A stretch of DNA of 64,000 nucleotides, from contig OZ241892.1 in the NCBI GenBank assembly GCA_965203485.1, positions 2,528,001-2,592,000 of the forward strand, in the 5' to 3' direction. The stretch comes from Longimicrobiales bacterium (lineage in GTDB: Bacteria; Gemmatimonadota; Gemmatimonadetes; Longimicrobiales; Gaopeijiaceae). The notes below the pieces were generated by a model. The model was not told the DNA's origin. It worked only from the letters and a program-made list of their open reading frames with translations, and ran no database searches. A program made the position numbers and the translations under genes. Below, one piece after another: positions 1-64,000 of the stretch (its first letter is position 1; the number at the start of each line of letters is the position of its first letter).

Positions 1-49
1 GTCTGGGCGCAGGTCCATTGCGGAGAGCCCGGCGCGCCAACACGATGAG

Positions 50-907
50 CTAGGCGGCCGACCCCTGCCAAGGCGCGTGCTCCAGCGACCGGCGCAATCC
101 AAGACGGGCAAGGCCTGTGGCCACTTCCCTCACGTCTGCCGGCTGCAGGCGGCCGTTCTCGCGCAAGCGCGCCCTTAAGTGCGACACGATCGCGGCTCGA
201 GCCTTGGGCTGAGAAATGACGGTCACTTGCTTGACGCCCAACATCGCCAGCGTCTCCCAAGTCTGCCGGTTCACGTGAAGAACGCTGTGGGCCTCGTTCG
301 CGGATATGTCCGCGCCAGCGACGCGCGCCACTTCTTCTGCCACATGGCCTCGCCACCAAGCGCGAGCAAGCGGGCAATCCGAGAAGACCGAAGTCTTGCC
401 CCGCACATGGGGAATGCCGCCCGTGTGCCGGAGGAAGTTTCGAGTCTTCGCCTCCAGGTCCGTGCCCCGCCGGCTGCCGAGCGCCGCCTCCAACCGATGA
501 CCGGCTTGACCGAAGCGTCCTTGTTCAATCCACTCGACGTGGCATAGCAACCAGTACACGGGCCGCGACGCGAACCGGGGCCCTATTAGTCCGCTCCAAG
601 TCGCCCACAGCTCGCGTTCCAGCTCTACCGGCGGGGTCTGGCACTCGTCGGGCGTCAGCTCGGGGCGCGGTAGTTCCGGCGCACCGATCGCCTTTCTGCC
701 GGTATGCAGGCTCTTCCTCAGGTAGGCCCCGAGTCCTTCGTGTCCCCCCTTGATCGCCGACTGCAACTCCTCTTGCCGTTCTCGAATCGGCTTCCAGACG
801 TGCCGGTTCCGTTCTCCCGGCTTGCCGTGGCGCTTTGGTTCGAAAACGATCCCCCGTTGCCAGTTGCTGAACTTCGGACTGGCGGCGTCGATCAGCGCGC
901 TATTCAC
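50..907 (-). CDS. Hypothetical protein, last gene of the GHKL operon (possibly DUF6339-like)
   Basis: GTG at 907 preceded by GGAG and overlapping the upstream stop (900-902). Motifs 'LWATWSGLIGPRFASRPVYWLLCH' and 'PLARAWW' resemble DUF6339 from memory; tentative. Confidence 0.65.
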   Translation of the reverse strand: MNSALIDAASPKFSNWQRGIVFEPKRHGKPGERNRHVWKPIRERQEELQSAIKGGHEGLGAYLRKSLHTGRKAIGAPELPRPELTPDECQTPPVELERELWATWSGLIGPRFASRPVYWLLCHVEWIEQGRFGQAGHRLEAALGSRRGTDLEAKTRNFLRHTGGIPHVRGKTSVFSDCPLARAWWRGHVAEEVARVAGADISANEAHSVLHVNRQTWETLAMLGVKQVTVISQPKARAAIVSHLRARLRENGRLQPADVREVATGLARLGLRRSLEHAPWQGSAA

Positions 908-1700
908 CGTCTTCTCCACCCAATGCCGCACGCCACCGGAAGGGCTCAAGCAACGTGGCCACCAAGGCAGGATCGTAGCTCTCCAGATCGTCCCACAAGC
1001 TGATGCCGGGCCGCATGCCTTCCAGGCGGTCGCGAAGCATTCGCGCCAGCGGAAGCTCGTCCTCTTCGTCGTCGCATTGGAACTCGCGTCGAAAGTGCGC
1101 ACAGGCTCCGACGAGCGCGGCGATCCTCACGGGTCGGTCGTCGCGATGCTCGTAGACGTCGGACGCCATGTTGACCACGAAGCGGAAGTGGCCGCTGCCG
1201 TGATCCGGCGCCACTGCCATCCGGCCCCTCTCCAAGTCGTCCGCGTGCCGAAACGTGAACAGCGACTCAAGCAACGCGTTGGCCCGCCACGTGTCTCCCT
1301 TGGCCAACCAGTAGCCGCACGGCACACGAAGCTCGCCGACGCCCTCATAAACGGAACTCAGGCCCGTTGCGTGCAACGAGAGGTCCTTGGTGGCCACGAG
1401 TCCCGGCACGACGAATATGTCGCCGTCCACGTCGTTGAAGTCCCACTTGACGACCTGGCTGGCGTTCGGGGACGTCTCGGTCTTCGCCATGAGGGTCTTC
1501 GGGCAACGGACGTCGACGCCCCAGGCCGCGTCCCCGCTGTCGATCAGCCGTTCCAAGGCCGGGGCCTTCGACAGGCGATGAATCACCGTTGCCTGTCCGG
1601 CGCCGACATTGACGTTGGTCTCGTACGCGGCCTCGGTCCAGTCCATCCGAGAGCCGTCTTCGAGGAGAAGGGGCAGGGAATCGGCGGTGTGGTCAGTCAT
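900..1700 (-). CDS. Hypothetical protein (266 aa) in the GHKL operon
   Basis: ATG at 1700 overlaps the stop of the GHKL gene (ATGACTGA). Globular, beta-rich, acidic protein-like sequence. Confidence 0.7.
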   Translation of the reverse strand: MTDHTADSLPLLLEDGSRMDWTEAAYETNVNVGAGQATVIHRLSKAPALERLIDSGDAAWGVDVRCPKTLMAKTETSPNASQVVKWDFNDVDGDIFVVPGLVATKDLSLHATGLSSVYEGVGELRVPCGYWLAKGDTWRANALLESLFTFRHADDLERGRMAVAPDHGSGHFRFVVNMASDVYEHRDDRPVRIAALVGACAHFRREFQCDDEEDELPLARMLRDRLEGMRPGISLWDDLESYDPALVATLLEPFRWRAALGGEDGE

Positions 1701-3633
1701 TGGAGGCTCCGGCGGATTCGGCGGGACAACCGGTCGGCGGATCGGCCGTCCGCCGCCGGACAAGGTCTATTTCCACGGCGTTGGCATCCCGGACGGGATC
1801 GGCGAGGATCACGGCAAAGTCGCGACAGTCCGCAGGCAAATTCGTCTCGAAGCCGTCGTCTCGCGGCCGAGCCACGCCGTCGTCGAACCGAACCTCGGCG
1901 ATGCGAAGCCAAGTCGGCGACAGCGGCGCCTCGCAGGTCTCGTCGGAGCCGGAGGGAACTCGCACCCTGACCCCCAAGTTGTCCTTTGCGGACAAGACTG
2001 CCGTCGGTTGCCAGGCAACGCGTATCTCGTGGATGCTCCCTTCTGCGCCGGGCGCGACCCGCCATGACAGCCGACCCGGCGCGCCTCGCCCCGGCTTGGG
2101 CGCGGCGCCGGCCTTCTGCTTCCGCTTCTTGCCCTTTCTGTCCGGCGGATCGTTCGATTCGTCGTTGTCCGCCTTGCCCATCGCCGTGATGCGCTTCCGG
2201 CCCGTGCCCGCTCGCGGCCGGTACTTCCCCACCCTTTCGGCCCCACGGTTGCCGCCTCCCCACATGGCGAAGTCGCCGGGAGTGTATTCCATGGACTCAT
2301 CTTCCTTGCCGGCCTTCGATCTCAGTTCGTCAGCGATCTGCCGAAGGGCGGCGAGCAGCTTCTTGTTGTCTTCAGAACCGAGCCGGCCCCTGTTCAGGCC
2401 TCGATGCTCCGGCCCTTCGGCATCGCGCACCAGACGCGCCAGTTCGCCCGACTCGACCACAACCACTGCGGCGATGGGCTTGTTCCCCCCAAAATGCCGG
2501 GGTTCCAGTTCGTCGGCATTGTTGGCGATCCACATGCCGCTACGAAACACTTGCACCTGCGACTTCGGCTTGTCGTGTTGCGAGTCCAGGGACAAGACAT
2601 GCGCTTCGGCGCCCGAGGCCAACGCAAACCGTTCTCCCTTCTCGAGCGTTTCCCACGCTTGGTACGCTTGTGCACCCGGGAACCAGCCTCCCTTTTGCTC
2701 GCCCCTCTTCTTAAGCCGGTCGTGTTCGAGAATCGCACCCAACGTGTCTCGGTCGACGACCGTCTCGCTTTCTTCGCCACGACGAATCGTCACCGTCATT
2801 CTTCTCTGCCAGATGGCCACCAAGAAGTTCTTCGCCGCAACGCGGGCGATGGCCGAAACGGGATCGGCGTCGTCGATCCGGAAGTTGTTGAAGCCGGTGA
2901 TGCACACTACGGTGCCCGTGTCGTCGAGGCGGTCGAGTTCGCGAGCGAGCAAGGGCGGCGCGCAGTCGGGATACTTCGCGTCGAAGAGAGACGGGACGCT
3001 GTTCGGGTCCCTGCGGCGAAGCCAGTATCCGTGGCCGCCACGCTTGTCCTTCCTGTACGACGCCAGGATGGCGTGACCGCTAGCCACGTCCCGCAAGCTT
3101 CCGCCAGAATCCCTTGATCGCCCGGCGTACAGCACATAGCGAAGATCCGACGCGGCGAAGGCCGTCAGATGACCCACTCCAAAGGCTCCCGCGCCGACTT
3201 CGTCCTTAGCGGTGTTGCCTTCGGTCAGAACCCTTTCAATGCTTTCGTGGTCAAGTCCTACGCCGTTGTCCCGGCAGAACAAGAGGCGAACGGTCGCCCC
3301 CCCCCCCCCCCCGTTTTTCAAAACTCGCCTAATCCTGTCAATCACCCGCTTCTCCGAAACGCTCTGCTTCCCCTGTTCCCGCTCGGCGACTGCTTGGTCG
3401 AAGTGATCGCGATACGAGTCGATGCCCGGCACCTCGTCCAACGGCACTTCCTTGACGGAGAAGACCACCTCGGCGGTCCGGCGGTCGGCTTCGCCCGCGG
3501 CGTCCAAGGAGTTCTGCAGGAGTTCGCGAACGACGGGCTCCGGGTTGGCGGCCCACTGTGTCGTGGCAAGAGTCGAGAAGCCCTGAACGGGGCCTTCGAA
3601 GTACAGATCGTCCCCGTGAGAGCGAGCAACCAT
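1693..3633 (-). CDS. GHKL (HSP90/MORC-like) ATPase domain protein
   Basis: N-box 'VVRELLQNSLDAA', G1 'DNGVG', G2 'GAGAFGVG', 'GTVV'. ATG at 3633 lies 14 nt after the upstream stop. Confidence 0.8.
   Translation of the reverse strand: MVARSHGDDLYFEGPVQGFSTLATTQWAANPEPVVRELLQNSLDAAGEADRRTAEVVFSVKEVPLDEVPGIDSYRDHFDQAVAEREQGKQSVSEKRVIDRIRRVLKNGGGGGATVRLLFCRDNGVGLDHESIERVLTEGNTAKDEVGAGAFGVGHLTAFAASDLRYVLYAGRSRDSGGSLRDVASGHAILASYRKDKRGGHGYWLRRRDPNSVPSLFDAKYPDCAPPLLARELDRLDDTGTVVCITGFNNFRIDDADPVSAIARVAAKNFLVAIWQRRMTVTIRRGEESETVVDRDTLGAILEHDRLKKRGEQKGGWFPGAQAYQAWETLEKGERFALASGAEAHVLSLDSQHDKPKSQVQVFRSGMWIANNADELEPRHFGGNKPIAAVVVVESGELARLVRDAEGPEHRGLNRGRLGSEDNKKLLAALRQIADELRSKAGKEDESMEYTPGDFAMWGGGNRGAERVGKYRPRAGTGRKRITAMGKADNDESNDPPDRKGKKRKQKAGAAPKPGRGAPGRLSWRVAPGAEGSIHEIRVAWQPTAVLSAKDNLGVRVRVPSGSDETCEAPLSPTWLRIAEVRFDDGVARPRDDGFETNLPADCRDFAVILADPVRDANAVEIDLVRRRTADPPTGCPAESAGASND
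3297..3312 (-). repeat. G16 homopolymer on the coding strand of the GHKL gene
   Basis: 16 consecutive C on the + strand. Reads in frame as NGGGGGAT. Confidence 0.9.
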
Positions 3634-3646
3634 TTGGCGTCGGTCC

Positions 3647-4954
3647 CTAGTCGGTGCAGTCGCAGGCAGGTGCGCCCGTGGCGTAGCGGCCCAGGTCGGG
3701 CGCGTTCCCCCGGGCAATCTCGGCAAAGGTCGGGCCCCTCACGCCGAAGAAGCCGAATCGCGTGGTCCCCTCGCCGCTGCGCGCGGCCACCTTGCGCTGG
3801 TAGCGCTCCTCCATCTCGATCCACCATCCAATGTCGGAAGGCGCACCGGTTTGCCGCCCGGGGTCGGCCGCGTGGGCGGCCTTCGCAAGAAACCGCGTGC
3901 CCTTCATGAAGCAGAAGACGCAGTTGCCCGCGTGGTCCGGTCCGCCCAAGTCGAAGTTGCGGTCCTTCCAGAAGCCGCGAACCGCAGTGGCGTCGAACCC
4001 CCAGTCCGCCAGCGGAAAGCAGGGATGTTCGCCGGGGGGTTGCGTGTGAACCGAGCAGGACTTGCTGGCGCCCTCCGCGAAGAACGACCGGGAGTTGATC
4101 TTGGCGATGCGCCTGTCCTCGTCGGCGCGCAGGCCCAGCGCCGTCACGTGTTCGGCCGCGCCGGCTCCCCACATCGGCGCTGGGCCGGACGGCGCTTCGC
4201 GGTTCGGGACCGGGGCATCCGTGTAGTCGTGCCAGCGTTGGGCGGGCCGGGCAACGGGACCTCGAGTCATGCACTGCACGCGGTCTCGGTAAGCGTCGTC
4301 CGACGCCGATCCTCGGTTTCGGCGGTACTGGACCAATGCCGAGTCCGGCGTGACGTAGCGACGGTCGCCGTAGTGGCCGGCGTGCTCGGGACCGTCGGTG
4401 GCGCCCAGCCACTCGGAGAGCAGCTGGTGCGACGGATAGAGCTTCAGCTTCGCCGTGCACGACCGGCTGTGAGGGTTGGACAACATGCCCTGGTACGAGA
4501 GCATCTCCTCGAAGACCTCCCCGCTGGACCGAAATCCACGCGGGTCGTCCTCCACGGGCTCGGACCGCACCAGCCGGTACGAAGGACGGCGGACGTAGAC
4601 TCCCCGCGAGGCGTCCTCCACAGTGCAGAACTCGAACCAGAAGAACGGAATGCCGAAGTCGTGCTCGAGGCGGCGCTTGCATTCGCGGGCGAAGTCGTAG
4701 GTGGCCGGATGCTCCGCCGAGGTGTTCGCGAACAGAACGACGTCTCCGCGCTCGGGATCGAGAAGGCCATCCTCCGCCAGCAGGAACGCCAGCGCGGCCG
4801 AAGAGCGTCCGCCCGAAAACTTGACGACGTGCGGAAGCGGCTCGTGCTCGGGGGCGCGCGAGCGGATTGCCCTGGCGCGGGGGACTCGGGCGGGACGGAT
4901 CAAGCGACGGCGACGTGACGTGATGATGGGACCGTGACGAGCGGACAATCTCAA
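3647..4954 (-). CDS. PAPS-reductase-like PP-loop (adenine nucleotide alpha-hydrolase) protein, probably Fe-S binding
   Basis: PP-loop 'VVKFSGGRSS', 'FANTSAEHPATY', 'RSCTAKLKLYP', 'GLRADE', 'GNCVFCFMK', C-terminal 'CDCTD'. Start codon uncertain. Confidence 0.75.
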   Translation of the reverse strand: MRLSARHGPIITSRRRRLIRPARVPRARAIRSRAPEHEPLPHVVKFSGGRSSAALAFLLAEDGLLDPERGDVVLFANTSAEHPATYDFARECKRRLEHDFGIPFFWFEFCTVEDASRGVYVRRPSYRLVRSEPVEDDPRGFRSSGEVFEEMLSYQGMLSNPHSRSCTAKLKLYPSHQLLSEWLGATDGPEHAGHYGDRRYVTPDSALVQYRRNRGSASDDAYRDRVQCMTRGPVARPAQRWHDYTDAPVPNREAPSGPAPMWGAGAAEHVTALGLRADEDRRIAKINSRSFFAEGASKSCSVHTQPPGEHPCFPLADWGFDATAVRGFWKDRNFDLGGPDHAGNCVFCFMKGTRFLAKAAHAADPGRQTGAPSDIGWWIEMEERYQRKVAARSGEGTTRFGFFGVRGPTFAEIARGNAPDLGRYATGAPACDCTD

Positions 4955-4973
4955 ACGTAGGGCAGGACGCCGA

Positions 4974-6752
4974 CTACGCGCCAGGGCCCGAGACGCCCAC
5001 GGCGTAGTCGAACACGCTGGACGCGCCGATCGCTTCGCGGAACCACACGGTGGCCGTGTTCCCGAGGGCGTCGGTCAGCTTGAGCGGCTCGTTCAGCTGG
5101 AAGACGACGGGCTGCGCGGCCCCGTCGTTGACGGCGACGTTGTCGGCGTGGACGTAGAGGCGGTCGAGCGTGTCGCGAATGGGATTCAGCCTGCCACGAA
5201 TGCCCGGCGCATGTCCCGTGCGGCTCGGGATGATCTTGGAGCCGCCTTCCGCGACGGGACGCATTCGCACTTCCAGGGCGCCACCAGCGTCGTCTCCAGG
5301 CTCGTAGTCCGGCACGACCTCGGCGGCGAAACCCGGCGCGGCGCAAAAAACGGTCATGGGCAAGTTGGCGTAGAGTTCCAAGTCGGCGTGGCCGAAGGCG
5401 TCGGTGCGCGCCTCGAGATAAGTCTTGTTGGGGTAGACCAGGAGGACATCGACGTCGCGGACGGGCTTGCCGGTGTCGGCGTGGACTACCGCCACCCGCG
5501 CCGCGACGCCTTCCGGCACGGGTCGGCGGGCCGCGGGAAGGACCAGCTTCAGCTCGCGCTCGCCGACGAGTTCGAAGACGGGCTTGCGGCCGGCCAGCGC
5601 GAACGTCTCGTCCTCGATCACGGCGATTCCCTCGCCTCTGCGCTCGATGAAGTATTGCCGCCCGCCCGCGCCCGCGACCTCGCCCACGGGACATTGGCCG
5701 AGCCGCGACGCCAAGAGTTCGTTGCGCGTGAACTGGCTGATGCGCATGTCCTCCACCGTCATGGAATTGCCAAGGCCGCCGGGAGAGTGAAGCTCCAGCC
5801 GGTCGTCGAACATGAGCAGGCGTATCTTGGAGCCGGACACGGCGTAGTCGCGGTGGACCACGGCGTTGACCAACGCCTCGAAAACGGCGCGCTCGCTGTA
5901 CTGGGGCACGTCACGGCGCGCAGGCTCCTTGCGGGCGGCCACGCGACGGTTGCGCGCAACGAAGCGCACGGCGCCGCGAATCTGCTGGTCCAGTGGGCCC
6001 GTGATGTCCATGGCGTCGAGCTGCTGGTTGCCGTCCATGCGGTCGCCGCGGTAGCAGACCGCCTGAATGAACGCGTTCGCAAGCCACTCCCGGGGGTCCC
6101 GGCCGCCCAACAGCACGCCTCCCACGGTTGCGCGAAGCACGCCATTGGCATCCTCCTTGGCGAACTTCAGCTTGCTCAGCGCCGTCTCGGGCGGGTCGCC
6201 CGCGCGCGAACTGGCGTAGCCGCGCCACAGCTCCGGATCCAGACTGCCCACGGCCGTGCCCGCAACGACCTGGGTGTCGGTGGACTCCGCGTCCGACTGG
6301 CCGCGCAACTGGGACAGCCGCCGGATTTCCACCGGACCCATGAGACGCTTGCTGCTCCCCCGCCGGCGATAGCATCCCCCCGGCGACTGGTGCACGGCCT
6401 TGCCCGACGCGACGTCCACGACCAGCACCCCGCGGCCGGGCTCGTCCGGAACTGCAACTCGATGCACGCCGACGTCGAGAGGCGGCTTGACGCTGTCGTT
6501 GCAGAGCTCGGTCACGAAGCGGTCCACGGCATCCAGCTCGTCCGGAGACAGCGGCTTCGCCTCCCGCCGGTCGGTGACTCCGAACACCAAGCGGCCGCCC
6601 GAGGAGTTGGCGAACGCCGCCAGCTCGTCGGCAATGAGGTCTCGCACCGACGACGGAACGCGGCCACCCTTCACCGGAACTTCCTTGAACTCGAGCTCGG
6701 AATCCTCTCCAAGCCGGACTTGCCGCCAGAACCGGTCCTCGTCGATGGGCAT
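4974..6752 (-). CDS. AlbA_2 (Schlafen-like) domain + HATPase_c_4 (RecG C-terminal-like) protein with an extra C-terminal beta-sandwich
   Basis: 'GEDSELEFKE', 'AFANSSGGRLVFGVTD', 'FEALVNAVVHRDY', 'LHSPGGL', 'RGEGI'. SD GGAGG before the ATG. Confidence 0.85.
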   Translation of the reverse strand: MPIDEDRFWRQVRLGEDSELEFKEVPVKGGRVPSSVRDLIADELAAFANSSGGRLVFGVTDRREAKPLSPDELDAVDRFVTELCNDSVKPPLDVGVHRVAVPDEPGRGVLVVDVASGKAVHQSPGGCYRRRGSSKRLMGPVEIRRLSQLRGQSDAESTDTQVVAGTAVGSLDPELWRGYASSRAGDPPETALSKLKFAKEDANGVLRATVGGVLLGGRDPREWLANAFIQAVCYRGDRMDGNQQLDAMDITGPLDQQIRGAVRFVARNRRVAARKEPARRDVPQYSERAVFEALVNAVVHRDYAVSGSKIRLLMFDDRLELHSPGGLGNSMTVEDMRISQFTRNELLASRLGQCPVGEVAGAGGRQYFIERRGEGIAVIEDETFALAGRKPVFELVGERELKLVLPAARRPVPEGVAARVAVVHADTGKPVRDVDVLLVYPNKTYLEARTDAFGHADLELYANLPMTVFCAAPGFAAEVVPDYEPGDDAGGALEVRMRPVAEGGSKIIPSRTGHAPGIRGRLNPIRDTLDRLYVHADNVAVNDGAAQPVVFQLNEPLKLTDALGNTATVWFREAIGASSVFDYAVGVSGPGA

Positions 6753-7297
6753 GTCGTTGATCCTCCGCTTTCAGGCACGGCCGAACGAGCAACAACGTAG
6801 CGATAAACCAGGGCTACGGCTCCAGCAATCCTCCGAGAGATCGTACTTCTGCACGTATTTCATGTCCATGTCGTTCTTCCACACGCCCATGACGCCTTCC
6901 CGGCCGAAGCTGAATCATTCATACATTCATGTCGGTCGTGGATCCGTTCTGTTCAATCAACTCCCGAATGCGAATCGACTTGTTCCGGTCTATTCGTTGC
7001 ATCTCCTTCAAGATCAAATGCCCGAGTGCGACCAACCCGCCGGCGGGACTTCCTCTTGCCGCGACCCTCGCCGGCAACTCCCGCCCCGGCGCATGCGACG
7101 TTCCGTCCTCGCGGGCTCGCCCCGCCGCGACCTTCGTCCGGGCCGCTCGGAACGGCGCCGTGCCGGCGTTGCGAGCCCGGCGCCCTTGCTCGCCGCCTCC
7201 GCGCGCCCGTAGAATCCCCGGCCCTGTCCTTGGGACCTGTGGAACCGCCACGGCTCGGCAGGTCCTCGGGACGCTCGCTCACTCTCAAGGAGATTTC

Positions 7298-9394
7298 ATG
7301 GCCGCGGCCAAGTCGTTCAAGACGGAGCAGATTCGCAACGTGGTGGTGCTGGGGCACGGCGGGTCGGGCAAGACGACGCTGATCGACGCCGCGTGCTTCG
7401 CCGCAGGCTCGTCCGCCAGGCGAGGGCGGGTCGAGGACGGCGCCGCGCTGACGATGACCACGCCGGAGGAGGCGGCGCACGGGATGTCCATGCAGTTGAC
7501 GGTGGCGCATGCGGTCTGGGAGGGAACCAAGGTCAACTTTCTGGACACGCCGGGCTACATGGACTTCGCGGGAGACGCGGCGGCGGCGGTTCGGGTCGCG
7601 GACGCGGCCCTCGTGCTGGTGGGAGGCGTGGCGGGCGTGGAGGTGGGGACCGAGATGGTCTGGGAACTCTGCGAGGCGGGCGGCCTGCCGAGGATCGTCT
7701 TCGTGTCGGCGATGGACAAGAAGCGCGCCGACTTCGGCAAGGCGCTGCGCGAACTCAAGGAGATTCTCGGGGCGGAACCGCTGCCGCTGCAGTTGCCGGT
7801 CGGGGCCGGCGACGAGTTCAGGGGGGTGGCCGACTTGTTGTCGGGCAGGGCTTGGCTGGCCAAGGCGGGGGCGGGAGCGGCGGACGGCGTTCTGGAGGAG
7901 GCGGACGTGCCCCCCGAGATGGCCGAGGAGGCCGGGAACTGGACCACCGAACTGATGGAGACGCTGGCGACGACCGACGAGGACTTCATGGAGCGCTACC
8001 TGGAGGGCGAGGAAATAGCTCCGGGAGACGTCCTGGGCGTGCTTGCCGCCGCGACGGCGCGGCGCGAGGTCGTGCCCGTGCTCTGCGGATCGGGAGAACG
8101 GGCGGCCGGAGTCCGCGAACTGCTGGCCAAGCTCGTCCGGATCGCGCCCCACCCCGGGCAGAGCGAGGCGGTCGAGGCTACGACGGAAGACGGCCAAGAC
8201 GTCCGGCTCCGCCCGGCCGACGACGAAACCGCCAGCGCCCTCGTCTTCAAGACCAGCGCGGAGCCGCACGTGGGCGAGCTGTCGGTCTTTCGCGTCTTCT
8301 CGGGCATGGTCGCCAACGGCACGGACCTGCGCAACGCCGGACGCAAGGCCGTCGAGCGGCTCAACCACCTGGCGATTCCCTTGGCCAAGGAGCGGCTGGA
8401 GGTCGACAAGCTGCACGCGGGCGACATCGGCGTGGTCGCGAAGCTCAAGTCGACCCACACCAACGACACGCTCTCGTCGCCCGCCAATCCGGTCACCCTG
8501 CCTGGAGTGGCGTTCCCCAAGCCCGACATCTCGGTGGCCGTGCGGGGCGCGGCAAGGGCCGACGAGGACAAGCTGGGCGAAGCGCTCAACCGGCTCCGCG
8601 AAGAAGACCCGACGTTCGTGGCCGAGTTCAACCCCGAGCTGCGCCAGACGATCGCGCGCGGGCTGGGCGAGCTGCACCTGGAAGTGCAGTTCGAGCGCAT
8701 GAAGCGCAAGTACGGCGTGTCGGTCGAGACCGAGCGGCCCAAGATCGCGTACCGGGAGACGATCACGGCCCCGGCCGAGGGACAAGGGCGCTTCAAGAAG
8801 CAGTCCGGCGGGCGCGGACAGTTCGGCGACTGCTGGGTGCGGCTTCGCCCGCGCGCCCGCGGCGAGGGCTACGAGTTCGTGAACTCGATCAAGGGCGGCG
8901 TGATTCCGACCAAGTACGTGCCGTCGGTGGACAAGGGCATCCGGGAAGCGGCGACGAAGGGCGTCGTGGCCGGCTATCCGCTGGTGGACTTCGAGGCCGA
9001 GTGCTACGACGGGTCCTACCATTCCGTGGACTCGTCCGACATCGCGTTCAAGGTGGCGGGCTCGACGGCGTTCAAGAACGTGGCCGAGAAGGCGCGCCCC
9101 GTGCTGCTCGAGCCGATCGTCGAGCTCGCCGTGACGGCGCCGGACGAATACGTGGGCGACATCATGGGCGACCTGAACGGGCGGTCGGCCCGCGTGCTGG
9201 GCATGGAGCCGGCCAGCGGACGCACCACGGTCAAGGCGGAGGTCGCGCAGGCGGAACTCTACAAGTACGCCTCCGCGCTGCGCTCGATCACGCAGGGCCG
9301 TGGGCACCACCGGCGCAAGTTCCTGGGCTACGACGTGGTCCCGGCGGCGCGCGCGGCGAAGATCAGGGCCGAGGCGCAGGCCGAGGACGGTTGA
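7298..9394 (+). CDS. fusA: Elongation factor G paralog (EF-G2-like)
   Basis: G1 GHGGSGKTT, G3 DTPG, 'GLGELHLE', 'KKQSGGRGQFGD', 'DGSYHSVDSS'. SD AAGGAG. Stand-alone, not in an str operon. Confidence 0.9.
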   Translation: MAAAKSFKTEQIRNVVVLGHGGSGKTTLIDAACFAAGSSARRGRVEDGAALTMTTPEEAAHGMSMQLTVAHAVWEGTKVNFLDTPGYMDFAGDAAAAVRVADAALVLVGGVAGVEVGTEMVWELCEAGGLPRIVFVSAMDKKRADFGKALRELKEILGAEPLPLQLPVGAGDEFRGVADLLSGRAWLAKAGAGAADGVLEEADVPPEMAEEAGNWTTELMETLATTDEDFMERYLEGEEIAPGDVLGVLAAATARREVVPVLCGSGERAAGVRELLAKLVRIAPHPGQSEAVEATTEDGQDVRLRPADDETASALVFKTSAEPHVGELSVFRVFSGMVANGTDLRNAGRKAVERLNHLAIPLAKERLEVDKLHAGDIGVVAKLKSTHTNDTLSSPANPVTLPGVAFPKPDISVAVRGAARADEDKLGEALNRLREEDPTFVAEFNPELRQTIARGLGELHLEVQFERMKRKYGVSVETERPKIAYRETITAPAEGQGRFKKQSGGRGQFGDCWVRLRPRARGEGYEFVNSIKGGVIPTKYVPSVDKGIREAATKGVVAGYPLVDFEAECYDGSYHSVDSSDIAFKVAGSTAFKNVAEKARPVLLEPIVELAVTAPDEYVGDIMGDLNGRSARVLGMEPASGRTTVKAEVAQAELYKYASALRSITQGRGHHRRKFLGYDVVPAARAAKIRAEAQAEDG

Positions 9395-9448
9395 AGGACG
9401 GGCCGTCCGCCAGGGATCGCCGCAAGGGCTCAGTCCGCCGGCGCCCCG

Positions 9449-10948
9449 CTATCGGGTGTAGATCAGGAGAACGCCGTTGACGGCGCGGTCGCCGTAGAGC
9501 AAGGTCGCGTCCATGGGCGCGATGAACTGGACCCGGCGGACGTCGCGCGGATTCAGCTCCGACAGGAAAAACGCCGGCTCCGGCACGATCCCCTCGTTGA
9601 TGCGCACCTCCACCATGTTGCACGTGTTCGGCGTCGCGCCCGTGCGCCGGCGCGTCATCTCGATGCACGTGCCCATCTGCATCCGCCCGAACGCATTGGG
9701 CATGGGCGCCTCGCGGATGGAGATGCCCGGCGCGCGCACCTGCCGGACCAACCCGGCGAAGTCGACGACGCGGGGCGCGACCGAGTCCATCTGCGCTTCG
9801 GTTAGGCCGACGAAGCGGACGCCGGTCGTGGTGAAGACGTGTTCGTCGCGCCTGCCGGTGACGACGATGGGCTCCAAGGCGATGGCCTCCGTCGAGAGAA
9901 CGATCTCGAGTCCCAACGCCTCGTCGCTGAAGACGGTCAGCGAGTCGACCCTCGTCGCATAGCCGAGCTGGCCCGTCTCGATCGTCTGCCGTCCGGGGGG
10001 AACGCCGGAGAACCTGAATCGTCCCGCCGAGTCGGCCAGCGTGGAGAAGGCGGAGCCGAGCAGCTGCACGCGAGCGCCCACCAAAGGCGCCCGGGTCGCG
10101 TAGTCCAGCACCGAGCCCGTGATCGTCACGGGCTCCGATATGGTGATCGCGAGGTCGAGCGTCCGCGGGCCGACCGAGGGCACGGGGACGGGAAGGTTCT
10201 TCGAGGCGCCGAACTCGACCTGGACGACAGCCTGCGGGTCGGCGGGCAAGTTGCAGAGCAGGTACTCGCCGTTGCTCTCGGTGCGCGCTTCGGCCACGAC
10301 GGGGCGCGTCCTCAACGCCCCTTGGCGGGCGCCGTGAACCTTGATCACCGCTTGCGGGAGGGGGACTCCGGTGAGCGCGTCGGTCACCACTCCGCCCACC
10401 GACACCGGGCCGGCGCCGGGTTCCGCCGCGCACCACGCGCCGATGATCGTCTCGCGCGACGGGACCGTCAAGTACGCGTCCGCCGTTTCCCCCGCCAGGA
10501 CGGCGACCCGCCGCGGGGCGCCGTTGATGCCCAGGACGCCCAACCGAGGGTGAAAGAATGCGATCTCGTGCTCGCCCGCCGGCACGTCGTCCAGCTGGAA
10601 CCGGCCGTCCTCGCCCGACTCGCCGACCGTGGACGTCCCCATCACGGCGACGCGGGCCCCGGCCAGCGGGGCGCTGGCGGTGCTGTCGTAGACGAGCCCC
10701 ACCACGGTCCCAGTGGGCGGCGCCTCCTCCTGCGCGGCGGCCGGGGCGGCGGCGCAGAACGCCGAGAGCAGACCACCGAGCAGGAGCCGCGCGACTCGCC
10801 GAGGCGGGCCGTGCGCCTTGCCGTGGGCGGCCCAGCCGCCGACGCCGGCTCGGCCGACCCGGGCGAAGCGGAAGCCCCCGCGCGCACCGCCCGCACGGGA
10901 ACCAATCTCGACAGCCCGCGGCCGGGCCGCGATTCGGGACGTCGTCAT
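9449..10948 (-). CDS. Secreted protein with carboxypeptidase-regulatory-like domains and a C-terminal TonB plug-like domain, no barrel
   Basis: Signal-like 'LLLGGLLSAFCAAAPAAAQ'; three 'G.V.D..T..PL.GA.V' repeats; ends 'YGDRAVNGVLLIYTR'. Confidence 0.75.
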   Translation of the reverse strand: MTTSRIAARPRAVEIGSRAGGARGGFRFARVGRAGVGGWAAHGKAHGPPRRVARLLLGGLLSAFCAAAPAAAQEEAPPTGTVVGLVYDSTASAPLAGARVAVMGTSTVGESGEDGRFQLDDVPAGEHEIAFFHPRLGVLGINGAPRRVAVLAGETADAYLTVPSRETIIGAWCAAEPGAGPVSVGGVVTDALTGVPLPQAVIKVHGARQGALRTRPVVAEARTESNGEYLLCNLPADPQAVVQVEFGASKNLPVPVPSVGPRTLDLAITISEPVTITGSVLDYATRAPLVGARVQLLGSAFSTLADSAGRFRFSGVPPGRQTIETGQLGYATRVDSLTVFSDEALGLEIVLSTEAIALEPIVVTGRRDEHVFTTTGVRFVGLTEAQMDSVAPRVVDFAGLVRQVRAPGISIREAPMPNAFGRMQMGTCIEMTRRRTGATPNTCNMVEVRINEGIVPEPAFFLSELNPRDVRRVQFIAPMDATLLYGDRAVNGVLLIYTR

Positions 10949-11178
10949 GCTGGCTCGTGGCCTCCTTTCCGCGCCGTGGGACCTCCCGCGCCCGCCGGAG
11001 ACTCGCCGCGTCGCGGGACATCTTGTCAAATCATAACGAGTGCGGCCGACGCTCCCGAAGTATATTCTGGCGTTCGCGGGCCATGCTGCCGACGGTCCAC
11101 AAGCGTTGGCGCGCGCGCTTGCCCGCCCTGCCAAGGCCGAGCGGGGCCGGCGGGGACCCGTGCCGGAGGAGCCAGCCG

Positions 11179-11925
11179 TTGGCCGGACACAGCAAGTGGG
11201 CGCAGATCAAGCGCAAGAAGGCGGTGAACGACCAGAAGCGCGGCCAGATGTTCACCAAGCTGATCCGCGAACTCACCGTCGCGGCCCGGGGTGGCGGCGG
11301 AGACCCGGCGTTCAACCCGCGGCTGCGCCTGGCCGTGGACACGGCCAAGAGCGCCAACATGCCCCAGGAGAACATCGACCGCGCCATCAAGCGGGGCACG
11401 GGCGAACTCGAAGGCGTCACCTACGAGGAGGTCGTGTACGAGGGCTACGGCCCGGGGGGCGTGGCGCTCTACATCGAGACGCTCACCGACAACCAAAAGC
11501 GCACGGTGGCCGAGGTGCGGCATCTGCTCGACAAGCACGGCGGCAACCTGGGGTCGCCGGGGTCGGTGGCGTGGCAGTTCGCGCGCAAGGGGACGATCTT
11601 CGTCGACGCGACCGCGGCCGAGGAGGACGCGGTCTTCGAGGCGGCCGTGGACGCGGGGGCGGAGGACGTGAGCGCGTCGGAGGGCGAGCTGGTCGTGACG
11701 ACGGCGCCGAGCGAACTGCACGAGGTTGGGCGGGCGCTGGAGAAGGCGGGAGTCCCTGTCGCATCGTCCCAATGGACCATGGTCGCGAACAGCGACGTCG
11801 CGGTAGCCGAGCGGGACGGGGCGCGCCTGCTCAAGCTGCTCGACCTGCTCGACGGGCACGACGACGTCCAGCAGGTGCACTCGAACGCCGCATTGGACGC
11901 GGAGTTGCTGGCCCGGGCCCTGTGA
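11179..11925 (+). CDS. yebC: YebC/PmpR family regulator
   Basis: TTG start with SD GGAGGAG; 'AGHSKWAQIKRKK', 'YEGYGPGG'. Confidence 0.95.
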   Translation: MAGHSKWAQIKRKKAVNDQKRGQMFTKLIRELTVAARGGGGDPAFNPRLRLAVDTAKSANMPQENIDRAIKRGTGELEGVTYEEVVYEGYGPGGVALYIETLTDNQKRTVAEVRHLLDKHGGNLGSPGSVAWQFARKGTIFVDATAAEEDAVFEAAVDAGAEDVSASEGELVVTTAPSELHEVGRALEKAGVPVASSQWTMVANSDVAVAERDGARLLKLLDLLDGHDDVQQVHSNAALDAELLARAL

Positions 11926-12440
11926 GCCGGGCGGGCGGCCTGTTCCTGGGCATCGATCCGGGTACCGCCGCGACCGGCTTCGGCGTCGTGCGCGTGGACC
12001 AGAGGCGGCGGACGAACTTGGTCGAGTGCGGGGTGGTGCGGACATCGGCGGGCGCGGCCCTGCCGGCGCGGTTGCGCGAGGTCCACGAGGCGGTGGCCGG
12101 ACTGGTCGACGAGTTCGAGCCGGCGGCGATGTCGATCGAGAACGTCTTCCACGGCAAGAACACCCGCACCGCGCTCACGCTGGGCCACGCGCGCGGGGTG
12201 ATCCTGCTCGCGGCGGCCCAGGCGGGCGTGGAGGTGGCGGAATACACGCCGGCCCAGATCAAGCGCGCGGTCGCGGGAACGGGGACGGCGTCGAAGGAAC
12301 AGGTGGCGTACATGGTGCAGCAGCACCTGCGGCTGGAGTCGCCGCCCCGGCCCAGCGACGCCGCCGACGGGGTGGCGGCCGCGCTCTGCCACGGGCTGCT
12401 GGCGCCGTCGCCGGGGCAGACCGCAGCAGGGCCGGCGTGA
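11922..12440 (+). CDS. ruvC: Holliday junction resolvase RuvC
   Basis: 'LGIDPGTAATGFG', 'LGHARGV', 'DAADGVAAA'; GTGA overlap with yebC. Confidence 0.95.
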   Translation: MSRAGGLFLGIDPGTAATGFGVVRVDQRRRTNLVECGVVRTSAGAALPARLREVHEAVAGLVDEFEPAAMSIENVFHGKNTRTALTLGHARGVILLAAAQAGVEVAEYTPAQIKRAVAGTGTASKEQVAYMVQQHLRLESPPRPSDAADGVAAALCHGLLAPSPGQTAAGPA

Positions 12441-13033
12441 TCAGCCGGGTGCGGGGCGAAGTCCTCAGCCGCGAACCGTCGAAGGTAGAGGTGCTGACGG
12501 GCGCGGGCGTCGTCTACGAGATCCACGTGCCGCTCTCCGTCTTTCGGCGGCTGCCGGCGGAAGGAGAGGCGACGGAACTCCTGACGGTCTTCACCGTGCG
12601 CGACGACGCCCACACCCTGTTCGGGTTCCTGGACGAGCGGGAGCGGACGCTCTTCACGCGCCTCGTGTCCGTGCAGAAGGTCGGGGCGCGGCTGGGCCTG
12701 GCGATGATGAGCATGTACCACGCCGGGCGGCTGGTCCGCGTCCTGGCCGAGAAGGACGTGCAGGCGCTGGTGCAGGTGAGCGGCGTCGGCAAAAAGACCG
12801 CCGAGCGCATCGTGCTGGAGCTGAGCGACAAGGTGCACGACTTGGCGGCGTCGGACGACCTGGAAGGAGCCGAGGCGACGGCTGCGGCAGAGGCCGCCAA
12901 GGCCCTGGTCGCGCTGGGCTACGCGTTCGCCGACGCCGAGGCGGCGGTGCGCGAGGCCGTGGTCACGGACGGCCTGGCCGACGTCGAGGACATCCTGCGG
13001 CAAGTGCTGGCGAGACGGGCGCGTGACGGCTGA
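12437..13033 (+). CDS. ruvA: Holliday junction branch migration protein RuvA
   Basis: 'ISRVRGE', 'LFGFLD', HhH 'VSGVGKKTAERIVLEL'. Confidence 0.95.
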   Translation: MISRVRGEVLSREPSKVEVLTGAGVVYEIHVPLSVFRRLPAEGEATELLTVFTVRDDAHTLFGFLDERERTLFTRLVSVQKVGARLGLAMMSMYHAGRLVRVLAEKDVQALVQVSGVGKKTAERIVLELSDKVHDLAASDDLEGAEATAAAEAAKALVALGYAFADAEAAVREAVVTDGLADVEDILRQVLARRARDG

Positions 13034-13192
13034 GCCGGACCACGACGCGGGCGGGCGGACCGGAAGTCGAGCGCGCCCGGGGTTCTCGCGCGGCCGACGG
13101 CCGGACGGCGGCCGCGGGGTCGAGGCCCGAGCCCGGCTGCCGGCGGCGGGCCGGGGCCGGAGACACGCACACGACAGCGGCGAGGCGTTGCC

Positions 13193-17059
<3,867 letters not shown>

Positions 17060-17123
17060 CCGTCCAGGAGGCACGTAGCCGCACCAAGAGGGCCACGGGG
17101 ACGACGGCTTGCGGGACCGAGAC

Positions 17124-17642
17124 GTGACGGTTCGCGTCATCGAGACGCTCGGCGCCCCGGTGCTCCGCAAAAGGGCGGCGCCCGTGGACGAGATCACCGA
17201 CGACGTGCGAGCCCTCGTGCGCGACCTCTTCGACACGATGTACGCCGCCGAAGGCGTAGGGCTGGCGGCGCCGCAGGTGGGAGTGTCGCAACGCGTCATG
17301 GTGGTGGACGCGTCGAGTCAGGAATCCGGCGAAGGACGGTACGCGCTGGTCAACCCGGAAGTGGCGCGCGCAAGCCGCGCGACGGGGAAGGAAGTAGAGG
17401 GTTGCCTGAGCATTCCCGGCATCGAGGACTCGGTGGAGCGGCCGCTGGAGGTCGAGGTGTCGGCGCTGGACGCGGACGGCAACGACGTGACGATCGAGGC
17501 CGCCGGAATTCTCGCGCGGGCCCTCCAGCACGAGATCGACCACTTGGACGGCGTCCTCTTCATCGACCGCGTGTCCGCCTTCAAGCGCAGCCTGCTACTC
17601 AAGAAGTGGCGGAAGAGCCGAGCGGGCCAAGCCGGACGCTGA
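17124..17642 (+). CDS. def: Peptide deformylase
   Basis: 'GVGLAAPQVG', 'EGCLSIP', 'QHEIDHLDG'. Alternative start at 17109. Confidence 0.96.
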   Translation: MTVRVIETLGAPVLRKRAAPVDEITDDVRALVRDLFDTMYAAEGVGLAAPQVGVSQRVMVVDASSQESGEGRYALVNPEVARASRATGKEVEGCLSIPGIEDSVERPLEVEVSALDADGNDVTIEAAGILARALQHEIDHLDGVLFIDRVSAFKRSLLLKKWRKSRAGQAGR

Positions 17643-17668
17643 CGGCGCCGGCTCCCCGGGCGGAAGGC

Positions 17669-18607
17669 GTGACGAGGACGCTGTTCTGGGGCACGCCGGA
17701 GTTCGCCCTGCCCTCGTTGAGGACCTTGCTGGACGGCGGCGCGGGGGACTGCGAGGTGGTTGGGGTCGTCACTCGCCCGCCCCGGCCGCGCGGCCGGGGC
17801 TGCAAGACCAGCCGCTCGCCCGTCGCGGCGTACGCCGCTTCGAGGAACGCGTTGGTCTTGGAGCCGGAGAATCCGAACGCGCCGCAGTTCGTGGGCACGC
17901 TTCGCGGCATCGCGCCGGACGTCTCCGTCGTAGTCGCCTACGGACGCATCCTCTCCGCCGAAGCGCTCGGCGCGGCCCGCCTGGGATCGTTCAACCTGCA
18001 CGCCTCGCTTCTCCCGGCTCTGCGAGGCGCGGCGCCCGTCGCCTGGGCCGTTGCCCGGGGACATCCCGAGACGGGCGCCACCGTGATGCGCATGGTGCGC
18101 CAGATGGACGCCGGGCCGATCTTGGCCCAAGAACGCATGCGCATCCACGAGACCGACACCGGCTCCACGCTCGCCCGGCGAATCGCCGACCGCGGCGCCC
18201 GGCTCCTGGCCGAGACGATCGCCCGAGTCGCCGGCGGCGGCGGCGAAGAGACGGAACAGGACCACGCCGCCGCCACCTTCGCGCCCAAGCTGACTCGCGA
18301 GTCGGCGCGAATCGACTGGCGGGGTTCGGCACGCGACGTGACCAACCTCGCGCGCGCGATGGACGCCGCCCCCGGCGCGTGGACGGCGTTGCGGGGCACG
18401 CCGCTCAAGCTGTTCGCGCCCGCAGTCGTGGACGGCCAAGGCGAGCCCGGCGTCGTGCTGGCCGCAGACTCTCGCGAAGGACTCGTCGTGGCTGCCGGCG
18501 ACGGCGCAGTGCGGTTCGGCGAGCTGCAGCCGCCGGGCAAGCGGCGCATGCCGGCGACGGCGTGGACATCGGGACGCGGCATCGCTCCCGGCGACTGCTT
18601 GGAATAG
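17669..18607 (+). CDS. fmt: Methionyl-tRNA formyltransferase
   Basis: 'FWGTPEFA', 'NLHASLLPALRGAAP', 'MDAGP'; follows def. Confidence 0.95.
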   Translation: MTRTLFWGTPEFALPSLRTLLDGGAGDCEVVGVVTRPPRPRGRGCKTSRSPVAAYAASRNALVLEPENPNAPQFVGTLRGIAPDVSVVVAYGRILSAEALGAARLGSFNLHASLLPALRGAAPVAWAVARGHPETGATVMRMVRQMDAGPILAQERMRIHETDTGSTLARRIADRGARLLAETIARVAGGGGEETEQDHAAATFAPKLTRESARIDWRGSARDVTNLARAMDAAPGAWTALRGTPLKLFAPAVVDGQGEPGVVLAADSREGLVVAAGDGAVRFGELQPPGKRRMPATAWTSGRGIAPGDCLE

Positions 18608-18609
18608 CG

Positions 18610-19326
18610 ATGGCCGTCCGGGGCGGCGGCGGGGACCAATCGGTTTGTGGGCCGCTTCGCCGCGGACGGTCGGCGGACCGCTCGCCGCCCCGCCCCGCCG
18701 TACCCCGTCTTCATGTTCTCGCCGACGACGACCTCGTCGCGTCCCCGGGCCTCGAGGACCGCTTGGCGCCGCTGGCCGAGGCAGGCGGCCCGGGCTTGGC
18801 AATCCAGTTGCGGGCGCGCACTGCGGCCGCCCGCCGGGTCCACGAGGCCGCGTGCCGGCTGGTGCGTGCCGCGGGCGCCGTGACGCTGGTAAGCGACCGC
18901 GTGGACATCGGACTGGCCGCCGGGGCGGGCGGCGTGCATCTGCGGGAAGACTCGATGCCGGTCGAGGACGCCAAGGCGCTCGTCGCCCGGACCGCGTCCC
19001 CAAGCCGGACGCCGTTCCTGGTCGGCCGGTCCATTCACGTCGCCGAGCAGGCGGCCGAGCCCTGGGCGGAACTTGCGGACTACTTGGTCTTCGGCGCCGT
19101 GTGGGCCACCCGCTCGCACCCCGGACGGGCGGCGGCGGGCATCGAGGCGCTGGCGGCCGCCGTTGACCGCGCCCCCGTGCCCGTGCTCGCGATAGGCGGC
19201 GTGACGCCGGAAGGGGCCGCGGCGGCACGGGCGGCGGGAGCGTGGGGCGTGGTCGTCCGCAGCGGCGTCTGGCGGGCGGCGAACGCCGCCGGGGCGGCGA
19301 TCCGGTATCTTGAGACGTTGGGCTGA
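18610..19326 (+). CDS. thiE: Thiamine-phosphate synthase / TenI family protein
   Basis: 'IQLRA', 'SDRVD', 'GVHL', 'GRSIH', 'PVLAIGGVT'; adjacent to thiS-thiG. Several ThiE catalytic positions deviate. Confidence 0.75.
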   Translation: MAVRGGGGDQSVCGPLRRGRSADRSPPRPAVPRLHVLADDDLVASPGLEDRLAPLAEAGGPGLAIQLRARTAAARRVHEAACRLVRAAGAVTLVSDRVDIGLAAGAGGVHLREDSMPVEDAKALVARTASPSRTPFLVGRSIHVAEQAAEPWAELADYLVFGAVWATRSHPGRAAAGIEALAAAVDRAPVPVLAIGGVTPEGAAAARAAGAWGVVVRSGVWRAANAAGAAIRYLETLG

Positions 19327-19436
19327 TGCCCAGCGCCGGTGCGAGCCGCGTGCATGGCGCCCTCGGCCGCGTGCAGGACCCACCCGCGAGTCCCCCGCCG
19401 TCCTCCGAACCGCTCGGAGGAGAAGCGAAACTCAAG

Positions 19437-19658
19437 ATGACGGAAAGCACCGGCGTCGTCTCGATTCAGGTCAACGGGGACGAGCGGGAGGTCGGGGCGG
19501 GAACCAGCGTCGCGGAGCTGGTGGCCGGCCTCTCGTTGCAGCCGGGAGCCGTCGTCGTCGAGCGCAACCGCGAGATTCTTGCTCGCGACGCTCTGTCGTC
19601 GACGTCCTTGGAAGACGGGGACCGCATCGAACTCGTGCACTTCGTGGGAGGCGGATGA
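19437..19658 (+). CDS. thiS: Sulfur carrier protein ThiS
   Basis: 'IQVNG', 'VVERN', C-terminal 'FVGGG'. Confidence 0.93.
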   Translation: MTESTGVVSIQVNGDEREVGAGTSVAELVAGLSLQPGAVVVERNREILARDALSSTSLEDGDRIELVHFVGGG

Positions 19659-20462
19659 ATGGCGAGCGGGGCCGACGGCCTGGAGATCGGCGGCAGGCGC
19701 TTCGAGTCGCGACTGATCCTGGGCACGGGCAAGTACCGCACGGGCGAGCAGATGGTGGCCGCGATCCGGGCGAGCGGGGCCGAGATGGTGACGGTGGCCG
19801 TGCGGCGCGCGGACCTTCGCCGGGGCGGGGAGGACGGCATCCTCCATCACCTGAGCCCCGACGACTTCTTCCTGTTGCCGAACACGGCCGGATGCTTCGA
19901 CGCGGCCGAAGCGGTGCGCTACGCCCGCTTGGGGCGGGCCGCAGGACTCAGCGAATGGGTCAAGCTGGAGGTCATCGGCGACCAGCGCACGCTCCTGCCC
20001 GACGTCGCCGCCACGCTCGAAGCCGCGTCCGAACTCGTCGCCGACGGGTTTCGGGTCCTGGCCTACACGAACGACGATCTGGTCGTCGCGCTCCGCCTGG
20101 AGGACGCCGGCTGCGCGGCCGTCATGCCGCTGGCCAGCCCGATAGGCAGCGGTCTGGGTCTCGTGAACCCGTACTACATCCGGGAGATCAAGCGCCGTCT
20201 GTCCGTGCCCGTGATCGTGGACGCAGGCGTGGGCACGGCGTCGGACGCGTGCGTCACCATGGAGCAGGGCGTGGACGGCGTGCTCATGAACACGGCGATC
20301 GCCGCCGCGGCCGATCCCGTGCGCATGGCCGGGGCGATGAAATGGGCCGTTCGGGCGGGACGGGCCGCGTACGTGGCCGGGCGCATGGAGTCCAAGGAGA
20401 TCGCCGCGCCCTCCTCGCCCCTGGCGGGGATGCTGGACGCGGGGGAGGCGCAGGGGCGGTAG
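19659..20462 (+). CDS. thiG: Thiazole synthase ThiG
   Basis: 'SRLILGTGKY', 'LPNTAGC', 'VKLEV', 'MPLASPIGSG', 'DAGVG'. Confidence 0.96.
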   Translation: MASGADGLEIGGRRFESRLILGTGKYRTGEQMVAAIRASGAEMVTVAVRRADLRRGGEDGILHHLSPDDFFLLPNTAGCFDAAEAVRYARLGRAAGLSEWVKLEVIGDQRTLLPDVAATLEAASELVADGFRVLAYTNDDLVVALRLEDAGCAAVMPLASPIGSGLGLVNPYYIREIKRRLSVPVIVDAGVGTASDACVTMEQGVDGVLMNTAIAAAADPVRMAGAMKWAVRAGRAAYVAGRMESKEIAAPSSPLAGMLDAGEAQGR

Positions 20463-21817
20463 CGGCCTTCGATCGCGACGCCGGGAACGGCCGCGATGCA
20501 GGACGCGCAACCCCGGGGGAACGCGCGCTCGCCGCGTCGATCCTGGCCGCCGTGGACGCGGGCCGCAGGCTCGACGTAGCGTGGGAAGCGGCAAGGGCGA
20601 ACGAGTCGAAGCGCCGCCGCTGGGTGCGCGCTCTGGTCTACGGCGTCGTGCGGCTGAGGGGCCGGCTCGACCATGCGTTGCGACAGGCTTCGGGGCGCGA
20701 TCCGGACAGTCTGGACCCGCCGGTTCGACTTGCGCTGCGCATGGGCGCCTACCAGCTCCTGGAGATGCGCAGCGTGCCGGCCTACGCGGCCGTCTCCGAG
20801 TCGGTCAAGGCGGTGAGGGCCGGCCGGAGCCGAGCGGCGGCCGGGCTGGTCAACGCAGTACTGAGGAAGCTGGCCGCCTCGCCTCCCGGCACGCTCGCCT
20901 TTCCGGACGCCGAAGAGGACTTGGAGGGGTTCCTCGCGACGTGGGGCTCGCATCCGCGCTGGCTGGTGCGCCGCTGGCTGCGCGGCTTCGGGCCGGACGC
21001 GACGCGGCGGATCGTGGAGGCCAACAACGAAGAGCCGGTCACGTGCCTGCGGCCCGTAGGGGGAACGGCCGGGGCGGGAGCGCACCGGCTGGGGGAGGCG
21101 GGCATCGAGGCGCTCGCCGAACCGGGCGGGTGGATCCGCCTGGCCCCGGGCACCGATCCCGCGGCGGCGTTGCGGGCCGTGCCGGGCGTCGTCCAGGATC
21201 CGGCCGCGTCCCGGGTCGTGGACTACGCGGCGCCCGAGCCGGACACGGTAGTGGCCGACCTCTGCGCGGCGCCCGGCGGCAAGGCCATCGCGCTCGGGGC
21301 CGTCGCGCGGGCCGTCGTGGCGGCGGACGCGTCGGTCGCGCGCCTCGGCCGGGTCGTGGACGGCGTCGCCCGGTTGCGGCGCGGCGGAGCGCCGGCGAAG
21401 GTTTGGCCGGTTGCGGCGGACGCCCGGCGGCCCGCGGTCCGGGGCGCCGCCACGGTCCTCCTGGACGTGCCCTGCGGCGCGACCGGCGTGCTGAGGCGCC
21501 GCCCGGACGTCCGCTGGCGGCTGTCGGAGGATCGCCTGCGGGCGCTCGCCGAGATGCAGCGCTCGATGCTGGACAGCGCGGCGGCGGCGGTTCCGTCCGG
21601 CGGCTTGCTGGTTTACGCTACATGTTCCTTGGAACCGGAGGAGAACGGGTGTCAAGTGGAGGACTTCTTGTCTCGCCACCCGGAGTTTCGGATGGAGCCC
21701 GGTCCGGCCCCTGCGCATCTCCTCGACGCAAGAGGGCGCCTCGCGGTCTTTCCTGCCGCGGGAAAGGGCGGCCACGACGGGGCCTTCGCAGCCCGGATGC
21801 GAAGAGCGGCACGCTGA
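20459..21817 (+). CDS. rsmB: 16S rRNA m5C967 methyltransferase RsmB (NusB + MTase domains)
   Basis: NusB-like 'GLVNAVLR', 'SHPRWLV', 'DLCAAPGGK', 'DVPCGATG', 'YATCSL'. No canonical start codon at the expected position. Confidence 0.88.
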   Translation, partial: VAAFDRDAGNGRDAGRATPGERALAASILAAVDAGRRLDVAWEAARANESKRRRWVRALVYGVVRLRGRLDHALRQASGRDPDSLDPPVRLALRMGAYQLLEMRSVPAYAAVSESVKAVRAGRSRAAAGLVNAVLRKLAASPPGTLAFPDAEEDLEGFLATWGSHPRWLVRRWLRGFGPDATRRIVEANNEEPVTCLRPVGGTAGAGAHRLGEAGIEALAEPGGWIRLAPGTDPAAALRAVPGVVQDPAASRVVDYAAPEPDTVVADLCAAPGGKAIALGAVARAVVAADASVARLGRVVDGVARLRRGGAPAKVWPVAADARRPAVRGAATVLLDVPCGATGVLRRRPDVRWRLSEDRLRALAEMQRSMLDSAAAAVPSGGLLVYATCSLEPEENGCQVEDFLSRHPEFRMEPGPAPAHLLDARGRLAVFPAAGKGGHDGAFAARMRRAAR

Positions 21818-21956
21818 ATGCGGTTCGGCGGCTTCGTCGTGGGCCCTGGCGCGCTCCGGGCGGCCGAGCGGACGCAATGGGATGCACGCTGACGGATCTC
21901 CGCAACGCGGGGTTCGCGCCGTGGACGGCGCCGGCGCCGCAGAGGGCGGCTCGCTG

Positions 21957-22772
21957 ATGGGCCTCGGCAGCTCCATTCGGCGCCGCCGGACTCGTCGGCC
22001 CAGCGACGACGCGGCCCCCGCACCGCGACGAACGCTCCGCGACGCGGCCCGCCGCGCAGGAATCGCGCTCGGGACCGTGCTGGCGGGAGCCATCGCGGGG
22101 CACCAGGCGGCGGTCTTCTTCTTCTTCCCTCCGCGAGAGTCCCCCGTCGCGCTCCAGGAGGTGCCCGACTTCAGGGGAATGACGAACGCCGCCGCCATGC
22201 AGCTCGTCGCATCCTCGGGATTGGAGGCCCGCGGACTCGACCCGGTCCACCACCCGCAAGCCCCCCGCGGGACGGTAATAGGCCAGAGCCCGTTGCCGGG
22301 GCGCACGGCCCTGCGCGGCGCCGGAGTCCGGCTGGCCGTTTCGGCCGGCCCCTTGGTGCGCGCCGTGCCCGACGTGACGCGGCTGCCCGGCCAGCGCGCC
22401 GCCGACGTGCTGGCCGCCGCCGGGTTCGCCGTGCTGGTCGACACCGTGGAGTCGCTCGACCCGGCGGACCGCGTGATCGGCATCGAGCCGGCCCCCGGCG
22501 ACACGCTCGCCGTCCCCAGCGCCATCCGCCTGCAGGTCAGCAGCGGTCCGCCGACGTTCGCGATGCCGGACCTGACCGGCGTGGACGAAAGCCGCGCGCT
22601 CGCCCTGCTCGACTCGCTGGGTCTCGTCGTCGGCGAGGTGGAGCGCCGCTTCAGCCTGCTCAACCAAGGGGCCGTGTTCGGCCAAGCTCCGCCCCCCGGC
22701 GCGTTGACCGAACACGGCGGGCGCGTGAGCCTGGTCGTCGGCGAACCGCCCCGCCGCCGCGCGAGGCGATGA
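21957..22772 (+). CDS. Membrane-anchored PASTA-domain protein (three PASTA repeats)
   Basis: TM segment then 'VPDFRG', 'VPDVTR', 'MPDLTG' repeats with 'V.LAVSAGP'-type ends. Confidence 0.85.
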   Translation: MGLGSSIRRRRTRRPSDDAAPAPRRTLRDAARRAGIALGTVLAGAIAGHQAAVFFFFPPRESPVALQEVPDFRGMTNAAAMQLVASSGLEARGLDPVHHPQAPRGTVIGQSPLPGRTALRGAGVRLAVSAGPLVRAVPDVTRLPGQRAADVLAAAGFAVLVDTVESLDPADRVIGIEPAPGDTLAVPSAIRLQVSSGPPTFAMPDLTGVDESRALALLDSLGLVVGEVERRFSLLNQGAVFGQAPPPGALTEHGGRVSLVVGEPPRRRARR

Positions 22773-23464
22773 CGCGGGGCGGCGGAGCGAGGAGCGCGGC
22801 GCGGGTCTACGGCGCGGCCCTGGCGGTCGTCGTCGCGGTCGTCGTCGCGGCCTGGGCAAGCCGCGCTCGCACTCGCCCGGTGCTCGCGGGCGACCGCGCC
22901 CCCGACTTCGAGGTCCACGACCCGGACGGCCGCCCGGTCACCCTCGCGAGCTACCGCGGCAAGGTGGTTCTCCTCAACGTCTGGGCGACCTGGTGCGCTC
23001 CGTGCAAGGAAGAGATGCCCTCGATGCAGCGGCTCTACGACACGTTCTCCCGCGACCAGTTCGAGATCGCGGCCGTCAGCGTGGACTCTCCGCCGGGTTC
23101 CCTCGACGCCTTGGGGAACGCCGGCGGCGATCCCGTCGCCTTCGCCCGCGACCTGGAACTCACGTTTCCGGTCCTGCTCGACCCCGCCGGCTCCATAGAG
23201 CGCGTCTACCGCACGTCGGGCGTCCCGGAGTCGTTCCTGATCGGCGCGGACGGCGTCGTCTACAAGAAGATGGCGGGGTCCACGGCGTGGGACTCGGAGG
23301 CGAACGTGAACCTGGTGCGGCGGCTGGTTGCCGGCGGCCCGGCGCGCGGCCCAGGCGTGGGCTCCGGCGGCCTCGGCCCGAAACAGCCCGAACGAACAGG
23401 CGAACGCGACGGCTCGCGACCGGACGCGCGCGTCTTCGAGCGTCGCCGCCCGGCCTACGAATAG
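22769..23464 (+). CDS. TlpA/ResA-like thiol-disulfide oxidoreductase
   Basis: N-terminal TM, 'GKVVLLNVWATWCAPCKEEMP', 'GVPESFLI'. Confidence 0.9.
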   Translation: MTRGGGARSAARVYGAALAVVVAVVVAAWASRARTRPVLAGDRAPDFEVHDPDGRPVTLASYRGKVVLLNVWATWCAPCKEEMPSMQRLYDTFSRDQFEIAAVSVDSPPGSLDALGNAGGDPVAFARDLELTFPVLLDPAGSIERVYRTSGVPESFLIGADGVVYKKMAGSTAWDSEANVNLVRRLVAGGPARGPGVGSGGLGPKQPERTGERDGSRPDARVFERRRPAYE

Positions 23465-23467
23465 CGG

Positions 23468-24430
23468 GTGTACTTCCCCCGGTTCCTGGTGCGCAACTGG
23501 CGCCTCAAGGCGGCCGCTCTCGCGATGGCGGTCCTGCTGTGGGCGACGATGCGCTTGCGCGACGACGAGCCGATCAGCCTGGACATCCACGGGGTGGCGG
23601 TCCAAGTCGCCGAGAGCATGGACGCGGGCTGGGTTCTCGTCGGCCCGCCGTCGCCTTCGTCCGTGCGCCTCACGGTGACCGGCTCGCACGCCGACCTCTT
23701 CCGTGCCGGCGTGGCGCGTCCCGTCGTCGTCGTCCCCGCAGACTCCGTGCCGGGCGAGGACTGGCTCCCCGAGCTGAACCCGGACTGGGTGCGCAACATC
23801 GACCGCACCCGCATCGCCGTCGGCGACATCGTGCCCAGCACGGTGCGCCTGCGCTTCGAGCGCAACGTTTCCGAGTGGATCCCCGTTTCGGTGCGCTACG
23901 CCGGGTCTCCGGCGGCCGGAACCGCCCTTTCGGCCGACCCGAGCGTGAGCCCGGTCCTGGTGCGCGTGCAAGGCCCCGCGTCCGTGGTCGACACGCTGCA
24001 GGCCGTCTTCACCGAAGCCTTCGACCTGGGCGCGGCGGCCGGCGCCGAACAGTTCGTCGTCGCCCTGGACGTCGCGGCAATGGAGGGGATCGCGGTCGTG
24101 CCCGACTCGGCCACGGTTACGGTCCTCGCCGGCCCGAAGGAGCACCGCGTCCTAGGCCCCTTGGCCGTGGAGCTGCCGGACTCGGCGATGGCGGCCGAGC
24201 CCAGCGCCGTGGAGGTGACCCTGCGGGGGACCGCGGACGCGCTGGCCGCGGTCGATCCGGCCTCGTTGTTCGTTCGCGTCGCCCTGGACCCGGCGGTGCT
24301 GCGGGCGCAGGCCGAACGAGGCCCCGTGCGCCTTCCGGTCGAGATCGGCGGCCTGCCCCGCTGGGTGGACGCCGAAGTCGACGCCGACTCGGTCACCGTC
24401 CTGGGCGCACGCTTCCGGCAACCGCCGTGA
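23468..24430 (+). CDS. YbbR/CdaR-like protein
   Basis: 'NWRLKAAALAMAVLLW' N-terminus and repeated 'P..V.V.G' beta domains. Confidence 0.75.
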   Translation: MYFPRFLVRNWRLKAAALAMAVLLWATMRLRDDEPISLDIHGVAVQVAESMDAGWVLVGPPSPSSVRLTVTGSHADLFRAGVARPVVVVPADSVPGEDWLPELNPDWVRNIDRTRIAVGDIVPSTVRLRFERNVSEWIPVSVRYAGSPAAGTALSADPSVSPVLVRVQGPASVVDTLQAVFTEAFDLGAAAGAEQFVVALDVAAMEGIAVVPDSATVTVLAGPKEHRVLGPLAVELPDSAMAAEPSAVEVTLRGTADALAAVDPASLFVRVALDPAVLRAQAERGPVRLPVEIGGLPRWVDAEVDADSVTVLGARFRQPP

Positions 24431-25521
24431 TCGCCCCCGTTCTGGGCATCGAGACCACCTGCGACGAGACGTCGGCGGCAGTGCTCGACGAGCAAGGCCG
24501 CATCCTGAGCCTCGTGGTGCACTCGCAGGACGTGCACCGCCTCTACGGCGGCGTCGTGCCCGAACTCGCGGCCCGCGACCACCTCCGGCGCATCGAGCCG
24601 GTGGCGGCCCAAGCCTTCGCCGACGCGGGCGTCGCCCGTTCCGACATCGCGGCCGTGGCCGCCGCCGTGGCTCCCGGCCTCATCGGCGCGCTCCTCGTCG
24701 GCGCCTCCTGGTCGCGCGCCACCGCCTTCGCCCTTCAAGTCCCGTTCGTGCCCGTGCATCACATGGAGGGCCACCTCTTCGGCCCCGTGCTCGAAGACCC
24801 CGACGCCGAGCCTCCCTTCACGGCCCTGGTCGTCTCCGGCGGACACACGCTGCTCCTCTGGGCGCCGGAGTGGGGCAAGTACTTCCTTCTCGGGCGCACC
24901 CGCGACGACGCGGCCGGCGAGGCGTTCGACAAGGTGGCCAAGCTGCTCGGCCTTCCCTACCCCGGCGGACCCGCCATCCAAGCCGCGGCAAAGAACGGCG
25001 ACGCGACCCGCTACCCGCTCCCCCGCCCCCTCCTGCGAACCGGCCGTGAGCCGGCCCGCCCCGGCGACTTCGACTTCTCGTTCTCCGGCCTCAAGACGGC
25101 CGTCGCGCGCCTCGTCGCCGAACTGGACCAAGCGGGCTCGCTGGAGCGCGAGACGCCGCACGTCGCCGCCTCGTTCCAGGAGGCGGCCGTGGACGTGCTG
25201 GCCGCCAAGACCCTGCGCGCCGCCCGCGCGACCGGCTGCAAGCGGGTGCTTCTCGGCGGCGGGGTCTCGGCGAACGCCGCCCTCCGCCAGCGCGTCCGGG
25301 AGGGCGTCGGCGCGAGCGGCCGCGTCTTCGCCGGATCGCCCCGCGTCTCGCTCGACAACGGCGCCATGATCGCCCGCGCCGCCCAGTTCCGCGTGCAGCA
25401 CGGCTCGTTCGGCGGCTTGTCCCAAGCGAACGCGTCCGCTCCGATGCCCGGCCTGACGCCTTGGCGGCCGCCGGAGCCCAAAGCTCCCTTTGACGGCACG
25501 CGGAGAGGTGTTACAGCTTGA
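24427..25521 (+). CDS. tsaD: tRNA N6-threonylcarbamoyltransferase TsaD
   Basis: 'LGIETTCDET', 'GGVVPELAAR', 'HHMEGH', 'SGGHT', 'DDAAGEAFDK', 'DNGAMIA'. Confidence 0.96.
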   Translation: MIAPVLGIETTCDETSAAVLDEQGRILSLVVHSQDVHRLYGGVVPELAARDHLRRIEPVAAQAFADAGVARSDIAAVAAAVAPGLIGALLVGASWSRATAFALQVPFVPVHHMEGHLFGPVLEDPDAEPPFTALVVSGGHTLLLWAPEWGKYFLLGRTRDDAAGEAFDKVAKLLGLPYPGGPAIQAAAKNGDATRYPLPRPLLRTGREPARPGDFDFSFSGLKTAVARLVAELDQAGSLERETPHVAASFQEAAVDVLAAKTLRAARATGCKRVLLGGGVSANAALRQRVREGVGASGRVFAGSPRVSLDNGAMIARAAQFRVQHGSFGGLSQANASAPMPGLTPWRPPEPKAPFDGTRRGVTA

Positions 25522-25557
25522 GATTGCTCCTGGGGGAACCTCAACCCAGGAGGTTGC

Positions 25558-25689
25558 ATGTACCGCCGTAGAAAGCTCTGGTACGCGACGATCGTCGCGG
25601 CCGCACTCGGCGCAACTGGGGCCCCCAAGTCGCGCTCGCCGAAGTCAAACTGGTGGAACGATAAGCTAAGCCAGAGCGACGCGCACTGA
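25558..25689 (+). CDS. Small ORF, 43 aa, with signal-peptide-like N-terminus (possibly truncated)
   Basis: AGGAGG directly upstream; MYRRRKLWYATIVAAALGATGAPKSRSPKSNWWNDKLSQSDAH. Absent from the supplied ORF track. Confidence 0.4.
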   Translation: MYRRRKLWYATIVAAALGATGAPKSRSPKSNWWNDKLSQSDAH

Positions 25690-25803
25690 GTGCCTAGCAT
25701 CGTCTCGGCTCTCTAACGGCTCACGTCCGCTTGTGCCTGCGATCAAATGATTCCGCGTCGTGTCGTCCGGCACGATGAGCCAGGATCGGATCACAACGGC
25801 CGG

Positions 25804-26967
25804 CTAACGCAGAATAGGCCGCAACTCTACCCGCTGGGTGTCCATCTCGTCTCTCGCAACGCCGGCGACGCGCGTCTCCCCGACCCATTTGAGCACAAAG
25901 CCCAGCGGCAGGTCCGCGGTGGCCGCCAAAGCGCCGTCGGGGCCGAATACCTTCCAGTGATTGCGCGGCTCCGGGTACGGCGCCGTGAACTGCATGACCC
26001 ACGTGAAGTCGTCCTCCGACACCCGAACGTCCCGGTACGCGGGAAAGTGCGAGGGGAACGGGTACTCCGCGTAGTATCGGCGAGTTCCGTCGGGGTCGCG
26101 AGCGCGGGCGGCCGCCCGGCGCGAGTACTCGTCCACGTGGAAGCGCGAGACCGCTATTCGGCTCTCGTCGACCGCCAGGGTGTCCCGAACGTTGCCTGCC
26201 ACGTCGAAGCGCGTCAGCGACCACGCGTCGCCTGTGCCAAGGACGAACCCGCGGGGCGACGTATCAAGTTTCGGCCATAGCCCCCACGCCAGAGGGACAA
26301 TGCTGTAGGCCAAGCCGTCGGGGCGGGCCACGTACACTCGCTCGATCCCAGGGAACCGCCCGATCGTCCGCCGGACGGATCCGTCCGGCGCGAAGAGGAC
26401 GAGATCGAAATCGTCTCGGTGCGACTCCTCTGGTAGTTCGTCGATAGCAACGATCGGAGACTCGATGCGATCGATTCCGACGAAGCCGTTCGGGCCAACG
26501 CACCGGACATCCTCAAGAATCGCGCCGTCCAGGGAAATCGTTCGCGCGAATTCGAGATCCAGAGAAAAGACGGTAACGCGATTAAGAACGTCATCCGCGA
26601 CAAACACGCTGTCGCGACCGCAATCTCCGACCCACCCGACGAGCTCAAAGTCGCCGGGACCTTCGCCGTGGCGCCCCGCACTGGCGACGATCTGTCCCGT
26701 CATCGCGTCGAACGCGTGAATGCGTCGGGCTTGGACGTCCGTGACGTAGATGCGGTCGTCCCGGACGAACACGTCGGCCACGCTCCCGAACAGCGCCCCC
26801 GTGTCCTCGCCAACCATCAAGGTCGGCGGACCTAGGCGCCACTGAGCCTCGGCGGGCGAAGCGAGCAGGAGCCCCGCGATCGCCCAAGCCAACCCACCCT
26901 GGAAGGGCGGGAGACTTGGGCAATCGCGAGCCCGGCGCACCGCAATCCTAGGTCTTGACTGGACCAT
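25804..26967 (-). CDS. Secreted 6-bladed beta-propeller (NHL-like) protein
   Basis: Signal 'LAWAIAGLLLASPAEAQ', 'IYVTD', 'GRHGEGPGDF', 'WKVFGPDG'. Start uncertain (26967-27075). Confidence 0.8.
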   Translation of the reverse strand: MVQSRPRIAVRRARDCPSLPPFQGGLAWAIAGLLLASPAEAQWRLGPPTLMVGEDTGALFGSVADVFVRDDRIYVTDVQARRIHAFDAMTGQIVASAGRHGEGPGDFELVGWVGDCGRDSVFVADDVLNRVTVFSLDLEFARTISLDGAILEDVRCVGPNGFVGIDRIESPIVAIDELPEESHRDDFDLVLFAPDGSVRRTIGRFPGIERVYVARPDGLAYSIVPLAWGLWPKLDTSPRGFVLGTGDAWSLTRFDVAGNVRDTLAVDESRIAVSRFHVDEYSRRAAARARDPDGTRRYYAEYPFPSHFPAYRDVRVSEDDFTWVMQFTAPYPEPRNHWKVFGPDGALAATADLPLGFVLKWVGETRVAGVARDEMDTQRVELRPILR

Positions 26968-27085
26968 CCGAACTGCCCGGACGGTCCTGGCCGGGGGGGG
27001 GTGCATCCTGTCGACTCCGAATCGCAGGCGCCCTCCTGGACGTACGCACCACCGCCGTCCAACGGAATAATACATGTCGAGCCAT
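26948..27085 (-). CDS. Small ORF, 45 aa, upstream of the propeller gene; possible decayed peptide gene
   Basis: SD AAAGGAG then ATG: MARHVLFRWTAVVRTSRR...; contains a C9 run. Confidence 0.3.
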   Translation of the reverse strand: MARHVLFRWTAVVRTSRRAPAIRSRQDAPPPGQDRPGSSDGPVKT

Positions 27086-27432
27086 TGACATCTCCTTTAG
27101 TGGTTTGAGCCCGCCTTATCACGAAGGCGGCGGTGATAGGGAATGGCGTGCGACGGCGAGGCCAGCAGGCCCAAGGTGTCCGCCCGAGAACCGGCGACCT
27201 GCCGCCAAGTAACGCCAAGGCGAGGATAATGAAGGGGTTGTTCCGATGCAACTGGACCTGCCCCGACGGCTCTTCGCCTGACGTGGTGGGGAGGGACATG
27301 GAATCGGAACAGCGGGGATGGCACGGGACACGGCGGTCAGTGCTAGGGGCCCGTGGACAAGTCCTTCCGGGCGGCACTAGGGATGGGGGTTAGATTGGAG
27401 GGAGGCGACGATTCCCTGGAAGGAGGACGGAG

Positions 27433-27633
27433 ATGGCGTTGGGCAAGCGTCCGAGGGTGCGCCAGGAGGCGCTGTTCGTGGCGACCAGCGAGATCAGCGT
27501 GACCGAGCACCCGTTCTACCGCGTGCTGGACAAGCTGTTGCGGGAGGACGGGTTCGACGAGTTCGCGGAGGACGTGTGCGCCGAGTTCTACGCGGGCAAC
27601 GTGGGTCGGCCGGGAGTTCCTCCGAGTGTGTAC
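27433..27633 (+). pseudogene. N-terminal fragment of an IS1182/IS5-like transposase
   Basis: SD GGAGGA; 'MALGKR...HPFYRVLDKLL...FYAGNVGRPGVPPSVY', then an abrupt change of sequence character. Confidence 0.7.
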
Positions 27634-27912
27634 GCAGTACACGTCCTGGGCGTTCGAGCGGTGCAGGAAGGCGGGAGCTCGTCGCTCCACGGAACTCCGT
27701 GGGCGACGCCTGCGACAACGCGATGTGCGAGAGCTTCTTCGCCACGTTGGAATGCGAGCTGCTGGACCGTTGCCGGTTCGCGAATCCGGCCGAAGCCCGG
27801 CGCGCCGTCTTCGACTTCATCGAGGGCTCTACAACTCGAGGCACCGACGCTCGGCGCTCGGCTACGAGTCGCCCGCCGGCTTCGAGCGCAAGCGCGCAGT
27901 CGTGCAGTGCGC
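27634..27912 (+). mobile_element. Frameshifted C-terminal fragment of an IS3-family transposase
   Basis: 'QYTSWAF', 'GDACDNAMCESFFATLECE', 'VFDFIEG' / 'YNSRHRRSALGYESP' spread over different frames. Confidence 0.85.
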
Positions 27913-28027
27913 CCGGCCATCTCGGTACGAGGCCGTTCCGCGCCCTTGCGCCTCCGCAAGTTATGTTCACCTTGCACCACCTGAACCCAAGGTCCTTACC
28001 CGTCCACAATACGGAGCAACTCCAGAT

Positions 28028-30121
28028 ATGGCAACTCGTCCTCTGACCCCGAAGTACGACGGCCGCCGCGCTCTCGAACTCCTGCGGACGGGCGTCCGAG
28101 ATGGCGGCGCTGTTTTCCGCGAAGGGCAGGAGCAGGCCATCCGACACGTCGTGGAGGGCCGCGGTCGGTTCCTCGTGGTCCAGAAGACGGGGTGGGGCAA
28201 GAGCTTCGTCTACTTCATCGCGACAAAGCTGCTCCGGGAAGCCGGGCGAGGTCCTGCCCTGCTGGTGTCGCCGTTGCTGTCGCTCATGCGCAACCAGATC
28301 AACGCGGCAGCCCGCATGGGCGTCCAGGCCGTCCGGATCGCATCCGACAACAAGCCGGACTGGTCCGAGGTGGAACGCGGGGTCCAGCAAGACGACATCG
28401 ACATTCTCCTGGTCGCCCCCGAGCGACTGCACAACGAGCGGTTCCGGGCCCGGGTCCTGGAGCCTGCAGCCCACCACGTTTCCTTGCTCGTCGTAGACGA
28501 AGCCCATTGCATGTCCGACTGGGGGCACGACTTTCGGCCCGACTACCGGAGAATTGAGACCTTCGTGCGCAGGTTGCCGCCCAACGTCCGCGTCCTGGCC
28601 ACGACGGCTACGGCCAACCGACGCGTAACCGCGGACGTCCGCGACATCTTGGGAACCGACGTCGAGGTGTCCCGGGGCGATCTGAACCGCCCTTCCCTGG
28701 TTCTGCAGACGATCGACCTTCCCGACAAGGCAGACCGCCTTGCTTGGCTGGCGGAGCAGATCCCGCGACTTTCCGGTCACGGCATCGTCTACACGCTCAC
28801 GGTACGAGACGCGGAGCAGGTCGCCTACTGGCTTGCTTCGCGCGGACTGAAGGTAGAGGCCTACACTGGACAGATGGACCACGACCAACGCGAAGCCCTC
28901 GAGGCCGATCTCCTCGACAATCGCGTCAAGGCCGTCGTGGCGACCGTCGCCCTCGGCATGGGGTTCGACAAGCCCGACCTCGAATTCGTCATTCACTACC
29001 AGATGCCGGGCTTCGCCGTGGCGTACTACCAGCAGGTCGGCCGGGCAGGTCGCGCGCGCGACGCCGCCTACGGCATCCTACTGACCGGCAAGGAAGACGA
29101 CGCGATCACAAACTACTTCATCGAGAGCGCGTTTCCCGCACACGACGAGGTTGACCAGGTGCTGGCGGCACTCCAGCACGCCAGCGATGGTCTCTCGCAG
29201 TCCGAGCTGGAAGCGAAAATCAACCTCGACGGCAAGCGCATAGAGAAGGCCGTGGATCTCCTCTCCCTCGAGTCGTCGCCACCAGTGGTGCGGGACGGAC
29301 GCAAGTGGCACCGGAACGCCGCGGTACGGCTCAGTCCCGCGTTTTGGGAGCGGACGGAACGGTTGACCGACCTGCGGCACCAGGAATGGCAACAGATGCA
29401 GGAATACGTGGCGTTGCGCTCCGGCCACATGGCCTTCCTTGTCCGCGCTCTGGACGGAGAACCAAACGCCGCCCAAGAGGCCGAACTCCCTCCGCTCCCG
29501 ACATCCCCCGATCCCGCGTTGCGGAAGGAGGCGGACTCGTTTCTCAAGAACCGGCCTCTTCCAATCAAGCCGCGCAAGCAGTGGCCAGCCGGCGCCAGCA
29601 GGTCGCGTCCGGGCCGAAAGTCCATCGAGACCAAGTATCGTGCCGAGGAAGGCCTGGCTCTGTGCGTATGGAAAGACGGCGGCCACGGAGACTTGGTCGA
29701 GCGGGGCAAGTACGACGCCGAGCGTTATGACGAAGAACTTGTACAAGCATGCGACGACATGATTCGTCGCTGGAACCCCGAGCAGCCGCCCGAGTGGGTC
29801 ACTTGCATCCCCTCCCAACGAAGCGCGGGAGCGCTGGCCGACTTCTCGAAGCGGTTGGCCAACGCGTTGCAACTGCCGTTCAAGGAGGTCTTTGCAAGAA
29901 AGGGCGATCGGCCCGAACAGAAGGCCATGGCCAACACCGCCCACAAGGTTCGCAACGTGATCGACGCGTTCGACGTAGCCGAGCCGCCGATGCCGGGAGC
30001 CGTGCTGCTGGTCGACGACATCGTCGATTCCGGGTGGACGTTGACGGTTGCCGCAGGGTTGTTGCGCAAGAAGGGCAGCGGCCCGGTGCACCCGTGCGCT
30101 CTGGCCACGCTAAGGGCATGA
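28028..30121 (+). CDS. RecQ-family helicase fused to a C-terminal ComF-like phosphoribosyltransferase domain
   Basis: 'TGWGKS', 'DEAHCMSDWGHDFRPDY', 'TATA', 'ALGMGFDKPD', 'YYQQVGRAGR'; PRT motif 'VLLVDDIVDSGWTL'. Confidence 0.9.
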   Translation: MATRPLTPKYDGRRALELLRTGVRDGGAVFREGQEQAIRHVVEGRGRFLVVQKTGWGKSFVYFIATKLLREAGRGPALLVSPLLSLMRNQINAAARMGVQAVRIASDNKPDWSEVERGVQQDDIDILLVAPERLHNERFRARVLEPAAHHVSLLVVDEAHCMSDWGHDFRPDYRRIETFVRRLPPNVRVLATTATANRRVTADVRDILGTDVEVSRGDLNRPSLVLQTIDLPDKADRLAWLAEQIPRLSGHGIVYTLTVRDAEQVAYWLASRGLKVEAYTGQMDHDQREALEADLLDNRVKAVVATVALGMGFDKPDLEFVIHYQMPGFAVAYYQQVGRAGRARDAAYGILLTGKEDDAITNYFIESAFPAHDEVDQVLAALQHASDGLSQSELEAKINLDGKRIEKAVDLLSLESSPPVVRDGRKWHRNAAVRLSPAFWERTERLTDLRHQEWQQMQEYVALRSGHMAFLVRALDGEPNAAQEAELPPLPTSPDPALRKEADSFLKNRPLPIKPRKQWPAGASRSRPGRKSIETKYRAEEGLALCVWKDGGHGDLVERGKYDAERYDEELVQACDDMIRRWNPEQPPEWVTCIPSQRSAGALADFSKRLANALQLPFKEVFARKGDRPEQKAMANTAHKVRNVIDAFDVAEPPMPGAVLLVDDIVDSGWTLTVAAGLLRKKGSGPVHPCALATLRA

Positions 30122-31542
30122 TGGCCGAGCCGACGCCGGACACGAAGGCCGTCTTGATGCTGACGGCTCCTTTGCTGGCGAAGACACCGTCCTCGAAGGA
30201 GTTGGTCAAGCCCTTGAAGCCCAAGGAATACAGGACGCTGGCCGCATGGTTGCACGACGAGGGCGCACGGCCCGCCGAACTGATGGAACGGGGGAACGCC
30301 AAGCTCATCGCCGACTTCGCGGCCCAAGAGAAACTTGGGGGCGACGACGAGACTCCGCAGCGGCTACGGAAACTCTTGGAGCGCGGCGTCGAGCTCGCGT
30401 TTGCCTTGGAGCGCTGGAACCAGCGGGCGATCTGGGTTCTTGGCCACAACGACCGCGAATATCCAGAGCGATGGAAGCAACGGTTCGGCGAGGACGCGTT
30501 TCCGTTGCTGTACGGTTGCGGCGACCCGGGGCTCCTAGCGAACGGCGGATTGGCCGTCGTCGGTTCCCGGCATGCGCCCGACGAGGCTCTGGAATGCGCG
30601 GCGAACGCCGGACGGCTTGCAGCCCGCGCCGACTGCACGATCGTGTCGGGCGGCGCGCGGGGATCGGATCAGGCGGCCATGCGCGGCGCCCTCGAAGAGG
30701 GAGGGAGCGCGGTCGGCGTCCTGGCCAACGGACTCGATCGAGCGGTCCTCCATGCGGATCATCTAGAGGTGTTGAGGGACGAAAAGCTCGTGCTCGTCTG
30801 TCCGTGGGATCCGGGTGTTCGCTTTCAGGTATGGCGCGCCATGCAACGCAACAAGCTGATCTATGCGCTTGCGGACGCAGCCCTGGTCGCCGCCTACGAG
30901 CCCGGCAAAGGCGGGACCTGGAGCGGAGCGACGGAACAACTGAAGTTGCCCCAATCCGTGCCGGTATACGTGCGTGACCCTCTGATGACGAAGGGGGCGC
31001 AACCATGGCGGGAACCGCAGAACCCAGAGGCCCTCAGGAATCTGCTCCGCCCGCCGCGCGCGTCGGCCAAGGATCCCCCGGAGGCCGAAGCGGCGCCGAC
31101 GCGCGAAGCCCAGCCCGCACGCGATTCAGAAGAGGAGTTGTTCGCAACCGTTCGTCGTATCTTCGGCCGCATGAGCCCGGAAGCAAGGACGCCGAAGGGC
31201 CTCGAGAATGAACTCAACATCAAACCTTCGCAAGCAAAGGACTGGTGGAACCGCCTTGTTGGCGAGAAGCTTCCCGAAGTGCTCGAACGCACGCCGCGTC
31301 CGCAGTCCGAGAACGAGATCGCACGGGCGGCGCAGTTGCCCGCCAGCGTGCAGAGACTCGTTAGGGCTCGGTTGCAAGACTTAGAGCGAAACGGCCTGCT
31401 CAAGAAGGAAGGATCTCGGCCCGTTCGGTATTGCCTTTCGGAGCCGGATCCAGGCTCCGGCGCTTCGGGAAGAATGGCGGAAGCGGCCGACTTGCCGGCG
31501 CGGGGCGCGGGGGACCGGCCGCTGGAGCCATCCTTCTGGTAG
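30118..31542 (+). CDS. DprA/Smf-family protein with a C-terminal winged-helix-like extension
   Basis: 'AVVGSR', 'VSGGARGSD', 'AMQRNKLIYALAD', 'GGTWSGA'; ATGA overlap with the helicase gene. Confidence 0.88.
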   Translation: MMAEPTPDTKAVLMLTAPLLAKTPSSKELVKPLKPKEYRTLAAWLHDEGARPAELMERGNAKLIADFAAQEKLGGDDETPQRLRKLLERGVELAFALERWNQRAIWVLGHNDREYPERWKQRFGEDAFPLLYGCGDPGLLANGGLAVVGSRHAPDEALECAANAGRLAARADCTIVSGGARGSDQAAMRGALEEGGSAVGVLANGLDRAVLHADHLEVLRDEKLVLVCPWDPGVRFQVWRAMQRNKLIYALADAALVAAYEPGKGGTWSGATEQLKLPQSVPVYVRDPLMTKGAQPWREPQNPEALRNLLRPPRASAKDPPEAEAAPTREAQPARDSEEELFATVRRIFGRMSPEARTPKGLENELNIKPSQAKDWWNRLVGEKLPEVLERTPRPQSENEIARAAQLPASVQRLVRARLQDLERNGLLKKEGSRPVRYCLSEPDPGSGASGRMAEAADLPARGAGDRPLEPSFW

Positions 31543-31566
31543 CAAGTCCCTTCGGCTTCGGGCTAG

Positions 31567-32310
31567 CTAACGCCCGGCTCCGGCCATTTTTCCGCTCGAT
31601 GCGGCCCTGCGGACCCCCAGCGCTCCCAGCGCCGTCCATGCTCCGGCGTAGATCGCAGTGCGGAGCAGCGCTCCGGGCGACCCGCCGTCGCCGCCGCGGA
31701 CCCAGCGCATCGTGCCGTTCAAGTCTTCAAAGGGAAACAACGCCTCCAACACGACCCGTGTCGCAAACCGCTCCTCGAGGCCCGGCCGGAGTTCGGCCAG
31801 GACAACAGCGGCCAAACTGATCGCGCCAAAGGCGATCAGGGCCATCCGAGCTCCCCCGGGCAACCAAGCCGACAGTCCGAATCCGACCGCGCCGATCGTC
31901 AGTACCACGACCACCGCCCCCGGCACCGTCAGCATGGGATGCGATTCGAGGTCCCAGCCTGCGAGCACGGCCACGGCGGACAACGCGCCGAGCCAGAGCA
32001 CCGCGAGGCCGACGCCGACCGCAGTGGTTTCCGCGAACCTCGCCAAGTAGAACGTCACCGGACTGACGGCGCGCTGCATCCAGAAGACCGCATGTCCCCG
32101 GCGGAAGTCCGCGCACACGTCGGCAAGCAAGACCGCAAGAACAACCGTGCCAACGGGCGCCAAGACCGTGAAGAGGTCCTCCACGCGCCCCCCGTACCAG
32201 TACAGGCCAGCCAGCGCGCCCATGGAGGCGAAGAGCGTCCACAGCGCCCGGCGGTGCGGCGACAACGCCAACGCGATCCGGGCCGCGAGAGGGGTCAGTC
32301 GGCGGCTCAA
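31567..32310 (-). CDS. ABC-2-type membrane permease (about 6 TM)
   Basis: TTG overlapping the ATPase stop; multiple hydrophobic helices; 'DFRRG..VFWMQRAVSP..FYLARF' loop. Confidence 0.7.
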   Translation of the reverse strand: MSRRLTPLAARIALALSPHRRALWTLFASMGALAGLYWYGGRVEDLFTVLAPVGTVVLAVLLADVCADFRRGHAVFWMQRAVSPVTFYLARFAETTAVGVGLAVLWLGALSAVAVLAGWDLESHPMLTVPGAVVVVLTIGAVGFGLSAWLPGGARMALIAFGAISLAAVVLAELRPGLEERFATRVVLEALFPFEDLNGTMRWVRGGDGGSPGALLRTAIYAGAWTALGALGVRRAASSGKMAGAGR

Positions 32311-33041
32311 ATCCTGCGCTCCAATTCGGCTTCCAAGTCTCGCCAGTCGGCAGACCCTTCGGGATCGAGCGCGTCCAGCCGTTCCGCGACTCCGCCCGCC
32401 AGCACGAAGACGCAGTCGGCCAGCCGCGCCACCTCGGCTACGCGGTGGCTGGCGAACAGCACCGTTGCGCCCCGGTCTCGCGCGGCCCGCATTTCCTGCC
32501 GCACGGCCTTGCAGGCCGGAAGGTCCAGGCCGGCGAAGGGCTCGTCCAGCACCAACAGCTTCGGATCGCCGACCAGCGCGCACACGAAGGCAATGCGCCG
32601 CCGCGTGCCCATCGAGCACTTGCTTTCGCGCTTCGCCAGAGAGGCTCCGTCCAGGCCCGTCCGGATCACGGCGCGTCGGAATTCCGCTTCTCGTTCCTCC
32701 GGAGCGACCGCCAAGTCCACGTTGCGCTCCAGCAAGTCGCGTCCCGTCCATCCCCGCGGCAAGGAAGCCGTTTCCGGCAGATACCCGACCCCGCGCGCGC
32801 GACGGTAGGCGCCCGGGGACAAGCCGCCCACGACGCATCCGCCCGCGTCGGGGCGCAGGAACCCCAGCACGGACAGGAACAGCGTGGTCTTGCCGACCCC
32901 GTTGCGGCCCACGACGGCCGTGATCTCGCCCGGCTTCGCCGTCATGCCGACGCCCCGCAACACGGCGGCGCGGCGAAGGAAGACGCGGTAGGAGACGACG
33001 AGCCCGTCCGCCCGCACGACGGGCGCGACGCCGGAGGACAT
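32307..33041 (-). CDS. ABC transporter ATP-binding protein
   Basis: Walker A GRNGVGKTT, signature-like CSMGT, Walker B LLVLDEP, H-loop 'ASH'. Confidence 0.9.
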   Translation of the reverse strand: MSSGVAPVVRADGLVVSYRVFLRRAAVLRGVGMTAKPGEITAVVGRNGVGKTTLFLSVLGFLRPDAGGCVVGGLSPGAYRRARGVGYLPETASLPRGWTGRDLLERNVDLAVAPEEREAEFRRAVIRTGLDGASLAKRESKCSMGTRRRIAFVCALVGDPKLLVLDEPFAGLDLPACKAVRQEMRAARDRGATVLFASHRVAEVARLADCVFVLAGGVAERLDALDPEGSADWRDLEAELERRI

Positions 33042-33046
33042 GACGG

Positions 33047-34165
33047 TCAGCGCAGAGGGTACAAGGCGATTCGAACCCCCTCTACCTCGTCCCAGGCGGC
33101 CAGGGCCGTGCCGTCGGCAACGAAGAGCCATGGAGCCGCGGGCACGCCGGGGAAGGTTTCAGCTCCGACTTCTCCGCCTCGCGCCGCCAAGTGCGACCCC
33201 TCCTCCCGGAGGACCCGGTACAAGAGCCGTTCGTCGTCCCAAAACACGCGATCGAACGGCGGAAAGCTGTCGGGCACGCGGAACTTCACGGGCGAGCCGC
33301 GACGCTCGAGGGCCGCCTCCAGCTCTCGCTTCTTGCCGGCCGGCAACGGCGTCCGCACGAGCCACTCGTGACAAGCGCGGTCCAGTTGCGCGCCGTCCAG
33401 GTCGTGGATGCCCAAGCAGTCGTCCTGCGCGTCGCCGAAGACGAAGCCGCGAGGGTGGTCGCTCAGCACGTAGGTCGCGCCGAAGTCCAAGATCGGTCGG
33501 GTTCCCGCATCCGGACTTCGACGAACCACCAGCCGCGAGGGTCCGTCGCCCACCGCCACGACCTGATGCTCGACAGACCGCCCGGAGACGCACTCGACAA
33601 GGAGCAGGAACGTCGTCTCCCCAGCCGCTACGTCCACGGGCCGGGCCACTTGGCAACCGGGGGCTTCGATCGGCCTGTAGTCTCGGTAGTGGCCGTCCAG
33701 TCCATATAGGTGTATCCTCCCCCGCCCTGCGTCAGCCACCGCCACGGCGCCGCGGCCGACCGCAATCGCCACGGGACGGAGCAGCTCGCCCGGCCCCCCC
33801 TCTCCTGCGGGTCCGAAGTTGCCCAGCCACGCCCCCCCGGCGTCCAGCGTGTGCACCGCCGGCATTGCTTGGTCCAGCACGTACCAGACGCCGTTGCCGA
33901 CCGCGACATCTCGGACGGATGCAATCTCGGCGTAGAGCTTGGCATGTTCTGGCGCCGCCGCAATGGAAGAGCCCCCGGGGGAAGCTGTAGCGTCAGAGAC
34001 ACCGGAGTCGGGTGGCGCCAAGCGTCCACTTCGGTGGGACGCGATCGTCACCGCGCTCCACGCCGCGACAGCAATCGTGGCGGCGAAAGCAAGCCAAAAA
34101 AAGACCGCCCGGCCTACTCGCCGATTCGACGCCGGGCCGACTTGGCTCGGCGGATCGCATCCCAC
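33047..34165 (-). CDS. Membrane-anchored 6-bladed beta-propeller (NHL-like) protein
   Basis: N-terminal TM; 'WYVLD', 'FGPAGEGGPGELLRP', 'VADAGRGRIHLY'. Confidence 0.75.
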   Translation of the reverse strand: MGCDPPSQVGPASNRRVGRAVFFWLAFAATIAVAAWSAVTIASHRSGRLAPPDSGVSDATASPGGSSIAAAPEHAKLYAEIASVRDVAVGNGVWYVLDQAMPAVHTLDAGGAWLGNFGPAGEGGPGELLRPVAIAVGRGAVAVADAGRGRIHLYGLDGHYRDYRPIEAPGCQVARPVDVAAGETTFLLLVECVSGRSVEHQVVAVGDGPSRLVVRRSPDAGTRPILDFGATYVLSDHPRGFVFGDAQDDCLGIHDLDGAQLDRACHEWLVRTPLPAGKKRELEAALERRGSPVKFRVPDSFPPFDRVFWDDERLLYRVLREEGSHLAARGGEVGAETFPGVPAAPWLFVADGTALAAWDEVEGVRIALYPLR

Positions 34166-34167
34166 GG

Positions 34168-34527
34168 TTAGCTGGGCAGGAGATCAAAGAAATATTGGGC
34201 CGCGCAAGCCATGGCGTCAACGGCGGCAAACGTTCTGCACGCCTGGCGATCAAGCCAATTCCAGAAGCCAGAGCCAGAATTGGCGGCCAAGCATTGATTC
34301 AGCGCGTCGCCAACGTTGTCCAAACACATCATGTACTCCTCGGAATTCGTGCACTCTCGCGGAGCTCCGTTCGAGTCTGTACAATCCTGCGCCCGGGCCT
34401 CGAAGAGCGTCGGTTTGGCCGCCTCCGGGGAGCCAGCCAAGCTTGTGACAACAGGCGCGACCATAAGGGCCACGCTTGCCGAGAAGATGCTCGCAACGGC
34501 AATCAGTACGATTCGGCCGTTCTTCAT
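34168..34527 (-). CDS. Small secreted cysteine-rich protein (119 aa, 6 Cys)
   Basis: SD AAGGA; signal peptide MKNGRIVLIAVASIFSASVALMVA; Cys spacing CX9CX8CX10CX17CX10C. Confidence 0.75.
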   Translation of the reverse strand: MKNGRIVLIAVASIFSASVALMVAPVVTSLAGSPEAAKPTLFEARAQDCTDSNGAPRECTNSEEYMMCLDNVGDALNQCLAANSGSGFWNWLDRQACRTFAAVDAMACAAQYFFDLLPS

Positions 34528-34953
34528 TGGTTGCTATCCTTGATTGACGGTGCTTGGGCGTGGGAACGGCGTTGAACCCGAATCTTAACGCGATGCCTCG
34601 CGTCAGTCTCTCGCGCGTGGCGCTCGATCCGCTCTGCGATCAGGCGACGGGCGATTCGCGGATCGGACTTGAGCAGTGGGCCACGAATGGCCGCAAGTCC
34701 AGCTCCGGGCAAGGTTGCCAGCTCGCCGGGGACCATACGCGCGTACCAGGCGGAGGCACCAGGGGCGAAGCCCGGAGCCCCGCCCCTACCGCCCGCGTCC
34801 ACCTTGACCCAGACTTAAGGACGGTTCCAGCCGTCAAGCGATCGGGGCTGCTCGGCCGGTGCCGCCACCGCTCCGCCGCGTCCGTCCACCCCGCGCGGGC
34901 GCGGGACCCGCCCGGCCGCGCGCCCAATCCGCAAACCGCGAAACGGACTATCC

Positions 34954-35808
34954 GTGTACCCGATCCTGTTCAGGCTTCCCGAATGGCTGCCGCTGGCCGG
35001 CGGCGCGCCGATCACGTCGTTCGGCGCCATGATGCTCATGTCCTTCGTCACGGCCGGCTGGGTGCTGCGCGCGGAGATGCGGCGGGGCGGCTTGAACGGA
35101 GACTGGGCCTGGGACCTCGTCTTCATGGCGGTCGTCGGGGGCGTCGTCGGGGCCAAGGCGTACTACGCGCTGCTCAACTTTCCCCAGCTTGCCGCCGACC
35201 CGTTCGGCACGATCTTCTCGCGCGGCGGCATGGTCTGGTACGGCGGCTTCCTGCTCGCCACCGTGCTCGTGGTGCGCAGAATCCGGCGGCTGCGCCTGCC
35301 GCTCGGCAAGGCGGCCGACGCCGCGGCGCCCGCGCTGGCGATCTCGTACGCCGTGGGCCGCGTGGGCTGCTTCCTGGTGGGCGACGACTACGGCCGGCCG
35401 ACCGACTCGTGGGTGGGCCTCGCCTTCCCGGAAGGCTCGCCGCCCACCCGGGCGAGCGTCCTGGAAAGCCAGTTCGGCATATCCGTGGACCCGGCGCTCG
35501 TCGAGAAGTACGGAGAGGTCGTGCCGGTTCATCCCACCCAGCTGTACGAGATCGGCCTCTCCACGCTGATCTTCGCGGCGCTCTGGAAGCTTCGCCGCCA
35601 CCGGCACGCCAGCGGCTGGCTGTTCACGACGTGGCTCGCCCTTGCCGGGGCCGAGCGCTTCGCGGTGGAGTTCTTTCGCGCCAAGGACGACCGCTTCTTC
35701 GGCGTCCTCACGCTGGCGCAGATCATCTCGCTTGCGCTGGTGGGCGTGGGCGCCGTCTGGGCCGCGACGTTGAGAAGAAGAGCGGGAGACGGCGCCGCGG
35801 CGGCGTGA
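34954..35808 (+). CDS. lgt: Prolipoprotein diacylglyceryl transferase
   Basis: 'GGMVWYGG', 'GRVGCFLVGDDYG', 'HPTQLYE', 'RFAVEFFR'. Confidence 0.93.
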   Translation: MYPILFRLPEWLPLAGGAPITSFGAMMLMSFVTAGWVLRAEMRRGGLNGDWAWDLVFMAVVGGVVGAKAYYALLNFPQLAADPFGTIFSRGGMVWYGGFLLATVLVVRRIRRLRLPLGKAADAAAPALAISYAVGRVGCFLVGDDYGRPTDSWVGLAFPEGSPPTRASVLESQFGISVDPALVEKYGEVVPVHPTQLYEIGLSTLIFAALWKLRRHRHASGWLFTTWLALAGAERFAVEFFRAKDDRFFGVLTLAQIISLALVGVGAVWAATLRRRAGDGAAAA

Positions 35809-36656
35809 TCGTCCTTCATCTCTCGGACGTCCACTTCGGCAAGCCTCACCGTCCCGCCGCCGCTTCCGCCGCGGTCCGCCTGGCCCGGCAGGAAAGGCCC
35901 GCCGCGGTCGTCGTCTCGGGCGACCTCACGCAACGCGCCAAGGCCGCCGAGTTCCGGGCCGCGAGCGGCTTCCTGGCGAGCTTCGCGCCGGCCCCCGTCG
36001 TGCTCGTGCCCGGCAACCACGACGTGCCGCTCTACCGGTTCTGGGAGCGGCTCCTCGCGCCGTGGGCCAGGTACCGTGCCGTGTCCGCCGTGCCGGACCC
36101 GCCGCGGCCTCCAGCTCCGGCCCGGGCGCGAGCGCCGCTCGACGCCGTGCTCGACGTCAAGGCGCCGGACGGCTCGCCCGGCGCGCGCTTCGTCGCGCTC
36201 AACTCGGCGGCTCCCCGCACCGCGATCGTCAACGGCCGCCTGACCCGTGCCCAGCTGCGCCTTGCCGACCAAGCGTTCGCCGAGGCTCCCAGCGGCGCCT
36301 GCCGCGTGCTCGTCGTCCACCACAACCTCCTCCGCGCCCAGCCCGCCGGCCCGCCGCCGATGCGGGGCGCGAGCCGCGTCTTGAGCCGTCTGCCCAAGTG
36401 GCGGGCCGATCTCGTGCTCTCCGGCCACGTTCACCGGACTTGGCTCGCAACCAGCGGTCACCAACCGGGCATCCCCCTCGTCCACGCCGGCACCGCGTCG
36501 TCGAGCCGGGGGCGCGATCCCGAAGCGCGAAGGAACTCGCTGAACTTGGTTCGCCTCCTCCGGTCCAGCATCGATGTCAAACCTTATCTTTTCTCCGAAG
36601 AAGACGGACGGTTCCTGCCGGCCGCGACCCGCCGCAGCTGGGGGCGTTCGGACTAG
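35805..36656 (+). CDS. Calcineurin-like metallophosphoesterase (CpdA-like)
   Basis: 'LSDVHFG', 'SGDLT', 'PGNHD', 'HHN', 'SGHVH'. Confidence 0.9.
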   Translation: MIVLHLSDVHFGKPHRPAAASAAVRLARQERPAAVVVSGDLTQRAKAAEFRAASGFLASFAPAPVVLVPGNHDVPLYRFWERLLAPWARYRAVSAVPDPPRPPAPARARAPLDAVLDVKAPDGSPGARFVALNSAAPRTAIVNGRLTRAQLRLADQAFAEAPSGACRVLVVHHNLLRAQPAGPPPMRGASRVLSRLPKWRADLVLSGHVHRTWLATSGHQPGIPLVHAGTASSSRGRDPEARRNSLNLVRLLRSSIDVKPYLFSEEDGRFLPAATRRSWGRSD

Positions 36657-36752
36657 GCAAGGCGGACCGGCACGGCCGGGCAACGGGGCGTGCTGACGGT
36701 TGCCCGTGGGCCGGCTCCGTCCCTCACGGCCGTCCGGACGACAGGAGGGTTC

Positions 36753-39074
36753 GTGGTGACCCATGCGCACGAGGAGAAGCGGAACGGCATGCGCGCGCCT
36801 CCGTGCCGCCTGCCGCGTTCGGCTTTCCGCGCAACCCGCCGGCTCGCCCCTTGGACCGCGGCAACGGCGGCGCTGGCGGCGGCGGCGCCCTCGGCCGCCC
36901 AATCCGGCCGCGAGGAGGTGAAGTCGGTCGCGTTCATCGGCAACGCGGCCTTCTCGGACGCCGAACTCGGGCGCGCCGTCTTCACGACCGCCTCCAAGTG
37001 TCCCCTGGTCCTCGCCGTCACCACGTGCGCCCTGGGACTGGACTGGGGCCGCGAGCGCTCCTACTACAGTCCCCGCGTCGTCGAGGACGACGTCGAGCGC
37101 CTCAAGCTGCTGTACCGGGGGCATGGATTTCGCGGCGTGGACGTGACGGCGGACGCCCGCCCGGACGAGGACGGCGCCGTGGCCGTCGCGTTTCGCGTGC
37201 GTGAAGGCGAGCCCTTCAGAATCGGCTCCATCAACTTCGCGGGCGATCCGGCTCCGCCCGAGCTCGGCATCGAATCCGGCTTGTCGGTGCGCCCGGGCGA
37301 TCCCCTCAGCTTCCTCCTGCTCAACCAGACCACCGACACGCTCACCCGCCGTCTCCGCAACTCGGGCTACGCGAGGGCCGTCGTGCTCCGGCGCTACCTC
37401 CTTCCCGCCGCCAGCGACACGGCGACCGTCACCTACGACGTCGAACTCGGCCCGCTCTCGACCTTTGGTCCCGTGGACGTGTCCGGCAACCGCCTCCTCG
37501 GCGACGACGTCATCCTGGACCGCCTGCCGTTTCGGGAAGGCCAGCTCTTCCAGGAGGAGCTGATCCAAGAGGGGCTTCGCAACCTGCACGAACTCGACAT
37601 CGTCTCGCGCGCCCGCATCGACCTGGACTCCGCTCGCCTGGCATCGGACTCGGTCGTGCCGATGCGCGTGTTCGTGGAGGAAGGCGACTTGCGCCGGGTG
37701 CGCGCAGGCGCGGGCTTCAACAACGCGGAGTGCTTCAACGTGGAGGGACGGTGGGCCAGCCGCAGCTTCCTGGGCGGCGGGCGGCGGTTGCAGACGCAGG
37801 CCCTGGTGTCCAACCTGCTCGCCGGGCCGCTCCGGGGCGCCAGGCTGTGCTCCGAGGCGGGCACGGGGCGATACGGCCGCGCGAACTGGCTCGTCAGGGC
37901 CGACTTCAGCCAGCCGTCCTTTCTTTCGCGGCGCACGAACCTGGTTGCCGGATTCTTCGCCGAGCGCCGCTCCCGAAAGAACCTCTTCGTCCGCGACGCG
38001 GTCGGCATGGACCTGGGCGTCACGCGCCCCGTGGGCGCCAATGCGTCGCTGGGCGTCCGGTTGCGCCCCGAAGTCAACCGGCTGGACGCCGCCGAGGCGA
38101 TTCTTTGCGCGGCGTTTCTCGCATGTCGCCCAGCCGACGTCCACGCGTTGTCGAGCCGGAACCTGCTGTCGCCGGCGGCCTTGTCGTTCAACCAGGACGC
38201 GACCGACGACCTGCTCAGCCCCCGCAACGGGTTCAGGGCGGCCGTGGAGCTCGAAGTCGCCGGCCGGGCCACGGGATCGGACTACGCCTACGTGCGCGCG
38301 TTCGCGGACGGGAGCATCTACAACGAGATCGACAGCCGCACGGTTCTGGCGCTGAGGCTCCGCGCGGGGCGCATTCGGTCCGGCGGCTTTCGGGGAGCGC
38401 TGTCCGCCGACGGCGTCCGATCCGAGATCGTGCCTTCGCAGAAGCGCTTCTACGGGGGCGGGGCCACGAGCGTCCGTGGGTTCGCGCAGAGCACGCTTGG
38501 ACCGCGGAGCCTGTCGGTGAGCGTCGAGGATCTGCTGCGGCGGCGCGACGGGGAGCCGACGTGCGCTCCGGCCGCTGTGCGCCAACTCACGTGCGACGGG
38601 TCTGCGCTGGCCGGCGCCGAAGTCTATCGCGTGCAGCCGGTCGGCGGCTTGGCCATCCTCGAGGCCAGCGCGGAGCTGCGCTTCGGCTCCAGCGGCCCGT
38701 TGAGCGGCGCGGCCTTCTTGGATCTCGGACAGGTGTGGCCCCGCCGGATGACGCTGGCGCAACTCGAGTTCACGCCCGGCCTGGGACTGCGGTACAACAC
38801 CCTGTTCGGGCCCGTGCGTCTGGACCTGGCCTACTCGTTCCGGGGCAAGGAGCCGCTCCAGGTGGTAACGTCGCAGATCCGTCCCTACGACCCCAGCGTC
38901 GACAGGGCGGACGACCGGATCAACATCGCCGAGTCGGCCCGGCCCGCCGAGTACATCGACTGGGTGGTCTCGCAGGACTTGGCCGTGCTGGGGCCGCGCG
39001 TCCCCTTCGGCGACGATCCCCGCTTCTCGCTACGCCGCTTTCGGGTGCACTTCTCCATCGGACAGGCGTTCTGA
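36753..39074 (+). CDS. tamA: TamA/BamA-family outer membrane protein (Omp85)
   Basis: POTRA-like repeats, 'RFYGGGATSVRGF', 'GLGLRYNTLFGPVRLD', C-terminal 'FSIGQAF'; precedes tamB. Confidence 0.85.
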   Translation: MVTHAHEEKRNGMRAPPCRLPRSAFRATRRLAPWTAATAALAAAAPSAAQSGREEVKSVAFIGNAAFSDAELGRAVFTTASKCPLVLAVTTCALGLDWGRERSYYSPRVVEDDVERLKLLYRGHGFRGVDVTADARPDEDGAVAVAFRVREGEPFRIGSINFAGDPAPPELGIESGLSVRPGDPLSFLLLNQTTDTLTRRLRNSGYARAVVLRRYLLPAASDTATVTYDVELGPLSTFGPVDVSGNRLLGDDVILDRLPFREGQLFQEELIQEGLRNLHELDIVSRARIDLDSARLASDSVVPMRVFVEEGDLRRVRAGAGFNNAECFNVEGRWASRSFLGGGRRLQTQALVSNLLAGPLRGARLCSEAGTGRYGRANWLVRADFSQPSFLSRRTNLVAGFFAERRSRKNLFVRDAVGMDLGVTRPVGANASLGVRLRPEVNRLDAAEAILCAAFLACRPADVHALSSRNLLSPAALSFNQDATDDLLSPRNGFRAAVELEVAGRATGSDYAYVRAFADGSIYNEIDSRTVLALRLRAGRIRSGGFRGALSADGVRSEIVPSQKRFYGGGATSVRGFAQSTLGPRSLSVSVEDLLRRRDGEPTCAPAAVRQLTCDGSALAGAEVYRVQPVGGLAILEASAELRFGSSGPLSGAAFLDLGQVWPRRMTLAQLEFTPGLGLRYNTLFGPVRLDLAYSFRGKEPLQVVTSQIRPYDPSVDRADDRINIAESARPAEYIDWVVSQDLAVLGPRVPFGDDPRFSLRRFRVHFSIGQAF

Positions 39075-39076
39075 CG

Positions 39077-42000
39077 ATGGGCCGCCCTCCGGTTGGACCG
39101 TTCCGCCGCGGGCTGCAGTGGCGCCCGCCGCGGTCATGGCGCCCCCGGCGCCGGGCACCCGGCGGGCTCTCGTCCAGCCGGGGCCCGCGGTGGCTGCGGC
39201 GATTCCTGGTCTGGGGCATCTCGGGCTTCGCCGTCGCAGCGGCCGTGGGCGTTGTCGCGGCCGTCGTGGTCAGCCGGACGGCCGCCGGCCGCGAGGCCGC
39301 CCTGGACTGGGCGCTCTCCACGCTGCGGCCATCCGTCAACGGCTCCGTCGCGTTCGAGTCGGTCGGCCCCGGCGGCCTGCTCGGCGGCGCCACGCTGCGG
39401 GGCGTGCGCGTGGAGGACCACCTCGGCCGGGCCGTCCTCACGGCGGACTCCGTGCGCGCGCGCTACTCGCTCTTCGACTTGCTGGGCGGCGGCCGCGCCA
39501 TCGCCGATCTGCGCCTGTGGTCGCCCGTGGCGACGATCCGGCCCGGCGTCGAGCGCCTCCTGGCCCGCAACGCGGACAGCACCGGGCCACACCCGCCCGG
39601 CTCCGCAGACAGTCGGCCCGACGAGGCCCCCCGCCCGCTCCTGCGCATCCGCGGCGTTCGCCTGCACGACGGCGCCGTGATCCTGGAGGGCCCAGAACGG
39701 CCGCCGCGCCGCATCGACGGCATCGAGGGCGACCTCGCTCGCGTGGACGTGTCGCCGGGAGAGGGGGTGCACTTGGCGGCCGAAGTCGCGGACGCCGCGC
39801 TTTCCTATCCGGCGCGCTCCGGCCGCATCGGCTTGGCGGCATTCCGGGGGTCCGCGACGATCGGGCGCGACGGCGTGAGCGTGGTCGCGAACGCCTTCCG
39901 GCTGGCGGGCTCGGAAGGCAGCGGGCGCGCGTTCGCCGAACGGGCGGGGGCCGGCTGGCGCTTCGACGTCGAGGCGAGCCTCTCGGAGCTGGCGCTTGCC
40001 GACCTGGCCTGGATCGACCCGCGCCTGGACCACGGAAGCGCGGCCGGCGACGTGCGCGTTGTCTGGGAGCCGGGCAGGCTGGCCGTCTCGACGCCCGGCT
40101 CCGTCGAGGTGGACCTCGGCGGCGGCGGCCGTCTGCGCCTCGGCGGCGAAGTGGTCCGGGACTCCTCCACGCGCTTTCGCGGCCTGCGCGTGGAAGCCCA
40201 AGCGCTGGCGTCCGCCGAAGTCGAACGGTGGACGGCGGCTCCCCTTCCCGTGGCGGGCGCCTTCTCCGGCGACATGCGCGTCGACGGCTCGCCCGCGCGC
40301 TTGGCGCTGGCCGGCACGGCCGCCCTCGCCGACCCTGCGGCCGGCGAGACGCTGGCGTCGGCGGCGGGAGCCGCCACCGTGCTGGGCCGCTTTGCCTTCG
40401 AGGACGCGGACGTTGAGCTGGACCCGTTCGACTACGGCCTGCTCCGTGCGGTCGCGCCGGGGGTGCGCTGGAGCGGGCGCGGGTCGGTCCACGTGCGCGC
40501 CGACGGCGACCTCCGCGAGGGCGTCGCGGTCGAGGTCTCTGCCGAGCACCGGTCGGCCTCGGCAGGCGACTCCAGCGTCGCAGTCGTCTCGGGCACGCTC
40601 TTCGGCGACACCGCCGTCGCCGTTCTGGACCTGGACGCCACGCTCGCCCCGCTCTCGCTGGCCGCGTTGCGGGACGCCCTGCCCGCCTGCCGGCCCTCCG
40701 GCGGCGATCCGCCAGCGCCGCTCGACGCCCCCGCTTCGACCGACGGCGACGATGCCGGCGCCGCCGCGCACGCTCCCCGCGCCGTTGCCGTCTCGGCCGC
40801 CACCCCCGCCGCGGACACCCCCGCCGCGGACATTTCGGAGGCGCCGGCCCAGGCTCCTGCCGAGGCTCCCGTCCGCTGCCGCCCCCGCTTCGACCTGGCC
40901 GGCGCGGTGCGCGGGTCGGTGTCGCTCGCGGGCCCGCTGGACCGTCTCGCCGTGTCGGTCTCCCTCGACACGCCCGGCGGCCCCGTCTCCGGCGAGGGCT
41001 CGGCCAATGCCCTCGACCTGTCCGACGGCTACGAGTTCGCGGCGTCCTTCGACGCCTTCCGGCTCTCGGACGTCGTGCCGTCGCTGCCCCAGCCCACAGT
41101 GGCGACCGGCTCGGTCCGCCTGTCCGGCCACGGTCTCGACCGCAACAGTCTTCGGGGCTCCGCGTCGGCCAGCGTGCGCTCCTCCACCGTCGGGCCGCTC
41201 GCGCTCGACTCCGCGGAAGCGTCCGCGTGGGTCGAGGACGGCGTCCTGCACATGCAGTCCCTCCTCGCCGCAACCGAGGGCCTGACGTTGGCGGGCCACG
41301 GCAGCTTGGGCCTGCGGGCGGACGCGCAGGGCGAAGGCTTGGCGTTGTCGCTGCGGTCGCCGTCGGTCCGCCCGCTGCGCTCCATCCTGATGGGACCGAA
41401 CTTGGTGGCGCGAGACGAGCTGACCGCGCTCGAACGCAGCATCCACGAGATGGACGGGGCCGATCCGGACACCTTCCCCACTGCCCGCGAAATTCGGTTG
41501 GACGGGGCGCTGGAAGGACGCGTCGATCTGCAGGGAGGACTGGAAGATCTCTCCATGCAGGTGTCTGCGTCCTTCGACGGGCCGGCGTACCGCTGGCATT
41601 CCGCGGCGGCCGCGTCCGTGGAGGCCGCCGTCAGCGGCATTCGGCTGCTCGGCCCGGACTCGGCGGCGGCGGGCCGCGACGACAGGGCCCAGGGCTCCGC
41701 CAACGCGGCGGCGGGCCCCGCGCGAACTGACGAGCAAGCCGCGCTCGCTGGCGGGCACGCGCCCGGTGGAACAAGCCGCTTCGCCGGAGTCGTCGTCGAG
41801 GGCACGTTCTCGGCGGACTCGCTCGTGCTGGGCGGCCGCGCCTTCGAATCCGCTCGCGTCGAGGGGAGCTACGAGTTCGCCGGGCGAGCGCAAGCCCGAA
41901 TCCGCGTTGCTCGCACCGAAGACGAGCGCTACGAGGCGGAGGGGGCGGCGAGTCTCGACGGCCCGCAGCGCAGCGTGACGCTCGACCGCCTGGAACTCGC

Positions 42001-43924
42001 CGTCGGCTCCGACCACTGGGCACTCGACGAGCAAGCGATGCTCGCGTGGGGCCCGGCGGGCGTCGAGGTCGCCGAGTTCTCGCTCTCCAGCCGGAGCGGC
42101 GACTTCTCTGCGCGCGCCGACGGGCGAATCGCCGGCGCCGAGGGCGGCTCCAGCCTGGAGGTGGACGTCGCCGGACTGGATCTCGGAGCGCTCGGCCGGC
42201 TCCTGCAAGCCGACAATTGGCCGGCAGGACGGATATCGGCCCGCGCCCGTCTGCGCGGCCCAGCCGAATCCCCGCGCTGGACGGGCGAACTCCGGGCGAC
42301 GAATGCGCGCTACGAGACGCTGGCCTTCGACGCGGTCGTGGCCGAAGCGGCGTACGACGGCGGTTCGGTCGCCGGAAGCGTCGAGGCGTCGACCGGCGGG
42401 AGGCGCGCCCTGGTCGTGGACGGATCGCTTCCGGCCGATTTCCGGCTGGGCGGCGCACCCCGCCCCCGCATCCCCGACGGGGTTCTGGCGCTCGACATCG
42501 CCGCCGATTCCCTGCCTGCCGCGCTCGTTCTCGGCGTCGTGGCGTCGCTCGAGGAGATCGGGGGCGTGGTGGACGGCCGCGTGCAGGTGGGAGGACGCCT
42601 GTCCGCGCCCCAGCCTTCGGGCGGCTTCCGCTTGGCGGGAGGGACAGCGCGGCTCGCCCCTCTCGGCGTCCGGCTGTCGGGGCTCGAGCTGGACTTCGGC
42701 GTGACTCCGGACGGCGTCGTCGCGGTCGCCGGCTCCGGGAACTCCGGAGGGCCGGTGCGCATTCAGGGGACGATCGACGTGGCCCGCCCGGCGGATCCCG
42801 TGTTCGACCTCGCCTTCTGGCCAAGGGAGCTTCAGATCGTGGACCGCCGGGACATGGTGGCCGCCGTCAGCGGCGACTCCATCACCTTGACCGGCTCCTT
42901 CAACTATCCGCTGATCCAGGGCGCGCTCGCCGTGGACGGCGGAACCGTATTCGTCGAGGAGCTCCGCCGCTCGTCGGAGGTCGTGGACTTCTACGACCAC
43001 GCGCTCTCCGCCGCCGCCCGCACCGTCGCCCTGGCGGGCGGGCGCCGCGCCGAGTCCGACATCGAGCTGAGCCCGTTCCTGTCCAACCTGCGCGTGCTCG
43101 TCGACGTGGACATCGGCCGCGGCAGCTGGCTTCGCTCCCGCGACCTCAACGTCGAGACCGAGGGCGCTCTGGTGGTGACCTTCGACCGCGAGAACAACCA
43201 GCTCATCCTGCAAGGCGACATGGGCGTCGTGCGCGGCACCTACAGCCGCTTGCCCCGCACGCTCAACATCACCGGGGGCCTGTTCCGCTTCCTGGGCCGC
43301 ACGCCCGACTTCAATCCCGAGATCGCGATCACCGCCGAGACCCGCCTGCGCACGCGCGGCGGCCAGCCCCTCACGATCACGGCCGGCATCTCCGGCAGCC
43401 TCGTCGCGCCCCAGGTCGTGCTCTCCAGCGACGCGGAGTCCGCCATCTCCGAGGCCGACCTCTACAGCTACCTGCTGCTCGGCCAACCCACGTCCGCGCT
43501 GCTCGGCCAGCCCCGCGCCACCTCGGTCGGCGCCGGAACCAACTTCCTGTTCGGCCAAGTCGCTTCGCAGATCGGCTACCTCCTCGCGCTGCGCCTCGAC
43601 GTGGACCACCTTTCCGTGTCCCAGGCCGAGCAGACCCAGGCCAACGCCGCGTTCGGGGCCTCGTCGCTCCAGATCGAGGTCGGCCGCTACGTCGTCGACA
43701 ACGTCTTCCTGACCGGCGTCTACCAGCGCGGCATCTGCGCCGACCCCAAGCTCCCCGTCAACAGCGTCGGCGTCCGCCTGGAAGTCGACATGCCCCGCGA
43801 CATGACCCTGGAAGGCTTCCTCGAAGACCGCTGCACCCGGCAAGGCTTCCGCGGCCTCGGCGGCCTCTCCTTGGAGCGCGCCCAAATCTGGGGCATCGCC
43901 TTCTACCGGGACTGGGGGTACTAG
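39077..43924 (+). CDS. tamB: Translocation and assembly module TamB (DUF490)
   Basis: N-terminal TM, long beta-taco-like region, 'LYSYLLLGQP', 'IEVGRYV'; 1615 aa. Confidence 0.85.
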   Translation: MGRPPVGPFRRGLQWRPPRSWRPRRRAPGGLSSSRGPRWLRRFLVWGISGFAVAAAVGVVAAVVVSRTAAGREAALDWALSTLRPSVNGSVAFESVGPGGLLGGATLRGVRVEDHLGRAVLTADSVRARYSLFDLLGGGRAIADLRLWSPVATIRPGVERLLARNADSTGPHPPGSADSRPDEAPRPLLRIRGVRLHDGAVILEGPERPPRRIDGIEGDLARVDVSPGEGVHLAAEVADAALSYPARSGRIGLAAFRGSATIGRDGVSVVANAFRLAGSEGSGRAFAERAGAGWRFDVEASLSELALADLAWIDPRLDHGSAAGDVRVVWEPGRLAVSTPGSVEVDLGGGGRLRLGGEVVRDSSTRFRGLRVEAQALASAEVERWTAAPLPVAGAFSGDMRVDGSPARLALAGTAALADPAAGETLASAAGAATVLGRFAFEDADVELDPFDYGLLRAVAPGVRWSGRGSVHVRADGDLREGVAVEVSAEHRSASAGDSSVAVVSGTLFGDTAVAVLDLDATLAPLSLAALRDALPACRPSGGDPPAPLDAPASTDGDDAGAAAHAPRAVAVSAATPAADTPAADISEAPAQAPAEAPVRCRPRFDLAGAVRGSVSLAGPLDRLAVSVSLDTPGGPVSGEGSANALDLSDGYEFAASFDAFRLSDVVPSLPQPTVATGSVRLSGHGLDRNSLRGSASASVRSSTVGPLALDSAEASAWVEDGVLHMQSLLAATEGLTLAGHGSLGLRADAQGEGLALSLRSPSVRPLRSILMGPNLVARDELTALERSIHEMDGADPDTFPTAREIRLDGALEGRVDLQGGLEDLSMQVSASFDGPAYRWHSAAAASVEAAVSGIRLLGPDSAAAGRDDRAQGSANAAAGPARTDEQAALAGGHAPGGTSRFAGVVVEGTFSADSLVLGGRAFESARVEGSYEFAGRAQARIRVARTEDERYEAEGAASLDGPQRSVTLDRLELAVGSDHWALDEQAMLAWGPAGVEVAEFSLSSRSGDFSARADGRIAGAEGGSSLEVDVAGLDLGALGRLLQADNWPAGRISARARLRGPAESPRWTGELRATNARYETLAFDAVVAEAAYDGGSVAGSVEASTGGRRALVVDGSLPADFRLGGAPRPRIPDGVLALDIAADSLPAALVLGVVASLEEIGGVVDGRVQVGGRLSAPQPSGGFRLAGGTARLAPLGVRLSGLELDFGVTPDGVVAVAGSGNSGGPVRIQGTIDVARPADPVFDLAFWPRELQIVDRRDMVAAVSGDSITLTGSFNYPLIQGALAVDGGTVFVEELRRSSEVVDFYDHALSAAARTVALAGGRRAESDIELSPFLSNLRVLVDVDIGRGSWLRSRDLNVETEGALVVTFDRENNQLILQGDMGVVRGTYSRLPRTLNITGGLFRFLGRTPDFNPEIAITAETRLRTRGGQPLTITAGISGSLVAPQVVLSSDAESAISEADLYSYLLLGQPTSALLGQPRATSVGAGTNFLFGQVASQIGYLLALRLDVDHLSVSQAEQTQANAAFGASSLQIEVGRYVVDNVFLTGVYQRGICADPKLPVNSVGVRLEVDMPRDMTLEGFLEDRCTRQGFRGLGGLSLERAQIWGIAFYRDWGY

Positions 43925-43952
43925 CGGAGACCGCGGTCCGCCCGGTTCGGCC

Positions 43953-44034
43953 GTCCTTATTCCGGTTTGAGTCCTTTTGTCGTAATAAGTACGTCCGTTA
44001 TTACGACTTGCGGCCTTAAGACGTAACAAGAGAC
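43953..44034. repeat. AT-rich cluster of related repeats with a perfect 10-bp inverted repeat
   Basis: GTCGTAATAA (43979-43988), 9-bp spacer, TTATTACGAC (43998-44007), plus related copies on both strands. Confidence 0.7.
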
Positions 44035-44370
44035 GGCATCTTTGCAATCGGCGGCCGACGGGTCCGTTGCTTGTTCCCTCCCAGTTGCGAAATCCATGCC
44101 GAACTGATAGTTTCGCGAATCATCGCCGCCGCCCGACCCCGCACCGCGACTGGGACCTTGCCCGCTTCTCGATCCTCCGCCGCCGTTGCCCGACCGCCGG
44201 CGCCATTGCGTGGACAACGCCACGTGGCACCCGCCCGTCGAGTGCGCACCCGGCTCCGCCCCATGCGGCCCGTTCGCAACCCGAGCGCCTGTTGAGCTCC
44301 CTGTTGCCCGACGCCTACCGAGCCCGCCTCACCGTCGCGAACGCCCGAGCGAACCCGCAGGACGTCTGAC

Positions 44371-46392
44371 ATGCATGTCGCCTTCGGCAACGGTGATCGC
44401 TTCTACAGTCCTACTAGCCTCCTTGTCCAGACATCGATTGTTCGCGATCACGCGCGATACCGGACAAGACCGGATAAACGACAGCGGCTCGGTCAATACT
44501 TCACGCCCGTTTGGGTAGCGGAGTTCATGGCATCAATGTTCGGCCGCAACCACGATGGCCGTCCCGTGCGTGTCTTGGATCCGGGCGCCGGAGCCGGAAC
44601 GCTGTTTGCCGCCTATGTTGCACACTGCTTGATGCAAGACCGCCTTCCGCGATCCCTATCGGTGACGGCTTTCGAGATCGATTCAGCGCTTCGACCTTTT
44701 CTGGAACAAACCGCAGAGGCCGTGCGATGCGCGTGCGAAGCCGTCGACTTGGACTGCGAAGTCATGCTCCGATGCGAAGACTTCACTACGTGGGCGGCAG
44801 ACGAGCAAGCCGGCAGCATGTTCAGCGAGCAAGAAACATTCGACGCTGCGATCCTCAATCCACCGTACAAGAAGCTGGCTTCGTCTTCAACGCTCCGGCG
44901 TCGCCTCGACGTGCTCGGCATCTCCGCACCCAACCTTTACGCCGCGTTTCTTGGACTTGCCATTCATGTCGTGAAGCCGGGTGGCTCCATCGTCGCGATC
45001 GTTCCGAGAAGTTTCTGCAACGGCACGTACTTCAAGAACTTTAGACGCTATCTTCTTGATTCCGTCGACATTCGTCGCATTCATTCGTTCGGTCGGCGGG
45101 ACGCGGCCTTCGGGCAAGACTCGGTACTTCAAGAGAACGTCGTGCTGGCCTTGCGGCGCAGCATCAAGAAGACCAACATTGTATCCCTGTCGTTCAACGA
45201 CGGCGGGGAGAACGACCCAGTATGGATTCGGAAGACATCGGCATCGGACGTTGTCCATTCAGACGATCCAAATCTTGTCGTCCGCTTGCCCCGCGACAGC
45301 TGGAGCCTCCGTATTGCAGATAGCGTGGCGACACTCCCATGCTCGTTACCGCACTTGGGCATCGAGGTATCCACGGGTCCCGTCGTCGGCTTTCGACATC
45401 GACGTTCTTTCGCTTCGCCGAATGCATCGCGGGACGTCGTACCCCTTCTTCATCCTGCTAACTTTCGTAACATGCACGTCCGCTGGCCAGTTGACGCAGG
45501 GAAGCCTCAGGGCTTGATGTTTTCCAACAAGACGGAGCGAGTCCTTGTGCCCCGTGGTTGGTACGTGGTCACGCGAAGATTCACGACCAAAGAGGAGCCG
45601 CGCCGTATTGTGGCGTCGGTGATCGATCCTGGCTTTTCCGACGCGACCCATATTGGCATTGAGAATCATCTCAACTATTTTCATCGGTTCGGGCGATCTC
45701 TCGACCGGGCCCAGGCGCTCGGCCTGGCGACGTTCTTGAACAGTAGTTGGATGGACAACTACTTCCGGCAGTTGTCCGGTCACACGCAAGTAAATGCTTC
45801 CGATCTCAGAAACTTGAAATACCCCTACAAGGAAAGCCTAATGCACTTGGGAGAGGTTCTGGACGATCCCCTGGTCGATCAAGAAGCCGACGCTGCCCTA
45901 CGCACATACTGCAAGGAGATGCACGACATGCCGGAAAGCAATGTTGTCCAACACCGAATCGGTGAAGCGCTGTCTGTGCTTCGGGAACTTGGCTTGCCCA
46001 AGGCTCAACAGAATGAACGCTCCGCTCTCGCCTTGCTGGCGCTCTTGAGATTGCGACCGGGCGACCCGTGGACAGCCGTCTCAGATCCATTGATCGGCGT
46101 AACGCCCATCATGAAATGGGCCGCCACACACTATGACAGGAGCTACGCTCCCAACACTAGGGAGACCTTTCGACGATTCACGCTTCATCAGTTTGTAGAT
46201 GCAGGACTCGTGGTTCCGAATCCGGATCAACCCCATCGCCCCGTCAATAGTCCGAAGTACTGTTATCAGCTAACGCCTGAAGCTCTGTCCTTGATCAAGA
46301 CATACGGTACTAGCGAATGGCGCTTTCTGTTACGGCAAGATGCCGGATGTCGTCGTCTACGATCGGGAACGGGACTGGCTGATTCTCGTTGA
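44371..46392 (+). CDS. N6-adenine DNA methyltransferase (M.BsuBI/M.PstI-like) fused in frame to the N-terminal half of a BsuBI/PstI-type endonuclease
   Basis: 'LGQYFTP', 'LDPGAGAG', 'ILNPPY', 'RRFTTKEEPRR', 'SGHTQVNASDL'; then 'QQNERSALALLAL', 'YAPNTRETFRRFTLHQF'. Confidence 0.85.
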   Translation: MHVAFGNGDRFYSPTSLLVQTSIVRDHARYRTRPDKRQRLGQYFTPVWVAEFMASMFGRNHDGRPVRVLDPGAGAGTLFAAYVAHCLMQDRLPRSLSVTAFEIDSALRPFLEQTAEAVRCACEAVDLDCEVMLRCEDFTTWAADEQAGSMFSEQETFDAAILNPPYKKLASSSTLRRRLDVLGISAPNLYAAFLGLAIHVVKPGGSIVAIVPRSFCNGTYFKNFRRYLLDSVDIRRIHSFGRRDAAFGQDSVLQENVVLALRRSIKKTNIVSLSFNDGGENDPVWIRKTSASDVVHSDDPNLVVRLPRDSWSLRIADSVATLPCSLPHLGIEVSTGPVVGFRHRRSFASPNASRDVVPLLHPANFRNMHVRWPVDAGKPQGLMFSNKTERVLVPRGWYVVTRRFTTKEEPRRIVASVIDPGFSDATHIGIENHLNYFHRFGRSLDRAQALGLATFLNSSWMDNYFRQLSGHTQVNASDLRNLKYPYKESLMHLGEVLDDPLVDQEADAALRTYCKEMHDMPESNVVQHRIGEALSVLRELGLPKAQQNERSALALLALLRLRPGDPWTAVSDPLIGVTPIMKWAATHYDRSYAPNTRETFRRFTLHQFVDAGLVVPNPDQPHRPVNSPKYCYQLTPEALSLIKTYGTSEWRFLLRQDAGCRRLRSGTGLADSR

Positions 46393-46633
46393 AGCGGTAA
46401 CCAGCCATGGACCGGTGAACCCGAAGCGGCGGGCGGAGCTGTCGAACCTCTTGGCCGGCGCTGGTCCGGGGCTGGTCTTCGTCACCGCATTCGAAGATCG
46501 GCGAACGTTCTTGCGGCACGCGGGGGACGTCGCGTGGCATACCGAGGTCTGGATCGCCGAGTCTCCGAGCCACGTGATTCACTTTGACGGGGAGCGGTTT
46601 CTTGGACCCTACGGAGACGACCCCGCCCGGTAG
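46340..46633 (+). pseudogene. Detached catalytic C-terminus of a BsuBI/PstI-type endonuclease
   Basis: '(GK)MPDVVVY..WLILVEAVTSHGPV..KRR', 'VAWHTEVW', 'HFDGERFLGPY'; out of frame with the N-half, and the central segment appears missing. Confidence 0.8.
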
Positions 46634-46886
46634 CGGAGGATCCACGCTGACGACGACGGACATTCTCAACTGCGACCACGGCTGACGGGATCACCGGGAC
46701 GTTCCGCCGGAAGAACAGCCACGCAGTGAGCCAGCCGGTCGCAAGGGATGCCAACGAGGCCGGGTGGACGAAGAGCGGACGCGCGGCAACATCGAAACCC
46801 AGCTTCGGCCGGACTCGCGCTCCGGGCTTATCTTTGTGCCCATCGGCCGGTCTCGGTTCGTCGTTCGGGAAGTGGAGGAGGCGGCA

Positions 46887-47731
46887 ATGCAGCACGCCAG
46901 GGTTTTCTTGCTCATGGCCGGGCTCACGGCGTTCGTGGCGTTCGTGGGAGGGGCTCTGGGCGGGCAGAGCGGCGCGGCGCTGGCGTTCGGCGTAGCCATC
47001 GTCATGAACGCCGGCATGTACTGGTGCTCGGACCGGATGGTCTTGCGGATGTACCGCGCCAGGATCGTGGACGAGGCGCAGGCGCCGGGACTCTACCGGA
47101 TGGTGGACCGGCTGCGGCGCCGGGCGGACCTGCCGATGCCGGCGGTGGCGGTCGCGCCGTCGGCGCAACCCAACGCCTTTGCGACGGGGCGCAATCCGTC
47201 GCGGGCCGTGGTGTGCTTCACCGAGGGCATCCTCGAGGCCCTCACGCCCCAAGAACTCGAAGGCGTCACCGCTCACGAGCTGGCTCACGTCAAGCACCGG
47301 CACATGCTCACCGGCACGATCGCCGCGACGATGGCCGGGGCCGTGGGCATCCTTTCCAGCATGGTCCGCTGGGCGACGATCTTCGGGGGCGGGCGGGACG
47401 ACGACAACCACCCCGTGACGATGCTCGTCATGGCGCTCGTCGCGCCGCTGGGCGCCATGATCATCCAGATGGCGATCAGCCGCCAGAACGAGTTCCAGGC
47501 CGACCGCACGGGTGGCCGAATCGCCGGCAGTCCGCTGCACTTGGCGTCCGCTCTCCGCACGCTCGAGCGGGGCTCGCAGCGCATCCCGATGCGGGTGAAC
47601 CCGGCGGCGGCCCAGCTGGCCATCGTCAACCCCTTCGGCGCCCGCCAGCCGGCGCTGCTGAAGCTGTTCCGCACGCATCCCCCCACCGAGGAGCGCGTCG
47701 CCCGCCTGTCGGCGCAGGCCCGGGAGTCCGC

Positions 47732-47735
<4 letters not shown>
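46887..47735 (+). CDS. htpX: Zinc metalloprotease HtpX
   Basis: SD GGAGGAGG; '[10 protein letters not shown]', 'HELAH', '[10 protein letters not shown]', 'THPPTEER'. Confidence 0.93.
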
Positions 47736-50695
<2,960 letters not shown>

Positions 50696-50725
50696 AGGAG
50701 CGGCGGACGCCGCGGTATCCAGCGG

Positions 50726-50755
50726 TTGGACGCTCGCCACGGGCGGCGTTATGCT
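50726..50755 (+). promoter_or_regulatory. Putative sigma70-type promoter for the ybjN-like/pspA/dat genes
   Basis: TTGGAC ... TATGCT with 18-nt spacing, upstream of SD AAGGAG. Confidence 0.3.
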
Positions 50756-50791
50756 CGTAGACCTGCACCCCTTCCCTCTTGAAGGAGAAAC

Positions 50792-51187
50792 ATGAAGACC
50801 CGAGACGACCTGGAGAGCTACTTGATCCGCATGGACGCGGACTTCAAGGAAGTGGACGACGGAATGTTCCTGATCCAGACCGACGGAGCGCCGATCGTCG
50901 TCCATCACTCGGAGCCGTCGCTCTTGATTCGGATGAAGGTCATGGACCTCCCCGAGGATCACGGCGGCCTTTGCGCCCTGTACGAAGCCCTGCTGATCCT
51001 CAACGCCACCGACGTGGTCCACGGCGCCTACGGCATCGAGGAGGGCGAACTGATCCTCAGCGACACGCTTCAGCTGGCCACCCTGGACTTCGAGGAACTG
51101 CGAGCCTCGCTCGACAGCATTCAGATCGCCGCGTCGTCCCACATGGCGCGCATTCGCGAGCTGGTGGCAGGAGGCGAAGCCGCATGA
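50792..51187 (+). CDS. YbjN/CesT-like chaperone-fold protein
   Basis: Small acidic protein, 'LYEALLILNATDVVHGAYGI', coupled to pspA. Confidence 0.75.
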   Translation: MKTRDDLESYLIRMDADFKEVDDGMFLIQTDGAPIVVHHSEPSLLIRMKVMDLPEDHGGLCALYEALLILNATDVVHGAYGIEEGELILSDTLQLATLDFEELRASLDSIQIAASSHMARIRELVAGGEAA

Positions 51188-52044
51188 GCATCTTCAGCCG
51201 CTTCTCCACGATGATCAAGTCGAACATCAACGACCTGATCTCCCGGGCCGAGAACCCGGAGAAGATGCTGAACCAGGTCATCGTGGACATGAGAGACCAG
51301 CTCGCCAAGGCCAAGCGGGAGGTGGCGGGAGCCATCGCCGACGAGCGCAAGCTGAAGGGCCAGCTGGAGGCCGAGGTCAAGCAAGCGCGGGACTGGGAGC
51401 AGCGGGCCGTTCTGGCCGTTCGCCAGGAACGCGACGACTTGGCGAAGCAGGCGCTGATGCGCCAGCAGGAGCACGGAGAGCGCGCCGCGACACTCGAGAA
51501 CGCGTGGCGAGCCCAGGCGGCGGAGACCGAGAAGCTCAAGAGCGCGCTCCGGCAGCTCAACGACAAGATCGAAGAGGCGAAGCGCAAGCGGAACCTGCTC
51601 ATGGCCAAGCAGAAGCGGGCGATGGCGCAGAGGCGCATCCACCAGACCATGTCGGGGCTCTCCGACACGTCGGCCTTCGACGCGTTCAACCGCATGGCCG
51701 ACAAGATCGAGGCGCAGGAACGCCGCGGCTTGGCCGAGGCGGAGCTGGCCGAGACGCTTTCCGGCGACACCTTGGAGAGCGAGTTCCTGCGGCTGGAGCA
51801 GGGGTCGGGCGGAGGCGACGTGGAAAACCGCCTGGAAGCGCTCAAGTCCGAGATGGGACTGTTGCCGGGAGCCGGCGCCGAGGAGCCGAAGCGGCTCGAG
51901 GCGGGGTCGGAGCCGGAAGCCGCGCAGGACGCCGGCACGGCCGGCGACGGCGGCAAGGAAGAAGCCGCTCCGATTCACGAGGCCGATCTGCTGGCCGAGT
52001 TCAGCAAGCTGGGCGACGGCGGCAAGAACGGGGCCGGGACTTGA
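51184..52044 (+). CDS. pspA: PspA/IM30 family protein
   Basis: 'MSIFSRFSTMIKSNIN', 'ENPEKML', long coiled coil, 'FNRMADKI'. Confidence 0.92.
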   Translation: MSIFSRFSTMIKSNINDLISRAENPEKMLNQVIVDMRDQLAKAKREVAGAIADERKLKGQLEAEVKQARDWEQRAVLAVRQERDDLAKQALMRQQEHGERAATLENAWRAQAAETEKLKSALRQLNDKIEEAKRKRNLLMAKQKRAMAQRRIHQTMSGLSDTSAFDAFNRMADKIEAQERRGLAEAELAETLSGDTLESEFLRLEQGSGGGDVENRLEALKSEMGLLPGAGAEEPKRLEAGSEPEAAQDAGTAGDGGKEEAAPIHEADLLAEFSKLGDGGKNGAGT

Positions 52045-52895
52045 GCGTCGTCCACCTGAACGGCGAGTACCTGGAGGAGTCCCGAGCGCGGGTCTCGGTC
52101 GACGACCGCGGCTTCGTGCTGGCGGACGGCGTCTACGAGGTGACCCCGGCGTACGGCGGCCGCCTGTTCCGCCTTGACCAGCACGTGGCCCGCATGAGGC
52201 ACGGACTGGAGGCGTTGCGGATCGACTTCGACGCCGCGGCGATCGAAGGCGTGAAGGCCGGACTGCTGGACCGAAACGGACTACGGGACGAGCCGGTGTC
52301 CTACGTCTACGTGCAAGTGACCCGGGGCGCGGCGCCGAGAACCCACGCCTTCCCGCACCCGCCGGTCCCGCCGGGCGTCTACGGCTTCGCGAGACCGTAC
52401 CGGCGGCCCGCCAAGGAGCGTTGGCTGGAGGGCTTCAAGGCGGTCACGGTCGCCGACCAGAGATGGGCGCGGGTGGACATCAAGGCCATCGCGCTGCTCC
52501 CGAACGTGCTGGCCCAGCAGGCGGCCGCCGACGCGGGAGCCAGCGACGCGATCTTCGTGCGCGACGGCATGGCCATGGAAGGCGCCCACAACAACCTCTT
52601 CGCGGTGTTCGGCGGCGCCCTGGCCACGGCGCCGAAGTCCAACTACATCCTGCACGGCGTCACCCGCGACTTCGTCATCGGAATCGCGGACGATCTGGGG
52701 ATTCCCGTCGAGGAGCGACCCGTGCCCGCGGCCGACCTCTTCCAAGCCGACGAGGTCTTCCTGACCGGCACCACGACCGAGATTCGGCCCATAGCCGAGA
52801 TCGACGGACGCCGCATCGGCGAGGGCAGGGCCGGACCCGTTGCGCGCCGTCTGTTCCGCGAATTCCTGCGGAGGGTCGCGGCCGCGGAGAGTTGA
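52041..52895 (+). CDS. dat: D-amino-acid aminotransferase (PLP class IV)
   Basis: 'DRGFVLADGVYEV', 'YVQVTRG..PRTH', 'RWARVDIK..LLPNVL', 'ILHGVTR'. Confidence 0.85.
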   Translation: MSVVHLNGEYLEESRARVSVDDRGFVLADGVYEVTPAYGGRLFRLDQHVARMRHGLEALRIDFDAAAIEGVKAGLLDRNGLRDEPVSYVYVQVTRGAAPRTHAFPHPPVPPGVYGFARPYRRPAKERWLEGFKAVTVADQRWARVDIKAIALLPNVLAQQAAADAGASDAIFVRDGMAMEGAHNNLFAVFGGALATAPKSNYILHGVTRDFVIGIADDLGIPVEERPVPAADLFQADEVFLTGTTTEIRPIAEIDGRRIGEGRAGPVARRLFREFLRRVAAAES

Positions 52896-53071
52896 CGGCG
52901 CTGGGCACGGGCCGAACGGACACAACAACGCCGCGCCACCGTCACGACTTGTTGCGGCGTTCCTGTTCGTTGCGCTCTTGTTCGCCGCCGATCAACCAGC
53001 CTTCGCCCTGGCCCCACGCGGAAACGGTCCGGCGGGCCGCAGGGACTACCGGTTGCGCCCGCTTCAGCGCT

Positions 53072-53791
53072 TCAGTCGTCGCCGACCCGGGTGGGGGCGT
53101 TCGCCTGGGAGCCGTGGCTGTGGCTGGGGGGCGGGCGCGGCGTCAGCATCTGGCGGATGTCGGACTCGTACAGGTCGATCACGTCGTCGGCCAGCTGCGC
53201 GACCTCGCGGGCCACGCTCGCCCGGTACGGTGTGGCGACCAGCACCCGGCTTCCGAAGTCCTGCACGGCGCGGATCGCCTCGGCGAGATCGCGGTCGCCC
53301 GCCACGAGCACCGCGGTGGAGAAGATCGACCGTCCGGCCAGCCGCACCATGTCCAGCGCGATGAGCGTGTCGACGCCCTTCTGCTCGCGCTCGAGGCGGA
53401 ACTTCCAGTTGCGGTCGAACTCGCCGAGGAGCTTCTCGGGCTCGATGCCCAGGCCGTGGGCCGTGTTCTCGAGCGCGCGCCGAATGGGCTGCTCCAGACG
53501 GGGCGGGCGTTCGGCGATGTGGCCCAGCCGCAACTGGATGCCCGGCGTCATGCCGATGGCGTCGAAGAACGACCGCTGGCCGCCGTAGTGCTGGTGGGCC
53601 GGATCGAACGCGCTGTCGTACCAGTAGGCGCGCAGGAAGCTCTGTCCCGCCAGCTGGCCAGCGATCGAGCGAAACCAGGCGACGATCGCGGCGGCGTCCG
53701 GACGGACGTTGTTGCGGTGCTCGCGGATCGCCCGGGCGCCCTCCGCCCTGAGGAATCCGACGTCCACGAATCCAGCGTACGTCCCGGCCAT
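53072..53791 (-). CDS. NYN (LabA/DUF88, PIN-like) domain protein
   Basis: 'FVDVGFL', 'RAYWYDS', 'EQKGVDTLIALDM', 'VAGDRDL'. Confidence 0.88.
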   Translation of the reverse strand: MAGTYAGFVDVGFLRAEGARAIREHRNNVRPDAAAIVAWFRSIAGQLAGQSFLRAYWYDSAFDPAHQHYGGQRSFFDAIGMTPGIQLRLGHIAERPPRLEQPIRRALENTAHGLGIEPEKLLGEFDRNWKFRLEREQKGVDTLIALDMVRLAGRSIFSTAVLVAGDRDLAEAIRAVQDFGSRVLVATPYRASVAREVAQLADDVIDLYESDIRQMLTPRPPPSHSHGSQANAPTRVGDD

Positions 53792-53904
53792 TGCGCGCGT
53801 CCTTTCTGCAAGGGGGTTGGAATGCAAGGAGATTCCGGGGAAGGCGGGAAGGCTAACGAGTGCGGCGGCCCTAGTCCAGTGGCACAGTCCGGCCGTCCCA
53901 AGTC

Positions 53905-55242
53905 CTAGTAGAGGAGGTAGGGCCGGCGCCGGGCGAGGAAGCTGGCGGCGTCGGCTCCCCATCCGGCCGCGAGCTCCGCGTACGAGGCGCCGGCCTCCAC
54001 CGCCAAGCGAAGCTGGTCCGTGCCGGCCAAGCGGTCGAAGTGGCCGGGGCGCCACTGCCAGCGGGGCCCCGACATGGCCCGGGCCTCGGCGAGAACGGCG
54101 AGCGCGGCGAGCGTGGGGTCGTAGCCGGGACCGGTGGCGGAGAGGCGAACGCCCTGGGTGTCCACGCCCGCGAACTTGCCGTCGCCGGGGCTGGCCGGGG
54201 TGAAGCGGACGGGAGCGAACGACGCTTGGGGCAGCTCGAGCGCCGAGAGCCGCGCGGCGAGGACTTCGGCGTCGAGCCATGGCGCGCCCACTTGCTGGAA
54301 GGCGTTGGGCGTGCCTCGTCCCACGGACAGGTTGGTGCCCTCGAACAGGCAGGTTCCCGGGTAGTGGAGAGCGCTCTCGACCGACGGCATGTTGGGCGAC
54401 GGCGCGACCCAGGGGATGCCCGTCTCGCCGAAGCGCATCGAGCGCCGCCAGCCGTCGGCGACGACCACGCTCAGCGATGCGTCCACGCCGAACTCGCCCA
54501 CGGCCATGCGGGCGAACTCCCCCGCCGTGAGCCCATGCCGCATCGGCACGGGATACATGCCGACGAAGCTGGCGAAGGCGGGATCGAGCACGTTGCCTTG
54601 CACTTCTTCGCCGCCGACGGGGTTCGGCCGGTCCAGCACCACAAAGCGCACCCCTGCTTCGCCCGCGGCCTCCATCGCCAGCGCCATGGTGGAGAGATAG
54701 GTGTAGTAGCGGGCGCCCACGTCCTGGATGTCGAAGAGGAGCGCTTCGATGCCGTCCAGCATCGCCGGGGTCGGTTTGGTCGTCGCCCCGTAGAGCGAGT
54801 GGACGGGAAGCCCGGTCGCTTCGTCCACGCCCCCGGCGACCCGCTCGCCCGCCTCCGCCCGGCCCCTGATCCCGTGCTCGGGCGAGAACAGCGCGACGAG
54901 CTCGACGGCGGGATGGCCCGCCAGCAGGTCGATCGTCGAGGCGCCCGCCCGGTCGCGCCCGGTGTGGTTCGTGATCAGCCCGACCCGCCTGCCCTCCACG
55001 AGCGCGAGCGAGTCGGACAGCAGGACTTCCACGCCGGGCCGCGCGGCGCCTCCGTCCGCGTCCGGCCCAGCACATCCCAGCGCGGCCAACCCGGCGGCGG
55101 CCAACGCACCCGCGGCGGCCAGAAGCGCTTGGACGGCCCGGCCCCGGGGTGACCCGCACGGGCGGCGACCGACCGGACCGGCCGCCGCCACTAGCCCCGG
55201 CCCAGCATCTTCGGGCAAGTTATGTTGCTGGCTCGTCGCCAT
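53905..55242 (-). CDS. namZ: Exo-beta-N-acetylmuramidase NamZ (DUF1343), lipoprotein-like
   Basis: 'VGLITNHTG', 'FSPEHGIRG', 'FDIQDVGARYYTY', 'LDRPNP', 'PSPNMP', 'FEGTNLSVGRGT'. Confidence 0.88.
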   Translation of the reverse strand: MATSQQHNLPEDAGPGLVAAAGPVGRRPCGSPRGRAVQALLAAAGALAAAGLAALGCAGPDADGGAARPGVEVLLSDSLALVEGRRVGLITNHTGRDRAGASTIDLLAGHPAVELVALFSPEHGIRGRAEAGERVAGGVDEATGLPVHSLYGATTKPTPAMLDGIEALLFDIQDVGARYYTYLSTMALAMEAAGEAGVRFVVLDRPNPVGGEEVQGNVLDPAFASFVGMYPVPMRHGLTAGEFARMAVGEFGVDASLSVVVADGWRRSMRFGETGIPWVAPSPNMPSVESALHYPGTCLFEGTNLSVGRGTPNAFQQVGAPWLDAEVLAARLSALELPQASFAPVRFTPASPGDGKFAGVDTQGVRLSATGPGYDPTLAALAVLAEARAMSGPRWQWRPGHFDRLAGTDQLRLAVEAGASYAELAAGWGADAASFLARRRPYLLY

Positions 55243-55303
55243 CCTCCGCCTCCCAGGCGGCCTCCCGGCACGGTGCTCCGCGCTCCGTCTTCCCTTGGCT
55301 CAC

Positions 55304-57283
55304 TTGTCTCCGAAACCTACCGCCGCCCTAACGCCCCACCCAACTTCCGCGCGGTCCGCCCCAGGCGCCCGGCGCACACATGGGAGCTGGACGCTCCCCC
55401 TCTCAAGCGGCCCGGCCAAGCGACCCGCAAGCGCGCTCCTGGCGCTCGTCCTGGTCGCTTCGGCGGCGTGCGCATCGCCCGGACGCGATGCGCCGTCCAG
55501 CTACGCGCCGGCGGACCAGGCGGACCCGGTCGCACCACCCGGCGCCGACGCCCCCGGACGGAACGCCGCCGAGCCGGACGCGCCGCTGTGGTACGACAAT
55601 CGCGGCTGGGCCGAACGGACCCTGGCCTCGCTCGCTCTCGAAGAAAAGGCGAGCCAGATGATGATGCCGATCCTGCTCGGAGGCTTCGCGCCGCTGGGCT
55701 CGCGGGCGCACGACCGCGCCAGAGAAGTGGTGGAGCGCCACGAAGTCGGCGGCGTCATCGTCTCGGTGGGCTCCCCGACCGAGGTCGCGGCCAAGCTCAA
55801 CTGGATGCAGTCGCTGGCGAAGCTGCCCCTGCTGGTCGCGTCGGACCTGGAGGGCGGCGCGGGCTTCCGATTCGGGGGGGTCCTGCACGCGCCGACCAAC
55901 ATCGGCCTCGGCGGGGCCACCCGGTTCCCGTCTCTGATGGCTCTCGGGGCCGCGGGCGAACCCGGCCTCGCCTACGAGATGGGCCGCGTCACGGCGTTGG
56001 AGGCGCGGGCGATCGGCGTGCACGTGGCCTTCGCGCCCGTGCTGGACGTGAACAACGACCCCGAGAACCCGGTCATCAACGTCCGCTCGCTGGGCGAGGA
56101 CCCGGAACGAGTGGCCAGTCTGGGGGCGGCGTTCGTGCGCGGCGTGCAGGAGCACGGCGCCATCGCGACGGCCAAGCACTTCCCCGGCCACGGCGACACC
56201 AGCACCGACTCGCATCTCGCCCTGCCGGTCATCCGCGTGACCCGCGAAAGGATGGACTCGGTCGAACTCCCGCCGTTCCAACGCGCCATCGACGCCGGCG
56301 TGGGCGGCGTCATGACGGCCCACGTCGCGGTCCCCGAAATCACGGGCGCGCGCACGCCGGCCACGCTCGAAAGCGCGGTGCTCACGGACATGCTGCGCGG
56401 CGAGATGCGGTTCGGCGGCCTCGTCTTCACGGACGCCATGGACATGTCCGCGGTGGACGCGGGATTCGAGCGCGGCGAAGCGGCGGTGCGGGCGGTGGAG
56501 GCCGGCGCCGACGTGATCCTGATGCCGCCCGACATCGCCGCCGCCCGCGACGGCATCGTGGCCGCCGTCCGCTCCGGCCGGCTCTCCGAGGAACGCGTCG
56601 ACGAGTCCGTGCTGCGCATCCTCCGCGCCAAGGAGCGTCTCGGCCTCGACCGCACCCGCATGGTGGACATCCCGAGCGTGCACAAGGTCGTGGGCATCGG
56701 GCCGCACCGGGCCGTCGCGCGGGAGGTGGCCGGGCGGTCGGTGGCCGTGCTGAAGGACGAGCGCGGTCTCCTGCCCCTGCGGGGGACGCCGGGGGCGCGG
56801 GTGTACTCGGTCGCGTACCGCCGGCCGCAGGACGTCCGCGCCGGACGCGCCTTCAACGCGCGGCTGCGGCAGACCTACCGCCGCCTCCGCACGGCCTTCG
56901 TCGACGCGGACACGAGGGCCGACGAGTACGCCCGCGTGCTGGACCGCGCTCGAAGCATGCAGTTGACGGTCGTGTCGCTGCACGTCGCCGTCCGCACGGC
57001 GTCGGGCACCGTGGCGCTGCCGGACGAGGCGGTGGACTTCGTGGCGGCGCTTGCGCGCTCCGGGACGCCGCACGTCGTCGTCGCCTTCGGCAATCCCTAC
57101 TTGCTCGACGAGTTCCCGGCGGTGCGGGCGTACGTGGCCGCGTGGAGCAGCGTGCCGGTCTCCGAGACGGCGGCCGCGGCGGCTCTCCTGGGCGAGTTCC
57201 CGGTGACGGGGCGGACGCCGGCGCGCATTTCGGGCATGGAGATCGGCAGCGGCCTGCAGATTCCAGCGCGACGGAGACGGTGA
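55304..57283 (+). CDS. nagZ: GH3 beta-N-acetylglucosaminidase (NagZ-like lipoprotein)
   Basis: 'SDLEGG', 'FAPVLDVN', 'KHFPGHGDTSTDSH', 'FTDAMDM'; lipobox-like 'ASAAC'. Start uncertain. Confidence 0.85.
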   Translation: MSPKPTAALTPHPTSARSAPGARRTHGSWTLPLSSGPAKRPASALLALVLVASAACASPGRDAPSSYAPADQADPVAPPGADAPGRNAAEPDAPLWYDNRGWAERTLASLALEEKASQMMMPILLGGFAPLGSRAHDRAREVVERHEVGGVIVSVGSPTEVAAKLNWMQSLAKLPLLVASDLEGGAGFRFGGVLHAPTNIGLGGATRFPSLMALGAAGEPGLAYEMGRVTALEARAIGVHVAFAPVLDVNNDPENPVINVRSLGEDPERVASLGAAFVRGVQEHGAIATAKHFPGHGDTSTDSHLALPVIRVTRERMDSVELPPFQRAIDAGVGGVMTAHVAVPEITGARTPATLESAVLTDMLRGEMRFGGLVFTDAMDMSAVDAGFERGEAAVRAVEAGADVILMPPDIAAARDGIVAAVRSGRLSEERVDESVLRILRAKERLGLDRTRMVDIPSVHKVVGIGPHRAVAREVAGRSVAVLKDERGLLPLRGTPGARVYSVAYRRPQDVRAGRAFNARLRQTYRRLRTAFVDADTRADEYARVLDRARSMQLTVVSLHVAVRTASGTVALPDEAVDFVAALARSGTPHVVVAFGNPYLLDEFPAVRAYVAAWSSVPVSETAAAAALLGEFPVTGRTPARISGMEIGSGLQIPARRRR

Positions 57284-60200
57284 GCGGGCGGGAGAGTCCG
57301 TGCGGCATGCCGCGGCGCGCCTGGGTCGCGGCGGCGGGCTTGGCGGCTTCCGCGACGGCCTGGGGCTGCGGCGGCGGCCACCCGGTCGATTCGGCCAGCT
57401 CGCCGGCCGGCGTGGCGGCGCTGGACGCGGCATCGCGCCGGTGGGTCGACCAGACGCTGGCCGGGCTGGAGTTGCGCGAGGCCGCCGCCCAGCTCGTCAT
57501 CCCCTGGATTCCCGGCGGGTACGAGGCCGAGGGCGACCCGGGCTTCCAGCAGCTCCTCGACTGGGTGGACCAGGGCATCGGCGGCGTCTCGATCTCGATC
57601 GGCGTGCCGGACACCTACGCGGCCAAGCTGAACCGGCTACAGGCGCGGGCCCGCGTTCCCCTGCTGGCGACCTCCGACTTCGAGAACGGCGGCCCGGGGA
57701 TGCGCATCAACCACAGCTACGCCCTCCCGTCGCTGCTCCCCCAAGGCGGAGGATCGAGCTTTCCGCCGACGATGGCCTTCGGGGCAGCGGGCAGCGAGGA
57801 CTTGGTGTTCGACTTCGCGCGCGCGACCGCCGCCGAAGCGCGGGCGGTGGGCGTGCACTGGCTGTTCGCGCCGGTGCTGGACGTGAACAGCAATCCGGCG
57901 AATCCCGTCATCAACACCCGCTCGTTCGGCGAGGACGCCGAGCTGGTCGGCCGCCTGGGCGCCGCCTTCGTCCGGGGGGCGCGCAGCGGCGGAGCCCTGA
58001 CGACGGCCAAGCACTTCCCCGGCCACGGCGACACGCACGCGGACTCCCACGTCGAGCTGCCCGTCGTGACGGCGGACCGGGCGCGCCTGGACTCGGTCGA
58101 GCTGGCGCCGTTCCGCGCCGCGCTGGCCGCCGGAGCGGACGCGGTCATGACGGCCCACGTGGCCGTCCCCAACGTGCTCGGCGACGCCCGCCCCGCCACC
58201 ATGGCGCCGGAGTTCATGACGGGCCTGCTCCGAGACGAGATGGGCTTCGACGGCATCCTCTTCACCGACGCCTTGCGCATGGCGGCGATCACGGACGCCT
58301 ACGGCGCCGCCGAGGCCAGCGTCGCCGCGCTCCAAGCCGGCTCGGACGTGCTGCTCGCGCCCGCCGATCCGGCGGCGGCGATCGAAGCCGTCGCCCGAGC
58401 CGTGGAGACCGGCGTTCTCTCGCGCGGCCGCCTGGACCGCTCGGTCCGGCGCATCCTGGAGGCCAAGGCGCGGCTCGGGCTCCACCGGGAACGCTTCGTG
58501 GACCCCGCCGCCGTCGCCGACCGCGTGGGCGCCCCGGCGCACAGGGCTCTGGCCGAACGAGCCGCGGCCGAGTCGATGACGCTGGTGCGGGACCGGCACG
58601 GTCTGGTTCCCCTGCGGGACGGGCAGACCGTGCTGAGCGTCGCCTACGCGCGCCCGGCCGACCTGCTTGCGGGGCGGGCCTTCGACGCCGAGCTGAGGGC
58701 CGCGTCGGTCCAAGTCGCCAGCGCGCGGGTGGACCCGGACACGCCTTGGCCCGTGTACGACTCCCTGCTCCACGCCGCCCGCTCGGCGGACTTGGTGGTC
58801 GTGGGCGCGTACGTGCCGCCGCGTTCCGGCGCGGGGGCGTCCGTGCTGTCCGCCGCCTTCCGGGCGTTCCTCGGGAGCGCGGAGGACGCGGCGCGCGAGG
58901 CCGATGCCGCCCCGGCCGCGCGGGAGACGGGAGGCGGCAAGCTGGCGCTAATCTCGTTCGGGAGTCCCTACGTGTTGTCGGACGTGCCGGCCGTGGGCAC
59001 GTACATGGCGGCTTGGGGCGACCGCGAGGTCTCGCAGAGGGCCGCGGCGCGCTCGCTCGCGGGAACCGCCGCCGTGGCTGGACGCCTGCCCGTGTCGATC
59101 CCCGGGCTCCACGCGATCGGCGACGGGCTGGACAGGGCCGCGCGCCGCGTCGCGGACGCCGACGGGCGGGCGGCCCCCGATCCCCTGCAAGAAGCGGGGT
59201 TCGTGCCCGGCGCCCGGGGGCACGACCTCGCGGGCGCGTCCGAAGCGCAGGACACGACGGGAGGCCCGGGCCGATGGCGTCCCCAGGAACCGCTTCCGCC
59301 GTGCGGCGAAAGCGGCTCACCCGCCGACCCCGCGCACGGCGCCTCCGAATCCGCCGAGGCCGCCGCGACGGCCTCCCCCGTCCACGGCGACGCCGCCAAC
59401 GACCTCGCCGACCTCTTCTGCGCCCACGGCGAAATGGTCGTGTCGCCGCGCGAGAGCGATCCGTCCCTCGCGGGCATGAACGCCGACTCGCTCGCCGCGC
59501 TGGACCGGGCCATCCTGTCCGCATTGGCCGACTCCGCGGCGCCGGGCGCGGCGCTGGCCGTCGTGCGGCGCGGACGCTTGGTTCGGCTGCGCGGCTACGG
59601 CCGGCTCGACTGGCGCCCGAACGCACCGCCCGCGACCCCTGCTTCCATCTTCGACCTTGCGTCGCTCACCAAAGTGGTCGGCACCACGACGGCCGTCCTG
59701 ATCCTGGCGCAACGCGGGCTGCTCGACCTCGACGACCCCGTGGGCCGGCACCTGCCCTGGTGGGCCGGCGGCGATCCGGGCAAGGCCCGCGTCACGTTGC
59801 GCGACCTCCTCCTGCACCGCGCCGGACTGCCTCCGTTCCGCCGCTTCTTCCTGGAAATCGAAGGACGCCAAGCCTACGAGCGCGCCATCGCCGCCACGCC
59901 GCTGGACCACCCGCCCGGCGAGCGCGCGGTCTACTCGGACATCGGCCTCATGACGGCCGCCTTCGTCGCCGAGGCCGCTTCCGGCGCCGCCCTCGACGAC
60001 TTCCTCCGCTCAGAGGCGTGGCGCCCGCTGGGCATGGCCGACACCGGCTTCCGGCCGCCCCCCTCGCTCTGGCGCCGCGTGGCCACCACTGAAATCGACG
60101 AATCCTACCGCGGCATCCACGTGCACGGCGTGGTCCACGACGAGAACGCCCACGCCATCGGCGGCGTGGCCGGGCACGCGGGCCTCTTCAGCTCGGCTCG

Positions 60201-60666
60201 CGACTTGGCCGTCTTCGCGCAGATGATGCTCGACCGCGGCGTCGCCGGCCCCTGCACCGCCGACGCCGAGTCGGCCGTCCCCTGCCACAGGCCGCGCTTT
60301 CGCCCGGTCGCCGTCTTCGCCCCCGGCTGGGTGGACCGCGCCACGCGCCCGCCCTCGCCGGACGCGTCGAGCCGCGCGCTCGGCTGGGACACGCCCTCCG
60401 CCCGTTCCTCCGCAGGCGACTACTTGACCAGCCGCGCCTTCGGCCACACCGGCTACACCGGCACGTCCATCTGGATCGACCCGGCGCTCGACCTTGGCGT
60501 GGTCCTGCTCACCAACCGCGTCAACCCGACCCGCGAGAACGCCAAGCACGTCCCGTTGCGCCGCCGCGTCCACGACCTCGCCGCCACCGCCGTCACGGAC
60601 ACCCCGCCGCGCAGGCGCGAACCGGCGGCACCGACTAATCCCCCCGGCCCACCCGCCGCGCGGTGA
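57280..60666 (+). CDS. GH3 beta-N-acetylglucosaminidase fused to a beta-lactamase-fold serine hydrolase (AmiE-like)
   Basis: 'KHFPGHGDTHADSH', 'FTDALRM'; C-terminal 'FDLASLTK', 'YSD', 'VHDENA', 'GHAGLF', 'GHTGYTG'. Confidence 0.88.
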   Translation: MSGRESPCGMPRRAWVAAAGLAASATAWGCGGGHPVDSASSPAGVAALDAASRRWVDQTLAGLELREAAAQLVIPWIPGGYEAEGDPGFQQLLDWVDQGIGGVSISIGVPDTYAAKLNRLQARARVPLLATSDFENGGPGMRINHSYALPSLLPQGGGSSFPPTMAFGAAGSEDLVFDFARATAAEARAVGVHWLFAPVLDVNSNPANPVINTRSFGEDAELVGRLGAAFVRGARSGGALTTAKHFPGHGDTHADSHVELPVVTADRARLDSVELAPFRAALAAGADAVMTAHVAVPNVLGDARPATMAPEFMTGLLRDEMGFDGILFTDALRMAAITDAYGAAEASVAALQAGSDVLLAPADPAAAIEAVARAVETGVLSRGRLDRSVRRILEAKARLGLHRERFVDPAAVADRVGAPAHRALAERAAAESMTLVRDRHGLVPLRDGQTVLSVAYARPADLLAGRAFDAELRAASVQVASARVDPDTPWPVYDSLLHAARSADLVVVGAYVPPRSGAGASVLSAAFRAFLGSAEDAAREADAAPAARETGGGKLALISFGSPYVLSDVPAVGTYMAAWGDREVSQRAAARSLAGTAAVAGRLPVSIPGLHAIGDGLDRAARRVADADGRAAPDPLQEAGFVPGARGHDLAGASEAQDTTGGPGRWRPQEPLPPCGESGSPADPAHGASESAEAAATASPVHGDAANDLADLFCAHGEMVVSPRESDPSLAGMNADSLAALDRAILSALADSAAPGAALAVVRRGRLVRLRGYGRLDWRPNAPPATPASIFDLASLTKVVGTTTAVLILAQRGLLDLDDPVGRHLPWWAGGDPGKARVTLRDLLLHRAGLPPFRRFFLEIEGRQAYERAIAATPLDHPPGERAVYSDIGLMTAAFVAEAASGAALDDFLRSEAWRPLGMADTGFRPPPSLWRRVATTEIDESYRGIHVHGVVHDENAHAIGGVAGHAGLFSSARDLAVFAQMMLDRGVAGPCTADAESAVPCHRPRFRPVAVFAPGWVDRATRPPSPDASSRALGWDTPSARSSAGDYLTSRAFGHTGYTGTSIWIDPALDLGVVLLTNRVNPTRENAKHVPLRRRVHDLAATAVTDTPPRRREPAAPTNPPGPPAAR

Positions 60667-62099
60667 CCGCCTTCGGCGCGCCCGACCTGGCCGTTCTCGC
60701 GCTCTACCTGGGCGGCGTCGCGGCCTGGGGCGCGTGGCTCGGGCGCGGCAACGCCGGCGGCACCGACTACTTCCTGGGCAACCGCAACCTGCCGTGGTGG
60801 GCCGTCATGCTCTCCGTCGTGGCGACGGAAACGAGCACGCTCACCTTTCTGTCGATTCCCGGCGTCGCGTACCTGGGCACTCTCGCGTTTCTGCAACTGG
60901 CCCTCGGCTACCTGGCCGGACGCGCCGTGGTCGCCATGCTGCTCCTGCCGGCCTACTACCGGGGCCGTCTCTCGACCGCCTACGAGCTCCTCGGGGAGCG
61001 CTTCGGCGAGAACGCGCGTCGGTGCGCGTCGGGCGTCTTCATGGCCACGCGCCTGCTCGCCGACTCCGTGCGGCTGTTCGTCACCGCAATCCCGCTCGCG
61101 ATGATCACCGGCTGGCCCTACTGGCTCTCGATCGCGGTGATCGGGCTGGCCACGCTGGTCTACACGTACTTCGGCGGCATTCGGGCGGTGGTATGGGTGG
61201 ACGCGCTCCAGATGACGCTCTACGTGGCGGGCGGCCTCGTGGCGCTCTGGGTCCTGCACGGGGCGGTGGACGGCGGCTGGCCGGCAATGCTGTCCAGCGC
61301 GGGCGAGGCCGGGAAGCTGCGGACGCTCGATTTCGCGGCGTCGCTCTCCGTGCCCTACACGTTCTGGGCGGGCCTGGCGGGCGGGGCCTTCCTGTCCATG
61401 GCGTCGCACGGCGCCGACCAGCTCATCGTGCAGCGCCTGCTCGCGTGCAGGGACTTGCGGCAGAGCCGGCGCGCGCTGGTGGGAAGCGGCTTCGCGGTGA
61501 TCGCCCAGTTCGCGCTCTTCCTGATGGTCGGCATCGGGCTCTGGGCGTTCTACGACGGGCGCGCCTTCGAGCGGCCGGACGAGATCTTCGCGCTGTTCAT
61601 CGTGGAGGAGATGCCGACCGGCGTGCGCGGCCTGCTCATCGCGGGCGTGTTCGCGGCGGCGATGTCGTCGCTGTCGTCTTCGATCAACGCCCTGGCCTCC
61701 GCAAGCGCCTACGACTTCTGGGGGCCGCTGACGGGCCGGCGCGACGAGCGCTCGATGCTGTCGGCTGGGCGGGCCTTCACCTTGGCCTGGGCCGCCCTGC
61801 TCGCGTGCGGCGCGGTCGCCTTCGTGGCTCTGTCGAGGGGCAGCGCGGCCGTCGAGGTGGCGTTGAGCGTCGCGTCGATGGTGTACGGCGGGCTGCTGGC
61901 CGCGTTCGCGCTGGGCGTGCTCACGAGACGGGTCGGAGAGGCGGGCGCGATCGCCGGCTTGCTGGCCGGGGTGGCGGTGGTGGCGACGGTCTGGACCTTC
62001 GCGCGCGACGTGGTGGCGTGGCCCTGGTTCACGCCGCTGGGCTTGGCGGCCGGGCTCGCGGCCGGCCTGGCGGTCGGGCTTCTGGCGCGGCGTTCGTAG
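60663..62099 (+). CDS. Sodium:solute symporter (SSS family)
   Basis: 'DYFLGNR', 'ATETSTLTF', 'GGIRAVVWVD', 'DQLIVQRLL', 'AAMSSLSSSIN'. Confidence 0.9.
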   Translation: MTAFGAPDLAVLALYLGGVAAWGAWLGRGNAGGTDYFLGNRNLPWWAVMLSVVATETSTLTFLSIPGVAYLGTLAFLQLALGYLAGRAVVAMLLLPAYYRGRLSTAYELLGERFGENARRCASGVFMATRLLADSVRLFVTAIPLAMITGWPYWLSIAVIGLATLVYTYFGGIRAVVWVDALQMTLYVAGGLVALWVLHGAVDGGWPAMLSSAGEAGKLRTLDFAASLSVPYTFWAGLAGGAFLSMASHGADQLIVQRLLACRDLRQSRRALVGSGFAVIAQFALFLMVGIGLWAFYDGRAFERPDEIFALFIVEEMPTGVRGLLIAGVFAAAMSSLSSSINALASASAYDFWGPLTGRRDERSMLSAGRAFTLAWAALLACGAVAFVALSRGSAAVEVALSVASMVYGGLLAAFALGVLTRRVGEAGAIAGLLAGVAVVATVWTFARDVVAWPWFTPLGLAAGLAAGLAVGLLARRS

Positions 62100-62102
62100 G
62101 GC

Positions 62103-63020
62103 GTGCCGGATTCGGCGCAGCGCTGGATCGGCGTGGACGGGGGCGGCACCTGCTGCCGCGCCGTGGTGGTGGACGCCGAGCGCCGCGAGCTGGGCCGGGC
62201 CAAGGGCGGTCCCGCGCTGATCGACCCTCTTCGGCCGGAGCGGGCCGCTCGAGTCGTGGCGGATCTGGCGCGGTCGGCGGCCGCGGCGGCGGGCGTCGAA
62301 GGACCGCTGCATGGCCTTTGGGCGGGCTTGGCAGGAGCGGGGCCGAGGGAGCCGCGCAAGGCCGTCCGCGACTTGTTGGTCCGGGCCGGAGTGGCGAAGG
62401 GCGTCGCCGTAGGCGGAGACGTGGAGGCGGCGCGGGCCGACGCGTTCGGCGACGGCCCGGGCATTCTCCTGGTCGTCGGCACGGGGTCGGTGGCGCTCGC
62501 TCGCGACCCCGACGGCGGCAAGGCGATCGTGGGCGGCTGGGGCGCCGCCCTGGACGACGACGGCAGCGGCTACCGGATCGGCCTGGACGGCCTGCGCGCC
62601 GTGATGCGCAGCGCCGACGGCCGGGCGCCGGCGACCAAACTCACCAAGGCGATGCTGGACGCCACCGCCGTGGACGAGCCGACCGGCTTGGTCGAGTGGG
62701 TGGCGGGTGCTTCCAAGCGGGACGTGGCGGCCCTGTGCGTCGCCGTAGGCCGGGCCTGGGAAGCGGGAGACCCCGCGGCGGTCGAAGTCGTCGAGCGGGC
62801 CCTCGCCGCCGTCCGCTCGCTCATCGAGACCGCCCTGGCCCGTACGTCCGGCTGGACGGCTCCTCCGCCGCTGGCGATGGTGGGCGGCGTCGTGCGCAAG
62901 GGCAGCGAGCTGCGAGCCCCCGTGCTCGGCGTCGCCTCGGCGCTCGGTTGCGCAGTTCGCCACGAGCCCGTGCTCGGCGAAAGAGGAGCCGCCGCCAAGG
63001 CGATCCAAGCGTTTCCGTAG
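62103..63020 (+). CDS. BadF/BadG/BcrA/BcrD-type amino-sugar kinase (GlcNAc/MurNAc kinase-like)
   Basis: 'GVDGGGT', 'GLAGAG', 'GTGS', 'GGWG..LDDDGSGY'. Confidence 0.85.
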   Translation: MPDSAQRWIGVDGGGTCCRAVVVDAERRELGRAKGGPALIDPLRPERAARVVADLARSAAAAAGVEGPLHGLWAGLAGAGPREPRKAVRDLLVRAGVAKGVAVGGDVEAARADAFGDGPGILLVVGTGSVALARDPDGGKAIVGGWGAALDDDGSGYRIGLDGLRAVMRSADGRAPATKLTKAMLDATAVDEPTGLVEWVAGASKRDVAALCVAVGRAWEAGDPAAVEVVERALAAVRSLIETALARTSGWTAPPPLAMVGGVVRKGSELRAPVLGVASALGCAVRHEPVLGERGAAAKAIQAFP

Positions 63021-63222
63021 AAGACTCCATGGCTCAAGCCCCGCGCGGCAGGAAGACGGACAGACCCGCCAAGCCCCGACCCGGACCCCGTGCTAGCCCA
63101 CCGGATCGTCGGAGCCGCCAAGCCGCCCCTCGCGCCCGGCGACTCCGGTCGGCAAGATATGGGGTAGCTTGCTACAGAGACCTTCGACCGACCGAGGACC
63201 TTTCGCTTCGGAGACCAACACC

Positions 63223-63903
63223 ATGATGGACGACTGGCCACCGAGCCCAGAAACTCCGCTTCCCCACGCCACGGACGACGGACCGCCGCCCGGCGCTTCC
63301 GGCATGACGGCAGGCGACGAGGCTTCCCCAGCGGCCCGCTACGTCAAGATGCTGATCGCGAAGGCGGGATCGCACGGATGTCCCGACGCGGAACTGCTGG
63401 ACCGGATCGAGAGGGTCCTGGGCGAGCCGTGGACGAGGCGGGAGGGCGCCGGCGTCGTGGGGAGGCTCAAGACCAGCTATTTCGATATGCTTGTGGAGCA
63501 GGCGGGTGCCCAAGACGATCCAACCGCGGAGTTTCTGGACCGCGTCGAGCGGGCGTTGGCCGAGGCTCAACAAGCTCCTGGCAACGCCCCGCGGAACCGC
63601 AACTCGCGCCCGCGGTCCGAGCAACGTCCCGTCAACGAAAGGCGGCGGCGGCGACAGGGCACAGGTCATCCCGATGTTCCGCCGGGGCACTACCGAGGTC
63701 TTGGAGTGACCTCCGCGTACCGCAAGTTCATGGCCGAATTCGGGATGGGCTATTCACCGCCGCAAATTCGCAACGCGTTGCTTCAAGGCGGACTCGCCAA
63801 GGATCCGGCGAGCCTGCTGACCGCCGTTCACGGGATCAAGCGGCGCGACCGGATCAAAGCGGAACGGAAAAGATCTGCGACGGACGCCTCGGAACAATCC
63901 TGA
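63223..63903 (+). CDS. Hypothetical protein with an internal duplication and a possible C-terminal HTH
   Basis: SD GGAG; two approximately 30-aa repeats; basic helical C-terminus. Confidence 0.6.
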   Translation: MMDDWPPSPETPLPHATDDGPPPGASGMTAGDEASPAARYVKMLIAKAGSHGCPDAELLDRIERVLGEPWTRREGAGVVGRLKTSYFDMLVEQAGAQDDPTAEFLDRVERALAEAQQAPGNAPRNRNSRPRSEQRPVNERRRRRQGTGHPDVPPGHYRGLGVTSAYRKFMAEFGMGYSPPQIRNALLQGGLAKDPASLLTAVHGIKRRDRIKAERKRSATDASEQS

Positions 63904-64000
63904 GTTCGCACAGCGGCCGGAGGCGACCGCGCCCTGCCCTCCGCCTGCGCCCATTCCCCGCACCGGCGGGCGTCTCGGCTTGCGCCCACGCGGACCAGGA

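What the first reader, a model, noticed from the sequence alone, without database searches (positions are those of the whole stretch)
50..4954. Candidate undescribed DNA-modification/defence operon: PAPS-reductase-like Fe-S enzyme + GHKL ATPase + two unknown genes
Seen: four co-oriented genes with overlapping or near-overlapping stops and starts. The first has a PP-loop (SGGRSS), RSCT, CxxC and a terminal CxC; the second is a GHKL ATPase. No cys sulfate-assimilation genes lie nearby. Known: PAPS-reductase-like proteins are the modifying enzymes of phosphorothioation systems (DndC, SspD), and MORC/GHKL ATPases partner restriction-modification systems. Inference: the PP-loop protein may mark DNA in place of a methylase, with the GHKL and two downstream proteins (the last possibly DUF6339-like) forming the effector. 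The architecture matches no named system that I recognise.
Basis: partly seen in the sequence, partly recalled or inferred. Interest (0 to 1): 0.85.

Follow-up and report, generated by a model that had tools for sequence, protein, structure and literature searches.

The report
Phase-variable sulfur DNA-marking defence operon
Four linked genes, shared by many kinds of sponge-dwelling bacteria, join a phage-type sulfur-inserting enzyme to an ATPase trio that elsewhere works beside DNA methylases; they most likely put a sulfur mark on DNA by an undescribed route and can be switched on and off by slippery runs of G.

Summary
The operon is real and conserved: 73 of 80 loci found with the first gene also carry a match to gene 4, in the same order. 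Genes 2-4 are not unnamed. They are a divergent PADLOC candidate PDC-M33ABC: a paraMORC2-type GHKL ATPase, an unknown protein and a DUF6339-like protein. Elsewhere this trio sits beside DNA methylases, including a second copy in this genome. Gene 1 has the PAPS-reductase fold but is not CysH or DndC. It belongs to the phage NinC/SspD-like family and aligns with a Vibrio phage PAPS-Dam fusion of the kind shown to evade Dnd defence. A sister form of the operon adds an IscS/DndA-like cysteine desulfurase (18 loci). Long G/C runs lie in or just before the operon in 30 of 80 loci, often shifting the frame; the window's own run is C16 or C18 depending on the sequencing run. Best reading (0.55): a sulfur DNA-modification (phosphorothioate-like) system in which the GHKL trio replaces the P-loop ATPase of Dnd, Ssp and BREX-4 and acts as scaffold rather than killer. 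No modification or defence has been shown. My paper searches found no description; earlier scan notes flagged the five-gene form.

The parts
3647..4954 (-). Gene 1: PP-loop (adenine-nucleotide alpha-hydrolase) enzyme of the phage NinC/SspD-like PAPS-reductase family, five conserved Cys; putative adenylating, sulfur-inserting 'writer'. Start uncertain (TTG 4954 or 4903).
   Evidence: SspD E 6e-9; phrog_424 E 2e-32; pLDDT 89; PAPS/APS reductases Z 9.5-10.6, rmsd 3.7-4.1, 169-179 aligned
1693..3633 (-). Gene 2: GHKL ATPase with the ExxxH (EGPEH) signature of paraMORC2; divergent PDC-M33A
   Evidence: E 2.4e-27; paper defining ExxxH
3297..3312 (-). G16 run inside gene 2 (in frame here, reads NGGGGGAT); likely slipped-strand on/off switch
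   Evidence: G13, G21, G21 at the same place with frameshifts in L001-L003; two more C in contigs of runs X3 and X4, not X1 and X2
900..1700 (-). Gene 3: unknown protein, divergent PDC-M33B
   Evidence: E 4.5e-4; Atlas: unnamed clusters, 0.93-0.94; no Pfam family hit by more than 1 of 57 members
50..907 (-). Gene 4: all-helical DUF6339-like protein (PDC-M33C slot), no clear solved fold
   Evidence: pLDDT 95; best Z 5.9

Best explanation
A phase-variable, sulfur-based DNA self-marking system of a new layout. Proposed steps: (1) a cysteine desulfurase supplies sulfur; it is a dedicated gene in the sister five-gene form and must be a host IscS/SspA-type enzyme in this four-gene form (inferred). 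(2) Gene 1 uses ATP at its PP-loop to adenylate a DNA phosphate and its five cysteines (Fe-S cluster and/or persulfide relay) to insert sulfur, as DndC and SspD do (fold and motifs shown; chemistry inferred). (3) The GHKL ATPase, with genes 3 and 4, clamps and scans DNA and presents the site, doing the job of DndD-DndE or SspB-SspC (motifs shown; role inferred). In its older form the same trio works beside DNA methylases. (4) Restriction, if any, comes from changeable neighbours such as DUF262/GmrSD-type, Pbe-type or HNH nucleases (co-location shown). (5) G/C runs in gene 1, gene 2 or just upstream switch the system on and off in subpopulations (runs and frameshifts shown; switching in living cells inferred).
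For: Sister form with a desulfurase: 18 of 18 loci that I grouped as the sister form hold one next to the PP-loop gene, 16 distinct below 90% identity, all with the PLP-lysine motif and 17 with the S.G.AC cysteine motif. Pfam confirmed the 14 tested; PADLOC DndA and SspA score E about 1e-140 for the 2 tested. Methylase in the same slot: L149, L155, L157 have a Pfam C5 methylase directly upstream of the trio. Plasmid trios lie by Dcm or N6 methylases in 4 of 5 regions opened, the fifth unannotated. This genome's second copy runs N6/N4 MTase, type II REase, GHKL, unknown, DUF6339, Dcm on one strand. Three relatives of gene 1 are fused to a C5-methylase domain (one whole, two partial). Gene 1 shares all core motifs with this genome's SspD and with the 479-aa PAPS-Dam fusion p0018 of Vibrio phage 75E35.1 (hhalign 99.4%, E 6e-22). 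Piel et al. (10.1101/2021.05.05.442762, passages) showed that a two-gene block with a 479-aa p0018 of this build lets phage 44E38.1 escape Dnd. Neighbours in the 80 loci: DUF262 24, PT-binding HNH (NF045808) 10, PbeA-like 6, PbeC-like 4, DndB-like 1. Precedent for methylase-to-sulfur swaps: BREX type 4 (PMC12914056, section 6) and the DndD/CxC-DndE core (PMC10853773, passages). G/C runs of 12 or more: 30 in 413 kb of operon against 7 in 847 kb of flank.
Against: No modification, sulfur transfer or phage protection has been measured. The window's form has no desulfurase (1 of 80 loci holds one, and that belongs to a second, sister-form copy). The sister group was picked partly by the gap that the desulfurase fills, so 18 of 18 is not a blind count; L156 is a further PP-loop+GHKL locus without one. 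The nearest family outside is phage NinC, which includes lambda, and lambda DNA is not known to carry phosphorothioate (my knowledge). PT-linked neighbours may serve other systems: 7 of 10 operon-bearing genomes tested have a true SspD elsewhere and 2 of 10 a DndC, and this genome has its own Ssp locus. All established PT writers that I read about use a P-loop ATPase (PMC12914056, PMC12707154), not a GHKL. PP-loop plus desulfurase pairs also thiolate tRNA and small molecules (NcsA, TtuA, ThiI and YcfA score Z 8.5-9.3, within about 2 of the best hit). Long homopolymers are error-prone in sequencing, so frame states are unsure, and this genome has 42 such runs of 14 or more, so they are not special to this operon.
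Confidence: 0.55

Rival explanations
1. Gene 1 thiolates or adenylates something other than the DNA backbone (a base, a free nucleotide, a tRNA or a protein of the trio), YcfA- or TtuA-style, and the product regulates the GHKL trio.
For: Fold matches to NcsA, TtuA, ThiI, TilS and YcfA at Z 8.5-9.3. Phage NinC relatives are about 210-290 aa and I saw no conserved ATPase partner in the two regions opened. A desulfurase fits any thiolation or Fe-S assembly.
Against: The gene replaces DNA methylases and is fused to them in cells and in phage; the best profile hit among defence models is SspD.
Confidence: 0.2
2. The trio is a stand-alone anti-phage system (PDC-M33) that senses or kills, and gene 1 is a captured phage anti-restriction gene kept as an accessory, for example to blunt PT-based restriction or to tune the host's own Ssp system.
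For: PDC-M33 is modelled as three genes. Trios without gene 1 exist (L050 second copy behind an insertion sequence; L132). The phage relative type is anti-Dnd. Ssp systems are common in these hosts.
Against: Gene 1 stays tightly coupled across several phyla, its tree and the GHKL tree show matching window-type and sister-type groups, and the sister form adds a sulfur donor. No nuclease or toxin domain was found in the trio.
Confidence: 0.17
3. A classical restriction-modification pair: gene 1 marks self DNA and the trio destroys unmarked DNA.
For: paraMORC ATPases are described as parts of RM systems (PMC2292703, parts 1-2 of 4). Genes 3 and 4 have no known fold and could hide a nuclease.
Against: The trio is whole in 10 of 14 loci with gene 1 frameshifted at its middle. 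The invariant residues of genes 3 and 4 are mostly aromatic, glycine and arginine, without an acidic or histidine metal set.
Confidence: 0.06
4. Housekeeping sulfur metabolism (CysH-like reductase) placed by chance next to a defence trio.
For: PAPS/APS reductases are the top fold matches; phage members are often annotated so.
Against: Below the Pfam cut-off; no CysH equivalog hit in NCBIfam; patchy spread (0 of 400 other sampled Actinomycetota); fixed link to the trio.
Confidence: 0.02

Closest known systems
PADLOC candidate PDC-M33 (A, B, C; Payne et al., 10.1101/2024.01.29.577857; M33 is not named in its main text)
   Same: GHKL + unknown + DUF6339 in the same order; window genes 2 and 3 hit M33A and M33B.
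   Different: Much weaker scores than methylase-linked members (94 against 290-520 bits for A); gene 4 misses the M33C models; a PP-loop enzyme replaces the methylase; I saw no function test reported.
SspABCD(-SspE) phosphorothioation
   Same: SspD-like PP-loop enzyme with the same motif order and cysteine layout; SspA-like desulfurase in the sister form; DUF262 nucleases nearby.
   Different: No SspB nickase or SspC ATPase; gene 1 scores 34 bits on the SspD model against 300-446 for true SspD; the genome has a separate Ssp locus.
DndABCDE with DndFGH or PbeABCD
   Same: Desulfurase + PP-loop enzyme + ATPase logic; DndB and Pbe genes as occasional neighbours; the scanning core can swap between methylase and sulfur marks (PMC10853773).
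   Different: No DndC, DndD or DndE match; GHKL in place of an ABC ATPase.
BREX type 4 (BrxPC)
   Same: A PAPS-reductase-like protein replaces a methylase in a defence scaffold and writes PT (PMC12914056).
   Different: No BrxC, PglZ, BrxL or DUF4007.
paraMORC2 RM-associated ATPases (PMC2292703)
   Same: GHKL motifs and the ExxxH signature; methylase neighbours in the sister branch.
   Different: The parts read describe helicase, methylase and nuclease partners, not sulfur enzymes.
Phage NinC / phrog_424 PAPS-reductase-like proteins, including Vibrio phage p0018 PAPS-Dam
   Same: All core motifs of gene 1.
   Different: Gene 1 has a large extra insertion (about residues 150-230), is cellular and is tied to a GHKL trio.

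Membership tests
PDC-M33 | M33A GHKL ATPase | tested here: met
   E 2.4e-27, 94 bits
PDC-M33 | M33B | tested here: met
   Weak: E 4.5e-4, residues 20-133; sister form E 1.5e-5
PDC-M33 | M33C (DUF6339) | tested here: inconclusive
   No direct hit; profile-profile 95.5% to M33C-type proteins; 9 of 45 members hit DUF6339, best E 2.6e-9
PDC-M33 | Anti-phage activity | not testable with these tools
   Candidate only
paraMORC2 | GHKL motifs plus ExxxH in the S5 region | tested here: met
   E405 and H409 invariant in 48 rows; an ExxxH-type match in all 48 tree rows; definition from PMC2292703. No paraMORC2 profile was available.
Ssp | SspD-family PP-loop enzyme | tested here: inconclusive
   Homologous (E 6e-9, shared motifs) but far below true SspD scores and on a very long branch from the genome's SspD
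Ssp | SspB and SspC in the operon | tested here: not met
   No hit for genes 2-4
Dnd | DndC (TIGR03183) with DndD and DndE | tested here: not met
   No hit at E 0.1 in NCBIfam or PADLOC
BREX type 4 | BrxP (PAPS + DUF4007), BrxC, PglZ, BrxL | tested here: not met
   Only the PP-loop stretch hits BrxP (E 0.005); no others
Tdp (TdpABC) | TdpA, TdpB and TdpC | not tested
   No model on hand; known to me from one mention in PMC12914056 and from recall
Phosphorothioate systems (functional class) | Sulfur in the DNA backbone | not testable with these tools
   Needs LC-MS or iodine cleavage
Phosphorothioate systems (functional class) | Cysteine desulfurase, linked or housekeeping | tested here: met
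   Linked in the sister form (under the IscS and DndA equivalog cut-offs); three IscS-like genes elsewhere in this genome at 37-40% identity
Phosphorothioate systems (functional class) | P-loop NTPase partner | tested here: not met
   The only ATPase in the operon is a GHKL
CysH / APS reductase | Curated family score and cys context | tested here: not met
   20.3 bits under the 22.5 cut-off; no CysH model hit
Phage NinC / phrog_424 | SGGRxS, E-H/M-P, RxCT, GxRxDE, NCxxCxxKG | tested here: met
   E 2e-32; motif counts in 80 viral relatives; the terminal CxC is only about half conserved in the viral set

The most novel reading that the evidence does not exclude
A fifth route to DNA phosphorothioation, built from a phage NinC-type enzyme and a MORC-family GHKL clamp, spread across phyla of sponge symbionts and switched by slippery G runs: a phase-variable sulfur epigenome. 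It would also give a function to the NinC family that lambda itself carries and tie prokaryotic MORC ATPases to writing a DNA mark.
Probability: 0.4. Interest if true: 0.9.

Novelty: new variant of a known kind. Interest (0 to 1): 0.74.

Why it matters
Four PT systems are established (Dnd, Ssp, Tdp, BREX-4, as listed in PMC12914056), and the search that found the fourth required a P-loop NTPase beside the PAPS-like gene, so a GHKL-based system would have been filtered out. The operon is small and intact in the window and can be cloned whole. One LC-MS experiment would test a new DNA-modification route, the role of PDC-M33/paraMORC2 and DUF6339, and the chemistry of the NinC family. Phase variation is well known for methylases; here it would apply to a sulfur mark, and the same genome's sspC also carries a G25 run.

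Tried and rejected
Paper searches (10 of 10 used): 'PDC-M33' 0 papers; 'DUF6339' 0; PAPS reductase+GHKL+defense+phage 0; phosphoadenosine phosphosulfate reductase+phage+DNA modification+PP-loop 0. Searches listed papers, none describing this layout in title or abstract start. Subscription papers are not searched. The supplements of Payne et al. (closed) and the figure and additional file of PMC2292703 (held text empty) could name the trio's neighbours. Sequence search of the PDB with the gene 1 profile gave one spurious hit. Foldseek gave nothing at E 0.001 for gene 1 or gene 4; gene 4's best structural Z was 5.9, a common helical arrangement. The ESM Atlas gave no usable hit for gene 4 and only unnamed clusters for gene 3. 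The complex predictor was not available, so binding among the proteins is untested. No RNA holder was listed. A guessed accession for phage 44E38.1 returned another phage, so the link to the tested anti-Dnd gene rests on 75E35.1 p0018 having the same length, locus number and build. The upstream AlbA_2/RecG-like gene (4974-6752) was rejected as a part: it matched in 6 of 80 loci. The downstream ATPase (genome 2526541-2528001, opposite strand) was not tested as a part. I rejected PT-linked neighbours as proof, because Ssp or Dnd genes occur elsewhere in 7 of 10 genomes tested. The gene 1 tree is the quick tree, not the finished one; the GHKL tree is FastTree with long branches; neither was rooted or clade-tested. 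The Pseudomonadota sample used a stricter first look (2 strong hits in 401).
Full report
Observation. A scan of one genome per species with gene 1 confirmed 103 relatives and kept 80. Of these, 78 hold the GHKL gene, 75 gene 3 and 73 gene 4, in the same order. The record titles span Gemmatimonadota, Chloroflexota, Actinomycetota, Acidobacteriota and Verrucomicrobiota, plus one cut Gammaproteobacteria contig; many of the taxon names are those of sponge symbionts (my knowledge). The operon is patchy: a GHKL match in 12 of 47 genomes of the window's family, and no gene 1 match in 400 other sampled Actinomycetota.

The trio. Genes 2 and 3 hit PADLOC PDC-M33A and B. Gene 4 aligns with DUF6339/PDC-M33C proteins by profile (95.5%; 9 of 45 members). 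The ATPase keeps the GHKL motifs and an invariant ExxxH, the signature given for paraMORC2 in PMC2292703 (parts 1-2 of 4 read). Gene 4 folds with confidence into an all-helical shape without a clear solved match. Gene 3 has no family. I found no nuclease signature in either.

Three layouts. (i) Methylase-linked: a C5 methylase directly upstream in L149, L155 and L157; the two tested score as full PDC-M33ABC. Methylases lie beside the trio in four annotated plasmid regions. A second, distant copy in this genome (C1:3517702-3525695, minus strand) reads N6/N4 MTase, type II REase, GHKL, unknown, DUF6339, Dcm. (ii) Five genes: PP-loop enzyme, IscS/DndA/SspA-like desulfurase and the trio, in 18 loci, 16 of them distinct. 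One genome holds layouts ii and iii in tandem (L024). (iii) The window's four-gene form. In a FastTree of 48 GHKLs all PP-loop-linked ones form one clade (99), apart from the methylase-linked ones, with layouts ii and iii as subclades; the quick tree of gene 1 shows matching groups (100 for the window type, 99 for 8 of 9 sister rows). So a PP-loop enzyme replaced the methylase once and has since travelled with the trio. The direction is inferred, as the trees are unrooted.

Gene 1. The model (pLDDT 89) has the PAPS-reductase/PP-loop fold; reductases lead (Z 9.5-10.6) with tRNA thiolases, GMP synthetases and YcfA close behind, so the fold does not name the substrate. By sequence it is not CysH or DndC. 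It is nearest to phrog_424 and, through a viral relative, to phage proteins annotated NinC and to lambda at 41091-41675 (that this lambda stretch is ninC is my recall). The core motifs hold across 70 window-type, 16 sister-type and 80 viral sequences and in the genome's SspD. It aligns over all motifs with p0018 of Vibrio phage 75E35.1, a 479-aa PAPS-Dam fusion. In 10.1101/2021.05.05.442762 (passages) a two-gene block with a 479-aa p0018 of phage 44E38.1 conferred escape from Dnd; I infer that the two p0018 are equivalent. Three cellular relatives are fused to C5-methylase sequence.

Neighbours. In the 80 loci: DUF262/GmrSD-type 24, PT-binding HNH 10, PbeA-like 6, PbeC-like 4, DndB-like 1, Dcm 0. 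In L030 a DndB-like gene and a GIY-YIG-like gene (the latter by eye) sit inside the operon. This fits a sulfur mark but does not prove it, since 7 of 10 operon-bearing genomes tested have a true SspD elsewhere, as does this one.

Phase variation. Gene 2 of the window holds a G16 run in frame. L001-L003 have G13, G21 and G21 at the same place and are frameshifted. In Acidimicrobiia a run of 10-18 G sits near residue 200 of gene 1: 13 loci are frameshifted there, L044 is in frame, and L062 breaks off there. Other loci have C runs just upstream of gene 1. Runs of 12 or more number 30 in 413 kb of operon against 7 in 847 kb of flank, in 30 of 80 loci (related genomes are not independent). Contigs of two of four sequencing runs, from one study and at most two samples, show two extra bases in the window's run; slippage in cells and sequencing error cannot be told apart from contigs. 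The genome has 42 runs of 14 or more against 1.7 expected. Seven of those that I looked at lie in RM or PT genes, including sspC and both GHKL trios; I did not classify all 42. In 10 of the 14 loci with gene 1 shifted at its middle, the trio's matches are whole, which argues against a trio that kills unmarked DNA, unless the shift is polar.

Mechanism and verdict. Best reading (0.55): a sulfur DNA-marking system in which gene 1 writes, a desulfurase donates, the GHKL trio scans and presents DNA, changeable neighbours restrict, and G runs switch it. Shown: gene content, homologies, three layouts, runs and frameshifts. Inferred: substrate, chemistry, the trio's role and defence. It works like Ssp, Dnd and BREX-4 but fails membership of each, and it is a divergent relative of PDC-M33. 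PMC10853773 (abstract, passages) gives the precedent of a scanning core that swaps methylase and sulfur marks; PMC12914056 (section 6, passages) gives the BREX-4 precedent and shows that its search required a P-loop NTPase. I also saw passages of PMC13551039, PMC12707154, PMC12137116, 10.64898/2026.02.18.706556 and 10.1101/2024.01.29.577857, and only the abstract and outline of PMC12839542; none of what I saw describes this layout. Earlier notes of this scan describe the five-gene form in other genomes; I read them after my analysis and count them as leads, not support. The listed notes do not mention the desulfurase-free form, the G runs or the NinC link. Novelty: new variant of a known kind. 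Interest 0.74.

Noticed in passing
G000 C1, whole genome: 42 G/C runs of 14-30 bases (1.7 expected). Several lie in RM genes (319758, 624966, 2166441, 3323431), in sspC (368660) and before large surface-protein-like genes: a genome-wide set of contingency loci.
   Followed up: partly
G000 C1:363800-375200: Ssp-type locus: SspA, SspC split at a G25 run, SspD, and a DndB-like gene broken by an insertion sequence.
   Followed up: partly
G000 C1:3517702-3525695 (minus): Second GHKL trio with Dcm downstream and an N6/N4 MTase and type II REase upstream; a 27-base run lies in frame at the start of the GHKL gene.
   Followed up: yes
G000 C1:323043-323915: Truncated third GHKL of another subfamily (whole in L158, L161, L162), next to a type IIG RM gene and WYL genes (WYL by eye).
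   Followed up: no
G000 C1:2327700-2332800: Repeated unit of about 925 bases, each with a G24-25 run and a short near-identical peptide frame; possibly a repeated precursor-peptide array.
   Followed up: no
P0162, P0183, P0167: Low-GC relatives of gene 1 fused behind a whole or partial C5 cytosine methylase.
   Followed up: partly
window 4974-6752 (minus): Schlafen/AlbA_2 + RecG-C-like ATP-binding protein 19 bases upstream of gene 1; directly upstream only in the closest relatives.
   Followed up: partly
L020, L021, L024 (downstream of gene 4): Gene 4 is duplicated in tandem (two or three copies; fused in L021).
   Followed up: no
L108 6590-6832, L110 6707-6895, L111 6687-6917: A small 62-80 aa ORF precedes the GHKL gene in plasmid trios.
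   Followed up: no
L033, L035, L037-L039, L043, L142, L144, L145, L154: A PbeA-like helicase, in some with a sigma-r4 protein or a PbeC-like ATPase, follows the operon.
   Followed up: partly
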